Positions 1 through 47,010 of a DNA stretch of 47,010 nucleotides are shown here, one piece after another (position 1 is the stretch's first letter; each line of letters opens with the position of its first letter). The translations under genes were made by a program, and so were the position numbers. A model generated the notes under the pieces. That model saw nothing but the letters and a program-made list of their open reading frames with translations, did no database searches and was not told where the DNA came from. Source of the stretch: a virus. Location: the UHGV virus genome UHGV-1364479; one strand, 5' to 3'.

Positions 1-2
1 AT

Positions 3-125
3 TTGATAGCCTCCGCACCAGAATTACTGGAAGCGCTGCTGGATTTAGAAGCTCGCGCATGTGTCTACGTTAACACCTCGAAAGCTAAAGATGCCATCGC
101 CAAAGCCCTCGGAGAATCCAAATGA
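3..125 (+). CDS. 3' end of a CDS that starts beyond the window edge (C-terminal 40 aa ...LLDLEARACVYVNTSKAKDAIAKALGESK)
   Basis: Open frame from window edge to TGA 123-125; stop overlaps next ATG (ATGA coupling). Confidence 0.3.
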   Translation: MIASAPELLEALLDLEARACVYVNTSKAKDAIAKALGESK

Positions 126-238
126 TTCGCCACGAAATCCGCAAAGAAGACCAGAAAGGATGGTTCAAGTTCAAGATTCAACTGGCGGTTATCTTTATTA
201 GTGTTGCCGTGATTAGTTTTTATTGCTTATCGAAGTGA
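122..238 (+). CDS. small hydrophobic protein, 38 aa (MIRHEIRKEDQKGWFKFKIQLAVIFISVAVISFYCLSK)
   Basis: ATG 122 overlapping upstream stop; one predicted TM helix; below ORF-track cutoff. Confidence 0.3.
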   Translation: MIRHEIRKEDQKGWFKFKIQLAVIFISVAVISFYCLSK

Positions 239-245
239 GGAAGAT

Positions 246-1055
246 ATGACATCTCTCGGAAAAATTTACTCAGACAAAGAAACACGAAACGGCATCGCTG
301 TTAACAAAACCTATCTCGTGCCAGTGGAGCAAATCTATCTGGAGCCGGGATACAACATCCGTGAAGCAGATGAGCAGCATGTGGAGTATTTCGCGCAGTG
401 CTGGGAATCAGGCCAACCACTGCCAGCATTAACAGTTATTCCTGATGAAAAGGGAATCCGCATTCTTGATGGTCAGCATCGCTATCTCGGCGCATTGCGT
501 GCCATTGAGCGTGGTGCGCCAATCGTTCGAATTGAGTGCAAGGATTTCACTGGCGATGAGGCGGATAAAATCGCCTTCATGGTGTCATCCAGTCAGGGTA
601 AGCAGCTTGACCCGTTTGAGCGTGCGAAGGCTTACACGCGACTGAAAGGCTTTGGCTGGACGAATGAAGAAATCGCCAAAAAGGTAGGTCGTTCAGTATC
701 TGACGTGCAGATGCACCTGTCACTGGGTGATGTTCCAGCGGAAGTAAAAGCTCGAATCAGTGCCGGGCAAATCAGCTATGCAAATGCCGTAGCTGTAACG
801 CGCGAGCATGGCGATGATGCGGTAAAAGTTATCGACGAGGCAGTAGAAGAAGCCAAAGCACAAGGTAAGGACAAGGTCACAGCGAAGGTTCTGAAGTCGA
901 AAAAGATTAAGCCAGTAGACCGCCTGATTGAGTTATTAAAGCCAGCTGACCATGTGATTCTTCCTGCTGGTCATGTGGTGGCAGAGGATGAGGAATTTAT
1001 CCAGATTCCTGTCGCTGATATTCACGAGGTTATGGCAATTCTGGAGAAGATGTGA
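246..1055 (+). CDS. ParB/Srx-fold nuclease-domain protein carrying the DGQHR signature (DndB-like family)
   Basis: 269-aa ORF, RBS GAGGAAGAT before ATG; literal motif ILDGQHRYLGA matching the DGQHR/ParB N-terminal domain; C-terminal half helical, charged. Confidence 0.75.
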   Translation: MTSLGKIYSDKETRNGIAVNKTYLVPVEQIYLEPGYNIREADEQHVEYFAQCWESGQPLPALTVIPDEKGIRILDGQHRYLGALRAIERGAPIVRIECKDFTGDEADKIAFMVSSSQGKQLDPFERAKAYTRLKGFGWTNEEIAKKVGRSVSDVQMHLSLGDVPAEVKARISAGQISYANAVAVTREHGDDAVKVIDEAVEEAKAQGKDKVTAKVLKSKKIKPVDRLIELLKPADHVILPAGHVVAEDEEFIQIPVADIHEVMAILEKM

Positions 1056-1278
1056 TGGCAAAATAACCATAACAATCCACAAGTGCGATAGATGCGGACA
1101 TGAAACCAAAAATCCTGATGAGTATATTGATGGTGAGCGCGGAGAACTTACCGCCGCATACAAGGGGAGTATTGGCCAAGACTGCGGAGGGATTAACATT
1201 CAGGAATGCAAGTGGCTTTGCCTGAAGTGCACAAAGCAATTCATTGAATTTATGACAGGCGAGAATAATGAACGCTGA
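973..1278 (+). CDS. Zn-ribbon protein (CxxC...CxxC), start codon unresolved
   Basis: Frame +1 ORF with CDRCGHE...CLKC; no ATG/GTG/TTG downstream of ParB-like stop, only ATGs at 973/988 inside the ParB-like gene (80-nt overlap). Confidence 0.3.
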   Translation: MWWQRMRNLSRFLSLIFTRLWQFWRRCDGKITITIHKCDRCGHETKNPDEYIDGERGELTAAYKGSIGQDCGGINIQECKWLCLKCTKQFIEFMTGENNER

Positions 1279-1441
1279 ACAATTCATCGAAAAACAACTC
1301 CGCAACAAGATGCCTGACATTGACCAGATGGCAATTGATGCGGCAATTCAGTATTACAAGCGCAATCAGAGCACAAAGAAGGGTGGTATTTTTGAAGAAT
1401 GCCTGAAGGTTGCAAAACAACACATGATTAAGGTGAAGTGA
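1268..1441 (+). CDS. hypothetical protein, 57 aa
   Basis: ATG 1268, stop TGA 1439-1441 sharing one nt with next ATG (TGATG coupling). Confidence 0.35.
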   Translation: MNAEQFIEKQLRNKMPDIDQMAIDAAIQYYKRNQSTKKGGIFEECLKVAKQHMIKVK

Positions 1442-1977
1442 TGAAACTAAAAATAAGCAAATTATTACTTGAATCAGCATTAATCTTTCAGGCGCGCAAT
1501 GATGTGCGATATTACCTGAACGGTATCTGCTTTATGCCAGATGGTCGTGTTGCATCAACTGATGGTCATCGTGCATTTATTGGCAGCAGTCATGACAATA
1601 AGCTGACAGAAAATGTGATTATCAAGATTGGCAAATCTCCAACAAAACGTTATGAGTACGCCATCATTGATACTAAGTCAAAAATTGCAACGTATCATGA
1701 TGAAGCTGGTGTGATGGTTGGTGCTGACATCTGTGAAGAGATTGATGGAAGATTCCCTGATATTGATCGCGTGATACCGAAGGAAACAAAAGCAGCAGAG
1801 GAAATTGGCTTTAATGCTGGTTACCTTGTGGATATTGAGAAAGTTGCGAAGCTGTTTAATCCAAAATTCTGTGGTGTCAAATTTGAACTGAATGGAAACA
1901 CAGATGCCGCAGTTTGCTGCCTTAGTGCGCCAACTGGTGAGACTGCAAAGATTGTTGTTATGCCAATGCGGCTATAG
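1441..1977 (+). CDS. hypothetical protein, 178 aa; N-terminus reminiscent of a beta-sliding-clamp (DnaN) domain
   Basis: ORF track 1438..1977 (GTG), ATG at 1441; pattern MKLKISKLLLESAL...NGICF...DGRVASTDGHRA resembles DnaN domain I start; weak. Confidence 0.55.
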   Translation: MKLKISKLLLESALIFQARNDVRYYLNGICFMPDGRVASTDGHRAFIGSSHDNKLTENVIIKIGKSPTKRYEYAIIDTKSKIATYHDEAGVMVGADICEEIDGRFPDIDRVIPKETKAAEEIGFNAGYLVDIEKVAKLFNPKFCGVKFELNGNTDAAVCCLSAPTGETAKIVVMPMRL

Positions 1978-1982
1978 CAATC

Positions 1983-2010
1983 AAAAGCCCCATTACGGGG
2001 CTTTTCTTTT
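1983..2010. terminator. bidirectional rho-independent terminator (AAAGCCCC-ATTAC-GGGGCTTT + T-run)
   Basis: GC hairpin flanked by A-run upstream and T-run downstream, between convergent genes. Confidence 0.65.
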
Positions 2011-2011
2011 A

Positions 2012-2830
2012 TCACGCCAGATAAGTATCATCCTCAAACCACGAGACATACGCATTGATATTCTGCACCGCAGTATCCAGTGATGTTATGCGAAGCAAAT
2101 ACGTCGTATTTGGTGCCATGATAATCTGCTCGCCGAGTTTCGCCTGCGAGCTACCCTGACCCTGATTCGATGCGTTGCCCTCACTGTACGTCGCCGCCAC
2201 CGTCAGTTGCCCAATACTTGTGATCGTAGAGCCAGTCAGAAGCTGCGCCGTTGCAGTATGCGACGCTATGTCATTTGGGTTATTAATCTCCGCAGCAGTG
2301 CCGCCAGTGGCTACAGCTCCACGGTAGATTGACGCTACGACACCCTTACCGGTGTAGCCGATGATGCGTTGATTAAAAACGACCTGTTTTGAGCCGGTAA
2401 TAAAAATGCTGTCAAGGTTAGCTCCGCCAGCAACGTCAGTCACGCGACGCGATGCGGTGAATAACTTCCCTTGCTTGTTAGCAAACTCTGCATAGGACTG
2501 CGCGACAACCTGACTTGATGGTACTGATGTGGCAGATCGCCATACCAGGACTTTCATGGATGCAATGCCAGCTGGTATTTGTGACTTAATCACCTTCAGT
2601 CGCAGCGCCACGCCATAATAATTATTATTGTTGACGTAAATCCAGAAATCACCAGACGCAAACGGCGATACCATTACGGAAACAGCCCCGCTTGTTAATG
2701 GCTCATAGCCACCGGAGGAATTTAGCGGCACAATCTGTACCTGCAGTGCTGACCAGTCTGCTGACATGGTTTCGCTAAGCAAAACCTCTCCATCAGCCGG
2801 AGTTGTGTTTATTTCGTACCTGATAGCCAT
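2012..2830 (-). CDS. hypothetical virion-associated protein, 272 aa (downstream of capsid gene)
   Basis: ORF 2012..2857; likely start M10 (MAIRYEINTTP) preceded by GGGGGG RBS; Thr/Ser/Gly-rich beta-type sequence. Confidence 0.55.
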   Translation of the reverse strand: MAIRYEINTTPADGEVLLSETMSADWSALQVQIVPLNSSGGYEPLTSGAVSVMVSPFASGDFWIYVNNNNYYGVALRLKVIKSQIPAGIASMKVLVWRSATSVPSSQVVAQSYAEFANKQGKLFTASRRVTDVAGGANLDSIFITGSKQVVFNQRIIGYTGKGVVASIYRGAVATGGTAAEINNPNDIASHTATAQLLTGSTITSIGQLTVAATYSEGNASNQGQGSSQAKLGEQIIMAPNTTYLLRITSLDTAVQNINAYVSWFEDDTYLA

Positions 2831-2842
2831 AGAACCCCCCCA

Positions 2843-2868
2843 ATAAAAAACCCGCATAATGCGGGTTC
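2843..2868 (-). terminator. rho-independent terminator on minus strand (AACCCGCATTATGCGGGTT + U6)
   Basis: Hairpin 2850-2867 followed on minus strand by TTTTTT; lies after the capsid gene and the 65-aa gene. Confidence 0.55.
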
Positions 2869-2871
2869 AGT

Positions 2872-3069
2872 TTACTCTGCTTTCTTTTTCTTTGTCGTCT
2901 TTTCTTGTGGGGTTGCGACTTCGAAAGACTTTTCCAGCTCTGGCATAACGCGCAGCTTTGACATCAGATGATCAGCTGGTTCGGTAATCACCTCGCCAAG
3001 CTGTAACTCACGAATCTTGCCTTTCTCCTTAACAAAGATTCCGCGTGCGATGACTTCGTATTTAGCCAT
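2872..3069 (-). CDS. hypothetical protein, 65 aa, Lys-rich C-terminus
   Basis: ORF with RBS GAGGTGAATAATG; between capsid gene and terminator. Confidence 0.5.
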   Translation of the reverse strand: MAKYEVIARGIFVKEKGKIRELQLGEVITEPADHLMSKLRVMPELEKSFEVATPQEKTTKKKKAE

Positions 3070-3083
3070 TATTCACCTCAATT

Positions 3084-3111
3084 CATAAAGGGGCTTTCGC
3101 CCCTTTTTTTA
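3084..3111. terminator. stem-loop AGGGGC-TTTC-GCCCCT with T7 run (strong in + orientation, weaker attenuator in - orientation) immediately after capsid gene
   Basis: Perfect 6-bp GC stem; T-run on + strand, UUUAUGAAUU on - strand. Confidence 0.4.
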
Positions 3112-4182
3112 TTACACCGGAGTTTGCGTGCCGTAGCCGTTGAATACTCTGGATTTGCCAGTGGCATCCTTGCGAATTTGCAGACCAAAAGCCGACCACA
3201 CGAGGAAGTTAAAGTTATCGTGCGGGTTAGCACGGGCTGCCGCATAGGTGGAAACAGGCTGAGCAACACGCGGACGGATGTACATGTCGTTGCGAACGTA
3301 GCCAACGAAATGGTTACCAGTCAGCAGGAAGTTGGTGCCAATCTTGCCGATACGACCATTGCCGAACTGAGTGATGTACTGCTCAACCGTGCCGCCTTTG
3401 AAGCCAGCCGCATTAGAATACGGACGCATGAAGCTACGGCGCACTGCCGGGGAAACCCACAGAGTCACCTGCTCAAATACGTTCTGCGCATCCAGAATAG
3501 CCTGGAAATCCTGATTGAAGAAGGTCACGATTTCGTCTGGCGTCGCGGTTTGCAGGTCGATATTCAGGCCGCCGGAAGCGTTCAGGTTAACCTGAACGGT
3601 GTTCGGGTGGTTGGTGATACCGTAACCAGTGTAAACGCCGTTCACATTCAGAGTCTGGTCGCCAGTCAGCAGGTACTGCGCCATATCGGAACGCAGGTTA
3701 AAGGTGACGTTAGCCTGATCGTCAAGCAGTGGGTCAAAACCTTCAGACTGCATACCCAGCAGTTCGCGCCATTCGCGGCTGTAGCCAGTTTTGAAGATTG
3801 GAATCACATCGCCAGTGTAATCGTAGCGAGTTTTATCCAAGTCTTCCGGCTCCTGACCAGACAGTGTGCGGACTACCTTACCAGCATCGGAAGCAATGCG
3901 GCTGATTGCCACAGTCTTACCTATGTTGATGTTTGCTGCGATACCCATCAGGTCAGCCATCATGTCCTGACCAGCTTCGTTACGGAAAACGCGGGTGGTG
4001 ACGCTATCCACGTCGCGCCAGTAGTCTTTCGTTACCAGCGCGGTGGCGTTCACACCGTAGGTTTTCGCCAGCTCAGCTTCTGCATTGCAGAACACCTTAC
4101 GGTCGATGGTCAGATGTTTCCACTGGTCAGCCACTACTGCGGAGTTGGCTACCAAGTCTTTGGTAAAAATAATCTTTTCCAT
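3112..4182 (-). CDS. major capsid protein (HK97-fold)
   Basis: 356-aa ORF directly downstream of protease/scaffold and decoration genes; Gly/Thr-rich composition typical of MCPs; flanked by terminators. Confidence 0.75.
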   Translation of the reverse strand: MEKIIFTKDLVANSAVVADQWKHLTIDRKVFCNAEAELAKTYGVNATALVTKDYWRDVDSVTTRVFRNEAGQDMMADLMGIAANINIGKTVAISRIASDAGKVVRTLSGQEPEDLDKTRYDYTGDVIPIFKTGYSREWRELLGMQSEGFDPLLDDQANVTFNLRSDMAQYLLTGDQTLNVNGVYTGYGITNHPNTVQVNLNASGGLNIDLQTATPDEIVTFFNQDFQAILDAQNVFEQVTLWVSPAVRRSFMRPYSNAAGFKGGTVEQYITQFGNGRIGKIGTNFLLTGNHFVGYVRNDMYIRPRVAQPVSTYAAARANPHDNFNFLVWSAFGLQIRKDATGKSRVFNGYGTQTPV

Positions 4183-4184
4183 TA

Positions 4185-5941
<1,757 letters not shown>

Positions 5942-5956
5942 CGCGTAGCTCCACGG

Positions 5957-6079
5957 TTAGTTTGTGGTCGAATTATAACACAGGGAGATATAGCACCATG
6001 AGGCGGTAGCCAGTGCAAACAATGGCGAATCAGTGAGTGCGTAGAGCGTGAGAAAGTAAGTGATAGGGATTATGTTCAT
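5957..6079 (-). CDS. small membrane protein, 40 aa (MNIIPITYFLTLYALTDSPLFALATASWCYISLCYNSTTN)
   Basis: Strong SD AGGAGG 6 nt before ATG; hydrophobic; below ORF-track cutoff. Confidence 0.4.
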   Translation of the reverse strand: MNIIPITYFLTLYALTDSPLFALATASWCYISLCYNSTTN

Positions 6080-6134
6080 GGGCTACCTCCTGATTAAATG
6101 ATAGCAGCCCATGATGAACAAAAGATATACGGTG

Positions 6135-6281
6135 TTAGTCTGAAATCACATCATCCATGAATGCAAGTGCGGCACCTGAAAGACAGAACAGAGCGCCATA
6201 GCAAATCATCTGGTACAGAGTATCAGCCTCAAATACTCTCGCGAATGCGTATGCTGATAATATCCAAAGCAATGGAATCAT
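6135..6281 (-). CDS. small membrane protein, 48 aa
   Basis: ATGA overlap with upstream gene stop; two hydrophobic segments. Confidence 0.35.
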   Translation of the reverse strand: MIPLLWILSAYAFARVFEADTLYQMICYGALFCLSGAALAFMDDVISD

Positions 6282-6604
6282 AACCCAGCCTCCTGCTTTG
6301 CGCGATGCACGTATGACATAAACTTGCCAATCGGCATTTCCTTCCGGATTTGCGCCAGAATTGCGCCGTGAATCATTCTTTCCTCGCCGTAATACAGTTT
6401 ATCAAGACGAGTTTTAATAAGTGTTCGCGTGCGCTTCATGTGGTCGCGTGCCTTAAGTGCCTTCTCGTGCCAGACGCGGTCATTCTTCTTATCCGCATAC
6501 TGCAGTTGACGCTCAACGGTTTCGATTTCAAATGCCAGTTGCATGTCATAATCTTCAAGCTGAATGATGTCTGCTTTCATAATGTCGTTTAGTTGGATAA
6601 TCAT
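6278..6604 (-). CDS. hypothetical protein, 108 aa
   Basis: ORF, ATGA-type coupling with neighbours. Confidence 0.5.
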   Translation of the reverse strand: MIIQLNDIMKADIIQLEDYDMQLAFEIETVERQLQYADKKNDRVWHEKALKARDHMKRTRTLIKTRLDKLYYGEERMIHGAILAQIRKEMPIGKFMSYVHRAKQEAGL

Positions 6605-6954
6605 TTTTTCACCTTTAAGCCTGCGTTATTAATTTGCTCGCGATAATGGTCATCAACATTTGGACCATGATCGTTTGGGCATGGGCACGCTTGAATCTCA
6701 ATTTCTTCGCGTGATGCCTTCCAAACTTCCCATTTGCTTTGCGCAGATGGGTTACCAACATATCCATCTTTCTTTCTCATTGATGGAGTTATTTTCCAGT
6801 TGCTTCTTTTATTGAACCACTTTTCAAACCGCTCTCTACTCGTCATCTCCACCTTCTCCACTATCCAGCCCATCTTTCTACGGTTATTGGCGATAAACTC
6901 ATCTGATGTCATAAACAGAGTTCTGCCAGATTTGTGCTTAATAACCCATCTCAT
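6601..6954 (-). CDS. hypothetical protein, 117 aa (CPCP motif near C-terminus)
   Basis: ORF in tightly packed minus-strand cluster. Confidence 0.5.
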   Translation of the reverse strand: MRWVIKHKSGRTLFMTSDEFIANNRRKMGWIVEKVEMTSRERFEKWFNKRSNWKITPSMRKKDGYVGNPSAQSKWEVWKASREEIEIQACPCPNDHGPNVDDHYREQINNAGLKVKK

Positions 6955-7114
6955 TTAGTACGTCCTCAGCAAGTTTGCGGAACATGATTTGCACCCTTGC
7001 TACTTTTCGCCACTCAGCCTCGGTGAGAATCACATCCTCATGCTGCGGTATTCCTGACATTTCGCATGGTGGCAATAGCTCATATTCTTGTTTCTTACGC
7101 TTGGCTTTCCCCAT
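6938..7114 (-). CDS. hypothetical protein, 58 aa
   Basis: RBS AGAGG 5 nt before ATG 7114; overlaps neighbours by 17-20 nt. Confidence 0.35.
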   Translation of the reverse strand: MGKAKRKKQEYELLPPCEMSGIPQHEDVILTEAEWRKVARVQIMFRKLAEDVLNEMGY

Positions 7115-7568
7115 GATAACCTCTTGCGCTGCGAAGAAGTGAATTAAACATATTGCTCACGTTTACTTCATGCTCCTGCCATGAGTAGCGCCATAGCTTC
7201 TTGTGGTGGTCATAACTTCTCGTCACATCACCGTTATGAAACATAATGCGGATGCGGCTTTTCACGATTCGGTAATCAATGCCAGTGACGGAGCTGATTT
7301 CTTTCACCTCAGCGCCAGCGTTATCAAGCAAATGGCACTTAATCGCATCATCAATACCATCCGCATCATCAGAGATGAAATATTTATACTGCCACTTGCC
7401 ACCACGAATAACTGACTTCTCGCGGCGAATTAATCCAAGAGCAAGCATCTCATGTAGACGATGCGTTGTGGTGCTTGAATGCTTACCGCCGCAATGCTTC
7501 TCAATATATGCACGCGTTGCGCCTGGATGATTAACAATCACGCGCATGATTTGTGATTTATAGTCCAT
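7095..7568 (-). CDS. putative winged-helix DNA-binding protein
   Basis: ORF 7095..7601; probable start M12 with RBS AGAGGAA; helix-turn-wing pattern HRLHEMLALGLIRREKSVIRGGKWQYKY. Confidence 0.4.
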   Translation of the reverse strand: MDYKSQIMRVIVNHPGATRAYIEKHCGGKHSSTTTHRLHEMLALGLIRREKSVIRGGKWQYKYFISDDADGIDDAIKCHLLDNAGAEVKEISSVTGIDYRIVKSRIRIMFHNGDVTRSYDHHKKLWRYSWQEHEVNVSNMFNSLLRSARGYHGESQA

Positions 7569-7809
7569 AATCGCGTTCCTCTGCTGCCTGATTGAAGTCA
7601 TCTGCGGTGTAGAGGTGCCCGTTGCGACGATTCCATGTCTTTATTGCCAATTCCGGTGACTTACCATGCTCTGTTTTTAGCAAACATGAGTCGCACTCAA
7701 CATAACTCCAGCCACCTACTGTTTTAACCAGATAAATTTCACTGGACGCGCAGCATGGGCACTCAAGCAATCCGTTCTCATTCATCATTGGCATGTGTGG
7801 TGCGCTCAT
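7558..7809 (-). CDS. Lar-family restriction alleviation protein
   Basis: 83 aa; paired Cys motifs CPCC...ECDSC and C-terminal AIKTWNRRNG matching the Lar signature (two CxxC pairs, ...WNRR). Confidence 0.55.
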   Translation of the reverse strand: MSAPHMPMMNENGLLECPCCASSEIYLVKTVGGWSYVECDSCLLKTEHGKSPELAIKTWNRRNGHLYTADDFNQAAEERDYGL

Positions 7810-8036
7810 TTTGTCATATCCTTAGGTATCTTATTCATGTTTAACTTGCACAGTCTTATCAGAACTCGGTCGCGCCTGTACCTCCACTCCTTTTTGCTGC
7901 GCATAGATTGTTCAAGCAGTGTGCGAAACGTAATATCCTGCCGCTGATTTCTTGACTTCTTGTTTCTGGCGTTGGACTCTCTGATGTCAGCGATAATCAA
8001 GTCAACTAACGTGCTGAACTTTCTCATTTTAACCAC
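7806..8036 (-). CDS. hypothetical basic protein, 76 aa
   Basis: ORF, ATGA coupling. Confidence 0.45.
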   Translation of the reverse strand: MVKMRKFSTLVDLIIADIRESNARNKKSRNQRQDITFRTLLEQSMRSKKEWRYRRDRVLIRLCKLNMNKIPKDMTK

Positions 8037-8218
8037 TCTCCCAAGTTGTTAAATTTAGGCGTATCACCTGACCAGTCGATAACATCTTTCTGCTGGCTGC
8101 GCTTGCGTTGCAGGCGGTTGCGTACTTCACGCAGTTCGCATTCCAGCCATTCGCGAGTGCGCTCAACTTCATTCAGCCGCTGGATTAGCGAGTTTTCGTA
8201 TAATTCGTCATGCGCCAT
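8024..8218 (-). CDS. hypothetical protein, 64 aa
   Basis: ORF. Confidence 0.4.
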   Translation of the reverse strand: MAHDELYENSLIQRLNEVERTREWLECELREVRNRLQRKRSQQKDVIDWSGDTPKFNNLGEWLK

Positions 8219-8278
8219 TTGTAATTTCTCCCGTAGAATTTGATAACAACGTGTTCAACGCACAGATAACCTTCATCT

Positions 8279-8506
8279 TCAACCGTTACTGGTTGAACTA
8301 TAAAGCAACGCAGATATAAGTTCGTCAGCCTTTTCACGACCAGCAACCTCCGCTTCAAGTGCCAGTGAACACATGGCAGTTTCCACATACTTAATGGTAT
8401 CTTCGCGAACGTTAAGGATTTCCATAACCTCGCGCACCTCTTTCTGGTATCTCGCTGCTATTTCTTTGTATCGCATTTCCACATCACCTTTTCCGTTGTG
8501 GTACAA
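8279..8506 (-). CDS. hypothetical protein, 75 aa
   Basis: First gene of leftward early cluster, downstream of divergent promoter region. Confidence 0.45.
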   Translation of the reverse strand: MYHNGKGDVEMRYKEIAARYQKEVREVMEILNVREDTIKYVETAMCSLALEAEVAGREKADELISALLYSSTSNG

Positions 8507-8560
8507 TCTACGTCAATAAGTATTGACTAAGTGATGTAGAAACGTCAAGATGTTTTTCGA
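8507..8560. promoter_or_regulatory. divergent promoter region with two inverted copies of the TTGACGT(A/TT)CTA motif
   Basis: tctacgtcaa 8507-8516 and gtagaaacgtcaa 8536-8548; TTGACT-17-CAAGAT towards + strand gene at 8576. Confidence 0.4.
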
Positions 8561-8575
8561 GAAGGAGTAGTAAAT

Positions 8576-8800
8576 ATGCCAAGACCACGACGAGAGCCGA
8601 TGGACATTATCACCAGCATTGTGGAGAAGCGGCAGCCGCTGACACTCCGTGATGTTCGCTACTTTGCTCGTTGCTATGTGGCGCTGGCTGATATGCCAAA
8701 GGATGATATGTATGATTTGATTCGGGCCAATTTTAATGTTGATGAACACAATCGCGTCACTATGCCGCGACGCGAGATGATTAAGTGGAGAGAGAAATGA
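8576..8800 (+). CDS. hypothetical protein, 74 aa
   Basis: RBS GAAGGAG 8 nt before ATG. Confidence 0.55.
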   Translation: MPRPRREPMDIITSIVEKRQPLTLRDVRYFARCYVALADMPKDDMYDLIRANFNVDEHNRVTMPRREMIKWREK

Positions 8801-9276
8801 AAAAGTGGGAATATCGAAAGGGTTGTGAGGCGGATTTTGTTGGTGGTCATACTGAGGCTACGCATAAGTATTTGCATAAGGAATGCAAGCATCCTGTTTG
8901 GACTTCCAAGCCAGAAATCATTAAGGAGGCATTATTCGATTTGGTGGCGCTCCGTGAGCCAGGCACCGATGAAGATGACTTGAATGAATGCATTGGAGCG
9001 CCGGAAGCAGATACAACAGAGCAACTCATCACCGAACGCGGTAGCCGATACGGTAAATTCAAAGACGGTGCTGAAATCATGCAGGAGCTGAAAGATGTGA
9101 TGCGAGAGGTGGATGGCTGGCATAATCTGACGCCAAGCCAACGCGAGGCGCTCGACATGATTCAGCACAAAATTGGACGCATTCTGAATGGCGACCCGAC
9201 ATATGATGATAGCTGGAAGGATATTGCTGGCTATGCGACGTTAATTGTTAATGAACTGAATGGAGAGATTAAATAA
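8797..9276 (+). CDS. hypothetical protein, 159 aa
   Basis: ORF 8785..9276; ATG 8797 preceded by GGAGAG, overlaps upstream stop. Confidence 0.5.
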   Translation: MKKWEYRKGCEADFVGGHTEATHKYLHKECKHPVWTSKPEIIKEALFDLVALREPGTDEDDLNECIGAPEADTTEQLITERGSRYGKFKDGAEIMQELKDVMREVDGWHNLTPSQREALDMIQHKIGRILNGDPTYDDSWKDIAGYATLIVNELNGEIK

Positions 9277-9488
9277 TGGCACCACCTAAACATGATGAAC
9301 CTGTTTATCTCCATGTTGAGCAAATTAATGGTAGAAGCATGATTGTCGATCAAGACGGACGCAGGGTTGCCGGTGTGGTTAACTTCAATCTCGGCGCATC
9401 TTTTGATGGAGTATCCACAATCACTGCGACAATCGAATCGGCAACATATGGCGAAAACGGCAAAATCCATATCACTACAGGAGCATAA
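9276..9488 (+). CDS. hypothetical protein, 70 aa
   Basis: TAATG coupling. Confidence 0.5.
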   Translation: MAPPKHDEPVYLHVEQINGRSMIVDQDGRRVAGVVNFNLGASFDGVSTITATIESATYGENGKIHITTGA

Positions 9489-9489
9489 A

Positions 9490-9753
9490 ATGTCATTCTG
9501 CGACATCACCATCGCGCAACGAAACGCGAACTATACCAACATTGCTGACACATCCGCACAACTGGTATCACTGAACAGTGACGGTAGCGCAGTCCTGAAA
9601 ATCGGCACGGAAACGGCGCAATTCATCGTGCAGAATCTGTCACAGGCGAACGCAAAGCAGGTGCTGATTAGCACGGGTAGCGTGCTGTTTCTGGCGGGTA
9701 ATTACAATGCGCCAAATCTTGAGTGCTCATTAGTCCGCATTGTGGAGGAGTAA
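9490..9753 (+). CDS. hypothetical protein, 87 aa
   Basis: ATG 9490 preceded by GGAG; longer track ORF 9343 start lacks RBS. Confidence 0.5.
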   Translation: MSFCDITIAQRNANYTNIADTSAQLVSLNSDGSAVLKIGTETAQFIVQNLSQANAKQVLISTGSVLFLAGNYNAPNLECSLVRIVEE

Positions 9754-9754
9754 A

Positions 9755-10093
9755 ATGAAAATCGAAAAAATATCACCAGCCAGCATGTTGATTAGCGATG
9801 TTGGGAGTGACCTGGTATTTAAGCGCAATGACCGACATTATCTGGTGGCTCCTGACATTACGATTGAATCTGGAGGGGTGAAATTCCGCATCCCGGCAAA
9901 AGCTATAGACCTTGAGATGGTGAGTTGCACGGGGGAGGCTGGTGACTTGGCATTCACTGCTGTTGATGGCTACAACGTTCGAGTTGAGCATAGCGCCGAT
10001 GGCAATGTAGCTAAATTCACATCAAAAGTAGAGAGGGAGCGCAAGCAAATAGAGGAGTCCGCTGATGAACCAACAGCATCACCAGCAGAGTGA
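9755..10093 (+). CDS. hypothetical protein, 112 aa
   Basis: ATG 9755 preceded by GAGGAG. Confidence 0.5.
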   Translation: MKIEKISPASMLISDVGSDLVFKRNDRHYLVAPDITIESGGVKFRIPAKAIDLEMVSCTGEAGDLAFTAVDGYNVRVEHSADGNVAKFTSKVERERKQIEESADEPTASPAE

Positions 10094-10220
10094 GCCACCA
10101 AAACCATCGGCATGGTGCGAGGAAATGGAACGTAACGCAAAAGATGGAGATGAGGCTTATACTTATTTTCAGCTGAAGCAGATGTGGAAGCAGAGAGAAA
10201 TCTCAGAGCAAGCCAATTAA
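10065..10220 (+). CDS. hypothetical His/Gln-rich protein, 51 aa
   Basis: RBS AGAGGAG 8 nt before ATG; below ORF-track cutoff; followed directly by terminator. Confidence 0.4.
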   Translation: MNQQHHQQSEPPKPSAWCEEMERNAKDGDEAYTYFQLKQMWKQREISEQAN

Positions 10221-10223
10221 ACA

Positions 10224-10249
10224 CAAGCCCCTTCACGGGGCTTTTTTAT
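10224..10249. terminator. bidirectional rho-independent terminator (AAGCCCC-TTCAC-GGGGCTT + T6)
   Basis: Between convergent + island and Rz gene. Confidence 0.65.
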
Positions 10250-10724
10250 TACGTAACGAATTATACTGCGCCTCACACGCTAATCCTGCTTCTCTTGCCC
10301 TGTCAGCGTAATCTGCCAGCTGTCGATTTCTTTCGACAGATTTGCTGAGCACGTCTCCAAGCAAAACTCCGGTATCTGCGGCTGGATTGCCAATGGACTC
10401 AGCGGTGGAATATCCGACGAGCTGCTTGCGGATGTTTGCGAGTTGTTGCTGCAACCTACCAGACTTAGCAGCAGCATTGACAGCATCATTGCGCGCAGCA
10501 TCAATCCTTTGCTGTGCGTCGACCTGAATCTTTTGCAGTTCTGCATTGCGTCGTTGCTCCTCTTGTTCGTCTGCGGCCTTCTGTTCGGAGATTGTTTGGG
10601 CTTTGCCTTCTGCGTATCGTTGGTCGCCGTAGTTGATGATTTCGCTACGCGCCCATAACGCGCCAGCAGCAACAATTACAATAATTGCCAGCGGTCGCCA
10701 GTATTTAGTGAGAATTGCCATCAT
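10233..10724 (-). CDS. i-spanin (Rz-like)
   Basis: 163 aa, N-terminal TM (LAIIVIVAAGALWA), Gln/Ala/Arg-rich coiled coil; last gene of lysis cassette. Confidence 0.7.
   Translation of the reverse strand: MMAILTKYWRPLAIIVIVAAGALWARSEIINYGDQRYAEGKAQTISEQKAADEQEEQRRNAELQKIQVDAQQRIDAARNDAVNAAAKSGRLQQQLANIRKQLVGYSTAESIGNPAADTGVLLGDVLSKSVERNRQLADYADRAREAGLACEAQYNSLRNKKAP
10280..10501 (-). CDS. o-spanin (Rz1-like lipoprotein) embedded in +1 frame of Rz
   Basis: Embedded ORF with lipobox MLSMLLLSLVGC, Pro/Ser-rich mature part; exact start (M59/M63/M64) uncertain. Confidence 0.6.
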   Translation of the reverse strand: MLRAMMLSMLLLSLVGCSNNSQTSASSSSDIPPLSPLAIQPQIPEFCLETCSANLSKEIDSWQITLTGQEKQD

Positions 10725-10846
10725 CTTTCAGTGCTCCCGCCAGCCACAGATGTGGGAATGCCATGCAATTGGTCATGAGGTGCAAACCCTTAGTGGTTTG
10801 ATATGCAAAATAAAAACCATTTCGCGCTTTCATGTGGTTATGTATT

Positions 10847-11086
10847 TCACGCATCTTTGCTTTCATCTTTTAACCTCTTATTCGCCTTATTCATGCCGTG
10901 CATCTTGCCGAGGATGCCGACAAGCATGATTGAGTAGCTCACACCTTTGACCACGATTGGCGGTAGCGCTGCCTTCAGGTCTTCTGGCATCATTACCCAT
11001 ACATGCATCATTGCATCAGGCCATAGCTGCAACAGCGAGCAGAACGAAATCCACGCGCCGAGCAGCCAGTTGCTTAGCTTTTTCAT
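10847..11086 (-). CDS. putative holin (two TM segments)
   Basis: 79 aa, hydrophobic stretches LLGAWISFCSLLQLW and VSYSIMLVGILG, charged C-terminus; ATGA overlap with endolysin stop. Confidence 0.5.
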   Translation of the reverse strand: MKKLSNWLLGAWISFCSLLQLWPDAMMHVWVMMPEDLKAALPPIVVKGVSYSIMLVGILGKMHGMNKANKRLKDESKDA

Positions 11087-11547
11087 GCCACAACTCCGCC
11101 AGCGGCCTTATACACATCAATCAGTTTATCCAGTTTCTGCTCATGCTGACCATAACCAGCGCCCGGCAATGAAGCCCAGCGTGAGCGGCATTTATGAATG
11201 GAATCAGCAATGCGACCAGCCTCAATGTCGGTAGTGGCTTTGCATTCGCGAATTAGCTGCATTGCAATAGCGTCCTGCGATGCAGGAGAGAAGTCAGGCA
11301 GGCGCAGTTGCTTTTTGTATGCATCATAAAACTTAGCCAGCACCTGATAGCGCCCTGCGGCGGTGGATTTGATGCCCAGCTTAGGCAGGCTAATCAGCTT
11401 GCGCGGGTGATCGGAATAGTCAGTAAACAGTGAGCCGCCAACAATCACATCATAACCATGGTTATTTGTTTTCTGTCGCCCGTTATCCGTGCCCTCGCTG
11501 TACGCCAGCATATCCAGAAACGCCTTCATGTTTTTGCTAATAGCCAT
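11083..11547 (-). CDS. endolysin, lambda R-type lytic transglycosylase
   Basis: ORF 11083..11628; from M28 the sequence MKAFLDMLAYSEGTDNGRQKTNNHGYDVIVGG...WASLPGAGYGQ closely parallels phage lambda R. Confidence 0.8.
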   Translation of the reverse strand: MAISKNMKAFLDMLAYSEGTDNGRQKTNNHGYDVIVGGSLFTDYSDHPRKLISLPKLGIKSTAAGRYQVLAKFYDAYKKQLRLPDFSPASQDAIAMQLIRECKATTDIEAGRIADSIHKCRSRWASLPGAGYGQHEQKLDKLIDVYKAAGGVVA

Positions 11548-11815
11548 ACCAGTAAACCTCTTTTTCAGCTTTGCGTTTTGCTTTGTTGTCGGTCTTCTCG
11601 CCCCACACAATGAAATGCGCAACAGCACATGAGAAGCAGCGGAGATTGTGTTTCTTCAGAAGCGTTGATTTGCGGAAAACGTCAATGCCAATGTCGGTAG
11701 CGAGACTTGTTAGCGCATCGAACTGATTCTGCGTCGTCTCGGTGGTGATGTAAGGCGATATATCCACAGCATCGGTGACTCCAAGCGTCTCTTTGCCGCG
11801 TTGCGATAGTTTCAT
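11537..11815 (-). CDS. GH24 (P22 gp19-type) lysozyme C-terminal fragment lacking the catalytic Glu-Asp-Thr region
   Basis: 92 aa; TTQNQFDALTSLATDIGIDVFRKSTLLKKHNLRCF parallels P22 lysozyme LNQNQYDALCSLIFNIGKSAFAGSTVLRQLNLKNY; own RBS CAGGAGG; overlaps intact endolysin by 11 nt. Confidence 0.5.
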   Translation of the reverse strand: MKLSQRGKETLGVTDAVDISPYITTETTQNQFDALTSLATDIGIDVFRKSTLLKKHNLRCFSCAVAHFIVWGEKTDNKAKRKAEKEVYWYGY

Positions 11816-11835
11816 TCTGCCTCCTGTTCAAATAA

Positions 11836-11853
11836 TGATTAATTCTATCACAA
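11836..11853 (-). promoter_or_regulatory. extended -10 promoter element TTGTGATAGAAT upstream of lysis cassette
   Basis: Minus-strand TTGTGATAGAATTAAT 35 nt before RBS; the same 12-mer precedes the terminase small subunit at 20883-20894. Confidence 0.4.
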
Positions 11854-11859
11854 TGGCTA

Positions 11860-11890
11860 TTGACGTAGATTGAGTGGTGGTGCATAGTAT
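11860..11890 (+). promoter_or_regulatory. sigma70-like promoter TTGACG-N17/19-(CATAGT/TAGTAT) of the conserved TTGACGTAGA family
   Basis: ttgacgtagattgagtggtggtgcatagtat; drives + island 11920-13221. Confidence 0.5.
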
Positions 11891-11919
11891 CTACATCAAA
11901 TGATGAGCGAGAAAGTAAT

Positions 11920-12063
11920 CATGGTAATAGTCAAATTCAAAGAAAGCGGTTGTCGCAGAATGTTCAACCTTGAGCAAATCAAAATCCGCCCGTGCGGGAA
12001 AGTTGTTGCGCCATTTGGTCTGGTGCAGATGCGTGAATGCGAGATTGTTGAATATATTAAGTG
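11920..12063 (+). CDS. hypothetical protein, 47 aa
   Basis: First ORF after promoter; weak RBS. Confidence 0.25.
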
Positions 12064-12072
12064 AGGTTGGTG

Positions 12073-12342
12073 ATGACGCAGCGCGAAGTGTACCAATTAT
12101 TTACTGAATGGTTTGATTCTGTTGAGTTCGCAGATATGACCGATGGCGAAAAGGATAAGCTCTGGCATGGTTTCTCTGTTGGCTATAGCCACGGTAACAA
12201 TAAATCCATGCTCGCCGCGCTACAACAACTACTGGGAATCTACGACGACCACTCCGGCAAGGTCTGGACAACGTCAAGCAAGCGTCGTGCTCTGGATAAT
12301 TCGCGTGCGGCGGTTAATAAAGCACTAGGAGAAACAAAATGA
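12073..12342 (+). CDS. hypothetical protein, 89 aa
   Basis: ORF 12061..12342; ATG 12073 after GAGGTTGGTG. Confidence 0.5.
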   Translation: MTQREVYQLFTEWFDSVEFADMTDGEKDKLWHGFSVGYSHGNNKSMLAALQQLLGIYDDHSGKVWTTSSKRRALDNSRAAVNKALGETK

Positions 12343-12908
12343 AACTTATCGACCTACTAATTCAAGAATTGCCTAAGCGTGGTGGGTGGCCTGATGGTGT
12401 AACTCATATCGGGCAAGATTATGACGGCGAGCTAATGTTTTATGGTAGAGGTAACGTAATGACAGAAATCCTCCTTGATGAACTGGCGATTGATCGCAGA
12501 AAGCGTGGCGAGACTGGAGCAAAAATCACCAGAGACCAATACGAATCCGCACTCGCTGCATCGCAAAAGCCAGCATGGAAAGGAGAAGGTCTTCCGCCTT
12601 CTGGTATTGAGTGTGAGGCTAGATTGCGTTGCAATGATGGTGAGTGGTTTTTCTTTCGCTGCGTTGGTGTTGATTGCGGCGTGGCATTTGGTTGGGCAGG
12701 AAAAGACGCCGTCACTCTTGGAAAAGGAAGTTATGAATTCCGCCCACTCCGAACAGAAGCAGAAAGGAAGCGCGACGATGCCGTCGAGCAAATGATGAAA
12801 TTCGCAACAATCCATACCACTAAGGGACTTGGCTTAGATTTAGCATTGCGCTCCTGCTACGACGCCATCTCAGCAGGTAAAATTCCCGGCGTGAAACTGG
12901 AGGATTAA
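12339..12908 (+). CDS. hypothetical protein, 189 aa
   Basis: ATGA coupling at 12339. Confidence 0.55.
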   Translation: MKLIDLLIQELPKRGGWPDGVTHIGQDYDGELMFYGRGNVMTEILLDELAIDRRKRGETGAKITRDQYESALAASQKPAWKGEGLPPSGIECEARLRCNDGEWFFFRCVGVDCGVAFGWAGKDAVTLGKGSYEFRPLRTEAERKRDDAVEQMMKFATIHTTKGLGLDLALRSCYDAISAGKIPGVKLED

Positions 12909-12910
12909 AC

Positions 12911-13144
12911 ATGTTCCCAGAGAAAATAAACATTGCCATAACCCACTGGAAAACATCTGACGGAAATGTTTTTACTGACCAGTCTGCCGCAAAGATTCAC
13001 CAAGCAGTTATTGATGGGGATGCGAGGATTTGCCCTAAATGTAATGGCACTGGAATGGTTGACCCATATGGTGATGGAAGGACTGAATTTCCATGCCAAG
13101 AATGCACGGGAGGATATCAATTTAAAAGTGAAACGTGGAGATGA
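12911..13144 (+). CDS. hypothetical Zn-ribbon protein, 77 aa (CPKC...CQEC)
   Basis: RBS CTGGAGG before ATG. Confidence 0.5.
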   Translation: MFPEKINIAITHWKTSDGNVFTDQSAAKIHQAVIDGDARICPKCNGTGMVDPYGDGRTEFPCQECTGGYQFKSETWR

Positions 13145-13221
13145 TTAAAACCATATTCAGCGTCGTAGAGATATTGTGCTATGCGATAATAATATTCGTT
13201 CTGTGCATGTTGACAAGATAA
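13141..13221 (+). CDS. 26-aa hydrophobic peptide (MIKTIFSVVEILCYAIIIFVLCMLTR)
   Basis: ATGA overlap with previous stop; followed by terminator. Confidence 0.25.
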   Translation: MIKTIFSVVEILCYAIIIFVLCMLTR

Positions 13222-13232
13222 AACAAAAGACC

Positions 13233-15579
<2,347 letters not shown>

Positions 15580-15588
15580 TCACCAATA

Positions 15589-15612
15589 AAAAATCCCCAA
15601 TTAAGGGGATTA
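15589..15612 (-). terminator. minus-strand terminator/attenuator (AATCCCC-TTAATT-GGGGATT + U6) upstream of portal gene
   Basis: Hairpin followed by TTTTTT on minus strand. Confidence 0.5.
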
Positions 15613-15629
15613 TATCATGGTACACCTGG

Positions 15630-15821
15630 TCAGAATAAGTCATCCCATTTATCATGGATTATCCATGATGTTTTGCATTTCCTGCATTTAAACTTAATGT
15701 CATCAGATAACCATGATATCAGTTGAACTTGAGATGAGCCGCAGTTATCGCAGCATGAAGCTTTGCGCTCAGCGCTTTTTCTTCTGTCGTAATTTCTGAG
15801 CGCCCTACCAACAAAATCCAT
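15630..15821 (-). CDS. hypothetical Zn-finger protein, 63 aa (CCDNCGSS...CRKC)
   Basis: ORF; 5' third overlaps neighbouring ORF, start uncertain. Confidence 0.35.
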   Translation of the reverse strand: MDFVGRALRNYDRRKSAERKASCCDNCGSSQVQLISWLSDDIKFKCRKCKTSWIIHDKWDDLF

Positions 15822-16012
15822 CGCTCCACATTTTCGAATTTATCAATGACAACATCGATGCCCTGCTCTCGTAGCTTGGCAACCGCAGCATCAGAAAAGA
15901 ATTTATCGAACGCCGTCACGGCGCTATCAGCAATTGCGATTCTTCCTATCTTCTGGGCAACACACCCATTATCCAGTACGGCTTCAGCATGAATAAAATA
16001 AACGCTCATCAC
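15719..16012 (-). CDS. hypothetical protein, 97 aa
   Basis: ORF, ATGA coupling with upstream gene. Confidence 0.45.
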   Translation of the reverse strand: MMSVYFIHAEAVLDNGCVAQKIGRIAIADSAVTAFDKFFSDAAVAKLREQGIDVVIDKFENVERWILLVGRSEITTEEKALSAKLHAAITAAHLKFN

Positions 16013-16206
16013 TCAACCTCCTCACCATTAACCCAGCATTGCAGGACTTTGATTAGTTGCTCGGCTTGATGTTTGTCAATGCCAATAAATGACTCAACAC
16101 CTGAGCCATTCTCTTGATAGAACTCCACAACAGGAGTTCTATCCTCAAGCTCTTGCTCAGTTACGTGCATGTCATATGCGTTTTCTGTTTCTTCAATTTT
16201 CATCAC
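16009..16206 (-). CDS. hypothetical acidic protein, 65 aa
   Basis: ORF. Confidence 0.45.
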   Translation of the reverse strand: MMKIEETENAYDMHVTEQELEDRTPVVEFYQENGSGVESFIGIDKHQAEQLIKVLQCWVNGEEVE

Positions 16207-16212
16207 ATCACC

Positions 16213-16647
16213 TCAACAAAGTTCACCATCAGTTACCATCAGCAACTTCTGCCATTTAGCCACCGGTTTGCACATCTCGGCCTTCAACCTGCTTAACGAA
16301 CCTGTGATATCAGTCCACTCAGTAAACGGAACAAACCGCACAAACCGGTAATCAGCACCAGACCAATGCCAGCCGAGCGTGTAGTCGATGTATGTGCCAT
16401 CAGCCTGCATATTGATGTAATGCGCGGTCACTGACTTATCATCAATCACCACAACTTCAACCACTGCACACGAGCTACCATCCCGCGCACGGTTTACTGC
16501 ATTTAGGTGGCAGGCGTGGTTGTACAGGCCAGTGCCATCAATGAATGATATATCAATCTTTTTGGTGTATTTCTTATCCGCAGCGTCGCGGATTATTTTT
16601 TTTAGTTTATTTCTGAACATGATTAACTCACCACCAATTAATTTCAT
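16213..16647 (-). CDS. hypothetical protein, about 144 aa
   Basis: Track ORF 16213..16656 uses TTG; ATG at 16647 or 16620 more likely. Confidence 0.45.
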   Translation of the reverse strand: MKLIGGELIMFRNKLKKIIRDAADKKYTKKIDISFIDGTGLYNHACHLNAVNRARDGSSCAVVEVVVIDDKSVTAHYINMQADGTYIDYTLGWHWSGADYRFVRFVPFTEWTDITGSLSRLKAEMCKPVAKWQKLLMVTDGELC

Positions 16648-16928
16648 CACCGGCAAATCTTGACAACATAGTCAATCTTGTTGGCATTAAAGTGGACGCC
16701 ATTAAATGCAGCTTCTACACTTTGATAAGTTCCGTTATTTCTGCGAACACCCAACTTCTTGCAAATAACCATTGGTTCCCCCGTCTCTGGTACGGCAATC
16801 CAATTACTGCCATCAATTAGCACATCACAGCCAAATACCAATCTGTGACGGGCTTTGCTATGAACATATAATCCACCAATGCGCTTCGGTATAATCTGAC
16901 CTTTTTTAAATAGTTCACCACTCATCAC
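16647..16928 (-). CDS. hypothetical protein, 93 aa
   Basis: RBS GAGAGGGTG before ATGATG. Confidence 0.45.
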   Translation of the reverse strand: MMSGELFKKGQIIPKRIGGLYVHSKARHRLVFGCDVLIDGSNWIAVPETGEPMVICKKLGVRRNNGTYQSVEAAFNGVHFNANKIDYVVKICR

Positions 16929-16929
16929 A

Positions 16930-17136
16930 TCACCCTCTCAAAAAATCATTCTTGCAGCAGATACCTTTGTACCCACGCTTCTCTTGCAGGTTAACGAAGA
17001 CATCATCCAGAACGCGCAGCAGAAAATCCTCGTCGATATCATATCGACGGCAAATCACATCATCAGGCACTCCAGCCCGCGCCAGTGAATAAACCTGCTC
17101 TTTTTCCTCCTGTGTGAATCCTGCATAGCTGCGCAT
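16930..17136 (-). CDS. hypothetical protein, 68 aa (MRSYAGFTQEEKEQ...)
   Basis: Track ORF 16930..17289 reads through the promoter region; internal M52 is the plausible start. Confidence 0.4.
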   Translation of the reverse strand: MRSYAGFTQEEKEQVYSLARAGVPDDVICRRYDIDEDFLLRVLDDVFVNLQEKRGYKGICCKNDFLRG

Positions 17137-17287
17137 AGTGATATCTCCGATAAACCTGATGTAGATTATACTATGCGCTCGGTGTAGATTAATCAAGTGT
17201 GGTGATGCAGATTTATCAACAATAACAAATGTTGACGTAGAAATGGTGGTGATGTAGATTGATGACAAACAACAAACAGGAGTTAAC
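17137..17287. promoter_or_regulatory. divergent promoter region with four GTAGATT/GCAGATT copies; rightward TTGACG-N17-TAGATT (17232-17260) and leftward TTGATT-N17-TAGTAT
   Basis: gatgtagattatac, gtgtagattaatc, gatgcagatttatc, ttgacgtagaaatggtggtgatgtagatt. Confidence 0.55.
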
Positions 17288-17752
17288 ATGCTTTCGGTAA
17301 TTTATATAGCAGCAATATGCGCAGCAAATTTCTCAGTGCATTTATTTGGACCAGCAATCACTCCAGTAAATGCGTTTCTGTTTATTGGCCTTGATTTTGT
17401 GGTCAGGGATAAGTTGCATGAGAGAGTCGGTGTCAGGAAAATAATAGTTCTTATATGTGTCGCTGGGGTGTTGAGTTATTTGATTAACCCAGCCACCGAT
17501 ATGATTGCCGTCGCAAGTGTTGCTTCGTTCGCCATCGCAACTCTGACAGACGCATCTGTATACCAGCTACTAATAAAAAAGCACTGGCTGATAAAGTCCA
17601 ACGCAAGCAATGTAGCGGCGTCAGCTGTTGATTCGGTCATTTTTCCGCTTATTGCCTTTGGTTACTTTATGCCGCTAGTTGTCGCTGGTCAATTTGTGGC
17701 TAAAGTTTGTGGGGGTGCTGCATGGTCATTAATCTTGAGGAAAATAAAATGA
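17288..17752 (+). CDS. YhhQ/DUF165-family membrane protein (queuosine-precursor transporter-like)
   Basis: 154 aa, 5-6 TM helices; RBS CAGGAG; segment FLFIGLDFVVRDK...RKIIVLICVAGVLSYLI and ...DASVYQLL...W...SNASNV...DSVIFPLIAF parallel my recollection of E. coli YhhQ. Confidence 0.5.
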   Translation: MLSVIYIAAICAANFSVHLFGPAITPVNAFLFIGLDFVVRDKLHERVGVRKIIVLICVAGVLSYLINPATDMIAVASVASFAIATLTDASVYQLLIKKHWLIKSNASNVAASAVDSVIFPLIAFGYFMPLVVAGQFVAKVCGGAAWSLILRKIK

Positions 17753-18534
17753 TACATCATTATCACGGTCTACCAATATGGGGTGATGGAGTAATGGAGA
17801 TCGCAACCAGAGGTAGCGGTGCATTTGTATCACACGCATGGCCTCAGCAAGCCCAAAAAGCACTTGATTCCGCTGGCAGCGTGGCATTTGATAATGGCGC
17901 ATTCAGTGCATGGAGAAGCGGGAGGCCAGTGAAGGACTGGACACCATTTTATCAGTGGCTTATGAGGCATTACCACAATGAGAAACTTGAATTTTTCATT
18001 ATTCCAGACGTAATTGATGGAAATGAGGAAGACAACGACAAGCTCATTGACAGTCTGCCATCAATGTTTAAAGAGAAAGCCGTTCCGACATGGCACTTGC
18101 ATGAATCAACAGACAGGCTTGTCAGGTTATGCGAAGAGTGGCCAAAGGTGTGCTTTGGATCATCCGGCGAGTATGCTGTGATAAGAACTAAGCGCTGGCA
18201 CGAAAGAATGACGGAAGCATTCACAGAGATTTACATCAAAAGAAACCTAAAAACAAAAATTCATGGCTTGCGAATGCTTGATGGAAGAGTTCTTGGTAAC
18301 TACCCACTCCACACGGCTGACAGCACAAATCTTGCGTGCAACGTGCCAAAATTTGATAAGAAGTATCCTGAATTAACGCGAGCAATAATTGAGGCGGAAT
18401 ACAGTAAGTCTCTTGATGCAAGGGAGTTGAAACAAACAATTCTAAGAGGTAGAGCAGCAGTATTGAAAGGAGCTGTGGAGAACGTTAAGCCACCATCAAT
18501 TGAAGAATGGATTCAAAAACAAGCCCTCAGATGA
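17749..18534 (+). CDS. DpdA-like tRNA-guanine-transglycosylase-family protein (candidate 7-deazaguanine DNA transglycosylase)
   Basis: 261 aa from ATG 17749 (ATGA-coupled to yhhQ-like stop, RBS GAGGAAAA); assignment rests on the YhhQ-like neighbour plus weak TGT-like motifs (GSSGEY, IHGLRML). Confidence 0.4.
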   Translation: MIHHYHGLPIWGDGVMEIATRGSGAFVSHAWPQQAQKALDSAGSVAFDNGAFSAWRSGRPVKDWTPFYQWLMRHYHNEKLEFFIIPDVIDGNEEDNDKLIDSLPSMFKEKAVPTWHLHESTDRLVRLCEEWPKVCFGSSGEYAVIRTKRWHERMTEAFTEIYIKRNLKTKIHGLRMLDGRVLGNYPLHTADSTNLACNVPKFDKKYPELTRAIIEAEYSKSLDARELKQTILRGRAAVLKGAVENVKPPSIEEWIQKQALR

Positions 18535-18548
18535 GGGCTTTATTTTTA
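18519..18548. terminator. bidirectional terminator (AAGCCCTCA-G-ATGAGGGCTT + T-run)
   Basis: Hairpin contains the DpdA-like stop; sits between convergent DpdA-like and terminase large subunit genes. Confidence 0.65.
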
Positions 18549-19853
18549 ACGCCTGCGCCGGATTAGCATTGCTGCCATTGGTCGTACGAGTGGGAACTTA
18601 TTATAAATGTAATAATCAGCCGCATCGTTCGGGTGGTCATTATCGTGAGTTTTGTCTGGCTCTCCCTGCTTGTTGTAAATCTGCTGCTCTCTCGCCTCAG
18701 TGTAGATTGGACACAGCTTTGTATTTACCTTGTATCTGCGCTCGCCTTCGGCGTTACAGAACATCGCGTTAACGGAGTTGATACGGTCTCGTACTGGTGG
18801 GTTCTTACTGTCAGCCATAACATGAAAGCCAGCATCTCTCAGTAGGGCTATATCAGACGTGCCAGCGTTCACGGTTTTGCGACTGCCGCCTGATGCATCG
18901 GGATAAACGTAAATTTCACACAGCTTCTCAAACTCACCATTTGATGTCTCCCTCCATAAACGCTGCTTGATTAACCGAATCATTTCTGGCGTATCGTAAG
19001 CACCAAGTATCTCGCCAACTGCGATCGGGTCGCCATCCCTTTCGACATGAATAATCGCAGACATCTTGCCCACGTTGAAGTCCATACCTACATGAGCTGG
19101 TTCACCAGCCTTGTATTCCTCATCGCTGTGATTAAGATTCCTGTCGAATTGAGGATAAACAGTGCCAGACGTAAGGTTTACAAACTCACCCTGCAAATAG
19201 GCTTCAATGAGTTGCGGCGGGTAGCTATCGCGCAGTGACTGAACGTAATCATCAGGCAGGAAAGGGTTACTCATAGTGCTTGCCTGCACCATTTCATACC
19301 CATCCTTTTTGTTCTTTACCCATCTGTCATAAACAAACCGGAACCCTTCAGGGGTGGAGAATATACCAACGGTATTCATCGGCTTACCTGACGTGTCAGT
19401 ATATGTTCTCGGTCGTTGGCGGTTACGGGCAATTATTTTTATCCACGCCTCAGATGCGTGTTCTTGCTTAAGCGTATCAATTTCGTCAATCTTTGCCCGG
19501 AACGACTCATAGCCGACTATTCGTGCTGGATTATCCAGAGTCCTGAGAACAAAATCACCCATCTGCCCTGATGACGTGTAGATTATGTTCTCTGCCTTGT
19601 TGTATTTGTATCGGACGCCCCAGTCGATTAATTTCTCCTCCATGCGGGGGGCAAGAATAAGACGCACCAGGTCATAAGTCGGCTGATACATGGCTATAAG
19701 TGAGTCAGAACCACCCTCGAGACTATCAAGCAATGCAGAGTTACACATAGTCTCTGACTTCCCAGTACCAAAGCCAGCGATAAAAGCCGGGAATTTACAA
19801 TTGAGGTTCATGAACCTTGCCTGAGGCTCGGTTAGTGTCATCTTAATTTCCAT
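18546..19853 (-). CDS. terminase large subunit
   Basis: 435 aa; N-terminal ATPase with Walker A FIAGFGTGKSE; C-terminal nuclease-type acidic motifs; downstream of terminase small subunit. Confidence 0.85.
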   Translation of the reverse strand: MEIKMTLTEPQARFMNLNCKFPAFIAGFGTGKSETMCNSALLDSLEGGSDSLIAMYQPTYDLVRLILAPRMEEKLIDWGVRYKYNKAENIIYTSSGQMGDFVLRTLDNPARIVGYESFRAKIDEIDTLKQEHASEAWIKIIARNRQRPRTYTDTSGKPMNTVGIFSTPEGFRFVYDRWVKNKKDGYEMVQASTMSNPFLPDDYVQSLRDSYPPQLIEAYLQGEFVNLTSGTVYPQFDRNLNHSDEEYKAGEPAHVGMDFNVGKMSAIIHVERDGDPIAVGEILGAYDTPEMIRLIKQRLWRETSNGEFEKLCEIYVYPDASGGSRKTVNAGTSDIALLRDAGFHVMADSKNPPVRDRINSVNAMFCNAEGERRYKVNTKLCPIYTEAREQQIYNKQGEPDKTHDNDHPNDAADYYIYNKFPLVRPMAAMLIRRRR

Positions 19854-20355
19854 GATTGCTAAACTCCATGAACATCTTATCAGCCGCTAACTTATACGCC
19901 TCATGTGCAAGTTCCGGCGTATCAAAAAAACCAAGGTGAATCTTCCTACCGTTAAATTTTATGTAAGCCTCGTACTTCCCGGTAGCCTTGAAAAGGCTCA
20001 CCCCCTTAAATCCGGAAGTATTATGTGATGGTCTATTCATGTTCCATTTATTGTTAGATGACGTTGCCAATCTCAGGTTTGATATGTCGTTATTTGATGG
20101 GTTTGTATCTATATGATCGACCTCCATACCTTCAGGGATTGGTCCGTTAAACATCTCCCATATAATACGGTGCGCAAGTAGCAGCTTCCCGTAAACGCGC
20201 ACATACCTGTAACCGTTCCTTCCAATGTTGCCAGCCTCCTTACCAGCATATTTATTTTTGTGTACTGAGTATCCTCTTTTGGTTTTGAATGATTCCTCAT
20301 TGCGTAAAACCCAATACAGCTTACCATTGGCGTAACGAAAATAATCTTCATGCAT
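19843..20355 (-). CDS. HNH endonuclease with AP2-type DNA-binding domain (homing-endonuclease-like)
   Basis: 170 aa; HNH motif EVDHIDTNPSNNDISNLRLATSSNN; C-terminal NTSGFKGVS...GKYEAYIKFNGRKIHLGFFDTPELAHEAYK is an AP2 domain. Confidence 0.75.
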   Translation of the reverse strand: MHEDYFRYANGKLYWVLRNEESFKTKRGYSVHKNKYAGKEAGNIGRNGYRYVRVYGKLLLAHRIIWEMFNGPIPEGMEVDHIDTNPSNNDISNLRLATSSNNKWNMNRPSHNTSGFKGVSLFKATGKYEAYIKFNGRKIHLGFFDTPELAHEAYKLAADKMFMEFSNHGN

Positions 20356-20400
20356 ATGAACCTCCGCGATTTACTCAATCATATCACAAAGGTTCGTGTT

Positions 20401-20856
20401 TTACTTACTCTTATCTGCACTAATCACCTCTATCTGCACCTTATGGATTGCACCATCACCATCTGCACCTTCCGATTCAGGCTTATCTCTCCATAGTTTT
20501 GGTTGTCTGTTTTTTAACCAAAAAATCATTGATGTAGGGTCTGGCGGGTATCTCTTTATTGTTGGTGTAATTACGATTTCACCATTGACGGCCTTAATGT
20601 CGTCTTCTGGGTGCTCATACCCAGTGGCTCTACTGAACAATGCTTGAGCAACTCGTGCATCAGCAATTTCCTTCCCTCGCCTTAAGGACTCAAGAAACGA
20701 CGGGTGTTTGTGCTTCCACGCGTTTATTGTTTGCTCGCTCACATCAAAGAAAGTGGCAAGCTGTTTATCAGTAGCGCCAAGCAGGCAATAGTTGTACGCC
20801 TGCTCGTCGTACTCAGGTTTGTATTCTGTCGGTCGCCCGATTGGTTTGTCTGACAT
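20401..20856 (-). CDS. terminase small subunit
   Basis: 151 aa with N-terminal HTH (ATDKQLATFFDVSEQTINAWK); first gene after terminator and TTGTGATAGAAT element. Confidence 0.6.
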   Translation of the reverse strand: MSDKPIGRPTEYKPEYDEQAYNYCLLGATDKQLATFFDVSEQTINAWKHKHPSFLESLRRGKEIADARVAQALFSRATGYEHPEDDIKAVNGEIVITPTIKRYPPDPTSMIFWLKNRQPKLWRDKPESEGADGDGAIHKVQIEVISADKSK

Positions 20857-20875
20857 AATTCACCTCTTGATATTT

Positions 20876-20894
20876 ATGTTTATTCTATCACAAA
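20876..20894 (-). promoter_or_regulatory. extended -10 promoter element TTGTGATAGAAT upstream of terminase small subunit
   Basis: Same 12-mer as upstream of lysis cassette (11842-11853). Confidence 0.4.
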
Positions 20895-20895
20895 G

Positions 20896-20923
20896 GCAAA
20901 AAAGAACCCGCACAAGGCGGGTT
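20896..20923 (-). terminator. minus-strand terminator (AACCCGC-CTTG-TGCGGGTT + U6) ending the early leftward operon
   Basis: Hairpin 20905-20923 followed on minus strand by TTTTTT. Confidence 0.6.
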
Positions 20924-20968
20924 AAAGGCTGGGTGATGATATGAGTGAAAGCAATGGTGGTTATGCGT

Positions 20969-21208
20969 TTATTGTACACCATGATTATCACGCTTGCCAG
21001 CATAGCACCATGCATTTTCATCACGAGTCTGCACATGAACGATTTCAAGAGCATCCGGAAATGTCTTTGCCACCTTCGCTATGAAATCGTCCAGCTCATG
21101 CTGCTTTGCAAGTTGCCACACTTTCTGTTTAGTGGTTTGCATTAGCAAAAGCCCTAGTTGAGCACATGCACTTAATGTCGTGAACACCAGTATCAGGCAC
21201 AACCTCAA
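20969..21208 (-). CDS. putative lipoprotein with TTG start (possible superinfection-exclusion type)
   Basis: N-terminus MRLCLILVFTTLSAC = signal peptide + lipobox LSAC; SD TAGGT 7 nt before TTG 21208. Confidence 0.4.
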   Translation of the reverse strand: MRLCLILVFTTLSACAQLGLLLMQTTKQKVWQLAKQHELDDFIAKVAKTFPDALEIVHVQTRDENAWCYAGKRDNHGVQ

Positions 21209-21308
21209 TGTAATTACCTATCTGTACCATCATGTAGTGACACGTCTTCATGCTGTCCCAGTAGCGTTCCCACATGTTTTGCATTGCGTCGCTAATGTCG
21301 TTAAACAT
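21129..21308 (-). CDS. hypothetical protein, 59 aa
   Basis: Internal ATG 21308 preceded by AAAGGAGTGG; longer track ORF lacks RBS. Confidence 0.45.
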   Translation of the reverse strand: MFNDISDAMQNMWERYWDSMKTCHYMMVQIGNYIEVVPDTGVHDIKCMCSTRAFANANH

Positions 21309-21621
21309 AATGCTGCCACTCCTTTCTAACCCACGTAATGCGGTTGTTGTTGAGATGAGCTTCACCATTACTGATCTCATTGCCGTAGTCGTCTCTGCCA
21401 GTGTTAAACGGGTACAGTGTGCTAAGCCCGGCGCGGCCAAACTGTGCTTTCATTACGGCGGCTGCGCGGATACGAAAGGTAATACTCCATCCTTGTTGAA
21501 ATCCGTAGCTGGATAACGCCCCACACAGTCCGGCACGACGGGTAAATGGGCAACCTTCAATTGCACCGCAGTGCACCCAGTCGCTATACGCTTTATAGAA
21601 ATCCTTCAGCTCTTTACACAT
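21301..21621 (-). CDS. hypothetical protein, 106 aa
   Basis: ATG 21621 after GGAG. Confidence 0.45.
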   Translation of the reverse strand: MCKELKDFYKAYSDWVHCGAIEGCPFTRRAGLCGALSSYGFQQGWSITFRIRAAAVMKAQFGRAGLSTLYPFNTGRDDYGNEISNGEAHLNNNRITWVRKEWQHYV

Positions 21622-21717
21622 AATGCACCACTCCTGCAATAGCTGCTACCAATGCCATCGCATAAACAGCAAGGAAGATTTTAGCGCCAGTGGTGTATCG
21701 GCGTCGTTGGTGTCTGG

Positions 21718-21975
21718 TCATTCGTCATTCTCCCGCCCTAGGTATGAAAGAGATGTAACTGCATGGACTATGAATCCATCACGATTAATTAAACCCTTAA
21801 GCGTTTCAATGTCTTCTTGCGATTTAATCCTGAAGTTAAGCTGCGCAATTCCTGACACTGATGCCGCCCCGCCTTTTGTTACTGCATGGTAATGATAAAT
21901 ATATCTGTTGCTCATCCATACATCTCCACTAAAGCGTGCGCCACATAGAGCGCACTGATAATCAATCTTGCTCAC
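21718..21975 (-). CDS. hypothetical Cys-containing protein, 85 aa
   Basis: ORF; CALCGA motif. Confidence 0.45.
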   Translation of the reverse strand: MSKIDYQCALCGARFSGDVWMSNRYIYHYHAVTKGGAASVSGIAQLNFRIKSQEDIETLKGLINRDGFIVHAVTSLSYLGRENDE

Positions 21976-22429
21976 TGATTGCCTTCTGGCGAAGCTGTGC
22001 TGCTACGTCTAAAGCATCCAGTGCGGCGCTTGAATGATAAAAATACCCTTTGCGGTTAACTTCTTTCAAAGCCTCGGCTCTTTCCATGTGATACTTCACA
22101 ACCATATCCACCCCGATAGCATGCCGTTCGTTCACCCATGCGTCAGTGACTGAGGTTGTGACGCGAATGCTGTCTCGAAGGATAAAAAATGCATCAAGCA
22201 TTCCAGTCTCTGGAGCTTCATCCTGATGACTCTCATACGCATCAAGAGCCTTCATCATCTCATGCCCGAATGGTTGAGGATGCGCTGTTTTCAGTGCCGC
22301 ATTCTCCGCAGCCAGCGCCACGCATTTAGCTTCGAGTGCTGCGTAGTCTCCATAATCAACAAGACTTCCATTTTCGCATTCAAATACTGATGATGATCCA
22401 TTACATTCATAACGCTTAACTTTACTCAT
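21962..22429 (-). CDS. hypothetical protein, 155 aa
   Basis: ORF. Confidence 0.5.
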   Translation of the reverse strand: MSKVKRYECNGSSSVFECENGSLVDYGDYAALEAKCVALAAENAALKTAHPQPFGHEMMKALDAYESHQDEAPETGMLDAFFILRDSIRVTTSVTDAWVNERHAIGVDMVVKYHMERAEALKEVNRKGYFYHSSAALDALDVAAQLRQKAISEQD

Positions 22430-22662
22430 ACCCTAACCCCCATAATTTCTTCGTAATAGCCATCTTCTTCAAACTCAATCTTTGCGATTTTGAGAGCATC
22501 CTCATCGGTGATGTCAATAGCTTTGAATTTGCACTTTGCCGTCACAGTGTAGAGCACCAACAGAACTGGCTTGTTCCACCAGTAAGCGCGTTTGATGTTT
22601 TTTCGCACCTTGCAAAATATGCTTGTGCAAAACCAGAACTCGTATGTTTTCACTTTTGCCAT
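22426..22662 (-). CDS. hypothetical protein, 78 aa
   Basis: ATGA coupling. Confidence 0.45.
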   Translation of the reverse strand: MAKVKTYEFWFCTSIFCKVRKNIKRAYWWNKPVLLVLYTVTAKCKFKAIDITDEDALKIAKIEFEEDGYYEEIMGVRV

Positions 22663-22698
22663 ATCATCACCATTTAAAATAAGCCACCTGAATCGCGT

Positions 22699-22881
22699 TC
22701 AGAATACGATAATCAGCTCATCCATTACTCTGCGCTTACCTTCACCATTAAACACACGCACAACGCGATTTACGCGGATAGATTCCATTGCATTGCGTGC
22801 CTGCTTGCCCATAAAGTTTTGCGCGCCAACGTGACCGAGTTCCGGTTCTAGCTTCTCACGACGATAGATAGTCTTTGCCAT
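22699..22881 (-). CDS. hypothetical protein, 60 aa
   Basis: ORF. Confidence 0.45.
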   Translation of the reverse strand: MAKTIYRREKLEPELGHVGAQNFMGKQARNAMESIRVNRVVRVFNGEGKRRVMDELIIVF

Positions 22882-22965
22882 TTATTTCACCTCAGAGGAA
22901 TTGATGATTGCCTTAATGCGACGGCGATGCCACTGCATGATGTGTTCGTTATGCCAGTTGCTCAT
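22882..22965 (-). CDS. microprotein, 27 aa (MSNWHNEHIMQWHRRRIKAIINSSEVK)
   Basis: Strong SD AAGGAGTG 5 nt before ATG. Confidence 0.35.
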   Translation of the reverse strand: MSNWHNEHIMQWHRRRIKAIINSSEVK

Positions 22966-22967
22966 TT

Positions 22968-23063
22968 TCACTCCTTATACCCTGATTTAGAAACTGCCAC
23001 TGCAATAATGATGAATGCCACGATAACCAGGCTGGCGATAAGCTCGAATGGTGCGCCTGTCAT
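22968..23063 (-). CDS. membrane microprotein, 31 aa (MTGAPFELIASLVIVAFIIIAVAVSKSGYKE)
   Basis: ATGA coupled to upstream ORF; one TM helix. Confidence 0.3.
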   Translation of the reverse strand: MTGAPFELIASLVIVAFIIIAVAVSKSGYKE

Positions 23064-23206
23064 TTGCTTAACCCATATGCTGAGATTAAAGCCTGCATTG
23101 CTGCGTTCCAGAATGCATCAGCAGGAATACTGTTGTTCTGGCGATTAACTGCAATGCGCGCCATAGCCTGTGCATCTTCAAATTCTTCACGGTCTTTGAT
23201 TTTCAT
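23060..23206 (-). CDS. hypothetical protein, 48 aa
   Basis: First ORF downstream of leftward promoter; RBS GAGGGTGAAGAG. Confidence 0.4.
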   Translation of the reverse strand: MKIKDREEFEDAQAMARIAVNRQNNSIPADAFWNAAMQALISAYGLSK

Positions 23207-23236
23207 CTCTTCACCCTCGTTTGTTTCGATGAGTTC

Positions 23237-23265
23237 AATCTACATCAACGAAGATTCTACGTCAA
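23237..23265 (-). promoter_or_regulatory. leftward sigma70-like promoter TTGACG-N17-TAGATT (conserved family)
   Basis: Minus strand ttgacgtagaatcttcgttgatgtagatt. Confidence 0.55.
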
Positions 23266-23295
23266 CATGCAGAGAAAGAAAAAGCACGGCTAAAT

Positions 23296-23420
23296 GTTAG
23301 TGAACGTTAGCTTACATATATAGTTACATACATTACTAATAGTAACCTTTGTTTATTAACTCTATAAAGTATATTAAGATCTTCTTTATATTTATTATAG
23401 ATATTAATACCTTACGATAC
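23296..23420. other. AT-rich region (candidate DNA-unwinding element of replication origin)
   Basis: About 80% A+T over 125 bp with no ORF. Confidence 0.4.
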
Positions 23421-23426
23421 AGAAAC

Positions 23427-23459
23427 ACGAAAACCAGCGGTTAAGCTGGTTATTTTTTT
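23427..23459 (+). terminator. rho-independent terminator (AACCAGC-GGTTA-AGCTGGTT + T7)
   Basis: Perfect 8-bp stem followed by tttttttag. Confidence 0.55.
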
Positions 23460-23479
23460 AGTGGTTTTTAGTATTTTTT

Positions 23480-23710
23480 GGCTTCCCGGGCTTCCAGTGA
23501 TTTCTGGTAAGCGTTTTTTTCTTTGTTTTCAGTAGCTTCGTAGTGTTTTTTGTGTCGCTTCCCGCTTCCCAAGAAAATAATTTTTGAATTTTAAAACTCT
23601 CAATTTTTTTCGAAAATCTTCCCGGGGAGCGGGAAGTTGGGAAGCGACGACTTAAATAATTGATTTTCCTGTATTTCCGCTTCCCAAGCTGTTTTGGTTT
23701 TTTGGAAGCA
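23480..23710. repeat. iteron cluster: at least 8 copies of GCTTCCC(G/A) in both orientations
   Basis: CTTCCC at 23482, 23558, 23565, 23618, 23680; CTTCCA 23491; GGGAAG at 23631, 23639; 13-bp direct repeat TCTGGTAAGCGTT at 23505 and 23742. Confidence 0.55.
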
Positions 23711-23820
23711 AAGCTATTGAAAATAAAAGAAAAATTGCCCCTCTGGTAAGCGTTATACTCCTGTTGGAGTGTGCTGTCAACCAGCCGCACGGAACAAAGA
23801 TCATCCCCGTGTAAATGTGT

Positions 23821-23849
23821 TTGACTAGCTTCCTTTTTCACTTTATTCT
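23821..23849 (+). promoter_or_regulatory. rightward promoter TTGACT-N17-TATTCT for the replication operon
   Basis: ttgactagcttcctttttcactttattct, 27 nt upstream of first + strand gene. Confidence 0.45.
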
Positions 23850-23875
23850 TTTTTTACCAAACAAGAAGTGGAGAA

Positions 23876-24103
23876 ATGGCGATGAGCAAAGAATACCGAT
23901 TTGGCAGTGCGATTGGCGAGGTCTGGGATTTTGTGCGTGATATGTTGGTTGGTGATCGTAAGGAGTTTAACTTTGATGAGTTTACCGCTAATGAAGGATT
24001 AAGGGGATTCAGAGTTAACCTTCATAAGGTTGCAGTGCGGAACGGATGGATGTTTAAAACGCGAGCTAAGGAGGGTGGCTTGTGGGTAAAACGGATTAAG
24101 TGA
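23876..24103 (+). CDS. hypothetical protein, 75 aa
   Basis: RBS GTGGAGAA. Confidence 0.5.
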   Translation: MAMSKEYRFGSAIGEVWDFVRDMLVGDRKEFNFDEFTANEGLRGFRVNLHKVAVRNGWMFKTRAKEGGLWVKRIK

Positions 24104-24114
24104 GGTGTTTGGAT

Positions 24115-24537
24115 ATGAAAAGGTACTACATTGAGGCAATTGGGGCTGATGGTAAAAAGTTATATGCCAGCGGTAGATGTGGTTTTCTGCATGATTTTAC
24201 CTATGCGAAGTTTTTCAAAACAATAGAGGAGGCTGAGGGGTATATGGCGTGGCGGAAGCCTCATCTCACATGTGAAATAAAATGCAAGGAGCAAAGGGTA
24301 AAAAAACGGTCTGCGTCTCAGGTGGAACAAAAAACGACAATGGAGGGAGAGGCTCGCAACTTCGTCTACCGACTTGGTTTGGATAAGGGAAAGCATTTTG
24401 TGTTTGATGATTTTAAGTTGATAAAGAGCATTGATCAGTTGAGAACTTCCCTTGACAGGGTGGGTAAGAAGCTGCAAAAAAAATTCAGTGTCAAGATGGT
24501 TGCGCGTAATACCGCTTATGTGGTGAGGGTTAAATGA
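24115..24537 (+). CDS. hypothetical basic protein, about 140 aa
   Basis: ORF 24100..24537; ATG 24115 after GAGGTG. Confidence 0.5.
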   Translation: MKRYYIEAIGADGKKLYASGRCGFLHDFTYAKFFKTIEEAEGYMAWRKPHLTCEIKCKEQRVKKRSASQVEQKTTMEGEARNFVYRLGLDKGKHFVFDDFKLIKSIDQLRTSLDRVGKKLQKKFSVKMVARNTAYVVRVK

Positions 24538-26867
24538 TGATTGGTTATGAAGATTACCGCAAATGTGGCTTCCCTATTATTGGAATCCATGCAATGGATA
24601 TCGACCGCAATTGCACATGCGGTGATCCAGATTGCAATGCTGCCGGTAAGCATCCGGTTATGAGTAACTGGCAGCTTGGAGTTATATGGGCTGATGACCA
24701 GATTGAAAATATGGCTGAATATGGTCAATTGCAGTCATTCGGTGTCCTTGTGAATGGTTATCTGGTAGTTGATATTGATCCACGCAACGGAGGTAATGAT
24801 GGATATGAATCGCTTTGTGATGCCTTAGACGTAGAACTTGCTGACGAAGCTGGCTTTACTGTTAAGACTGGCGGTGGTGGTCGCCACATCTATTACAAAC
24901 TTCCTGAAGGAATAAAGCTGCGCTCTCATGACAGAAGGTTTAAGGGTATTGACTTTAAATCATCTGGTTTTGTTGTTGGCTGCGGCTCATTCCATAAGTC
25001 AGGTAACTTTTATGAAGCTGAGCATGGATCTCCTTCAGAGATAACTGAATGTCCATCTGAACTTATTGAGCTTTTGTTGCGTCCTGAGAGAACAGAAGAC
25101 GAGGTTTTCACGCTTGATAGTAAAAATTACAGCATTGCCGAAATGGAGGATATGCTCAAATACATCAAAGATGGTGATGAGTATGACCCATGGCTTCATG
25201 TAGGCATGGCTATCCACGAAGCTACAGAAGGCAATGGTTTTGAGCTTTGGGATAGATGGTCATCGCAGTTCAGCAAATACAGAGCTGAAGAGATGGACGC
25301 AAAATGGCATTCCTTTGGAAAGGACGGTGTTAGCGAAAAGATAACAGAAGCAACGCTGGTTTATCTCGCGCAAGAGGGAGGGTGGATAAGGCAAGTAACT
25401 TTTGAGGCTACGCCAGAGGAAATTGAGAAACTTGAGTCTTTCGAGAGAGAGATGGCAATGGGCGTTGGTGAATGCCCTGTAGAGTACAAAAGCGTTGATG
25501 TCCGTTATCCGCCTGGATTTGTTGGTCGCCTTACGGCGTGGATTAATAAGAACTGTGCAGAGAAGCGCGAGAATATTGCAGCACTTGCCGCATTGCATGC
25601 CGCTTCCATGATTTGTGGTGCATCATCTGATATTTACCTTACAAACAGGAAGGCCTTACCAAACCTGTTTGCTGTTGGTATCGCTGGTTCAGGTTCTGGT
25701 AAGGGTGATGTTCTTGCTGCGCTACAAAAGATAATTGATTGCTCAGGATTGAGTAAGACTGTCGCCGGTAAGATACGTTCAGAGCGTGCGATATATGAAG
25801 GTCTTTGCGCTAACCAGATGTTTAATATCATCATGGATGAGATTGGGATAAAACTTGGGAGTGTTGTTGGTCAGAAAGTAAGCGAGTACAACATGGCAAC
25901 CGCTGGTGCGATCATGGAGGCTTACACGTCAGAAGTTCTTTATTGTGACCAGCGGGTTACTGAGGATTTCATTAAGTCTTTCGAAAAAAGAAAGGCTATG
26001 CTGTTGATGGCTATTGAGGAAAATGAGATACAGGCAGACCCAGTTGACATTAAGTGTCAGTTTGATGATGTGATAAACAGAATCGACGGAGCTATAAGGA
26101 ATCCATTTTTTTCAATCTTTGGTGTGTCTACTGATGATCAGTTTAAGCGTCTTATTACTGAAGAAAACATTAAGTCAGGTCTTATGGGTCGCGCAATGAT
26201 TATGCAGGAGTTGCAGGAGATCGCTGACGAAAACGAAAACGTTAACTACTGTGATCTACCTATGGATATGCAACTGACCATAAAAACAATAATAAATGGC
26301 GGAACGGCTGGGCATAAAAACTGGACTGATTCAATCATTAGCCAAAAAGAAAGACGGATTATAAAAGCTACGCCTGAAGTTTCTCAGCTCGCTAAGGAGT
26401 TCTTCTCATGGATTAAAACCGTTGCAAGAAAGCATGTAGAAAACGGCACTGGTTATCACCCACTGATAAACAGATGCGCTGTAAAGGTGGCAAAGATTGC
26501 AGGCATTCTCGCGTGCGATACTGGCGTCATAACCATGGAGCACTTGAGATATGCGGTAGCATTAACAATTAAATCAACAAGCGATCTGATGATGCGTGCT
26601 GACAGCATCGCTGGAGCGAAGTCTAAAGCTATGGAAGAACGAATTGAAGGCATTTTCTCCATGGTTAAAGAATATGTGAAGCGAGGAATGACCAAAACAG
26701 CAATGGTTAGAGGGGTGGCAAAAGAAGGTGGTTATAAACGTGCTGATGTCGAGAGGTGTGTAGAGAAGTTGTTATCAGATGGTATTATTTGCATTGATGA
26801 AAATGCAAAAAGAACATCTCACAACGTAATAATTTACAAATTAACAAATGATGAGGTTGAGATATGA
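24534..26867 (+). CDS. bifunctional DNA primase/polymerase (AEP Prim-Pol + PriCT) fused to a C-terminal Walker-A NTPase (helicase-like) domain
   Basis: 777 aa; Prim-Pol motif YLVVDIDPRNGG...GGGRHIYY; PriCT-like WLHVGMAIHEATEGNGFELWDRWS; Walker A GIAGSGSGKGD. Confidence 0.75.
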   Translation: MMIGYEDYRKCGFPIIGIHAMDIDRNCTCGDPDCNAAGKHPVMSNWQLGVIWADDQIENMAEYGQLQSFGVLVNGYLVVDIDPRNGGNDGYESLCDALDVELADEAGFTVKTGGGGRHIYYKLPEGIKLRSHDRRFKGIDFKSSGFVVGCGSFHKSGNFYEAEHGSPSEITECPSELIELLLRPERTEDEVFTLDSKNYSIAEMEDMLKYIKDGDEYDPWLHVGMAIHEATEGNGFELWDRWSSQFSKYRAEEMDAKWHSFGKDGVSEKITEATLVYLAQEGGWIRQVTFEATPEEIEKLESFEREMAMGVGECPVEYKSVDVRYPPGFVGRLTAWINKNCAEKRENIAALAALHAASMICGASSDIYLTNRKALPNLFAVGIAGSGSGKGDVLAALQKIIDCSGLSKTVAGKIRSERAIYEGLCANQMFNIIMDEIGIKLGSVVGQKVSEYNMATAGAIMEAYTSEVLYCDQRVTEDFIKSFEKRKAMLLMAIEENEIQADPVDIKCQFDDVINRIDGAIRNPFFSIFGVSTDDQFKRLITEENIKSGLMGRAMIMQELQEIADENENVNYCDLPMDMQLTIKTIINGGTAGHKNWTDSIISQKERRIIKATPEVSQLAKEFFSWIKTVARKHVENGTGYHPLINRCAVKVAKIAGILACDTGVITMEHLRYAVALTIKSTSDLMMRADSIAGAKSKAMEERIEGIFSMVKEYVKRGMTKTAMVRGVAKEGGYKRADVERCVEKLLSDGIICIDENAKRTSHNVIIYKLTNDEVEI

Positions 26868-27286
26868 TTAATTACAAGTATCTGGTGATGAGAGGTTTGT
26901 ATGACTATTTTGAGTCAGAAAATCCTGAGCGCGCACACGATAACGCAATATCCATGATGACAGGAAAACACCTGATGGAAGTTTACTACTGGAAAATGCC
27001 TGTATTCCGCTGCAATATGGGTATCTGCATTGATGATGACGTACTGTTTTGTCGAATACAATATGAAAACAATGTTGGCATAGTGACAGCATCGTACAGG
27101 GATGTTGCAAGGAAATCCGGAAACTGGCATCCAAGCGAAGTATTTGCGGGTGACGCACTATTTAATTTCTGCAAGGCGTTTGGTGTTTTGTATGAGGATG
27201 TAAGCAAAGAGTATGGCGGAAGGCGTGAGAAAGATAGCTTGAGTTCCAAAGGTGTGACTAACTACAAGGATAAAACCCATGGCTAA
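26864..27286 (+). CDS. hypothetical protein, 140 aa
   Basis: ATGA coupling. Confidence 0.5.
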   Translation: MINYKYLVMRGLYDYFESENPERAHDNAISMMTGKHLMEVYYWKMPVFRCNMGICIDDDVLFCRIQYENNVGIVTASYRDVARKSGNWHPSEVFAGDALFNFCKAFGVLYEDVSKEYGGRREKDSLSSKGVTNYKDKTHG

Positions 27287-27584
27287 CTTGCAACTTGCCG
27301 TCAAAGGCGAATACTTCGATGCCATGCTCCGTGGAGAGAAAACGGAAGAGTATCGCCTTTTTAATGACTACTGGAGGAAACGCCTTATTAACTTTAAAGA
27401 TAGCGGGCAGATTGGAAGGAAGTACGAACGGTTAATTATCACAAAAGGATATCCAAAGAAGGACGATAAATCCAGGCGGATTGACATCCCATATGATGGA
27501 TGGACGGTTAAAACCATCACGCACCCTCACTTCGGTCCTGACCCAGTGGAAGTGTTCGCAATAAAAGTTAACATCAAAGCATAA
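27279..27584 (+). CDS. putative ASCH (PUA-like) domain protein
   Basis: 101 aa; N-terminal MANLQLAVKGEYFDAMLRGEKTEEYR matches the ASCH start pattern. Confidence 0.4.
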   Translation: MANLQLAVKGEYFDAMLRGEKTEEYRLFNDYWRKRLINFKDSGQIGRKYERLIITKGYPKKDDKSRRIDIPYDGWTVKTITHPHFGPDPVEVFAIKVNIKA

Positions 27585-27587
27585 CAA

Positions 27588-27609
27588 AAAGCCCGCAAAC
27601 GCGGGCTTT
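27588..27609. terminator. bidirectional terminator (AAAGCCCGC-AAAC-GCGGGCTTT)
   Basis: 9-bp GC stem; A-run upstream, T-rich downstream. Confidence 0.6.
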
Positions 27610-27610
27610 A

Positions 27611-27853
27611 TTATTTAACAATCCATTTTGTAACGGCTGGCCTTAAATCTTCCTTTCTGAAAATTCCACCAGTAAGCGCCTCGACATTAACCGCTGCCGT
27701 TGCGCTAATTCTTCCTCTTGACACCCACTGATTAACAGCCTGTTTTGACACACCAAGAAACCTTGCCAGTTGTGATTGCCCTCCAACATAATCAATCAAC
27801 TCTGACAGCTTATTTTGTTCCATTTCTCTTATTTGTTCTGCGATGCTTTTCAT
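27611..27853 (-). CDS. Cro/CI-type helix-turn-helix transcriptional regulator
   Basis: 80 aa from M15 (RBS AGAGGTAAACAT); HTH QSQLARFLGVSKQAVNQWVSRG; lone minus-strand gene inside + strand replication module. Confidence 0.6.
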   Translation of the reverse strand: MKSIAEQIREMEQNKLSELIDYVGGQSQLARFLGVSKQAVNQWVSRGRISATAAVNVEALTGGIFRKEDLRPAVTKWIVK

Positions 27854-27899
27854 ATGTTTACCTCTGCTATCTGTATGCAGCAATAATGAACTCAAAAAA

Positions 27900-27960
27900 A
27901 ATTTTCGTCAAGGTATTGCGTTTACCATCTAGTTGACGTATCTTTAATTCACACCAGCGA
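27900..27960. promoter_or_regulatory. intergenic regulatory region with inverted repeat CGTCAA-N21-TTGACG (candidate operator) and rightward promoter
   Basis: cgtcaa 27906-27911, ttgacg 27933-27938; TTGCGT-N17-TATCTT. Confidence 0.4.
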
Positions 27961-27987
27961 TATGCTGAGTTAAATCGAGAGGACACT

Positions 27988-28830
27988 ATGAGCTTATCAA
28001 TGATTCAAAAACCAAAACCATCAGCACCAATCATAACATTGGTTGGCACTCCCGGGGTGGGTAAGACAACTCTTGCGGCGCTATTCCCAAATCCAGTTTT
28101 TATTCAGGCAGAAGAGATAACCGGTGTTTTTGATGACTGGGATGATGAAAAGAAACCTGATTCATTTCCTGTTCTGAAGCGCGCTGACGCTAAACGCAAA
28201 ACAAGCACAAAGGATGATTTGCTATCACAGCTACGAGCATTAATTACTGAGGAACATAATTACAAAACGCTTGTAATTGACTCAATCACAAGCCTGCATT
28301 CAATGTTTGAACATGAGGTTTGTGAAAACTACGGTGTTGACAACGTTGGTTCTGCTGCTGGTGGTTACAACAAAGGATATATTGTTGTTTCTGAAATGCA
28401 CGCTGAAATAATAAATGCATGTAAGTATCTTCGCAAAGAAAAAGGGATGAGCATTATTTATCTTGCACACGCAGGTGTTAAAAAGATGAAGAATCGCCCT
28501 GATGCTGATGAATACACTGTTTACACACTTGACATGCATGACGCTTCAGTTTCTGGTTATGTGAATTTGAGTGATGCTGTTATTTACATCAGAAATGAGG
28601 AGTTTGTGAAAGGTACTGAGACTGATAAAAAAGGTCAGGTCACCAAGTTTGGTAAGGTCGTCCAGACTGGTCAGCGAGTTCTTATCACATCTGGTGACGG
28701 TCGAGTTGGGTATGTTAATGCAAAAAACAGATACAACCTTGAGCCTGAAATTCCTTTTGAAAAGGGTGAGAACCCACTTTTGAGTGAGATTAAATATTAT
28801 GCATCTCTACGAGATAACGAAACAGCTTAA
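27988..28830 (+). CDS. Sak4-like RecA-fold recombination ATPase (AAA_24)
   Basis: 280 aa; Walker A LVGTPGVGKTTLAALF; Walker B LVIDSIT. Confidence 0.65.
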   Translation: MSLSMIQKPKPSAPIITLVGTPGVGKTTLAALFPNPVFIQAEEITGVFDDWDDEKKPDSFPVLKRADAKRKTSTKDDLLSQLRALITEEHNYKTLVIDSITSLHSMFEHEVCENYGVDNVGSAAGGYNKGYIVVSEMHAEIINACKYLRKEKGMSIIYLAHAGVKKMKNRPDADEYTVYTLDMHDASVSGYVNLSDAVIYIRNEEFVKGTETDKKGQVTKFGKVVQTGQRVLITSGDGRVGYVNAKNRYNLEPEIPFEKGENPLLSEIKYYASLRDNETA

Positions 28831-29278
28831 TGAATTGCTGGCTATGGAAGATATTCCACGGGAGCAGATTGAAGATACCATCAATCTTATTGAAGAGGAG
28901 TTTGAAGGAAAGGCTGAAATGGTTGCTGCTTACATTCGTGAGCTTGAAGCTGATGAGTCTGGACTAAAGTCAGAGATTGACCGTCTTTCTGAGCGTAAGC
29001 GTGTTTTAGTTTCGAAGATTGATAATCTTAAAGATTATCTTCGTCAGAACATGATGGCTTCAGGAAAGACGAATATCAAAGGTAAGTTGTTCAGTATCAC
29101 ACTTGGCAAACCATCACCAGTTCTTGATGTGTTTGTTCCTGTTGAGCAGCTTCCTGAGCAGTACCGTGTTGTGAAAGTGTCGGCAGATAACGCAGCGATT
29201 AAAAATGCGATTAAAGCCGGGATTGAAATTAAGGGTTGTGCCATCACAGATGGCAAACCGAAACTGATCATCAAATAA
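28799..29278 (+). CDS. putative Gp157-family protein (Sak4 companion), coiled coil
   Basis: ORF 28784..29278; helical, charged; position directly after Sak4. Confidence 0.35.
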   Translation: MHLYEITKQLNELLAMEDIPREQIEDTINLIEEEFEGKAEMVAAYIRELEADESGLKSEIDRLSERKRVLVSKIDNLKDYLRQNMMASGKTNIKGKLFSITLGKPSPVLDVFVPVEQLPEQYRVVKVSADNAAIKNAIKAGIEIKGCAITDGKPKLIIK

Positions 29279-29295
29279 ATCGAGAGGACACAAAA

Positions 29296-29817
29296 ATGGG
29301 TTTCTGGAATCTTTCTGACGGTAAAGCTGTTGAATCTAAATCTGAATTTGAACTGGGTGGTGGTTTCGAAGTAATTCCTGATGGTAGCCGTGTTCTTGCT
29401 GCAGTTGAAGAATGTAAAGACGACCAGTGGGAAGGCGAGCGATTCTTCAATCTTAAGTGGCGAATCCTTGATGGTGAGTATAAAAATCGCATCATCTTCC
29501 AGAAGCTGAAAGTATTTAGCTCAAAAGAAAAGCAGCGAGACAATGCTATCACTATGCTTGCAGCAATTGACGCAAACGCTGGTGGCAAGCTGATGGCATC
29601 AGGAAAAGAGCCGACTGATTTTGCTATTGCCAGTGCGCTTGCAAATCGCCCGATGATTCTTCTTCTGCGAGTTTGGGAATCTGAGGATAAGCAAAAAACT
29701 GGTAACTATGTGGCTGGTGTATTTGGTCGTCAACAGACAAAAGCAGCACCTGCTCCTAAGCAATCATCGCCGTCTAACGAGCCTCCGATGGATTTTGATG
29801 ACGATATTCCGTTTTGA
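29296..29817 (+). CDS. putative ssDNA-binding protein with host-type SSB C-terminal tip
   Basis: 173 aa from ATG 29296 (RBS GAGAGGA); last 14 aa SNEPPMDFDDDIPF identical to E. coli SSB C-terminus, preceded by Ala/Pro/Gln-rich linker. Confidence 0.5.
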   Translation: MGFWNLSDGKAVESKSEFELGGGFEVIPDGSRVLAAVEECKDDQWEGERFFNLKWRILDGEYKNRIIFQKLKVFSSKEKQRDNAITMLAAIDANAGGKLMASGKEPTDFAIASALANRPMILLLRVWESEDKQKTGNYVAGVFGRQQTKAAPAPKQSSPSNEPPMDFDDDIPF

Positions 29818-29835
29818 TGATTTGATGTTTATTTA

Positions 29836-29860
29836 AATGAAGCCCCTCAATGGGGCTTTT
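29836..29860 (+). terminator. weak terminator/stem-loop (AAGCCCC-TCAAT-GGGGCTT + TTTAATT)
   Basis: 7-bp GC stem, short U-tract. Confidence 0.35.
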
Positions 29861-29874
29861 AATTGGAGTTTTAT

Positions 29875-30252
29875 ATGTACGAAGTTATCTGTGATTACTG
29901 CAATATTGCGACAAGACTAGCTAAAGGGAGTGAAATTTACCCACACAGACCAGACCTTTCTGCTCTTAATTTTTATCTCTGTGATTCTTGCGGGGCTTAT
30001 GTTGGTTGCCACAAAAATGGTGATGGCGAAAGACCTCTTGGAAGGGTGGCTAATGAAGAATTAAGGAAGGCAAAAAGCAAAGCACATGCTGCATTTGATC
30101 CCTTATGGAAATCAGGAAAAATGTCGCGAGGTGCTGCTTACTCTGCATTAGCTAGTTCGATGGGAATAAAAAAAGATAAATGCCACATAGGAATGTTTGA
30201 TGTTAAACAATGCGAGTATGTTGTCGAGTGGTGCAAGGAGTTTTGTTTATGA
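29875..30252 (+). CDS. hypothetical Zn-finger protein, about 125 aa
   Basis: ORF 29863..30252; ATG 29875 after GGAG; CDYC...CDSC motifs. Confidence 0.5.
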   Translation: MYEVICDYCNIATRLAKGSEIYPHRPDLSALNFYLCDSCGAYVGCHKNGDGERPLGRVANEELRKAKSKAHAAFDPLWKSGKMSRGAAYSALASSMGIKKDKCHIGMFDVKQCEYVVEWCKEFCL

Positions 30253-32114
30253 AATACACGCTAAGGCCATACCAACAGGAAGCTGTTGATTCAGCTATGG
30301 CACACATTCGCAGCACCATCTCATCATGCGTTATCATCCTACCGACAGGTGCAGGAAAATCTATGGTTGTAGCAGAACTTGCATCTCGTATTTATGGTAT
30401 GAGCAAAAAGCGAGTTTTGTGCATAGCTCCCACAGCGGAACTCGTCACACAAAATCGCGCTAAATACCTTCTCACCGGAGAACCAGCCAGCATGTTCAGT
30501 GCAAAGGCTGGACCAAAGAACCTGCGTCATCCGGTTGTTTTTGGTTCACCAGTTACAATCAAGAACTCAATAGAGATGTTTGGTGATAAGTATGGTGCTG
30601 TCATTATTGATGAGTGTGATGGAATAACACCAACCATTAAATTTATTATTAATGAGATGAAGCGCCGCAATCCAAAGCTGCGTGTTATTGGGATGACTGC
30701 TACGCCTTATCGCCTTGGAACTGGATACATCTACAAAGAGCACTACCTCGACGGTCCTACAGATGAAGAAACAGCCATAGACCCATATTACGACAAAGTC
30801 GTTTATGAGCTTGAAGCTAAATTTCTCATCGAAAATGGATATCTTACGCCACCAGTTACAGAGCCTGTTTTTGACGAGTATGATACGTCTTGTCTTGAAA
30901 AGGATAAGTTTGGTCGGTACACAACAGCTTCAGTTGAAAAGGCGATGGTTGGCAAGGGAAGGAAAACATCACGTATTGTTGAAGATATTATCCGTCGCTC
31001 TGTTAATCGGCGCGGAACGATGATTTTTGCCAGCACCAAGAAACACGCTATGGAGATAATGGAGTCACTTCCTCCCGGGTCTTATAGTTATGTTTTTGGT
31101 GATATGCCAACAGCAGATCGCAACAAGGCAATATCAGACTTCAAGGAACAAAAAGTTAAATATATCGTTAACCAGAATATACTTACTGTAGGGGTGGATG
31201 TTCCTCATTGTGATCATATAGCAGTAATGAGAGCAACAGAGTCGCCAAGACTCTATCAGCAAATAATTGGCAGAGGGACGCGTCTTTATGAAGGAAAGGA
31301 AGACTTTCTTGTTAGCGATTACGCCGGAAATATTCAACGCCACTTTTCAGAAACTGGAGACTTGTTTACTCCAGAAATAAAAGCAACAAGGAAAAAACCA
31401 TCTGTGCCAATGGATGTAAAATGCCCTCTTTGTGGCTTTATTAATGAATTTGGTGTGCGCCCCAACCCTGAAAATCTTGAAGTTGACAAGGAAGGTTACT
31501 GGCTTGATTTGGCTGGTGATAGGGTGATGATTGACATTTTTGATAAATCAGGTGAAAAAATTGGAAGCAAGCCTATGCCTGCTCATTTTGGGAGGAGGTG
31601 TAAAAACTACGTTATGCACGGGCCATTAAGGGAAATGCATAGGTGTACTTATAAGTGGTCGGTGAAAGAGTGTCTTGATTGTGGATTTGAAAATGATATA
31701 GCGGCAAGAAACTGCACATCATGCGGTGCTGAAATCATTGACCCCAACCAAAAGCTAAAGGAAGAAGCTGACAGGCTTGATTCTTCTCCTTATGCAACCA
31801 AGCAATCAAGCGTAACCATGATGAACATCATGAAGCATTACGTTTCAAGCGGTGAAGATTTGGTGCACGTAAAATTTGCTATTGAACAGAAACCATTTTT
31901 TGTTAGCAAGTTCTACAATCCAAACTCTGAGAAGGAATGGATGAAGAAGGAGTGGGAAGAGTTTTGTGGGAGGTGCTTTGGTGAATCTGACATGTCAATT
32001 GATGACGCAATAGCAAAAAGAGATGAAGCTGTCGCGCCATCTGTGATCATGTTCAGAAGAGATAAAGGAAGTAAATATTTCAACGTTAAAGGCATGTATT
32101 GGGGGGTATTATGA
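30249..32114 (+). CDS. superfamily 2 DNA helicase (DEAD/DEAH-like) with C-terminal Zn-ribbons
   Basis: Motif I ILPTGAGKS, motif II IIDECD, motif III MTATP, motif VI QIIGRGTR; ATGA-coupled to previous gene. Confidence 0.8.
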   Translation: MKYTLRPYQQEAVDSAMAHIRSTISSCVIILPTGAGKSMVVAELASRIYGMSKKRVLCIAPTAELVTQNRAKYLLTGEPASMFSAKAGPKNLRHPVVFGSPVTIKNSIEMFGDKYGAVIIDECDGITPTIKFIINEMKRRNPKLRVIGMTATPYRLGTGYIYKEHYLDGPTDEETAIDPYYDKVVYELEAKFLIENGYLTPPVTEPVFDEYDTSCLEKDKFGRYTTASVEKAMVGKGRKTSRIVEDIIRRSVNRRGTMIFASTKKHAMEIMESLPPGSYSYVFGDMPTADRNKAISDFKEQKVKYIVNQNILTVGVDVPHCDHIAVMRATESPRLYQQIIGRGTRLYEGKEDFLVSDYAGNIQRHFSETGDLFTPEIKATRKKPSVPMDVKCPLCGFINEFGVRPNPENLEVDKEGYWLDLAGDRVMIDIFDKSGEKIGSKPMPAHFGRRCKNYVMHGPLREMHRCTYKWSVKECLDCGFENDIAARNCTSCGAEIIDPNQKLKEEADRLDSSPYATKQSSVTMMNIMKHYVSSGEDLVHVKFAIEQKPFFVSKFYNPNSEKEWMKKEWEEFCGRCFGESDMSIDDAIAKRDEAVAPSVIMFRRDKGSKYFNVKGMYWGVL

Positions 32115-32566
32115 TTTTTCCAGAAGGCGTTAAGGTATATGGCGATTTAGATTACAGAAACAAAAAGTGCCCGTCAGAAGATGCCGAACTGGAGACTTTT
32201 GTTAATCAGATAAGGAAGCTATATCCTGACTTTGCAAGAGTTATGATTCATGTTCCAAATGAAGGCAAGCGTAAAGGGTATGAAGTTGAAAATCTGAAGA
32301 AAAAGGGCGCGTTAAACTTCGGTGCCTCGGACATCATCATAAACGGAAAGCAATCATTCGTTATGGAGATGAAGAGAATGGATCACACTTTATCAAAATG
32401 GCAGCCTGGACAAATGGCATACCTTAAGGCAGCAAAAGAATTGGATTCATTTGCGTGTGTATGTCTCGGTTGGGAAGCGGCGATGATGGCATTTAATGAC
32501 TGGAGAGCAATAAATTACCCAAACTATAAAAAACCATCAGAGTCATTGATATTTGATGGTTTTTAG
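32111..32566 (+). CDS. VRR-NUC-type PD-(D/E)xK nuclease; in-frame TAG followed by 40 further sense codons to TGA 32684-32686
   Basis: ORF 32099..32566, ATG 32111 ATGA-coupled after GGGGGG; motif GASDIIINGKQSFVMEMKR; extension encodes QQRQQSGQQPQRQQQQQPKQQSPQGGNNPPMDFDDSIPF. Confidence 0.6.
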   Translation: MIFPEGVKVYGDLDYRNKKCPSEDAELETFVNQIRKLYPDFARVMIHVPNEGKRKGYEVENLKKKGALNFGASDIIINGKQSFVMEMKRMDHTLSKWQPGQMAYLKAAKELDSFACVCLGWEAAMMAFNDWRAINYPNYKKPSESLIFDGF

Positions 32567-32695
32567 CAACAACGCCAGCAATCAGGCCAACAACCGCAAC
32601 GACAGCAACAGCAGCAACCAAAACAACAAAGCCCACAAGGAGGCAATAATCCTCCGATGGACTTTGACGATTCAATACCCTTCTGATGATAAAAC

Positions 32696-32722
32696 TAACC
32701 CCGCCGAAGCGGGGTTTTTGTT
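32696..32722. terminator. bidirectional terminator (AACCCCGC-CGAA-GCGGGGTT + T5)
   Basis: Between convergent replication operon and tailspike gene. Confidence 0.65.
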
Positions 32723-34592
32723 AATCATTCTCAGTATTATACATCAATACAACTGGACCTGTATATGTTGCCGTAGATGCCAGGTTAGTCATGTTGTAAG
32801 GTCGCATTCTGACTTGGCTTGTGCTTATTAATCTTGCCTTAAGAAGCCATGTATCATCATTTGTGTTTCCAGATGTTTCCTGTATTCCAACAGAAGATGC
32901 TGGCCTGAATTGGTCTGGAATGTCTCTTGTTACTACCCTTGCAGTGTCTGTGCTCGTTAATGTAAAAAATTCCCTCCCTGATGTCGAAATTGCCGTGCAA
33001 TTTTCAGTCACATTATTTCTAATGTCAGGGCGTGACGTTCTACCTTCTGATATGGTTTTCATTCGAATAACACTTGCTGACATTGTTACTCCGGTAGTGT
33101 TGCGAAAACGGCAATCTGTAACTTTTACCTGAAATGGGTTTGAAATCATGTTTAATGCTATACCATGATTTGCCACCAACCAATTGCAGGAACTGATGGT
33201 GTAACGTGCTCCGTCAACGCTTGACTCAACCTGACACCCATCAAAATAACATCCTACAAACTGGTCTCCATTTGACATAATGGAAACCTTGCCTTTCGTT
33301 GAGTCAGTCTCTTGGTGTGGGTAGAAGTGGCAATTAACAAAACTTCCAGCACCTTTCCTCAGATATGCAACATCTTTAACTTGTTGGCTGATGATAAGTC
33401 CAGTGTAATTATTGTCATAATTATTTATATCCAACGCCACACCATTCACAATATCGACAGGGATGTCGGCTTCCCATACAGGCTGCTGTCCGATGTGCGT
33501 CAATGCCATATTCAATTCATGAGGCGGGTAAGATACATAATCAGTTTTTACACCATACTCACGATATCTTGATAGCACTCCACCAACAATAGGCATCTTC
33601 CAGAAATCGTAAGCAAGAATGCAACCGTCAGCTTTCCAGTTACCATCCAGAACTGGGTTTTCGATACGGATACCGTTTAGCGGGCGCGTCCCTGTTACCA
33701 GCTTGAATTCTAATATAGCACGACCAGCAGTGAATCCATCTAGCGCGGTAATGGTAGGGTTTAATAGCGTAAAGTTGAAAGTGTCAACAAAATCCAATGG
33801 CTTAGTCGTATAGTAAACACCCTGAGACATATTTAGAATAGACCCGCCGAGGTTTAACATAGTGGGATCATCTTTACTTGATGGGAAGTATGTCTGTCGC
33901 TTTCTGGTTAGCACGCTGTCACGCCACAAATCAAGAGCTGCCGAGCTGTCGAAGGTTGGGTCATCTGGCACTGCACCATAGTTTCGTGGATCGTCAATAG
34001 AATATGCTGATAGATACCCAACGCACACCCATTCATCATCTGGAGATGAGTTCGGTGGCACAGTTATCGTCCCAGATATTGGAGAGTAATACATGTTATC
34101 AAGTGGATTCAAAAGTGCAGATTCATTAGCTGTCGCTGAACCTCCAGTTGAAAATGTATCACCATATATTTTTTTGTATTCAAGCGTCATAAAATATGAC
34201 TCAGCCCACTGTCTTGCAGTGGCATCACCAACACTCAACCATTTCCCCAACCCAACACCACCAGAAGTTTCAGGTGTTGAGCCAGCAGGAACGGATTTTG
34301 GTAGTTCGCCGTCCCAACGATAATATTCTCCGGTAGCCTCATAACGCAAAACCTGATTAGGCAAAGTCAGTGTCGCACCATCTTCAAAGCTGTCGATAGT
34401 GATGTAGCCATAGTTGCGTATAGCTTCTTCTGCGGCGTGCTGAAATCCAGCAATTGTCCAGCGTCGCACGCCGAAGCGATCGGTATAGTAGTGGTTGTTA
34501 CCAGTTACAACCTCGTCAATCTTCCCGGCATTAAATTTCAGGTCGCGCGGGTCTTCGCTTGGGATTGGATTATTTGTTGGTACGGTAGCCAT
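32721..34592 (-). CDS. tailspike / tail fiber with beta-helix depolymerase-like body
   Basis: 623 aa, last gene of tail operon; Asn/Gly/Thr/Val-rich repetitive beta-type sequence; N-terminal about 120 aa particle-binding domain. Confidence 0.65.
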   Translation of the reverse strand: MATVPTNNPIPSEDPRDLKFNAGKIDEVVTGNNHYYTDRFGVRRWTIAGFQHAAEEAIRNYGYITIDSFEDGATLTLPNQVLRYEATGEYYRWDGELPKSVPAGSTPETSGGVGLGKWLSVGDATARQWAESYFMTLEYKKIYGDTFSTGGSATANESALLNPLDNMYYSPISGTITVPPNSSPDDEWVCVGYLSAYSIDDPRNYGAVPDDPTFDSSAALDLWRDSVLTRKRQTYFPSSKDDPTMLNLGGSILNMSQGVYYTTKPLDFVDTFNFTLLNPTITALDGFTAGRAILEFKLVTGTRPLNGIRIENPVLDGNWKADGCILAYDFWKMPIVGGVLSRYREYGVKTDYVSYPPHELNMALTHIGQQPVWEADIPVDIVNGVALDINNYDNNYTGLIISQQVKDVAYLRKGAGSFVNCHFYPHQETDSTKGKVSIMSNGDQFVGCYFDGCQVESSVDGARYTISSCNWLVANHGIALNMISNPFQVKVTDCRFRNTTGVTMSASVIRMKTISEGRTSRPDIRNNVTENCTAISTSGREFFTLTSTDTARVVTRDIPDQFRPASSVGIQETSGNTNDDTWLLKARLISTSQVRMRPYNMTNLASTATYTGPVVLMYNTEND

Positions 34593-34631
34593 TATAATAA
34601 ATGCTCCTTTGTGAATTTGATGTATATTGTA

Positions 34632-38432
<3,801 letters not shown>

Positions 38433-38433
<1 letters not shown>

Positions 38434-41375
38434 TATTCGGTTGCCCTCCGGTTTGTTGAGTAATTTCTTGAAATAGCCTGCCCTATCGCGCCGTTGTTTT
38501 CTATGTCACTAACAATCGTCTCAATCGTCACGCTGCCGTCACCATTATCTCTGGCGCTGCTGCTGACCTGCGCTGAGCTGTTATTTATCACGTTATTATA
38601 AACCACAACGCCACTGCCACCGCCCGTTAGGTCTTTGTTGCTGATAACCGAGCCATCGTTCCCTGGAATCATGTACTGGCGACCGTTGGACGCCTGGAAT
38701 ATCTCAGGCAAGCCATTCTCGCCAACTTCGTACATGCTTCCTGCGCTAACAGGTCCGCCATTTTTGCGCTTGCCAGCAATTCCCATCGCCAGCGCCCCGA
38801 GAACGGCACCTACCCCAATTGCAGCCGCCCCGCCGAATGAGCCGATTGATGCTACGATTGCTGCTGGAGTCCATGCCGCCGTAGTGGTGGCTGCCGCCGC
38901 CGTCGATGCTGCTGTTGTGGTTGCCAGTCCTGCCGTTTGCGCCGCTGTGGTTGTCGCTGTTGCCGCAACCTGTGCAGTTTCACCCATCACGGCAGATTTA
39001 ACCCACTCAACACCCATTTCGACGAAACTATTTACCAGAGAGTTCAGCACCGTAGAGCCGAGGCTACGCATGGCATCCTGAACGCTCATTGTACCTGTCA
39101 GCAATCCGGTAATACTGTTTGAGGCTGTGCTCATCGCGGAATCCAGTGCGGTTCCGAACAGTTGCGCCCCAAGGCTTTGCTGCTGCCATTCAGCCCACAT
39201 GGCATCCATTCTCTGCTGGCGGTATTGTGCTTCAATTGCTGCGCGAGTCTGTTCAATCTCCGTGATTTTTTGCGGATATGCTGCGGCGTAGGCATCAAGG
39301 TCAGCCATGCGTTGCTGGTATTCACTGTCAATGCCAGTCGTTGGCGACGCAATGGCACGTAATCCCTGATATGATTTTTCTACGCGCTGCCTTTCTTTCT
39401 CCGCTTCTGCCTGCTCCTTCAGCGCATTCTTCTGGTCCCAAATCTTCGCAGCGTACTCGCCAGCCAGTTTTATTTGCTCCTGAGTGGCAGCCTTGCCAAG
39501 CGACTGTTGCGCGTTGAGAATTGCCTGTTCGCGGGAGAGTTCCTTTGTTGATTCTGCCTGACCAGCAAGCAATGCCTCGTCACGAAGTTTATTTAATTTC
39601 TGTTGGATTGTTTCCTGTTGCTTTAATTCCGTTTTTAGCTGGTTGTTTGCATTACGTTCATCTTTTGCCGCCTGAGCGTTTCTTTCCTGTTGGCGATACG
39701 TTTCAAGACGAACGTTGTAGTATTCGCGGAAAGCGGCGGTGTTTTGTTTTAACCCCTGCGCCTCAGCATCACGCCAAGCCTGAGCTTTTAGTTTTTCATC
39801 GCCAGTTTGCTTCTCAATAAACAGCGTCTGGCGAGCGGTTTGCAACGCTCTGTCCTGACTTGATGTCAGGCTATCCGTCATTTCCTTAAGAGCTTTCAGG
39901 CGCATTGTTGCGTCAGTTGTTGTGGTGGCAATTTCCAGCAGGCGAGCAGCATACTCTCTGGCTTTTTGAGCGCCAGATGACTGGCCTTCACCTACCTTTT
40001 GCAGAGTAACAATTAAAGCATTAAGTTTTTCATTGCTTGGGTTTTTAGCAATTTCAGAGAGCTGTTTAGCAAATTCAAAAGCCTGTTGGTCGGTCAGATC
40101 AAAGCGACTTGCCAGAGCGCCAACGGTAGCAATCATGTTATTCATCGTAGATTGCCCGGCAAGTCCGGCAGATGCAGCCTGCTTCATTGCCTCGCTGAAA
40201 TCATTGGTGGTGATATTCAGCATTGATAGGTAATCGTTGAAAGATTTAACGCTGACGTTTGCACCAGCAAAAGATGCGAAAAGTCTGTCGCCAAAGGTGA
40301 CGAACTCACCGGATGCTTTTGATACTTCCTTTGATACTTTGGATAGTGCAGCGGACAGTTCAAGTTGAGCCTGCTGGCGCATCAGTGTTGCAACAGTTGT
40401 GTTGGCTTTTGCTAGAGCTGCAAACTTATCTGAGTATGCTGCCACGCCATTACTTGAAACGCTGATAACCTGATCCATTGCAGAAATGGCATCCTTCATG
40501 GCGTCAATGGCATTCTTACCATTGCTTAGCGAGGCCATCAGTGAGCCAGCGATAACTGTCGCTATTGTTAACACTGCGCCAGCAACAGGGCTGAATATAG
40601 ATGCAAGTTGCGAACCCTGCTGACTGAATGCAACAAGCGCAGACTGACCACCCTGAACCTGAACAATAAAGTCCTGAACCTGATAGCCACCCTGCTGTAG
40701 TGCGTTCCTGAAACCGTTTGTGGATTTGCCAGCCGACTCTGTACCGTTTTTCATGTCGTACAGTCTACCAGTCAGCTCAGCAATCTTGGCCTTTTGCGCA
40801 TCAGTTGCGCCATCTCCAGCTCTGAGTTGCGCCGCAAGAATTGCCGCACTTCTCGCGCCGTTTTCCATTTGCTCTTCAAGAATTGCAACCTGATTACCGA
40901 GGCTTTCAATTAATCTTTCTGTGCCAGATATGCTTGCGCCAGCGCCGCCAGTAGATGTACCAAGCTCACGAATAGCAGTCGTAACAGCATTAATTGAGGT
41001 TTCCAGTCTGCCAGTAGAAACAGCGGCTTGTTGCTGTTGCTGCTGCATCATGGCGAGTTGTTGATTTAGAGCGTCGATAACCTGATTGGCTGACTCGGCA
41101 GATTGCGATGTTGATTTGACAGCGCTTGCCGCACCATCACTGGATGCCGCCATCTTGCTTAGCGTGGCATCAATGCTTTTAACCACGGAAACAAGGGAAG
41201 AGAATGCCTTTCCGGCTGAGTCAGCCTGACCATCAAGTTTATTTAAATTCTTCGTGGAGCCACTTACAGCGGAGTCAAATTTTGATAACTCTGATTCCGC
41301 TGAGCTTGCTCCTGCTTTAAGCCCGGATACATCCATCCCGACTTCGTAGACAATCCCACCGACTTCTTCAGCCAT
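38433..41375 (-). CDS. tail tape measure protein
   Basis: 980 aa, highly helical Ala/Gln/Ser-rich, poly-Q run, C-terminal Ala/Thr repeats (ATATTTAAQTAGLATTTAASTAAAATTTAAW) and Gly-rich end. Confidence 0.85.
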
Positions 41376-42091
41376 TATGTATTCCTCGCTTTTTTCGCTT
41401 TGCGTTCAGCCAGTGCTTTCATGCGCTCACGGTCTGCTTTAGCCTGGTCGTACTCTGCCGCACGTTCTTCTTTCGTTAACCCTTTCGGCTCTGGATATTT
41501 ATTCTTAATCATCATCTGAAACTCTGTCATGGACAGGTTTTCGGCCTCATCGCGCGTCATGTCGAAATGCGTGCGTGCTGAGATGATGTATTGCGACGCA
41601 TGAAACTCGTTTGTGGTTTTCTTGCCTTGCTCTTCCAGTCGCTCAGGCACTTTGAGTGGTGACTTGCCAATGATGCCGTGCTGCATCAGATTGCGCGCAA
41701 TAATAATAATGTCGCTCACTGGCATAATGCCGGGAACATATCGCACGCCTCGCGGGGTTGGCTTCCATCCACCAATCAGCACAGAGATATCATCTTCACA
41801 GCATGACTGCATGACGATATATGCCGCGCTCAGTACATGGCGACCATACGCAGGCTTACTGATAGTCTTCATAACCTGCATCTGCGCGCCAAATGGCAGG
41901 TATTCGACGTGCTGCAACGGCGCAACATAATCAATGCCATTGAGTCTGGCGTACACCTCGACGATTTCTTTTGGTGTGCCGATTTCATTCATGGCTCGGA
42001 ATGATGGCTTAAAGAAAAAACTCCTGTCAGAAAGCGAGATGCGCATCTCCCCGATTTCTGTTAGTGGCGTGCGATTGCTCATGTTTTGCAT
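41375..42091 (-). CDS. tail assembly chaperone (G/GT-like, single ORF)
   Basis: 238 aa between major tail protein and tape measure; basic C-terminus. Confidence 0.45.
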   Translation of the reverse strand: MQNMSNRTPLTEIGEMRISLSDRSFFFKPSFRAMNEIGTPKEIVEVYARLNGIDYVAPLQHVEYLPFGAQMQVMKTISKPAYGRHVLSAAYIVMQSCCEDDISVLIGGWKPTPRGVRYVPGIMPVSDIIIIARNLMQHGIIGKSPLKVPERLEEQGKKTTNEFHASQYIISARTHFDMTRDEAENLSMTEFQMMIKNKYPEPKGLTKEERAAEYDQAKADRERMKALAERKAKKARNT

Positions 42092-42122
42092 CCTGAATTT
42101 GACTGATGTTGATTATATCATC

Positions 42123-42151
42123 TCGGTGATGTTGACACCTGCGAGGTGGTG
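42123..42151 (+). promoter_or_regulatory. sigma70-like promoter TTGACA-N17-TAGATT (conserved family) with upstream TGATTATATCA palindrome
   Basis: ttgacacctgcgaggtggtgatgtagatt; tgattatatca at 42101-42111. Confidence 0.55.
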
Positions 42152-42199
42152 ATGTAGATTCAAGCCATCGAAACGAGTGATGAATAAATGAGGTGAGTT

Positions 42200-42493
42200 A
42201 TGAAAATTAAAATGTTGATTGCATCTGTACTATTGGCTTCTTCTTTTGCCGCCAGTGCGACTTCCGATATATGCAAAAACATCGGAGAAATTGCCATGAA
42301 CACTGCCGATGTTCGAGACAACGGTATCAGCAAGAATCTTGCGGAAGTGGTGGTAAAAGGTTCTGCAAAAAACAACGAATCAGCAGAAATAATCGGCCTT
42401 GCTATCGTAGAAATGGTTTATGCACGCAAGGATATGACAAAAGAGCAATTGCGTGATGTGGCTGTTTCTTTGTGTGAAAAGCAAGGGATGTAA
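42200..42493 (+). CDS. secreted (signal-peptide) protein, 97 aa - moron
   Basis: N-terminus MKIKMLIASVLLASSFAASA signal peptide; opposite orientation to flanking tail genes; own promoter and terminator. Confidence 0.55.
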   Translation: MKIKMLIASVLLASSFAASATSDICKNIGEIAMNTADVRDNGISKNLAEVVVKGSAKNNESAEIIGLAIVEMVYARKDMTKEQLRDVAVSLCEKQGM

Positions 42494-42502
42494 GGATTGC
42501 CC

Positions 42503-42646
42503 ATGAACAAACAAACAAAAGCTGACCTGATTTTCTACACTGATTTGTATGTTGATGCGGGTTATGACTACGAAGAAGCAGAGCGAATGGCGAAAGACTT
42601 ACTCCGCGTGATTGGTGTGATTTTTGATGAGGATAAGGTGATATGA
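42503..42646 (+). CDS. hypothetical protein, 47 aa
   Basis: ORF ATGA-coupled to next gene. Confidence 0.35.
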   Translation: MNKQTKADLIFYTDLYVDAGYDYEEAERMAKDLLRVIGVIFDEDKVI

Positions 42647-42852
42647 GTCAGTGGATTAAATGCAGTGAGCTGATGCCTCCAAAAATGACAGGCGTTCTTG
42701 TAGCTACAGAGTTCGGCCATCAAGGCGACTGGCGTATTAAGTGGGCTACTTATATTCCTGGGCGTCCTGACGCGGATGACGGGTGGCTAATTCCAGGCGC
42801 TTCGTGGAAACCATCCCACTGGATGCCACTCCCAGAGCCACCACAAGAATAA
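42643..42852 (+). CDS. DUF551-like phage protein
   Basis: 69 aa; W-rich WIKCSELMPP...GDWRIKWATY...GWLIPGASWKPSHWMPLPEPP pattern typical of DUF551. Confidence 0.45.
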   Translation: MSQWIKCSELMPPKMTGVLVATEFGHQGDWRIKWATYIPGRPDADDGWLIPGASWKPSHWMPLPEPPQE

Positions 42853-42854
42853 AA

Positions 42855-42885
42855 CAAAGCCCCTTTCGGGGCTTTTTCTTTATTA
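42855..42885. terminator. bidirectional terminator (AAAGCCCC-TTTC-GGGGCTTT + T-run)
   Basis: Between convergent moron and major tail gene. Confidence 0.65.
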
Positions 42886-43599
42886 GGATACAGTGCACGC
42901 CGTGCTGATAATAATTTCAGGGTCAGTAGACGAGTCAGTGACGGTAACTGTATACACGCCAGCGGTGGGGGTTGACAGTGATGCTCCTGATTCACCACTA
43001 ACCACCACGCCATCTTTGCGCCATACATAAGTGTAAGGAGCAACACCGCCTTCAACAGCAACGGTTAACGGGCTGCCAGCAGTGCCAGTCGATTGCAGGT
43101 CGGTAGTGAATGCCAGAGGTTCAAGGCTTTCAACGGTAACGCTGTCAGAATCGTAAACCTTGAACTCAAGACTGCCAGTCACGATGTCGTTCGTGCCACC
43201 TTCGTAACTGATGCTGGTGATGTTGCAGTATGCGGTAACGATAGTTGCACCAGTAACCTGACGCACCCACAAAGAAGGCTGGCGACGCGCCTTCAGTTCA
43301 GTGGCGTAAATCTCAACCAGTCGGTGAAAGCCAAACTCATCGCTTGGGTCATTTTTGCGGATTTCAACCTCTGCACTGATGGTCATGTCAGAGCTGGTAA
43401 CGAGAGTGGAAACAAATCCGCCAGCGGTATCCGCTTCCGACGTAGTAGTCTGCGGCGAGTAGTCAACGCCTTTACTGGTGGTTGAGCCTAAATACTTCCA
43501 GTCTCCGGCCTCAGGAACTGCGTCACCGCACCCTTCAGCAAGGAACAGTCGGGTCATGCGACCGACCAGAACGCCTTTATCATTTGCACAAATAGCCAT
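42883..43599 (-). CDS. major tail protein (lambda V-like) with C-terminal Ig-like domain
   Basis: 238 aa, RBS GGAGATCGAA; C-terminal about 90 aa Ig-like (TAGSPLTVAVEGGVAPYTYVWRKDGVVV...GVYTVTVTD). Confidence 0.7.
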   Translation of the reverse strand: MAICANDKGVLVGRMTRLFLAEGCGDAVPEAGDWKYLGSTTSKGVDYSPQTTTSEADTAGGFVSTLVTSSDMTISAEVEIRKNDPSDEFGFHRLVEIYATELKARRQPSLWVRQVTGATIVTAYCNITSISYEGGTNDIVTGSLEFKVYDSDSVTVESLEPLAFTTDLQSTGTAGSPLTVAVEGGVAPYTYVWRKDGVVVSGESGASLSTPTAGVYTVTVTDSSTDPEIIISTACTVS

Positions 43600-43650
43600 T
43601 TCGATCTCCGAATTGTGTTAGCTGCTAACGCGGTGATTATATCACAGGTG

Positions 43651-43679
43651 TTGACATCGATTATTTTGTGGTGTAGATT
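43651..43679 (+). promoter_or_regulatory. sigma70-like promoter TTGACA-N17-TAGATT (conserved family) driving leader + tRNA genes; upstream GTGATTATATCAC palindrome
   Basis: ttgacatcgattattttgtggtgtagatt; gtgattatatcac 43632-43644. Confidence 0.55.
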
Positions 43680-44168
43680 GTATTTCAGATGGTTTTCGTG
43701 AGCGACTTTGCGGACTTTTTAGAAACTGACCACAAAGATAAATGCAAACGATGATGTTGTTCTGATGGCGGCGTAATAGCCTGTAAGTCAGCAAGGTATT
43801 CCGATTCCTTGTAAACAAATTCGGCGCACTGGCCCGGTGTGATTAATAATGGGCACACAACAGGTAAGAGCATTGGTGTACCAGAAGCCCGTGGGTTATG
43901 GCTAAGGAGTCCCAAGTGAGCGCATCAGTGCTCTTTCCGTTGTGGTGAATGCGCAGGCTGATGCGCAGTGGGACGTGGCTGACTCACGAGGATGGCTCAA
44001 GCGAATAAGCAAGCTCGACGCCGCCGAATAAGCGCCTTATGCCGGAGATCAGCACCGGCCACCACAACACTTAATATCCAGCATTATCGCAATCATATGT
44101 AGGGGTATGTATGGGTTACGGGCTGGATATTAAGAAAGCACGCTGGCAATGCTTAAACCAGCACTTAT

Positions 44169-44245
44169 GGACGCGTAGCTTAATTGGTTAAAGCAACCGA
44201 CTCATAATCGGCTGATTGAAGGTTCAAATCCGTCCGTGTCCACCA
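44169..44245 (+). tRNA. tRNA-Met (anticodon CAU), CCA encoded
   Basis: Cloverleaf: acceptor GGACGCG/CGTGTCC, D-stem GCTT/AAGC, anticodon loop CTCATAA, T-loop TTCAAAT; one mismatch each in anticodon and T stems. Confidence 0.6.
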
Positions 44246-44251
44246 AATTAA

Positions 44252-44324
44252 ACACCATTAGCTCAACGGATAGAGCAGTAGCCTTCTAAGCTATTGGTTG
44301 CAGGTTCGAGTCCTGCATGGTGTG
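44252..44324 (+). tRNA. tRNA-Arg (anticodon UCU)
   Basis: Acceptor ACACCAT/ATGGTGT perfect, D-stem GCTC/GAGC, anticodon loop CTTCTAA, T-stem GCAGG/CCTGC, T-loop TTCGAGT. Confidence 0.7.
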
Positions 44325-44329
44325 ACAAA

Positions 44330-44360
44330 TTAAAAGCCGCTTCGTGCGGCTTTATTTATT
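44330..44360. terminator. bidirectional terminator (AAAAGCCGC-TTCGT-GCGGCTTT + T-rich)
   Basis: Immediately after tRNA-Arg and after stop of minus-strand gene. Confidence 0.6.
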
Positions 44361-44730
44361 TCACAACCCGCAAAAGCAACTCATGCACAGGTCGCTTCTC
44401 TTCCGTCAACATCGGCCTTCCGAGCGGTGCCTGCAACTGGATGTAGTTAACGCATGAATCAATAGGGTGCGTTTTGATGTATTCGATAATCTCCAGAGCT
44501 TTGGCATCAACATCAGCAACGTTGTACTGACCTTGCTTGCCGACAATATACAACGAGAAATAGAAATCACCACCGAGTCCATCCATCACCTGCGTGCCAC
44601 CATTGGATTGCAGAACAATAAATTGCTCGCTGCCATCTCCGGTGTCGTTCCAGAACTGCAACTGCGAAGTCCAGCCATCATACAATCCTGCATCCTGAAG
44701 ATATGCATCAACCAGTTCAAGCATATTCAC
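44356..44730 (-). CDS. putative tail terminator / tail completion protein (lambda U position)
   Basis: 124 aa, last connector gene before major tail gene. Confidence 0.4.
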   Translation of the reverse strand: MNMLELVDAYLQDAGLYDGWTSQLQFWNDTGDGSEQFIVLQSNGGTQVMDGLGGDFYFSLYIVGKQGQYNVADVDAKALEIIEYIKTHPIDSCVNYIQLQAPLGRPMLTEEKRPVHELLLRVVK

Positions 44731-45191
44731 AGCTTCATCTCCTTCTTAATCGCGCCATCAACAAGGTCTTTTGTGCGTTGCGCCGCTTTGGTCAGGAATT
44801 GCGGTTCGGCATTTGGGTCCCAATAGTTACCTGTCAGTGAGCCGCCGCCAAATTCCTTAACCTGTTTCGGGCCGAACTCTGACCTGTTACTGGTTTTGCC
44901 AAAATGAGCGCGCGGCTTCCCTTTTAGTGTCCCCGGAGCACGGTGAACATATAGAGCATAATCAGCTGAATAACCTATTTTCCCTGTTATTCTCGTTCCA
45001 GATACTTCCACCGTATCATACTGACTATTGATAAGGGTGGAAGTATCAATTGGCGTTATTGTTGCCGCTTCTGTGCGAATGATAAAGTTGGCACTCTTAA
45101 TCGCCCTTACTGCCTTTTCGGCTGTAATTGTGCCGACAATCTGCTCAGTCTGTCTTATTGCCTCTTTGATGCCTCTTAGTTTCGCTGGCAT
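44727..45191 (-). CDS. putative head-tail joining protein (HK97 gp10-like / lambda Z position)
   Basis: 154 aa, ATGA-coupled. Confidence 0.4.
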   Translation of the reverse strand: MPAKLRGIKEAIRQTEQIVGTITAEKAVRAIKSANFIIRTEAATITPIDTSTLINSQYDTVEVSGTRITGKIGYSADYALYVHRAPGTLKGKPRAHFGKTSNRSEFGPKQVKEFGGGSLTGNYWDPNAEPQFLTKAAQRTKDLVDGAIKKEMKL

Positions 45192-45538
45192 TATGTCACC
45201 AGTACGAAATCAGGTGGCTCAGCGCGATTGAACGTATTACCATAATTAATCACATTCAGAATCTGGTTTGCGCCAGCCGCCAGCGGGTCAGCTTCTGTTA
45301 ACGTGCCGATCATGATGTAATCGCCAACGTTAGCGTCAGTGTATTCTGTCCAGAAAGTATTCTTCTGCACAATCTCATTTCCTTTCGCGTCAGTCGATAC
45401 ATCATCGTTAAAGCCATAATCACACATGATGCTCACTGGCGCGCCAAAGGTCGGCTTTCCGTACTTGTCGGTTCCGGTCTTGTGCCAGATGGTGCATGGC
45501 TGCGTATAGCTCCAGTTAGCAAGCGAAGTCATTTGCAC
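45191..45538 (-). CDS. putative head closure / head-tail adaptor protein
   Basis: 115 aa in connector block. Confidence 0.4.
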   Translation of the reverse strand: MQMTSLANWSYTQPCTIWHKTGTDKYGKPTFGAPVSIMCDYGFNDDVSTDAKGNEIVQKNTFWTEYTDANVGDYIMIGTLTEADPLAAGANQILNVINYGNTFNRAEPPDFVLVT

Positions 45539-45921
45539 TTACTCCCGCGCACAACCGCAAACCACGGCTTACCGCTTCCGTCAGGGTCTTCCACCAAATC
45601 GCCAGTGCATCCGGCTGTGTCCAGTAGTTTCATCTGATTGTACAGCGCCACCCACGGCTTGCTGCCATACGCGAATGATTGTGATGCTCCAGATGGTGCG
45701 CTCTGACTGGTAACGTAGCGCCCTGCGGTATTTGCGCTAATCAGGATGGAAGCCCACAGCATGATCGCATTTTGTCGGCATTCATCATTAGGATAGTTCA
45801 GTTCAAGACACTCGCTGATTGATGCCACAAGACACAGAATGCCAGACGCATCCGTTGTGGTGATAGTCATTCCACGGGATGCCATCTGGCTTACTAATTC
45901 TTCAGGTGTTGGTGCTGTCAT
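45529..45921 (-). CDS. putative head-tail connector protein
   Basis: ORF 45529..45957; ATG 45921 after GGGAG. Confidence 0.4.
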   Translation of the reverse strand: MTAPTPEELVSQMASRGMTITTTDASGILCLVASISECLELNYPNDECRQNAIMLWASILISANTAGRYVTSQSAPSGASQSFAYGSKPWVALYNQMKLLDTAGCTGDLVEDPDGSGKPWFAVVRGSKCK

Positions 45922-46186
45922 TCTTCTTTGACTCCCGTACTTTCCACCACATTTCAAACAGATTCTTTATTACCAGAGACAGAGCTCCGAGGATTGACGC
46001 TACTGCCGCCCACTCTGTCAGGCTGTGTGGAATCATCGCCTCAAAATAAGATTGCGTGACAGGTGTTTGCTCTGCAACTTTCAGACCGATACCAGTACCA
46101 ATAGAAGCGTATCCGGCCTTGTCAATCACCTGCCCCGTCGTCCCGCTTATAACTTGCTCTGCGACTTGCCTTAGTGTCCCGTTCAT
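45902..46186 (-). CDS. hypothetical protein with C-terminal TM helix, 94 aa
   Basis: Hydrophobic WAAVASILGALSLVIKNLF. Confidence 0.45.
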   Translation of the reverse strand: MNGTLRQVAEQVISGTTGQVIDKAGYASIGTGIGLKVAEQTPVTQSYFEAMIPHSLTEWAAVASILGALSLVIKNLFEMWWKVRESKKNDSTNT

Positions 46187-46218
46187 TGCGTGTCTCGCTG
46201 ATGATATGTTTCCAGCAC

Positions 46219-46659
46219 TTATAGATTTGAATCAGCGAAAAAACAATGGCGACCACGCCAAGAATAATGTCCAATTTCGCCGCCCCATTTAAAAGTGATG
46301 GAAAGGATGAGCAGATGGATGCCGATAATAATAAATGCGTACTGCGCATGAAGCGGCGTTTCTACAGGCGTGATAAATTCCCATACGAATGACTCTATCG
46401 CTACCAGCCATTCGTAAAGGCTCATCGTCAGCACGCAGAGCGCCATCTTTGTACTTTTGCGCAGCGCAATAGCCGGAAACAACCAGACCATAGACTGCGC
46501 AAGGTAATACAGATATTCGGCGGAAAATGAATCAACAAGCACCCATCCAAGATACACAGACATCACCATTGCCGGAATGAACACCAGAAACGCAATCATG
46601 CCTGTGCAGGCAAAACCCAGCACATACATGATCATGATGGCAACATCTGCGCCGAACAT
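46219..46659 (-). CDS. polytopic membrane protein, 146 aa (4-5 TM)
   Basis: Multiple hydrophobic helices; TAATG-coupled to upstream microgene. Confidence 0.5.
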   Translation of the reverse strand: MFGADVAIMIMYVLGFACTGMIAFLVFIPAMVMSVYLGWVLVDSFSAEYLYYLAQSMVWLFPAIALRKSTKMALCVLTMSLYEWLVAIESFVWEFITPVETPLHAQYAFIIIGIHLLILSITFKWGGEIGHYSWRGRHCFFADSNL

Positions 46660-46778
46660 TATTTTTTACCGCGCGATGGTGAACGGGTGGAGCCGTTTGG
46701 CTTCACTGCGCCAGTTTTGCCGCCGGTTTTGGTATTGCCAGCAGCGCGAGAGCGAGACGGACCGTTTGTTGAACCCAT
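46659..46778 (-). CDS. basic microprotein, 39 aa (MGSTNGPSRSRAAGNTKTGGKTGAVKPNGSTRSPSRGKK)
   Basis: RBS AGGGGA before ATG; first ORF of leftward late operon. Confidence 0.35.
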   Translation of the reverse strand: MGSTNGPSRSRAAGNTKTGGKTGAVKPNGSTRSPSRGKK

Positions 46779-46825
46779 GTTTAAATCCCCTGTTGTTTGG
46801 TTAGCATGATTTTAGCATATTCATG

Positions 46826-46854
46826 TTGACGTAGATTGAAGTGGCGTTTATAGT
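46826..46854 (+). promoter_or_regulatory. sigma70-like promoter TTGACG-N17-TATAGT (conserved family)
   Basis: ttgacgtagattgaagtggcgtttatagt; second GACGTAGAAAC copy at 46859. Confidence 0.5.
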
Positions 46855-46895
46855 TAGCGACGTAGAAACAACAATAAATGTTAGAGGTGGTGAAG

Positions 46896-47010
46896 ATGAA
46901 AGAATTTAAAGGTACGCCGGGGCCGTGGTCTTGGGATGGGGCTGTGTTATGCAATAAGGATTTTATTGTCGGAGGAGGTGGGCACTCTTTCCATAACAAG
47001 GCCAACAAGG
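46896..47010 (+). CDS. 5' end of a CDS running off the window (MKEFKGTPGPWSWDGAVLCNKDF...)
   Basis: RBS AGAGGTGGTGAAG before ATG 46896; open to window end. Confidence 0.4.
   Translation, partial: MKEFKGTPGPWSWDGAVLCNKDFIVGGGGHSFHNKANK

Follow-up and report, generated by a model that had tools for sequence, protein, structure and literature searches.

A short VUT-family carrier gene coupled to a DpdA-like transglycosylase gene in an Akira-like siphophage: a candidate module for sparse 7-deazaguanine marking of phage DNA

Within the 47,010-nucleotide phage genome analyzed here, which we call the window, lies a two-gene moron in which a solo DpdA would put a 7-deazaguanine into phage DNA and a short carrier of the VUT family, a mini-VUT, would boost supply of the base; we hold this reading with moderate confidence. 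The backbone is that of an Akiravirus-like siphophage, an Akira-like phage of E. coli or Salmonella, and the cassette is a good example of a phage type already known rather than a new system. The ORFs agree with a first-pass annotation of the sequence in placing a two-gene cassette on the + strand among − strand genes beside the terminase (Table 1), and the ATG of gene 2 overlaps the TGA of gene 1, giving the ATGA coupling that the annotation had described. At E<=1e-3 the database holds 439 homologues of gene 1 and 3139 of gene 2, with many invariant columns in each case, from which we take both ORFs to be real genes; for gene 2, no exact sequence is on record.

Table 1. Features of the cassette, its slot and other window genes discussed in the text
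Feature	Position	Strand	Remarks
Gene 1	17288-17752	+	154 aa; RBS AGGAG (17279-17283), 5 nt upstream
Gene 2	17749-18534	+	261 aa; GAGGA 7 nt upstream
Slot control region	17137..17287	+	Intergenic; promoter-like site, three repeats, gene 1 RBS
σ70-like site	17232-17260	+	−35 TTGACG 17232-17237, 17-nt spacer, −10 TAGATT 17255-17260
Three (G/A)TGTAGATT repeats	17159, 17182, 17252		In slot control region
Terminator-like hairpin	18521..18548	.	AAGCCCTC-AGAT-GAGGGCTT; bidirectional intrinsic type, T-runs on both strands
Left-flank gene	16930..17136	−	68 aa, no assigned function; divergent from cassette
Right-flank large terminase subunit	18546..19853	−	Terminase_6N 9e-16, Terminase_6C 5.5e-10; convergent with cassette
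Lar-like gene	7558-7809	−	Lar_restr_allev 30.0 bits vs gathering cutoff 28.6
ParB-like gene	246-1055		Backbone gene, Akira gp76

On homology and modeled structure, gene 2 is a stand-alone DpdA-like guanine transglycosylase, a minimal TGT-fold TIM barrel lacking the Zn subdomain, and the membership of the TGT superfamily originally proposed for it holds up. Its model is a confident TIM barrel of the TGT-like (βα)8 type, and the invariant residues of the family gather at the C-terminal ends of the β-strands: D48xxxF52 at β3, P86-D87 at β4, H116 at β5, G137-S-S-G140 at β6, H172-G-L at β7 and D191 at β8. Across 39 homologues D48 (with F52) and D191 never vary, and in alignment they fall on D62/F66 and D205, which are likewise invariant in the DpdA family of phage CAjan, where deletion of DpdA abolishes dPreQ0 (PMC7544227). 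The same order of invariant residues is co-linear with D95/F99, D130, H181, G206/G207, L236 and D256 of the bacterial enzyme bDpdA (PMC10164549). Searches of solved-structure sequences with gene 2, with the 39-sequence gene 2 profile and with CAjan DpdA turned up nothing meaningful, so residues are mapped onto bDpdA through co-linearity and the CAjan profile alignment; the transfer of bDpdA numbering to gene 2, with D95 as acid/base and D256 as nucleophile, goes by co-linearity only. As counterparts of the base-recognition Asp, D130 of bDpdA, the invariant D87 of gene 2 aligns with Ser101 of CAjan, and D104 of CAjan with the variable D/E90.

Sequence similarity to CAjan DpdA is moderate, not overwhelming (phmmer 7.6e-5; hhalign 89.7%, E 1.8e-6 over 165 columns). 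The first-pass annotation had proposed checking both proteins against DpdA/TGT and DUF165 models: gene 1 does match Vut_1, but gene 2 matches neither Pfam TGT (PF01702) nor the DpdA models of NCBIfam and PADLOC, the last of which recognizes even CAjan DpdA only at E 1.3e-3. The CxCxxC...H Zn motif was not found in gene 2, nor does the protein have the structural Zn site that bDpdA shares with the TGTs. bDpdA of the S. Montevideo Dpd system (PDB 7UI4), whose NCBIfam and PADLOC HMMs gene 2 does not match, differs further in its 413-aa length, its DNA-binding insertions and its work alongside DpdB, DpdC and a restriction module. The ATPase DpdB is required by bDpdA, whereas the cassette holds neither dpdB nor dpdC. 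The missed curated TGT/DpdA models, the lack of an hhalign relationship to E. coli Tgt, the missing Zn site, the ambiguous base-recognition Asp and the lack of a DpdB partner in the cassette all weigh against our preferred reading. The window's ParB-like protein was considered as a DpdB analogue and rejected, as it is a backbone gene also present in cassette-less Akira.

The fold of gene 2 is common to tRNA TGTs, its family carries the database name 'queuine tRNA-ribosyltransferase', and a VUT gene beside a TGT-like gene mirrors bacterial Q-salvage clusters (PMC5372724). These points would fit a queuosine-salvage module for tRNA, in which the VUT imports preQ1, preQ0 or queuine and gene 2 places it in host tRNAs at position 34, tuning translation of phage genes in a manner resembling queuine salvage by YhhQ and Tgt in some bacteria. 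We consider this quite unlikely. The gene 2 profile aligns with a DNA enzyme, CAjan DpdA, and not detectably with E. coli Tgt (hhalign reports no relationship, probability 0.2%); the Zn subdomain that gene 2 lacks is the one that stabilizes tRNA binding; the host has its own Tgt; the only phage tRNAs, Met(CAT) and Arg(TCT), are not Q substrates; and deazaguanine is present in the DNA of homologue-bearing phages (PMC8306585, PMC6884629).

A fold search with gene 2 returned Cap10, bacterial DpdA and TGTs as top structural matches. In another reading the enzyme acts off nucleic acid, binding a 7-deazaguanine or transferring it to protein or small-molecule targets, or draining the host deazapurine pool. 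For example, it might interfere with deazaguanine-dependent defenses such as type IV CBASS (Cap9/Cap10) or QatABCD. We find this extremely improbable: the Cap10 match is just 10% identical and only marginally ahead of bDpdA, a Pfam scan found no Cap9, QueC-like or CD-NTase gene nearby that would make up a type IV CBASS operon, both Asp residues that glycosyl transfer requires are invariant in the gene 2 family, and DNA is modified in phages with gene 2 homologues. We infer that DNA, rather than RNA or protein, is the target of gene 2.

Gene 1 is assigned by its sequence to the VUT/COG1738/DUF165 (YhhQ) family, as had been suggested at the outset. It passes the Pfam Vut_1 model (PF02592) with 39.1 bits against a gathering cutoff of 27.2, the match being confined to residues 71-141 in the C-terminal half of the protein, and PF02592 is present in all 120 of 120 gene 1 homologues among the matches listed. 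The predicted fold has six helices in an ECF S-component-like, six-transmembrane architecture. In hhalign the family matches gp41 of the CAjan cluster, the "preQ0 transporter" (95.7%); E. coli YhhQ scores E 5e-4 with a probability of 31%. With YhhQ it shares the Pfam family, six transmembrane helices and an association with 7-deazaguanine genes, but gene 1 is 154 aa long against 221 aa and falls far below the cutoffs of the NCBIfam YhhQ equivalogs (23.6 vs 50.95 for TIGR00697; 21.5 vs 252 for NF008406); these measures set it apart as a short subfamily of its own, not orthologous to YhhQ. PADLOC returned no match for either cassette protein. Salvage of preQ0 needs YhhQ in E. coli (PMC5372724), and we presume that gene 1 imports the 7-deazapurine base that gene 2 would use.

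A functional link between the two genes is supported by their neighborhood across viral contigs. A DpdA-like gene is directly adjacent to the mini-VUT gene, on the same strand and in either order, at 77 of 80 viral loci; the three exceptions stop at a contig edge, so that every one of the 77 evaluable loci is linked. When the loci are clustered at 90% identity, 25 of 26 clusters show the adjacency, and no preQ0 genes lie near any linked mini-VUT locus surveyed. The reverse view is different: 79 of 80 viral loci of close DpdA-like homologues are without a VUT, which indicates that import is not generally needed and, together with the lack of effect of a yhhQ deletion in CAjan (PMC7544227), counts against our reading. 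The pairing of DpdA with YhhQ had been called established in the first-pass annotation; earlier it was documented only inside the large CAjan cluster, apart from a remark that YhhQ is encoded by some DpdA phages "with no correlation" (PMC6884629). The strict linkage seen here sharpens that earlier statement of no correlation between phage YhhQ and any group. A recent chimera of genes 1 and 2, considered from the identities to Pectobacterium phage PEAT2 (VUT 72%, DpdA only 40%), was rejected because other contigs show the pair diverging together; partner exchange among DpdA subclades does occur and leaves the overall conclusion unaffected.

Pairs like the one in the window, adjacent and co-oriented, occur in PEAT2, Flyfo siphovirus Tbat1_6, Rogunavirinae phage Opt-719, Escherichia phages Lg3, LHE71 and RCIP0319, and Acinetobacter phage AB3P2, with VUT proteins 37-72% and DpdA-like proteins 40-82% identical to ours. 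They differ in phage backbone, in genomic position and sometimes in gene order (DpdA then VUT in AB3P2), and for the three loci inspected (PEAT2, Opt-719, AB3P2), annotation out to ~4 kb from the pair shows no preQ0 gene. Sadiya and Opt-79 match both cassette proteins, and Phleasolo matches gene 1. Escherichia phage CAjan (Seuratvirus) likewise combines a short VUT (gp41, 159 aa) with a DpdA (gp35) bearing the same catalytic motifs. Unlike the window phage, CAjan encodes FolE, QueD, QueE and QueC, modifies ~25-30% of G, can dispense with its VUT and carries the two genes apart from each other, and its two proteins are only ~20-30% identical to those of the window.

The 'DpdA-only' phages, the third group of Hutinet et al. 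2019, provide the other comparison. [quoted passage not shown] The gene 2 homologue is the sole deazaguanine gene in MED16 and in 7-11. dADG has been measured at 354 per 1e6 nt, or 0.13% of G, in Pantoea phage vB_PagS_MED16 (PMC8306585), and at 50 per 1e6 nt, or 0.02% of G, in Salmonella phage 7-11 (PMC6884629), which supports a role for DpdA as a correlation. The MED16 and SW9 loci, unlike our cassette, lack a VUT partner, and tblastn with gene 1 finds no match in MED16, SW9/SEN1 or 7-11. In these phages DpdA lies in the early or replication region (in P2-like SW9 the solo homologue belongs to the early operon and immediately precedes the replication initiator), whereas here it is VUT-coupled in a late-region slot adjoining the terminase gene. 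The product expected here is the same, low-level dADG/dPreQ0.

E. coli and Salmonella synthesize preQ0 de novo through FolE, QueD, QueE and QueC, and the host already possesses a YhhQ of its own, a further point against our reading. The window itself carries no folE, queD, queE or queC, in line with the first-pass annotation. A Pfam scan of the concatenated ORFs, covering all but two large tail ORFs (34632-37118 and 38433-41375), gave no GTP_cyclohydroI, PTPS, QueC or radical-SAM match. Queries with CAjan FolE/QueD/QueE/QueC and with E. coli FolE/QueD/QueE/QueC/QueF plus Tgt/QueA likewise found nothing by phmmer among the window's stop-to-stop frames of >=40 codons in six frames (E<=10 for one query set, E<=1 for the other); as a positive control, the E. 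coli queries found all four CAjan genes. Nor were preQ0 synthesis genes found within ±10 kb of 160 related loci. The further claim that the precursor would have to be imported does not stand, as the hosts make preQ0 and their supply suffices for low-level insertion: in E. coli, 9g dpdA by itself yields dPreQ0 at ~0.3% of G (PMC6884629), and modification in CAjan ΔfolE/ΔqueC is ~12-fold lower but still present (PMC7544227). Import is thus not obligatory.

In the reading we favor, gene 2 would act after replication, taking guanine out at selected sites of phage DNA and putting a 7-deazaguanine base in, through a covalent Asp191-deoxyribose intermediate and with Asp48 as the likely general acid/base. 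Most probably this base is preQ0, which would be detected mainly as dADG, as in MED16 and 7-11. Gene 1, co-translated with gene 2, would serve as an inner-membrane carrier that scavenges base from the medium, raising intracellular supply and supplementing the preQ0 made by host FolE/QueD/QueE/QueC. Marking would be sparse and probably motif-specific, on the order of 0.01-0.1% of G rather than bulk replacement, so any protection would be expected against particular sequence- or mark-reading defenses and not against restriction enzymes generally. A layered anti-restriction strategy had been envisaged from the cassette and the Lar-like gene together; the Lar-like gene is real, but modification in the relatives amounts to 0.02-0.13% of G with little measured protection, and most G-containing restriction enzymes tested still cut MED16 DNA (PMC8306585).

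Such levels also suit a narrower purpose, in which the chemistry is as proposed and sparse dPreQ0/dADG at motifs imitates Dpd marks, allowing escape from Dpd-type restriction only. Solo-DpdA phages resemble bDpdA in this respect, which inserts at <0.1% of G (PMC10516641), the bacterial Dpd system uses dADG as its mark (PMC10164549), and MED16 DNA had no protection from ordinary restriction enzymes (PMC8306585). A DpdC-like gene for converting dPreQ0 to dADG was not found in the cassette, though, and there is no evidence for dpd islands in this phage's hosts; we judge this purpose unlikely. We grant a minority chance to a different dependence, namely that the cassette is a self-contained salvage-type DNA hypermodification module whose marking depends on an imported environmental 7-deazapurine, possibly not preQ0. 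Candidates possibly include preQ1, ADG/CDG or queuine from neighboring microbes. The apparently obligate linkage of VUT and DpdA without biosynthetic genes keeps this idea viable, and, if it is true, the epigenetic state of the virion and its host range with respect to mark-reading defenses would vary with the chemical surroundings.

A 2019 survey reportedly found DpdA-only phages to be the largest group of DpdA-encoding phages and the least understood. They raise the questions of which base is inserted, where it comes from and what purpose sparse marks serve. Being compact, with only two genes, one of them for a dedicated carrier, and belonging to a phage whose host is genetically tractable, the cassette allows a clean test of the idea that imported precursors feed phage DNA modification. 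Whether low-density dADG/dPreQ0 shields the phage from anything, such as Dpd-type restriction or the recently described deazaguanine-specific glycosylases, can be asked with it as well.

The cassette had at first been credited with its own promoter and terminator, which prove to be backbone features rather than cargo: both are conserved, at ~90% identity, in cassette-less Akira, where homology stops just after the −10-like hexamer (~17262) and restarts at the terminator stem (18521). Sequence comparison thus places them in a fixed backbone slot with swappable cargo. The left neighbor ends at 17136, making 17137 the first intergenic base; at the other end, the 8-bp hairpin stem and T-run (18521-18540) overlap the gene 2 stop, before the convergent terminase gene. 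The GTGTAGATT repeat was considered as a regulon motif and rejected, as 12 copies window-wide against 9.9 expected are not an enrichment.

Unrelated small ORFs occupy the slot in Akira and ~100 related phages, and the σ70-like promoter match (9 of 12 to consensus) gives a count not above shuffle expectation. Both observations would suit passenger cargo, a recently acquired moron that is silent or neutral and brings this phage no benefit, which we nonetheless regard as very unlikely given that both ORFs are intact, coupled and equipped with good ribosome-binding sites, and that each gene's family has ~60 invariant columns. At least 13 other contigs, and Escherichia phage ECO111 5-P as well, carry the cassette in the identical slot, and it is kept even where the adjoining terminase gene was replaced. 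Compared with ECO111 5-P, the gene 2 protein is more conserved than the cassette DNA (96.2% against 94.1% identity), and the gene 1 protein (94.2%) about equals it. Cassette DNA was not found in E. coli complete genomes; in this version it is therefore not a prophage element common in E. coli. In cassette-bearing relatives, too, a 68-aa gene is called at the left-flank position.

The cassette at issue lies in a siphophage genome of ~47 kb and 46% G+C, for which Salmonella phage Akira (Akiravirus) is the closest annotated relative (~89% identity across 59% of the window's first 25 kb) and the unannotated Escherichia phage ECO111 5-P a slightly closer one. It pairs a small VUT (YhhQ-family) gene, gene 1, with a DpdA-like gene, gene 2, and the first-pass annotation described its sequence accurately: both ORFs, their ATGA overlap, the σ70-like site and the hairpin were all found. 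What did not hold was that the cassette carries a promoter and terminator of its own. In alignment with Akira, which lacks the cassette, the intergenic promoter region is ~90% identical to just beyond the −10-like hexamer, identity returns exactly at the terminator stem, and two small unrelated ORFs, gp38 and gp37, lie between. Promoter and terminator are thus backbone features of a fixed slot that takes any of several cargoes, the VUT-DpdA pair among them.

Features of the cassette locus and other genes discussed in the text
Feature	Position	Strand	Remarks
ParB-like HTH protein gene	246-1055	+	backbone (Akira gp76), 16 kb from cassette
Lar-like restriction alleviation gene	7558-7809	−	Pfam Lar_restr_allev, 30.0 bits vs 28.6
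Left neighbour, 68-aa gene	16930-17136	−	
Cassette region	17137-18548		two + strand genes amid − strand genes
(G/A)TGTAGATT, three direct copies	17159-17167, 17182-17190, 17252-17260		in 151-bp divergent intergenic region
σ70-like site	17232-17260		TTGACG-17-TAGATT, upstream of gene 1
Gene 1, 154 aa	17288-17752	+	own Shine-Dalgarno sequence
Gene 2, 261 aa	17749-18534	+	own Shine-Dalgarno sequence
Hairpin, 8 bp, G+C-rich	18521-18540		T-runs on both strands; overlaps gene 2 stop codon
Right neighbour, large terminase, 435 aa	18546-19853	−	Terminase_6N/6C
HNH_3 + AP2-domain homing-type endonuclease	19843-20355	−	between large terminase and gene 20401-20856
tRNA Met(CAT)	44169-44245	+	
tRNA Arg(TCT)	44252-44324	+	

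Upstream of gene 1, the last (G/A)TGTAGATT copy shares bases with the −10-like hexamer. Akira has the 17159 and 17252 copies unchanged and, of the middle one (17182), the first seven bases, after which the alignment diverges. The repeat is not enriched genome-wide, and its copies may be slot operators or tandem −10 elements. The gene at 20401-20856 occupies the place of Akira's small terminase subunit. The Lar-like gene is also annotated in Akira (gp62) and therefore belongs to the backbone, not the cassette. Bacterial DpdA requires a ParB-fold ATPase, DpdB; the ParB-like protein was considered as such a partner and set aside, given its distance and backbone membership, and we propose no link.

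Among GenBank phages, cassette DNA occurs in ECO111 5-P only (94%), while in ~100 related phages of Salmonella, Escherichia and Shigella the match is confined to the two flanks, and it was not found in 5,426 complete E. coli genomes. At least 13 contigs assembled from several sequencing runs have the 154-aa and 261-aa pair in this slot; given the conservation, that the cassette is a neutral passenger is very improbable. In five inspected contigs the adjoining terminase is of a different type, Terminase_3, and exchange of the terminase beside an unchanged cassette suggests that the slot lies in a recombination hot spot. The Terminase_3-type gene of these relatives encodes 474 aa, at the place of the window's 435-aa Terminase_6N/6C gene.

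Gene 2 has no match in Pfam, NCBIfam or PADLOC, although the missing Pfam TGT match says little, since the genetically proven DpdA family of Escherichia phage CAjan likewise has no precomputed Pfam domain. Its proposed DpdA-like nature is borne out by other means. It matches PHROG 887, "queuine tRNA-ribosyltransferase" (8.5e-76); AF2 confidently models it as a (βα)8 barrel (pLDDT 91.9); and Foldseek against predicted viral structures, a more specific comparison, gave 31 matches at E<=1e-3, of which those with names are almost without exception phage "queuine tRNA-ribosyltransferases" and one is a Vibrio phage nt-1 protein. With CAjan DpdA as the phmmer query gene 2 is recovered (7.6e-5), and profile-profile comparison aligns the two families over 165 columns (89.7% probability, E 1.8e-6). 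Residues invariant in both fall together—D48-x-G-A-F52-S-A with CAjan D62...F66, H116 and E119 with H131 and E134, and Y185-P...D191-S with Y199-P...D205-S—and lie at the C-terminal ends of β3, β5 and β8 of the model, while gene 2's invariant P86-D87, G137-S-S-G140 and H172-G-L follow β4, β6 and β7. Their order is that of D95/F99, D130, H181, G206/G207, L236 and D256 in bDpdA, the DpdA of the bacterial Dpd restriction-modification system, a mapping by co-linearity only, because sequence tools found no bridge. Guanine exchange by bDpdA is abolished when either its general acid/base, D95, or its nucleophile, D256, is mutated (PMC10164549). The base-recognition Asp of gene 2 is ambiguous, with D87 or D/E90 as candidates.

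The top structural match of the gene 2 model is PDB 9ntn_B, Cap10, a TGT-like protein of type IV CBASS whose binding partner is a deazaguanylated protein. Neither has the Zn subdomain, and their modelled likeness probably reflects convergence towards a minimal TGT core; it follows that a TGT fold of this minimal kind can have a target other than nucleic acid.

Among its closest characterised relatives, gene 2 is 63.6% identical to gp39 of P2-like Salmonella phage SW9, 52.7%, over its full length, to gp38 of Pantoea phage MED16, and 39.3% to DpdA of Salmonella phage 7-11. The latter two are "DpdA-only" phages whose DNA, analysed by LC-MS/MS, contains dADG: 354 per 1e6 nt (~0.13% of G) in MED16, where dPreQ0 is present in traces, and 50 per 1e6 nt (~0.02% of G) in 7-11; most G-containing restriction enzymes tested still cut MED16 DNA (PMC8306585, PMC6884629). 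A strong role for the layered anti-restriction strategy first suggested is unsupported by what is known of the closest relatives. As a variant, sparse marks could mimic bacterial Dpd self-marks, which would fit both the low density and the dADG product, but we regard this as unlikely. Slightly less likely still is a module salvaging queuosine precursor for tRNA: the DNA of relatives is modified, gene 2 has neither detected similarity to Tgt nor a Zn subdomain, and neither phage tRNA is queuosine-type (GUN anticodon). Modification of DNA with a 7-deazaguanine remains the best reading, with both family assignments standing; obligatory import, like the strong anti-restriction role, finds no support in these relatives. 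By sequence, the phage would join a known kind already defined by Hutinet et al. (76 DpdA-only phages in 2019), here with a YhhQ-family partner.

Gene 1 was rightly placed in that family: it exceeds the Pfam gathering score for Vut_1/PF02592, the YhhQ/DUF165/COG1738 family (39.1 vs 27.2 bits; residues 71-141 only). Scores far under the NCBIfam YhhQ equivalog cutoffs mean that it is no ortholog of YhhQ itself. Homologues number 439, almost always of 154-157 aa and many on phage-sized contigs, and the 120 listed all carry PF02592; the AlphaFold2 model of gene 1 has six helices (pLDDT 81); and its family profile matches CAjan gp41 ("putative preQ0 transporter", 159 aa) at 95.7% probability and aligns weakly with E. 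coli YhhQ. By sequence, gene 1 is a miniature phage-specific VUT, a putative carrier. Some mini-VUT homologues bear the database name "VUT family protein [Salmonella enterica serovar Montevideo]" and come from contigs of ~44 kb; the bacterial Dpd system has S. Montevideo as its model organism.

In the best 80 viral-contig loci with a gene 1 relative, which span 48-95% identity and form 26 clusters at 90%, a DpdA-like gene directly adjoins the mini-VUT on the same strand in 77, VUT first in 25 and DpdA first in 52; at the other three the contig ends on the relevant side. No preQ0 synthesis gene was found within ±10 kb of any. Conversely, when the 80 viral loci nearest to gene 2 are taken, just one, the window's own relative, has a VUT, and 105 GenBank phage records match gene 2 vs 14 for gene 1. 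The mini-VUT looks like an obligate accessory of a DpdA that often works alone, and this one-way linkage is our strongest argument that gene 1 supplies gene 2's substrate. Near-absolute, it is the one modestly new point, refining the 2019 "no correlation" remark on phage YhhQ. The same pair is annotated in the unrelated phages PEAT2, Opt-719 and AB3P2, and matches to both proteins occur in Flyfo siphovirus Tbat1_6, Lg3, LHE71, RCIP0319 and Phc.

[quoted passage not shown] Host genera make preQ0, however, so this absence does not force import, contrary to the original claim. Phage 9g dpdA alone yields dPreQ0 in E. coli plasmid DNA at ~0.3% of G (PMC6884629); CAjan ΔfolE and ΔqueC retain modification, ~12-fold lower, from host metabolism, and ΔyhhQ has no effect (PMC7544227). 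Import of the base is thus plausible as a supplement, not a necessity.

In the proposed mechanism the slot promoter would be active early or constitutively, giving the carrier and, because translation would be coupled, the transglycosylase. The former, presumably working inward, would enlarge the cytoplasmic supply of a 7-deazaguanine base. Once phage DNA has replicated, guanines at motifs that the enzyme prefers would be flipped out and displaced by way of a covalent Asp191-deoxyribose intermediate, Asp48 serving as acid/base, and the deazapurine would then resolve that intermediate. Sparse dADG/dPreQ0 would be expected, as the relatives suggest, with whatever benefit that may bring. We hold this whole chain to be somewhat better than an even bet, and the cassette to be of some value as a tractable test case. 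In SW9 (3980-4810), a solo DpdA-like gene lies in an early operon directly upstream of the replication initiator ("nicking at origin"), a position that fits a role on replicating DNA.

Follow-up and report, generated by a model that had tools for sequence, protein, structure and literature searches.

The SSB-like tail that follows a phage nuclease gene in the same reading frame is most probably a commonplace remnant of phage mosaicism rather than part of a nuclease with an SSB tail. Positions 32567–32686 (+ strand) of the window, i.e., the whole 47,010-nt stretch of viral DNA analyzed here, very probably are the non-coding remains of a bacterial-type ssb gene, of which the final 39 codons were left behind by the loss or replacement of a recombination module. 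The layout of the locus was as previously read from the sequence alone: an ORF of 151 codons runs from an ATG at 32111 to TAG 32564–66, and the zero frame then stays open over 39 sense codons (QQRQQSGQQPQRQQQQQPKQQSPQGGNNPPMDFDDSIPF) up to TGA 32684–86, itself followed by a further TGA and a TAA. This stretch encodes a Gln-rich (Gln/Pro) linker and the acidic tip PPMDFDDSIPF, and the sequence-only reading had correctly recognized the C-terminus of an SSB in it. The relic is homologous at the DNA level to the 3′ ends of intact ssb genes; the resemblance reflects common descent and not chance.

The gene upstream of the relic (32111..32566, + strand) encodes a predicted 151-aa PD-(D/E)xK nuclease, probably a remote VRR-NUC relative (PHROG 824 at 4e-37), which ends in ...LIFDGF directly before its stop. 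It overlaps by 4 nt with a superfamily-2 DNA helicase gene located directly upstream (30210..32114, + strand; Pfam ResIII 5.5e-19, Helicase_C 8.8e-17). The “VRR-NUC” label initially given to this nuclease stood only in part. Pfam VRR_NUC (PF08774) did not match the window nuclease even at E ≤ 10, and its matches in 3 of 28 homologues were below the gathering threshold (best E 0.024). On the other hand, a profile of the nuclease family matched PDB 4qbl (“VRR-NUC”) over the catalytic core at E = 3.8e-5, with the invariant D74, E86, and K88 aligned to PDLII...IEIKK of 4qbl. Compared to such single-domain phage and bacterial VRR-NUC nucleases (~145 aa), the enterobacterial-phage versions share the catalytic D...ExK and are of similar size (151–152 aa), but add a C-terminal extension ending in [I/L/F]-x-[I/F]-[D/E/N]-x-F. 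Nucleotide diversity (π) in the nuclease gene was 0.013, 0.015, and 0.130 at codon positions 1, 2, and 3, respectively, consistent with purifying selection.

When window positions 32565–32723 were compared with the 3′ ends of annotated ssb genes, megablast E-values ranged from ~1e-46 to 1e-54. Overall, 136 phage records matched the region, most of them over 32565–32723 alone, and among the matches listed, all 31 tail-only ones fell under annotated ssb genes or in unannotated records. The relic shares 92.4% DNA identity over 157 nt with the intact ssb end of one relative (L030) and 91.5% with the ssb gene of phage ASO78B; this homology starts at 32567, and the sequence 5′ of that position is the nuclease gene, not an OB fold. 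The intact counterparts are the ssb 3′ ends of Jersey-like (Guernseyvirinae-type) siphophages of Salmonella, E. coli, and Klebsiella (e.g., ASO78B_063 and vB_KpnS_ZX4 QTH79997.1; ~90–92% DNA identity), and the likeness spans the linker, the PPMDFDD(S/D)IPF tip, the stop codons, and the terminator, at the same position relative to a convergent tail-fibre gene. Unlike these genes, the window copy starts immediately past the stop codon of another gene. It retains the Gln/Pro/Gly-rich linker and PPMDFDD(D/S)IPF tip that characterize a bacterial-type SSB (PF00436), but lacks a start codon and ribosome-binding site of its own and the entire OB-fold domain (~120 codons). Likewise, a tblastn search of the window for an OB-fold SSB, using the ASO78B SSB as query, matched only residues 148–161, at 32642–32683. 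The host gene was also considered as the direct donor of the stub and rejected, as chromosomal ssb was not matched at blastn sensitivity. We also note that gp12 of phage Sf11 is a wrong-frame ORF annotated over the relic, an annotation that can be corrected.

Gene order is consistent with this homology. An intact ssb occupies the same spot in >100 Jersey-like phages, ahead of the same bidirectional terminator and convergent tail-fibre gene, and at the end of a series composed of helicase, nuclease, exonuclease, recombinase, and ssb. In ASO78B and ZX4, the full order of nuclease, exonuclease, recombinase, ssb, terminator, and tail fibre can be followed, and the nuclease is homologous to that of the window (28.7% identity, same PHROG 824). 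In the window, a different set of genes, located upstream of the helicase, takes the place of exonuclease, recombinase, and ssb. This set includes a Sak4-like RecA-fold annealing protein (27988..28830, + strand; Pfam AAA_24 1.8e-27), whose Sf11 homologue is named “Sak4-like ssDNA annealing protein” in RefSeq, a Sipho_Gp157 (Gam-like) protein from the same module (28784..29278, + strand; Pfam PF05565 1.6e-38), and a DUF669-type protein that is the candidate functional SSB of this phage (29296..29817, + strand; Pfam DUF669 1.1e-5; PHROG 9002 “single strand DNA binding protein” 2e-69). The latter ends in PSNEPPMDFDDDIPF, a C-terminus identical to that of E. coli SSB with the tip PPMDFDDDIPF, and the DNA encoding this tip is ~90% identical to the end of the E. 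coli chromosomal ssb, an example of SSB tips behaving as movable DNA cassettes. Sak4 recombination modules with a cognate SSB are described for phage HK620 (PMC5928155), and the window resembles them in having a Sak4-like protein beside an SSB-type protein with an acidic tip, but differs in that its candidate SSB is of the DUF669 type rather than PF00436. Since the window encodes both Sak4 and an SSB-type protein with an acidic tip, a second ssb gene would be dispensable.

We propose that, relative to the order seen in these Jersey-like relatives, from the helicase through ssb to the terminator and convergent tail-fibre gene, the exonuclease/recombinase/ssb set was lost or replaced in the window lineage, which would use Sak4/Gp157/DUF669-SSB instead. 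As for the direction and mechanism of the original rearrangement, we infer that it fused the nuclease stop codon straight to a mid-linker position of ssb. In this view, translation of the nuclease ends at its own stop, and the stub would be left untranslated.

The relic is followed by a bidirectional intrinsic terminator, i.e., a hairpin common to ssb-bearing relatives (32697..32716), which was matched by the terminator scan on both strands and is identical in sequence in Sf11 and ASO78B, where it is annotated on both strands. Next comes the convergent tail-fibre/tailspike gene (32721..34592, − strand), the distal (C-terminal) part of which is a swapped cassette: between the window and ASO78B or Sf11, homology extends over the ssb stub and terminator, is lost from 32720 to ~34218, and then resumes, and the distal part has its sole match, at 80%, in one unrelated phage. 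In addition, a decayed copy of the ssb fragment adjoins the tailspike gene of an unrelated E. coli prophage (P22-like). The ssb 3′ end and bidirectional terminator act as a conserved left border for tail-fibre (host-range) cassettes that can be exchanged. Such cassettes pass between phages whose recombination modules are unrelated, and have even entered a P22-like prophage.

Because this edge is exchanged along with the cassettes, stubs are closer to intact ssb alleles than to one another. The L018 stub and the intact L053 ssb are 100% identical over 116 nt, the L020 stub shares 98.3% identity with L050, and that of the window shares 92.4% with an intact allele vs 88.5% with the nearest other stub. 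The YX3973 stub is a chimera, with its last 84 nt 100% identical to the ZX4 ssb as part of an identity block that extends 2460 nt through the tail-fibre gene. Third-position diversity reached 0.497 in the tip vs 0.130 in the adjacent nuclease, while diversity at codon positions 1 and 2 was low, a pattern confounded by recombination with functional alleles. The synonymous-only tip variation in stubs was imported from intact ssb alleles, and repeated import of this kind accounts for the apparent codon conservation of the tip. The canonical tip was kept in 13 of 22 stubs, compared to 68 of 81 intact genes (Fisher p = 0.018, with copies that are not independent), and the window relic has an N before PPMDF where 79 of 80 intact SSBs have an E or D, both of which may point to relaxed constraint.

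Gene fragments at module boundaries are a general phenomenon of phage mosaicism, and the relic resembles these in being a partial gene located between an exchanged module and a conserved flank, with variously decayed copies in relatives. It differs from the usual fragments in that it is unusually ORF-like, as a result of repeated overwriting from functional alleles, and in that it shares, by coincidence, the reading frame of the upstream gene. The stub would thus persist as part of the conserved left flank of an exchangeable tail-fibre cassette: recombination with intact-ssb phages would overwrite it with sequence selected in the donor, and stubs escaping such overwriting would decay or be deleted. 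More broadly, this calls for caution, as an in-frame, conserved-looking extension past a stop codon may be what is left of a gene, with a semblance of purifying selection that it owes to recombination with functional alleles.

Alternatively, the stub could be selected as DNA or RNA, i.e., as a homology arm through which ssb-bearing phages could donate new tail-fibre cassettes, or as a 3′-UTR spacer before the terminator. This would fit with homology blocks shared with ssb-bearing phages, which begin within the stub and continue across the tail-fibre gene, and with the same fragment traveling with a tailspike in the unrelated prophage. However, close relatives keep the terminator alone, without a stub, and repeated re-import suffices to explain persistence with no selection on the stub itself, so that we consider selection of this type unlikely.

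Across relatives, the stubs form a decay series, as expected from a relic at a mosaic junction, i.e., homologous to part of a syntenic intact gene and damaged, shortened, or lost in some copies. Two classes are in frame with the nuclease and retain 39 or 24 codons downstream of the stop, while L027 carries a 15-codon stub in the +1 frame, L024–26 a 17-nt vestige, and L028, ECO95 1-6-1, and gmqsjt-1 have the terminator directly past the stop. The window stub is in frame and uninterrupted, as are 10 of 12 copies of the 39-codon type, while L011 has an internal TAG and L112 a TGA and 1-nt deletion. When scored as a possible read-through extension, the stub was absent from L024–28, L003, and L109 (L027 being otherwise treated as an out-of-frame stub), and several of these close relatives have an intact nuclease. 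Several observations run counter to a relic: the 39- and 24-codon junctions, which look independent, both abut the nuclease stop exactly and in frame; stubs of the 24-codon type mostly start with an ATG; the majority of stubs remain open and retain an intact tip; and a UAG with C behind it is a weak context for termination. The probability of finding two in-frame cases among three junction types by chance is ~0.26, which is weak evidence either way.

The stop at the end of the nuclease was found at the homologous position in every relative (27 of 27 examined), and its identity varied by lineage: TAG (10 of 12) or TAA (2 of 12) in the 39-codon type, and TGA, or TAA in RSU-F4K5, in the 24-codon type. 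Nucleases with quite different downstream sequences still end at the same ...[D/E/N]-x-F position. Among 57 homologue clusters (119–152 aa) from a database of 5.8 billion proteins, none exceeded 152 aa and none had a continuous ORF combining nuclease and tail. TAG 32564–66 is thus the native stop of the nuclease (32564..32566, + strand), and the ancestral nuclease with an SSB tail envisaged in the sequence-only reading finds no counterpart in these relatives. That reading had also named two observations that would speak against its proposal, namely a stop at the same site in relatives and a non-conserved downstream sequence: the former is what we observed, while the latter is not, since the tip does look codon-conserved, for which import provides the explanation. 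As an aside, TAG terminates 2 of the 49 long ORFs of the window, which is unremarkable.

Low-level expression of the stub, in which read-through would extend the nuclease or reinitiation would yield a 24-aa peptide (TGA-ATG Klebsiella-phage lineage) that binds host SSB partners, is very unlikely. If it did occur, a free or nuclease-tethered SSB tip binding ExoI, RecQ, PriA, chi, and others would constitute a new kind of phage-encoded SSB-interactome decoy. Read-through, whether programmed or low-level, would yield a 191-aa nuclease whose SSB linker and tip dock to host SSB partners or mimic SSB. Beyond the open frame of most 39-codon stubs, termination in E. coli is weak at a UAG with C as the next base, and the UAG-CAA-CCA of relatives resembles the eukaryotic-virus read-through motif UAG-CAR-YYA, both of which would count for this scenario. 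However, programmed read-through should involve the same leaky stop and context across relatives, while TAG, TAA, and TGA all occur here, which argues against any single mechanism or context. Similarly, the extension should always be in frame, open, and under its own purifying selection, yet it is out of frame in L027, interrupted in L011 and L112, and conserved in its tip through imported sequence. A search of the window for a suppressor tRNA identified only tRNA-Met(CAT) and tRNA-Arg(TCT), a further point against read-through, which we regard as highly improbable. Frameshifting into the tail was ruled out by inspection: the tail is in the zero frame, out of reach of a −1 or +1 shift.

Equally doubtful is a micropeptide that would serve as a decoy SSB tip, in competition with host SSB for its partner proteins, i.e., either 24 aa obtained through TGA-ATG termination–reinitiation in the Klebsiella-phage lineage, or the 9-aa MDFDDSIPF from ATG 32657 in the window. 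Of 9 copies of the 24-codon type, 8 have an ATG immediately behind the stop and one has ATT, but this conservation carries no weight because the nuclease 3′ ends of this group are nearly invariant. Moreover, two copies of this type lack two tip residues (F-D), and stubs are wholly lost in sister lineages. In the window, a Shine-Dalgarno-like AAGGAGG (32637–43) lies 13 nt upstream of the internal ATG (32657–59), as can be read directly from the sequence (32637..32659, + strand), in contrast to the original claim that this ATG has no RBS. Yet the GGAGG is equally present in intact ssb genes, from which the relic inherited it as the codons for Q-G-G, and AAGGAGG is paired with CCUCC in the predicted RNA fold. 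In addition, no in-frame ATG, GTG, or TTG was found between TAG 32564 and ATG 32657, and stubs of the 39-codon type lack a 5′ start codon.

Finally, a recent nonsense mutation (the CAG-to-TAG change initially suggested) or sequencing error in a true nuclease–SSB-tail fusion, to which one alignment, pairing the TAG with a CAG in the linker of intact ssb, might point, is already refuted by the comparative data, i.e., by the stop that all 12 independently sequenced copies with this junction (12 of 12) and all other lineages carry, the shared ...[D/E/N]-x-F end, and the lack of homologues >152 aa. Sequencing error at the TAG was ruled out separately, as the stop is present in every independent genome.

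A literature search for a VRR-NUC nuclease combined with an SSB tail returned no description of such a fusion or of the relic. A scan of genome contigs with a 19-base junction pattern returned one match, in an Acidobacteriaceae MAG, i.e., about the number expected by chance for 19 bases in 596 Gb. By eye only, CAACCAC could be spotted in some nuclease 3′ ends as well as in the ssb linker.

Re-reading of the sequence confirmed the layout at this locus. The nuclease ORF (plus strand, ATG 32111 to TAG 32564-66, 151 codons) overlaps the helicase gene end by 4 nt, and its frame continues past the TAG for 39 sense codons, QQRQQSGQQPQRQQQQQPKQQSPQGGNNPPMDFDDSIPF, up to TGA 32684-86, after which come TGA and TAA. 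A G+C-rich hairpin (32697-32716) with T-runs on either side scores as a terminator on both strands, and a 623-codon tail-fibre gene on the minus strand (32721-34592) converges on it. When the region was compared by megablast to 50,697 phage records, 136 matched but only 7 showed the nuclease-plus-tail layout. The remaining records align with positions 32565-32723 only, and all 31 tail-only matches listed belong either to annotated ssb genes or to records without annotation. In the Jersey-like E. coli phage ASO78B, genes are ordered helicase, 141-aa protein, exodeoxyribonuclease, recombinase, ssb, bidirectional terminator, and convergent tail fibre, an arrangement shared by the Klebsiella phage ZX4. 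At the DNA level, homology of the window to ASO78B begins at 32567, i.e., the first base past the TAG, and spans the acidic tip, stop codons, and terminator at 91.5% identity. It follows that these 120 nt constitute an ssb 3′ end, so the tail had been correctly recognized as an SSB C-terminus from sequence alone; the window lacks the first ~120 codons of that ssb as well as the exonuclease and recombinase genes. Overall, the tail is an ssb relic situated at a mosaic junction, and relics of this sort are ordinary in phage genomes.

The sequence-only reading had instead proposed an ancestral nuclease carrying an SSB tail, reached by amber read-through or cut off by a CAG-to-TAG change, which is unsupported: a stop occupies this position in all relatives that carry the nuclease, no fused nuclease-tail homologue was found among 5.8 billion proteins (57 clusters of 119–152 aa, none longer), the window encodes no suppressor tRNA, and the stub at locus L027, QQTPNSPPMEDDIPF, lies in the +1 frame relative to the nuclease. 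The conserved stop is TAG in 10 and TAA in 2 of the 12 copies with a 39-codon stub, TGA (or TAA in RSU-F4K5) in a second lineage of Klebsiella-type phages with a ~65% identical nuclease, and TAG, TGA, or TAA in further lineages. A literature search returned no description of a VRR-NUC–SSB-tail fusion or of such an ssb relic. Two adjoining tRNA genes at 44169-44324, tRNA-Met(CAT) and tRNA-Arg(TCT), are not suppressors.

Next to the nuclease stop, relatives display stubs in various states of decay. Beyond the 39-codon stub of the window's type, another lineage carries a 24-codon stub homologous to the end of a ZX4-type ssb, L027 retains 15 codons out of frame, L024-26 keep a 17-nt vestige, CCTCTAACCACCAAAAAC, ahead of the terminator, and L028, ECO95 1-6-1, and gmqsjt-1 have the terminator alone. 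Lesions also occur within the 39-codon type: in L011 an internal CAG has become TAG, and L112, a contig of 46 kb, combines a CGA-to-TGA substitution with the loss of 1 nt. Two 24-codon-type copies have lost two tip residues (F-D). At a site that is Glu or Asp in 79 of 80 intact SSBs, the window stub itself encodes Asn. The canonical tip is kept in 13 of 22 stubs versus 68 of 81 intact genes (p = 0.018, from copies that are not independent).

Among nine aligned copies of the window's type, tip differences are almost all synonymous, a pattern which, taken alone, would suggest purifying selection. Tip diversity at codon positions 1, 2, and 3 is 0.066, 0.045, and 0.497, with 10 of 11 third positions variable, whereas third-position diversity is 0.130 in the adjoining nuclease and ≤0.10 across its last ~90 nt. 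The tip variation is therefore far older than the common ancestry of these genomes, and was imported. Direct comparison of stubs to intact ssb genes confirmed this: the L018 stub and its downstream DNA are 100% identical to the intact ssb end of L053 over 116 nt, the L020 stub is 98.3% identical to L050, and the stub of phage YX3973 is chimeric, its first part being 90% identical to a Jersey-type ssb and its last 84 nt 100% identical to the ZX4 ssb. Likewise, the window stub shares 92.4% identity with an intact allele (L030) but no more than 88.5% with any other stub. Hence the codon-level conservation sought for the tip exists as a pattern, but its source is variation imported from intact ssb alleles, making the stub a clean example of recombination mimicking purifying selection.

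A tblastn search with a full SSB detected no OB fold anywhere in the window. Upstream of the helicase, the phage carries a recombination set different from the exonuclease/recombinase/ssb one: a Sak4-like RecA-fold protein (27988-28830; AAA_24 at 1.8e-27), a Sipho_Gp157 protein (28784-29278), and a DUF669-type protein (29296-29817) matching PHROG 9002, “single strand DNA binding protein”, at 2e-69. The latter has the C-terminus PSNEPPMDFDDDIPF, the same as that of E. coli SSB. This would give the phage a complete SSB whose tip looks functional and let it dispense with the other ssb; the stub behind the nuclease is the remainder of an alternative module. Sak4 is described as paired with a cognate SSB in phage HK620 (PMC5928155). 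The last ~59 nt of the DUF669-type gene (29765-29823) show ~90% DNA identity to the 3′ end of the chromosomal ssb, with a match in 5425 of 5426 E. coli genomes; apparently, this non-canonical phage SSB acquired its host-type tip in the form of a DNA cassette. Between SSB and helicase lies a DUF3268 zinc-finger protein (29863-30252; Pfam 1.1e-37). In some relatives (L024, L027) it is missing or an unrelated 160-aa ORF takes its place, which marks a further mosaic point in the module.

Low-level read-through, or reinitiation yielding an SSB-tip peptide, is very improbable. Two junction types (39- and 24-codon) abut the nuclease stop exactly and in frame, and the 24-codon type has an ATG directly after the stop in eight of nine copies (ATT in the other). 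These features carry little weight, since two in-frame junctions among three types have a ~0.26 chance and nuclease 3′ ends are nearly invariant within each group. The internal ATG at 32657, described as having no RBS, does have AAGGAGG (32637-43) 13 nt upstream, so that statement was not strictly right, though the motif simply represents ssb codons for Q-G-G and, in the predicted RNA fold, pairs with a downstream CCUCC. In the Klebsiella-phage lineage (L014-L021 and L023; IMG/VR contigs and RSU-F4K5), the stub is a 22–24-codon ORF, MKPSNTQKPPANEPPMDFDDDIPF, after a TGA or TAA stop, which could encode a putative SSB-tip micropeptide via termination-reinitiation. Sf11 gp12, a “hypothetical protein” (L001 3657-3839, corresponding to window 32553-32831, plus strand), is an ORF that was called over the ssb relic and terminator in a wrong frame, and is probably a spurious annotation.

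The ssb relic also borders a region of tail-fibre exchange. YX3973 and ZX4 share a block beginning 40 nt into the stub and extending 2460 nt through the tail-fibre gene, while homology of the window to ASO78B or Sf11 covers the stub and terminator, is lost across the distal tail fibre, and returns at ~34218. An exchangeable host-range cassette is thus flanked on its left by the ssb end and terminator, and sequence from phages with a working ssb repeatedly overwrites the stub. For the distal tail-fibre segment (32720-34218, C-terminal part of the minus-strand gene), the 50,697 phage records contain no close relative; Escherichia phage P762 (39-kb genome) comes nearest, at 80% identity over 57% of the segment. 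With its flanks conserved, the segment thus looks like a novel receptor-binding cassette. E. coli isolate 602 (L114 ~2500-2610; NZ_OW968111.1, 1481472-1481566) offers an independent example: it carries a decayed ssb-3′ fragment that has no annotation and matches window 32576-32670 at 92.6% identity, its tip altered by a Phe-to-Ser change and a +1 insertion. It sits in an unrelated prophage between intS (the prophage integrase, at a tRNA-Arg site) and a convergent tailspike gene, and this fragment seems to travel along with tailspike cassettes.

The “VRR-NUC” label has no Pfam support for the window protein, a member of PHROG 824 (function unknown), as is the ASO78B 141-aa protein, a homologue at 28.7% identity. 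However, 28 homologues combined into a profile do match the solved VRR-NUC 4qbl (E = 3.8e-5), with invariant D74, E86, and K88 aligned to the catalytic D...ExK; by these alignments, “remote VRR-NUC-like PD-(D/E)xK nuclease” is a fair description. Every 151–152-aa homologue ends in [I/L/F]-x-[I/F]-[D/E/N]-x-F, which is therefore the native C-terminus of the nuclease. This extension (window 32516-32563; homologues P0002-P0015), ending in LIFDGF, IQIDSF, IDIESF, NIIKEF, or ITINHF, is lacking in homologues of 129–148 aa; it may be a docking signal belonging to the nuclease itself, and it recalls C-terminal Phe motifs of the clamp-binding or SSB-tip-like kind. In Escherichia phage ECO95 1-6-1 (L003, OR845258.1), a premature TAG (GAG to TAG) in the nuclease gene precedes the usual end by 10 codons (...KQN*PSSPITISHF*). 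The nuclease may be able to do without its final 10 residues, or the record, which is unverified, may contain an error.
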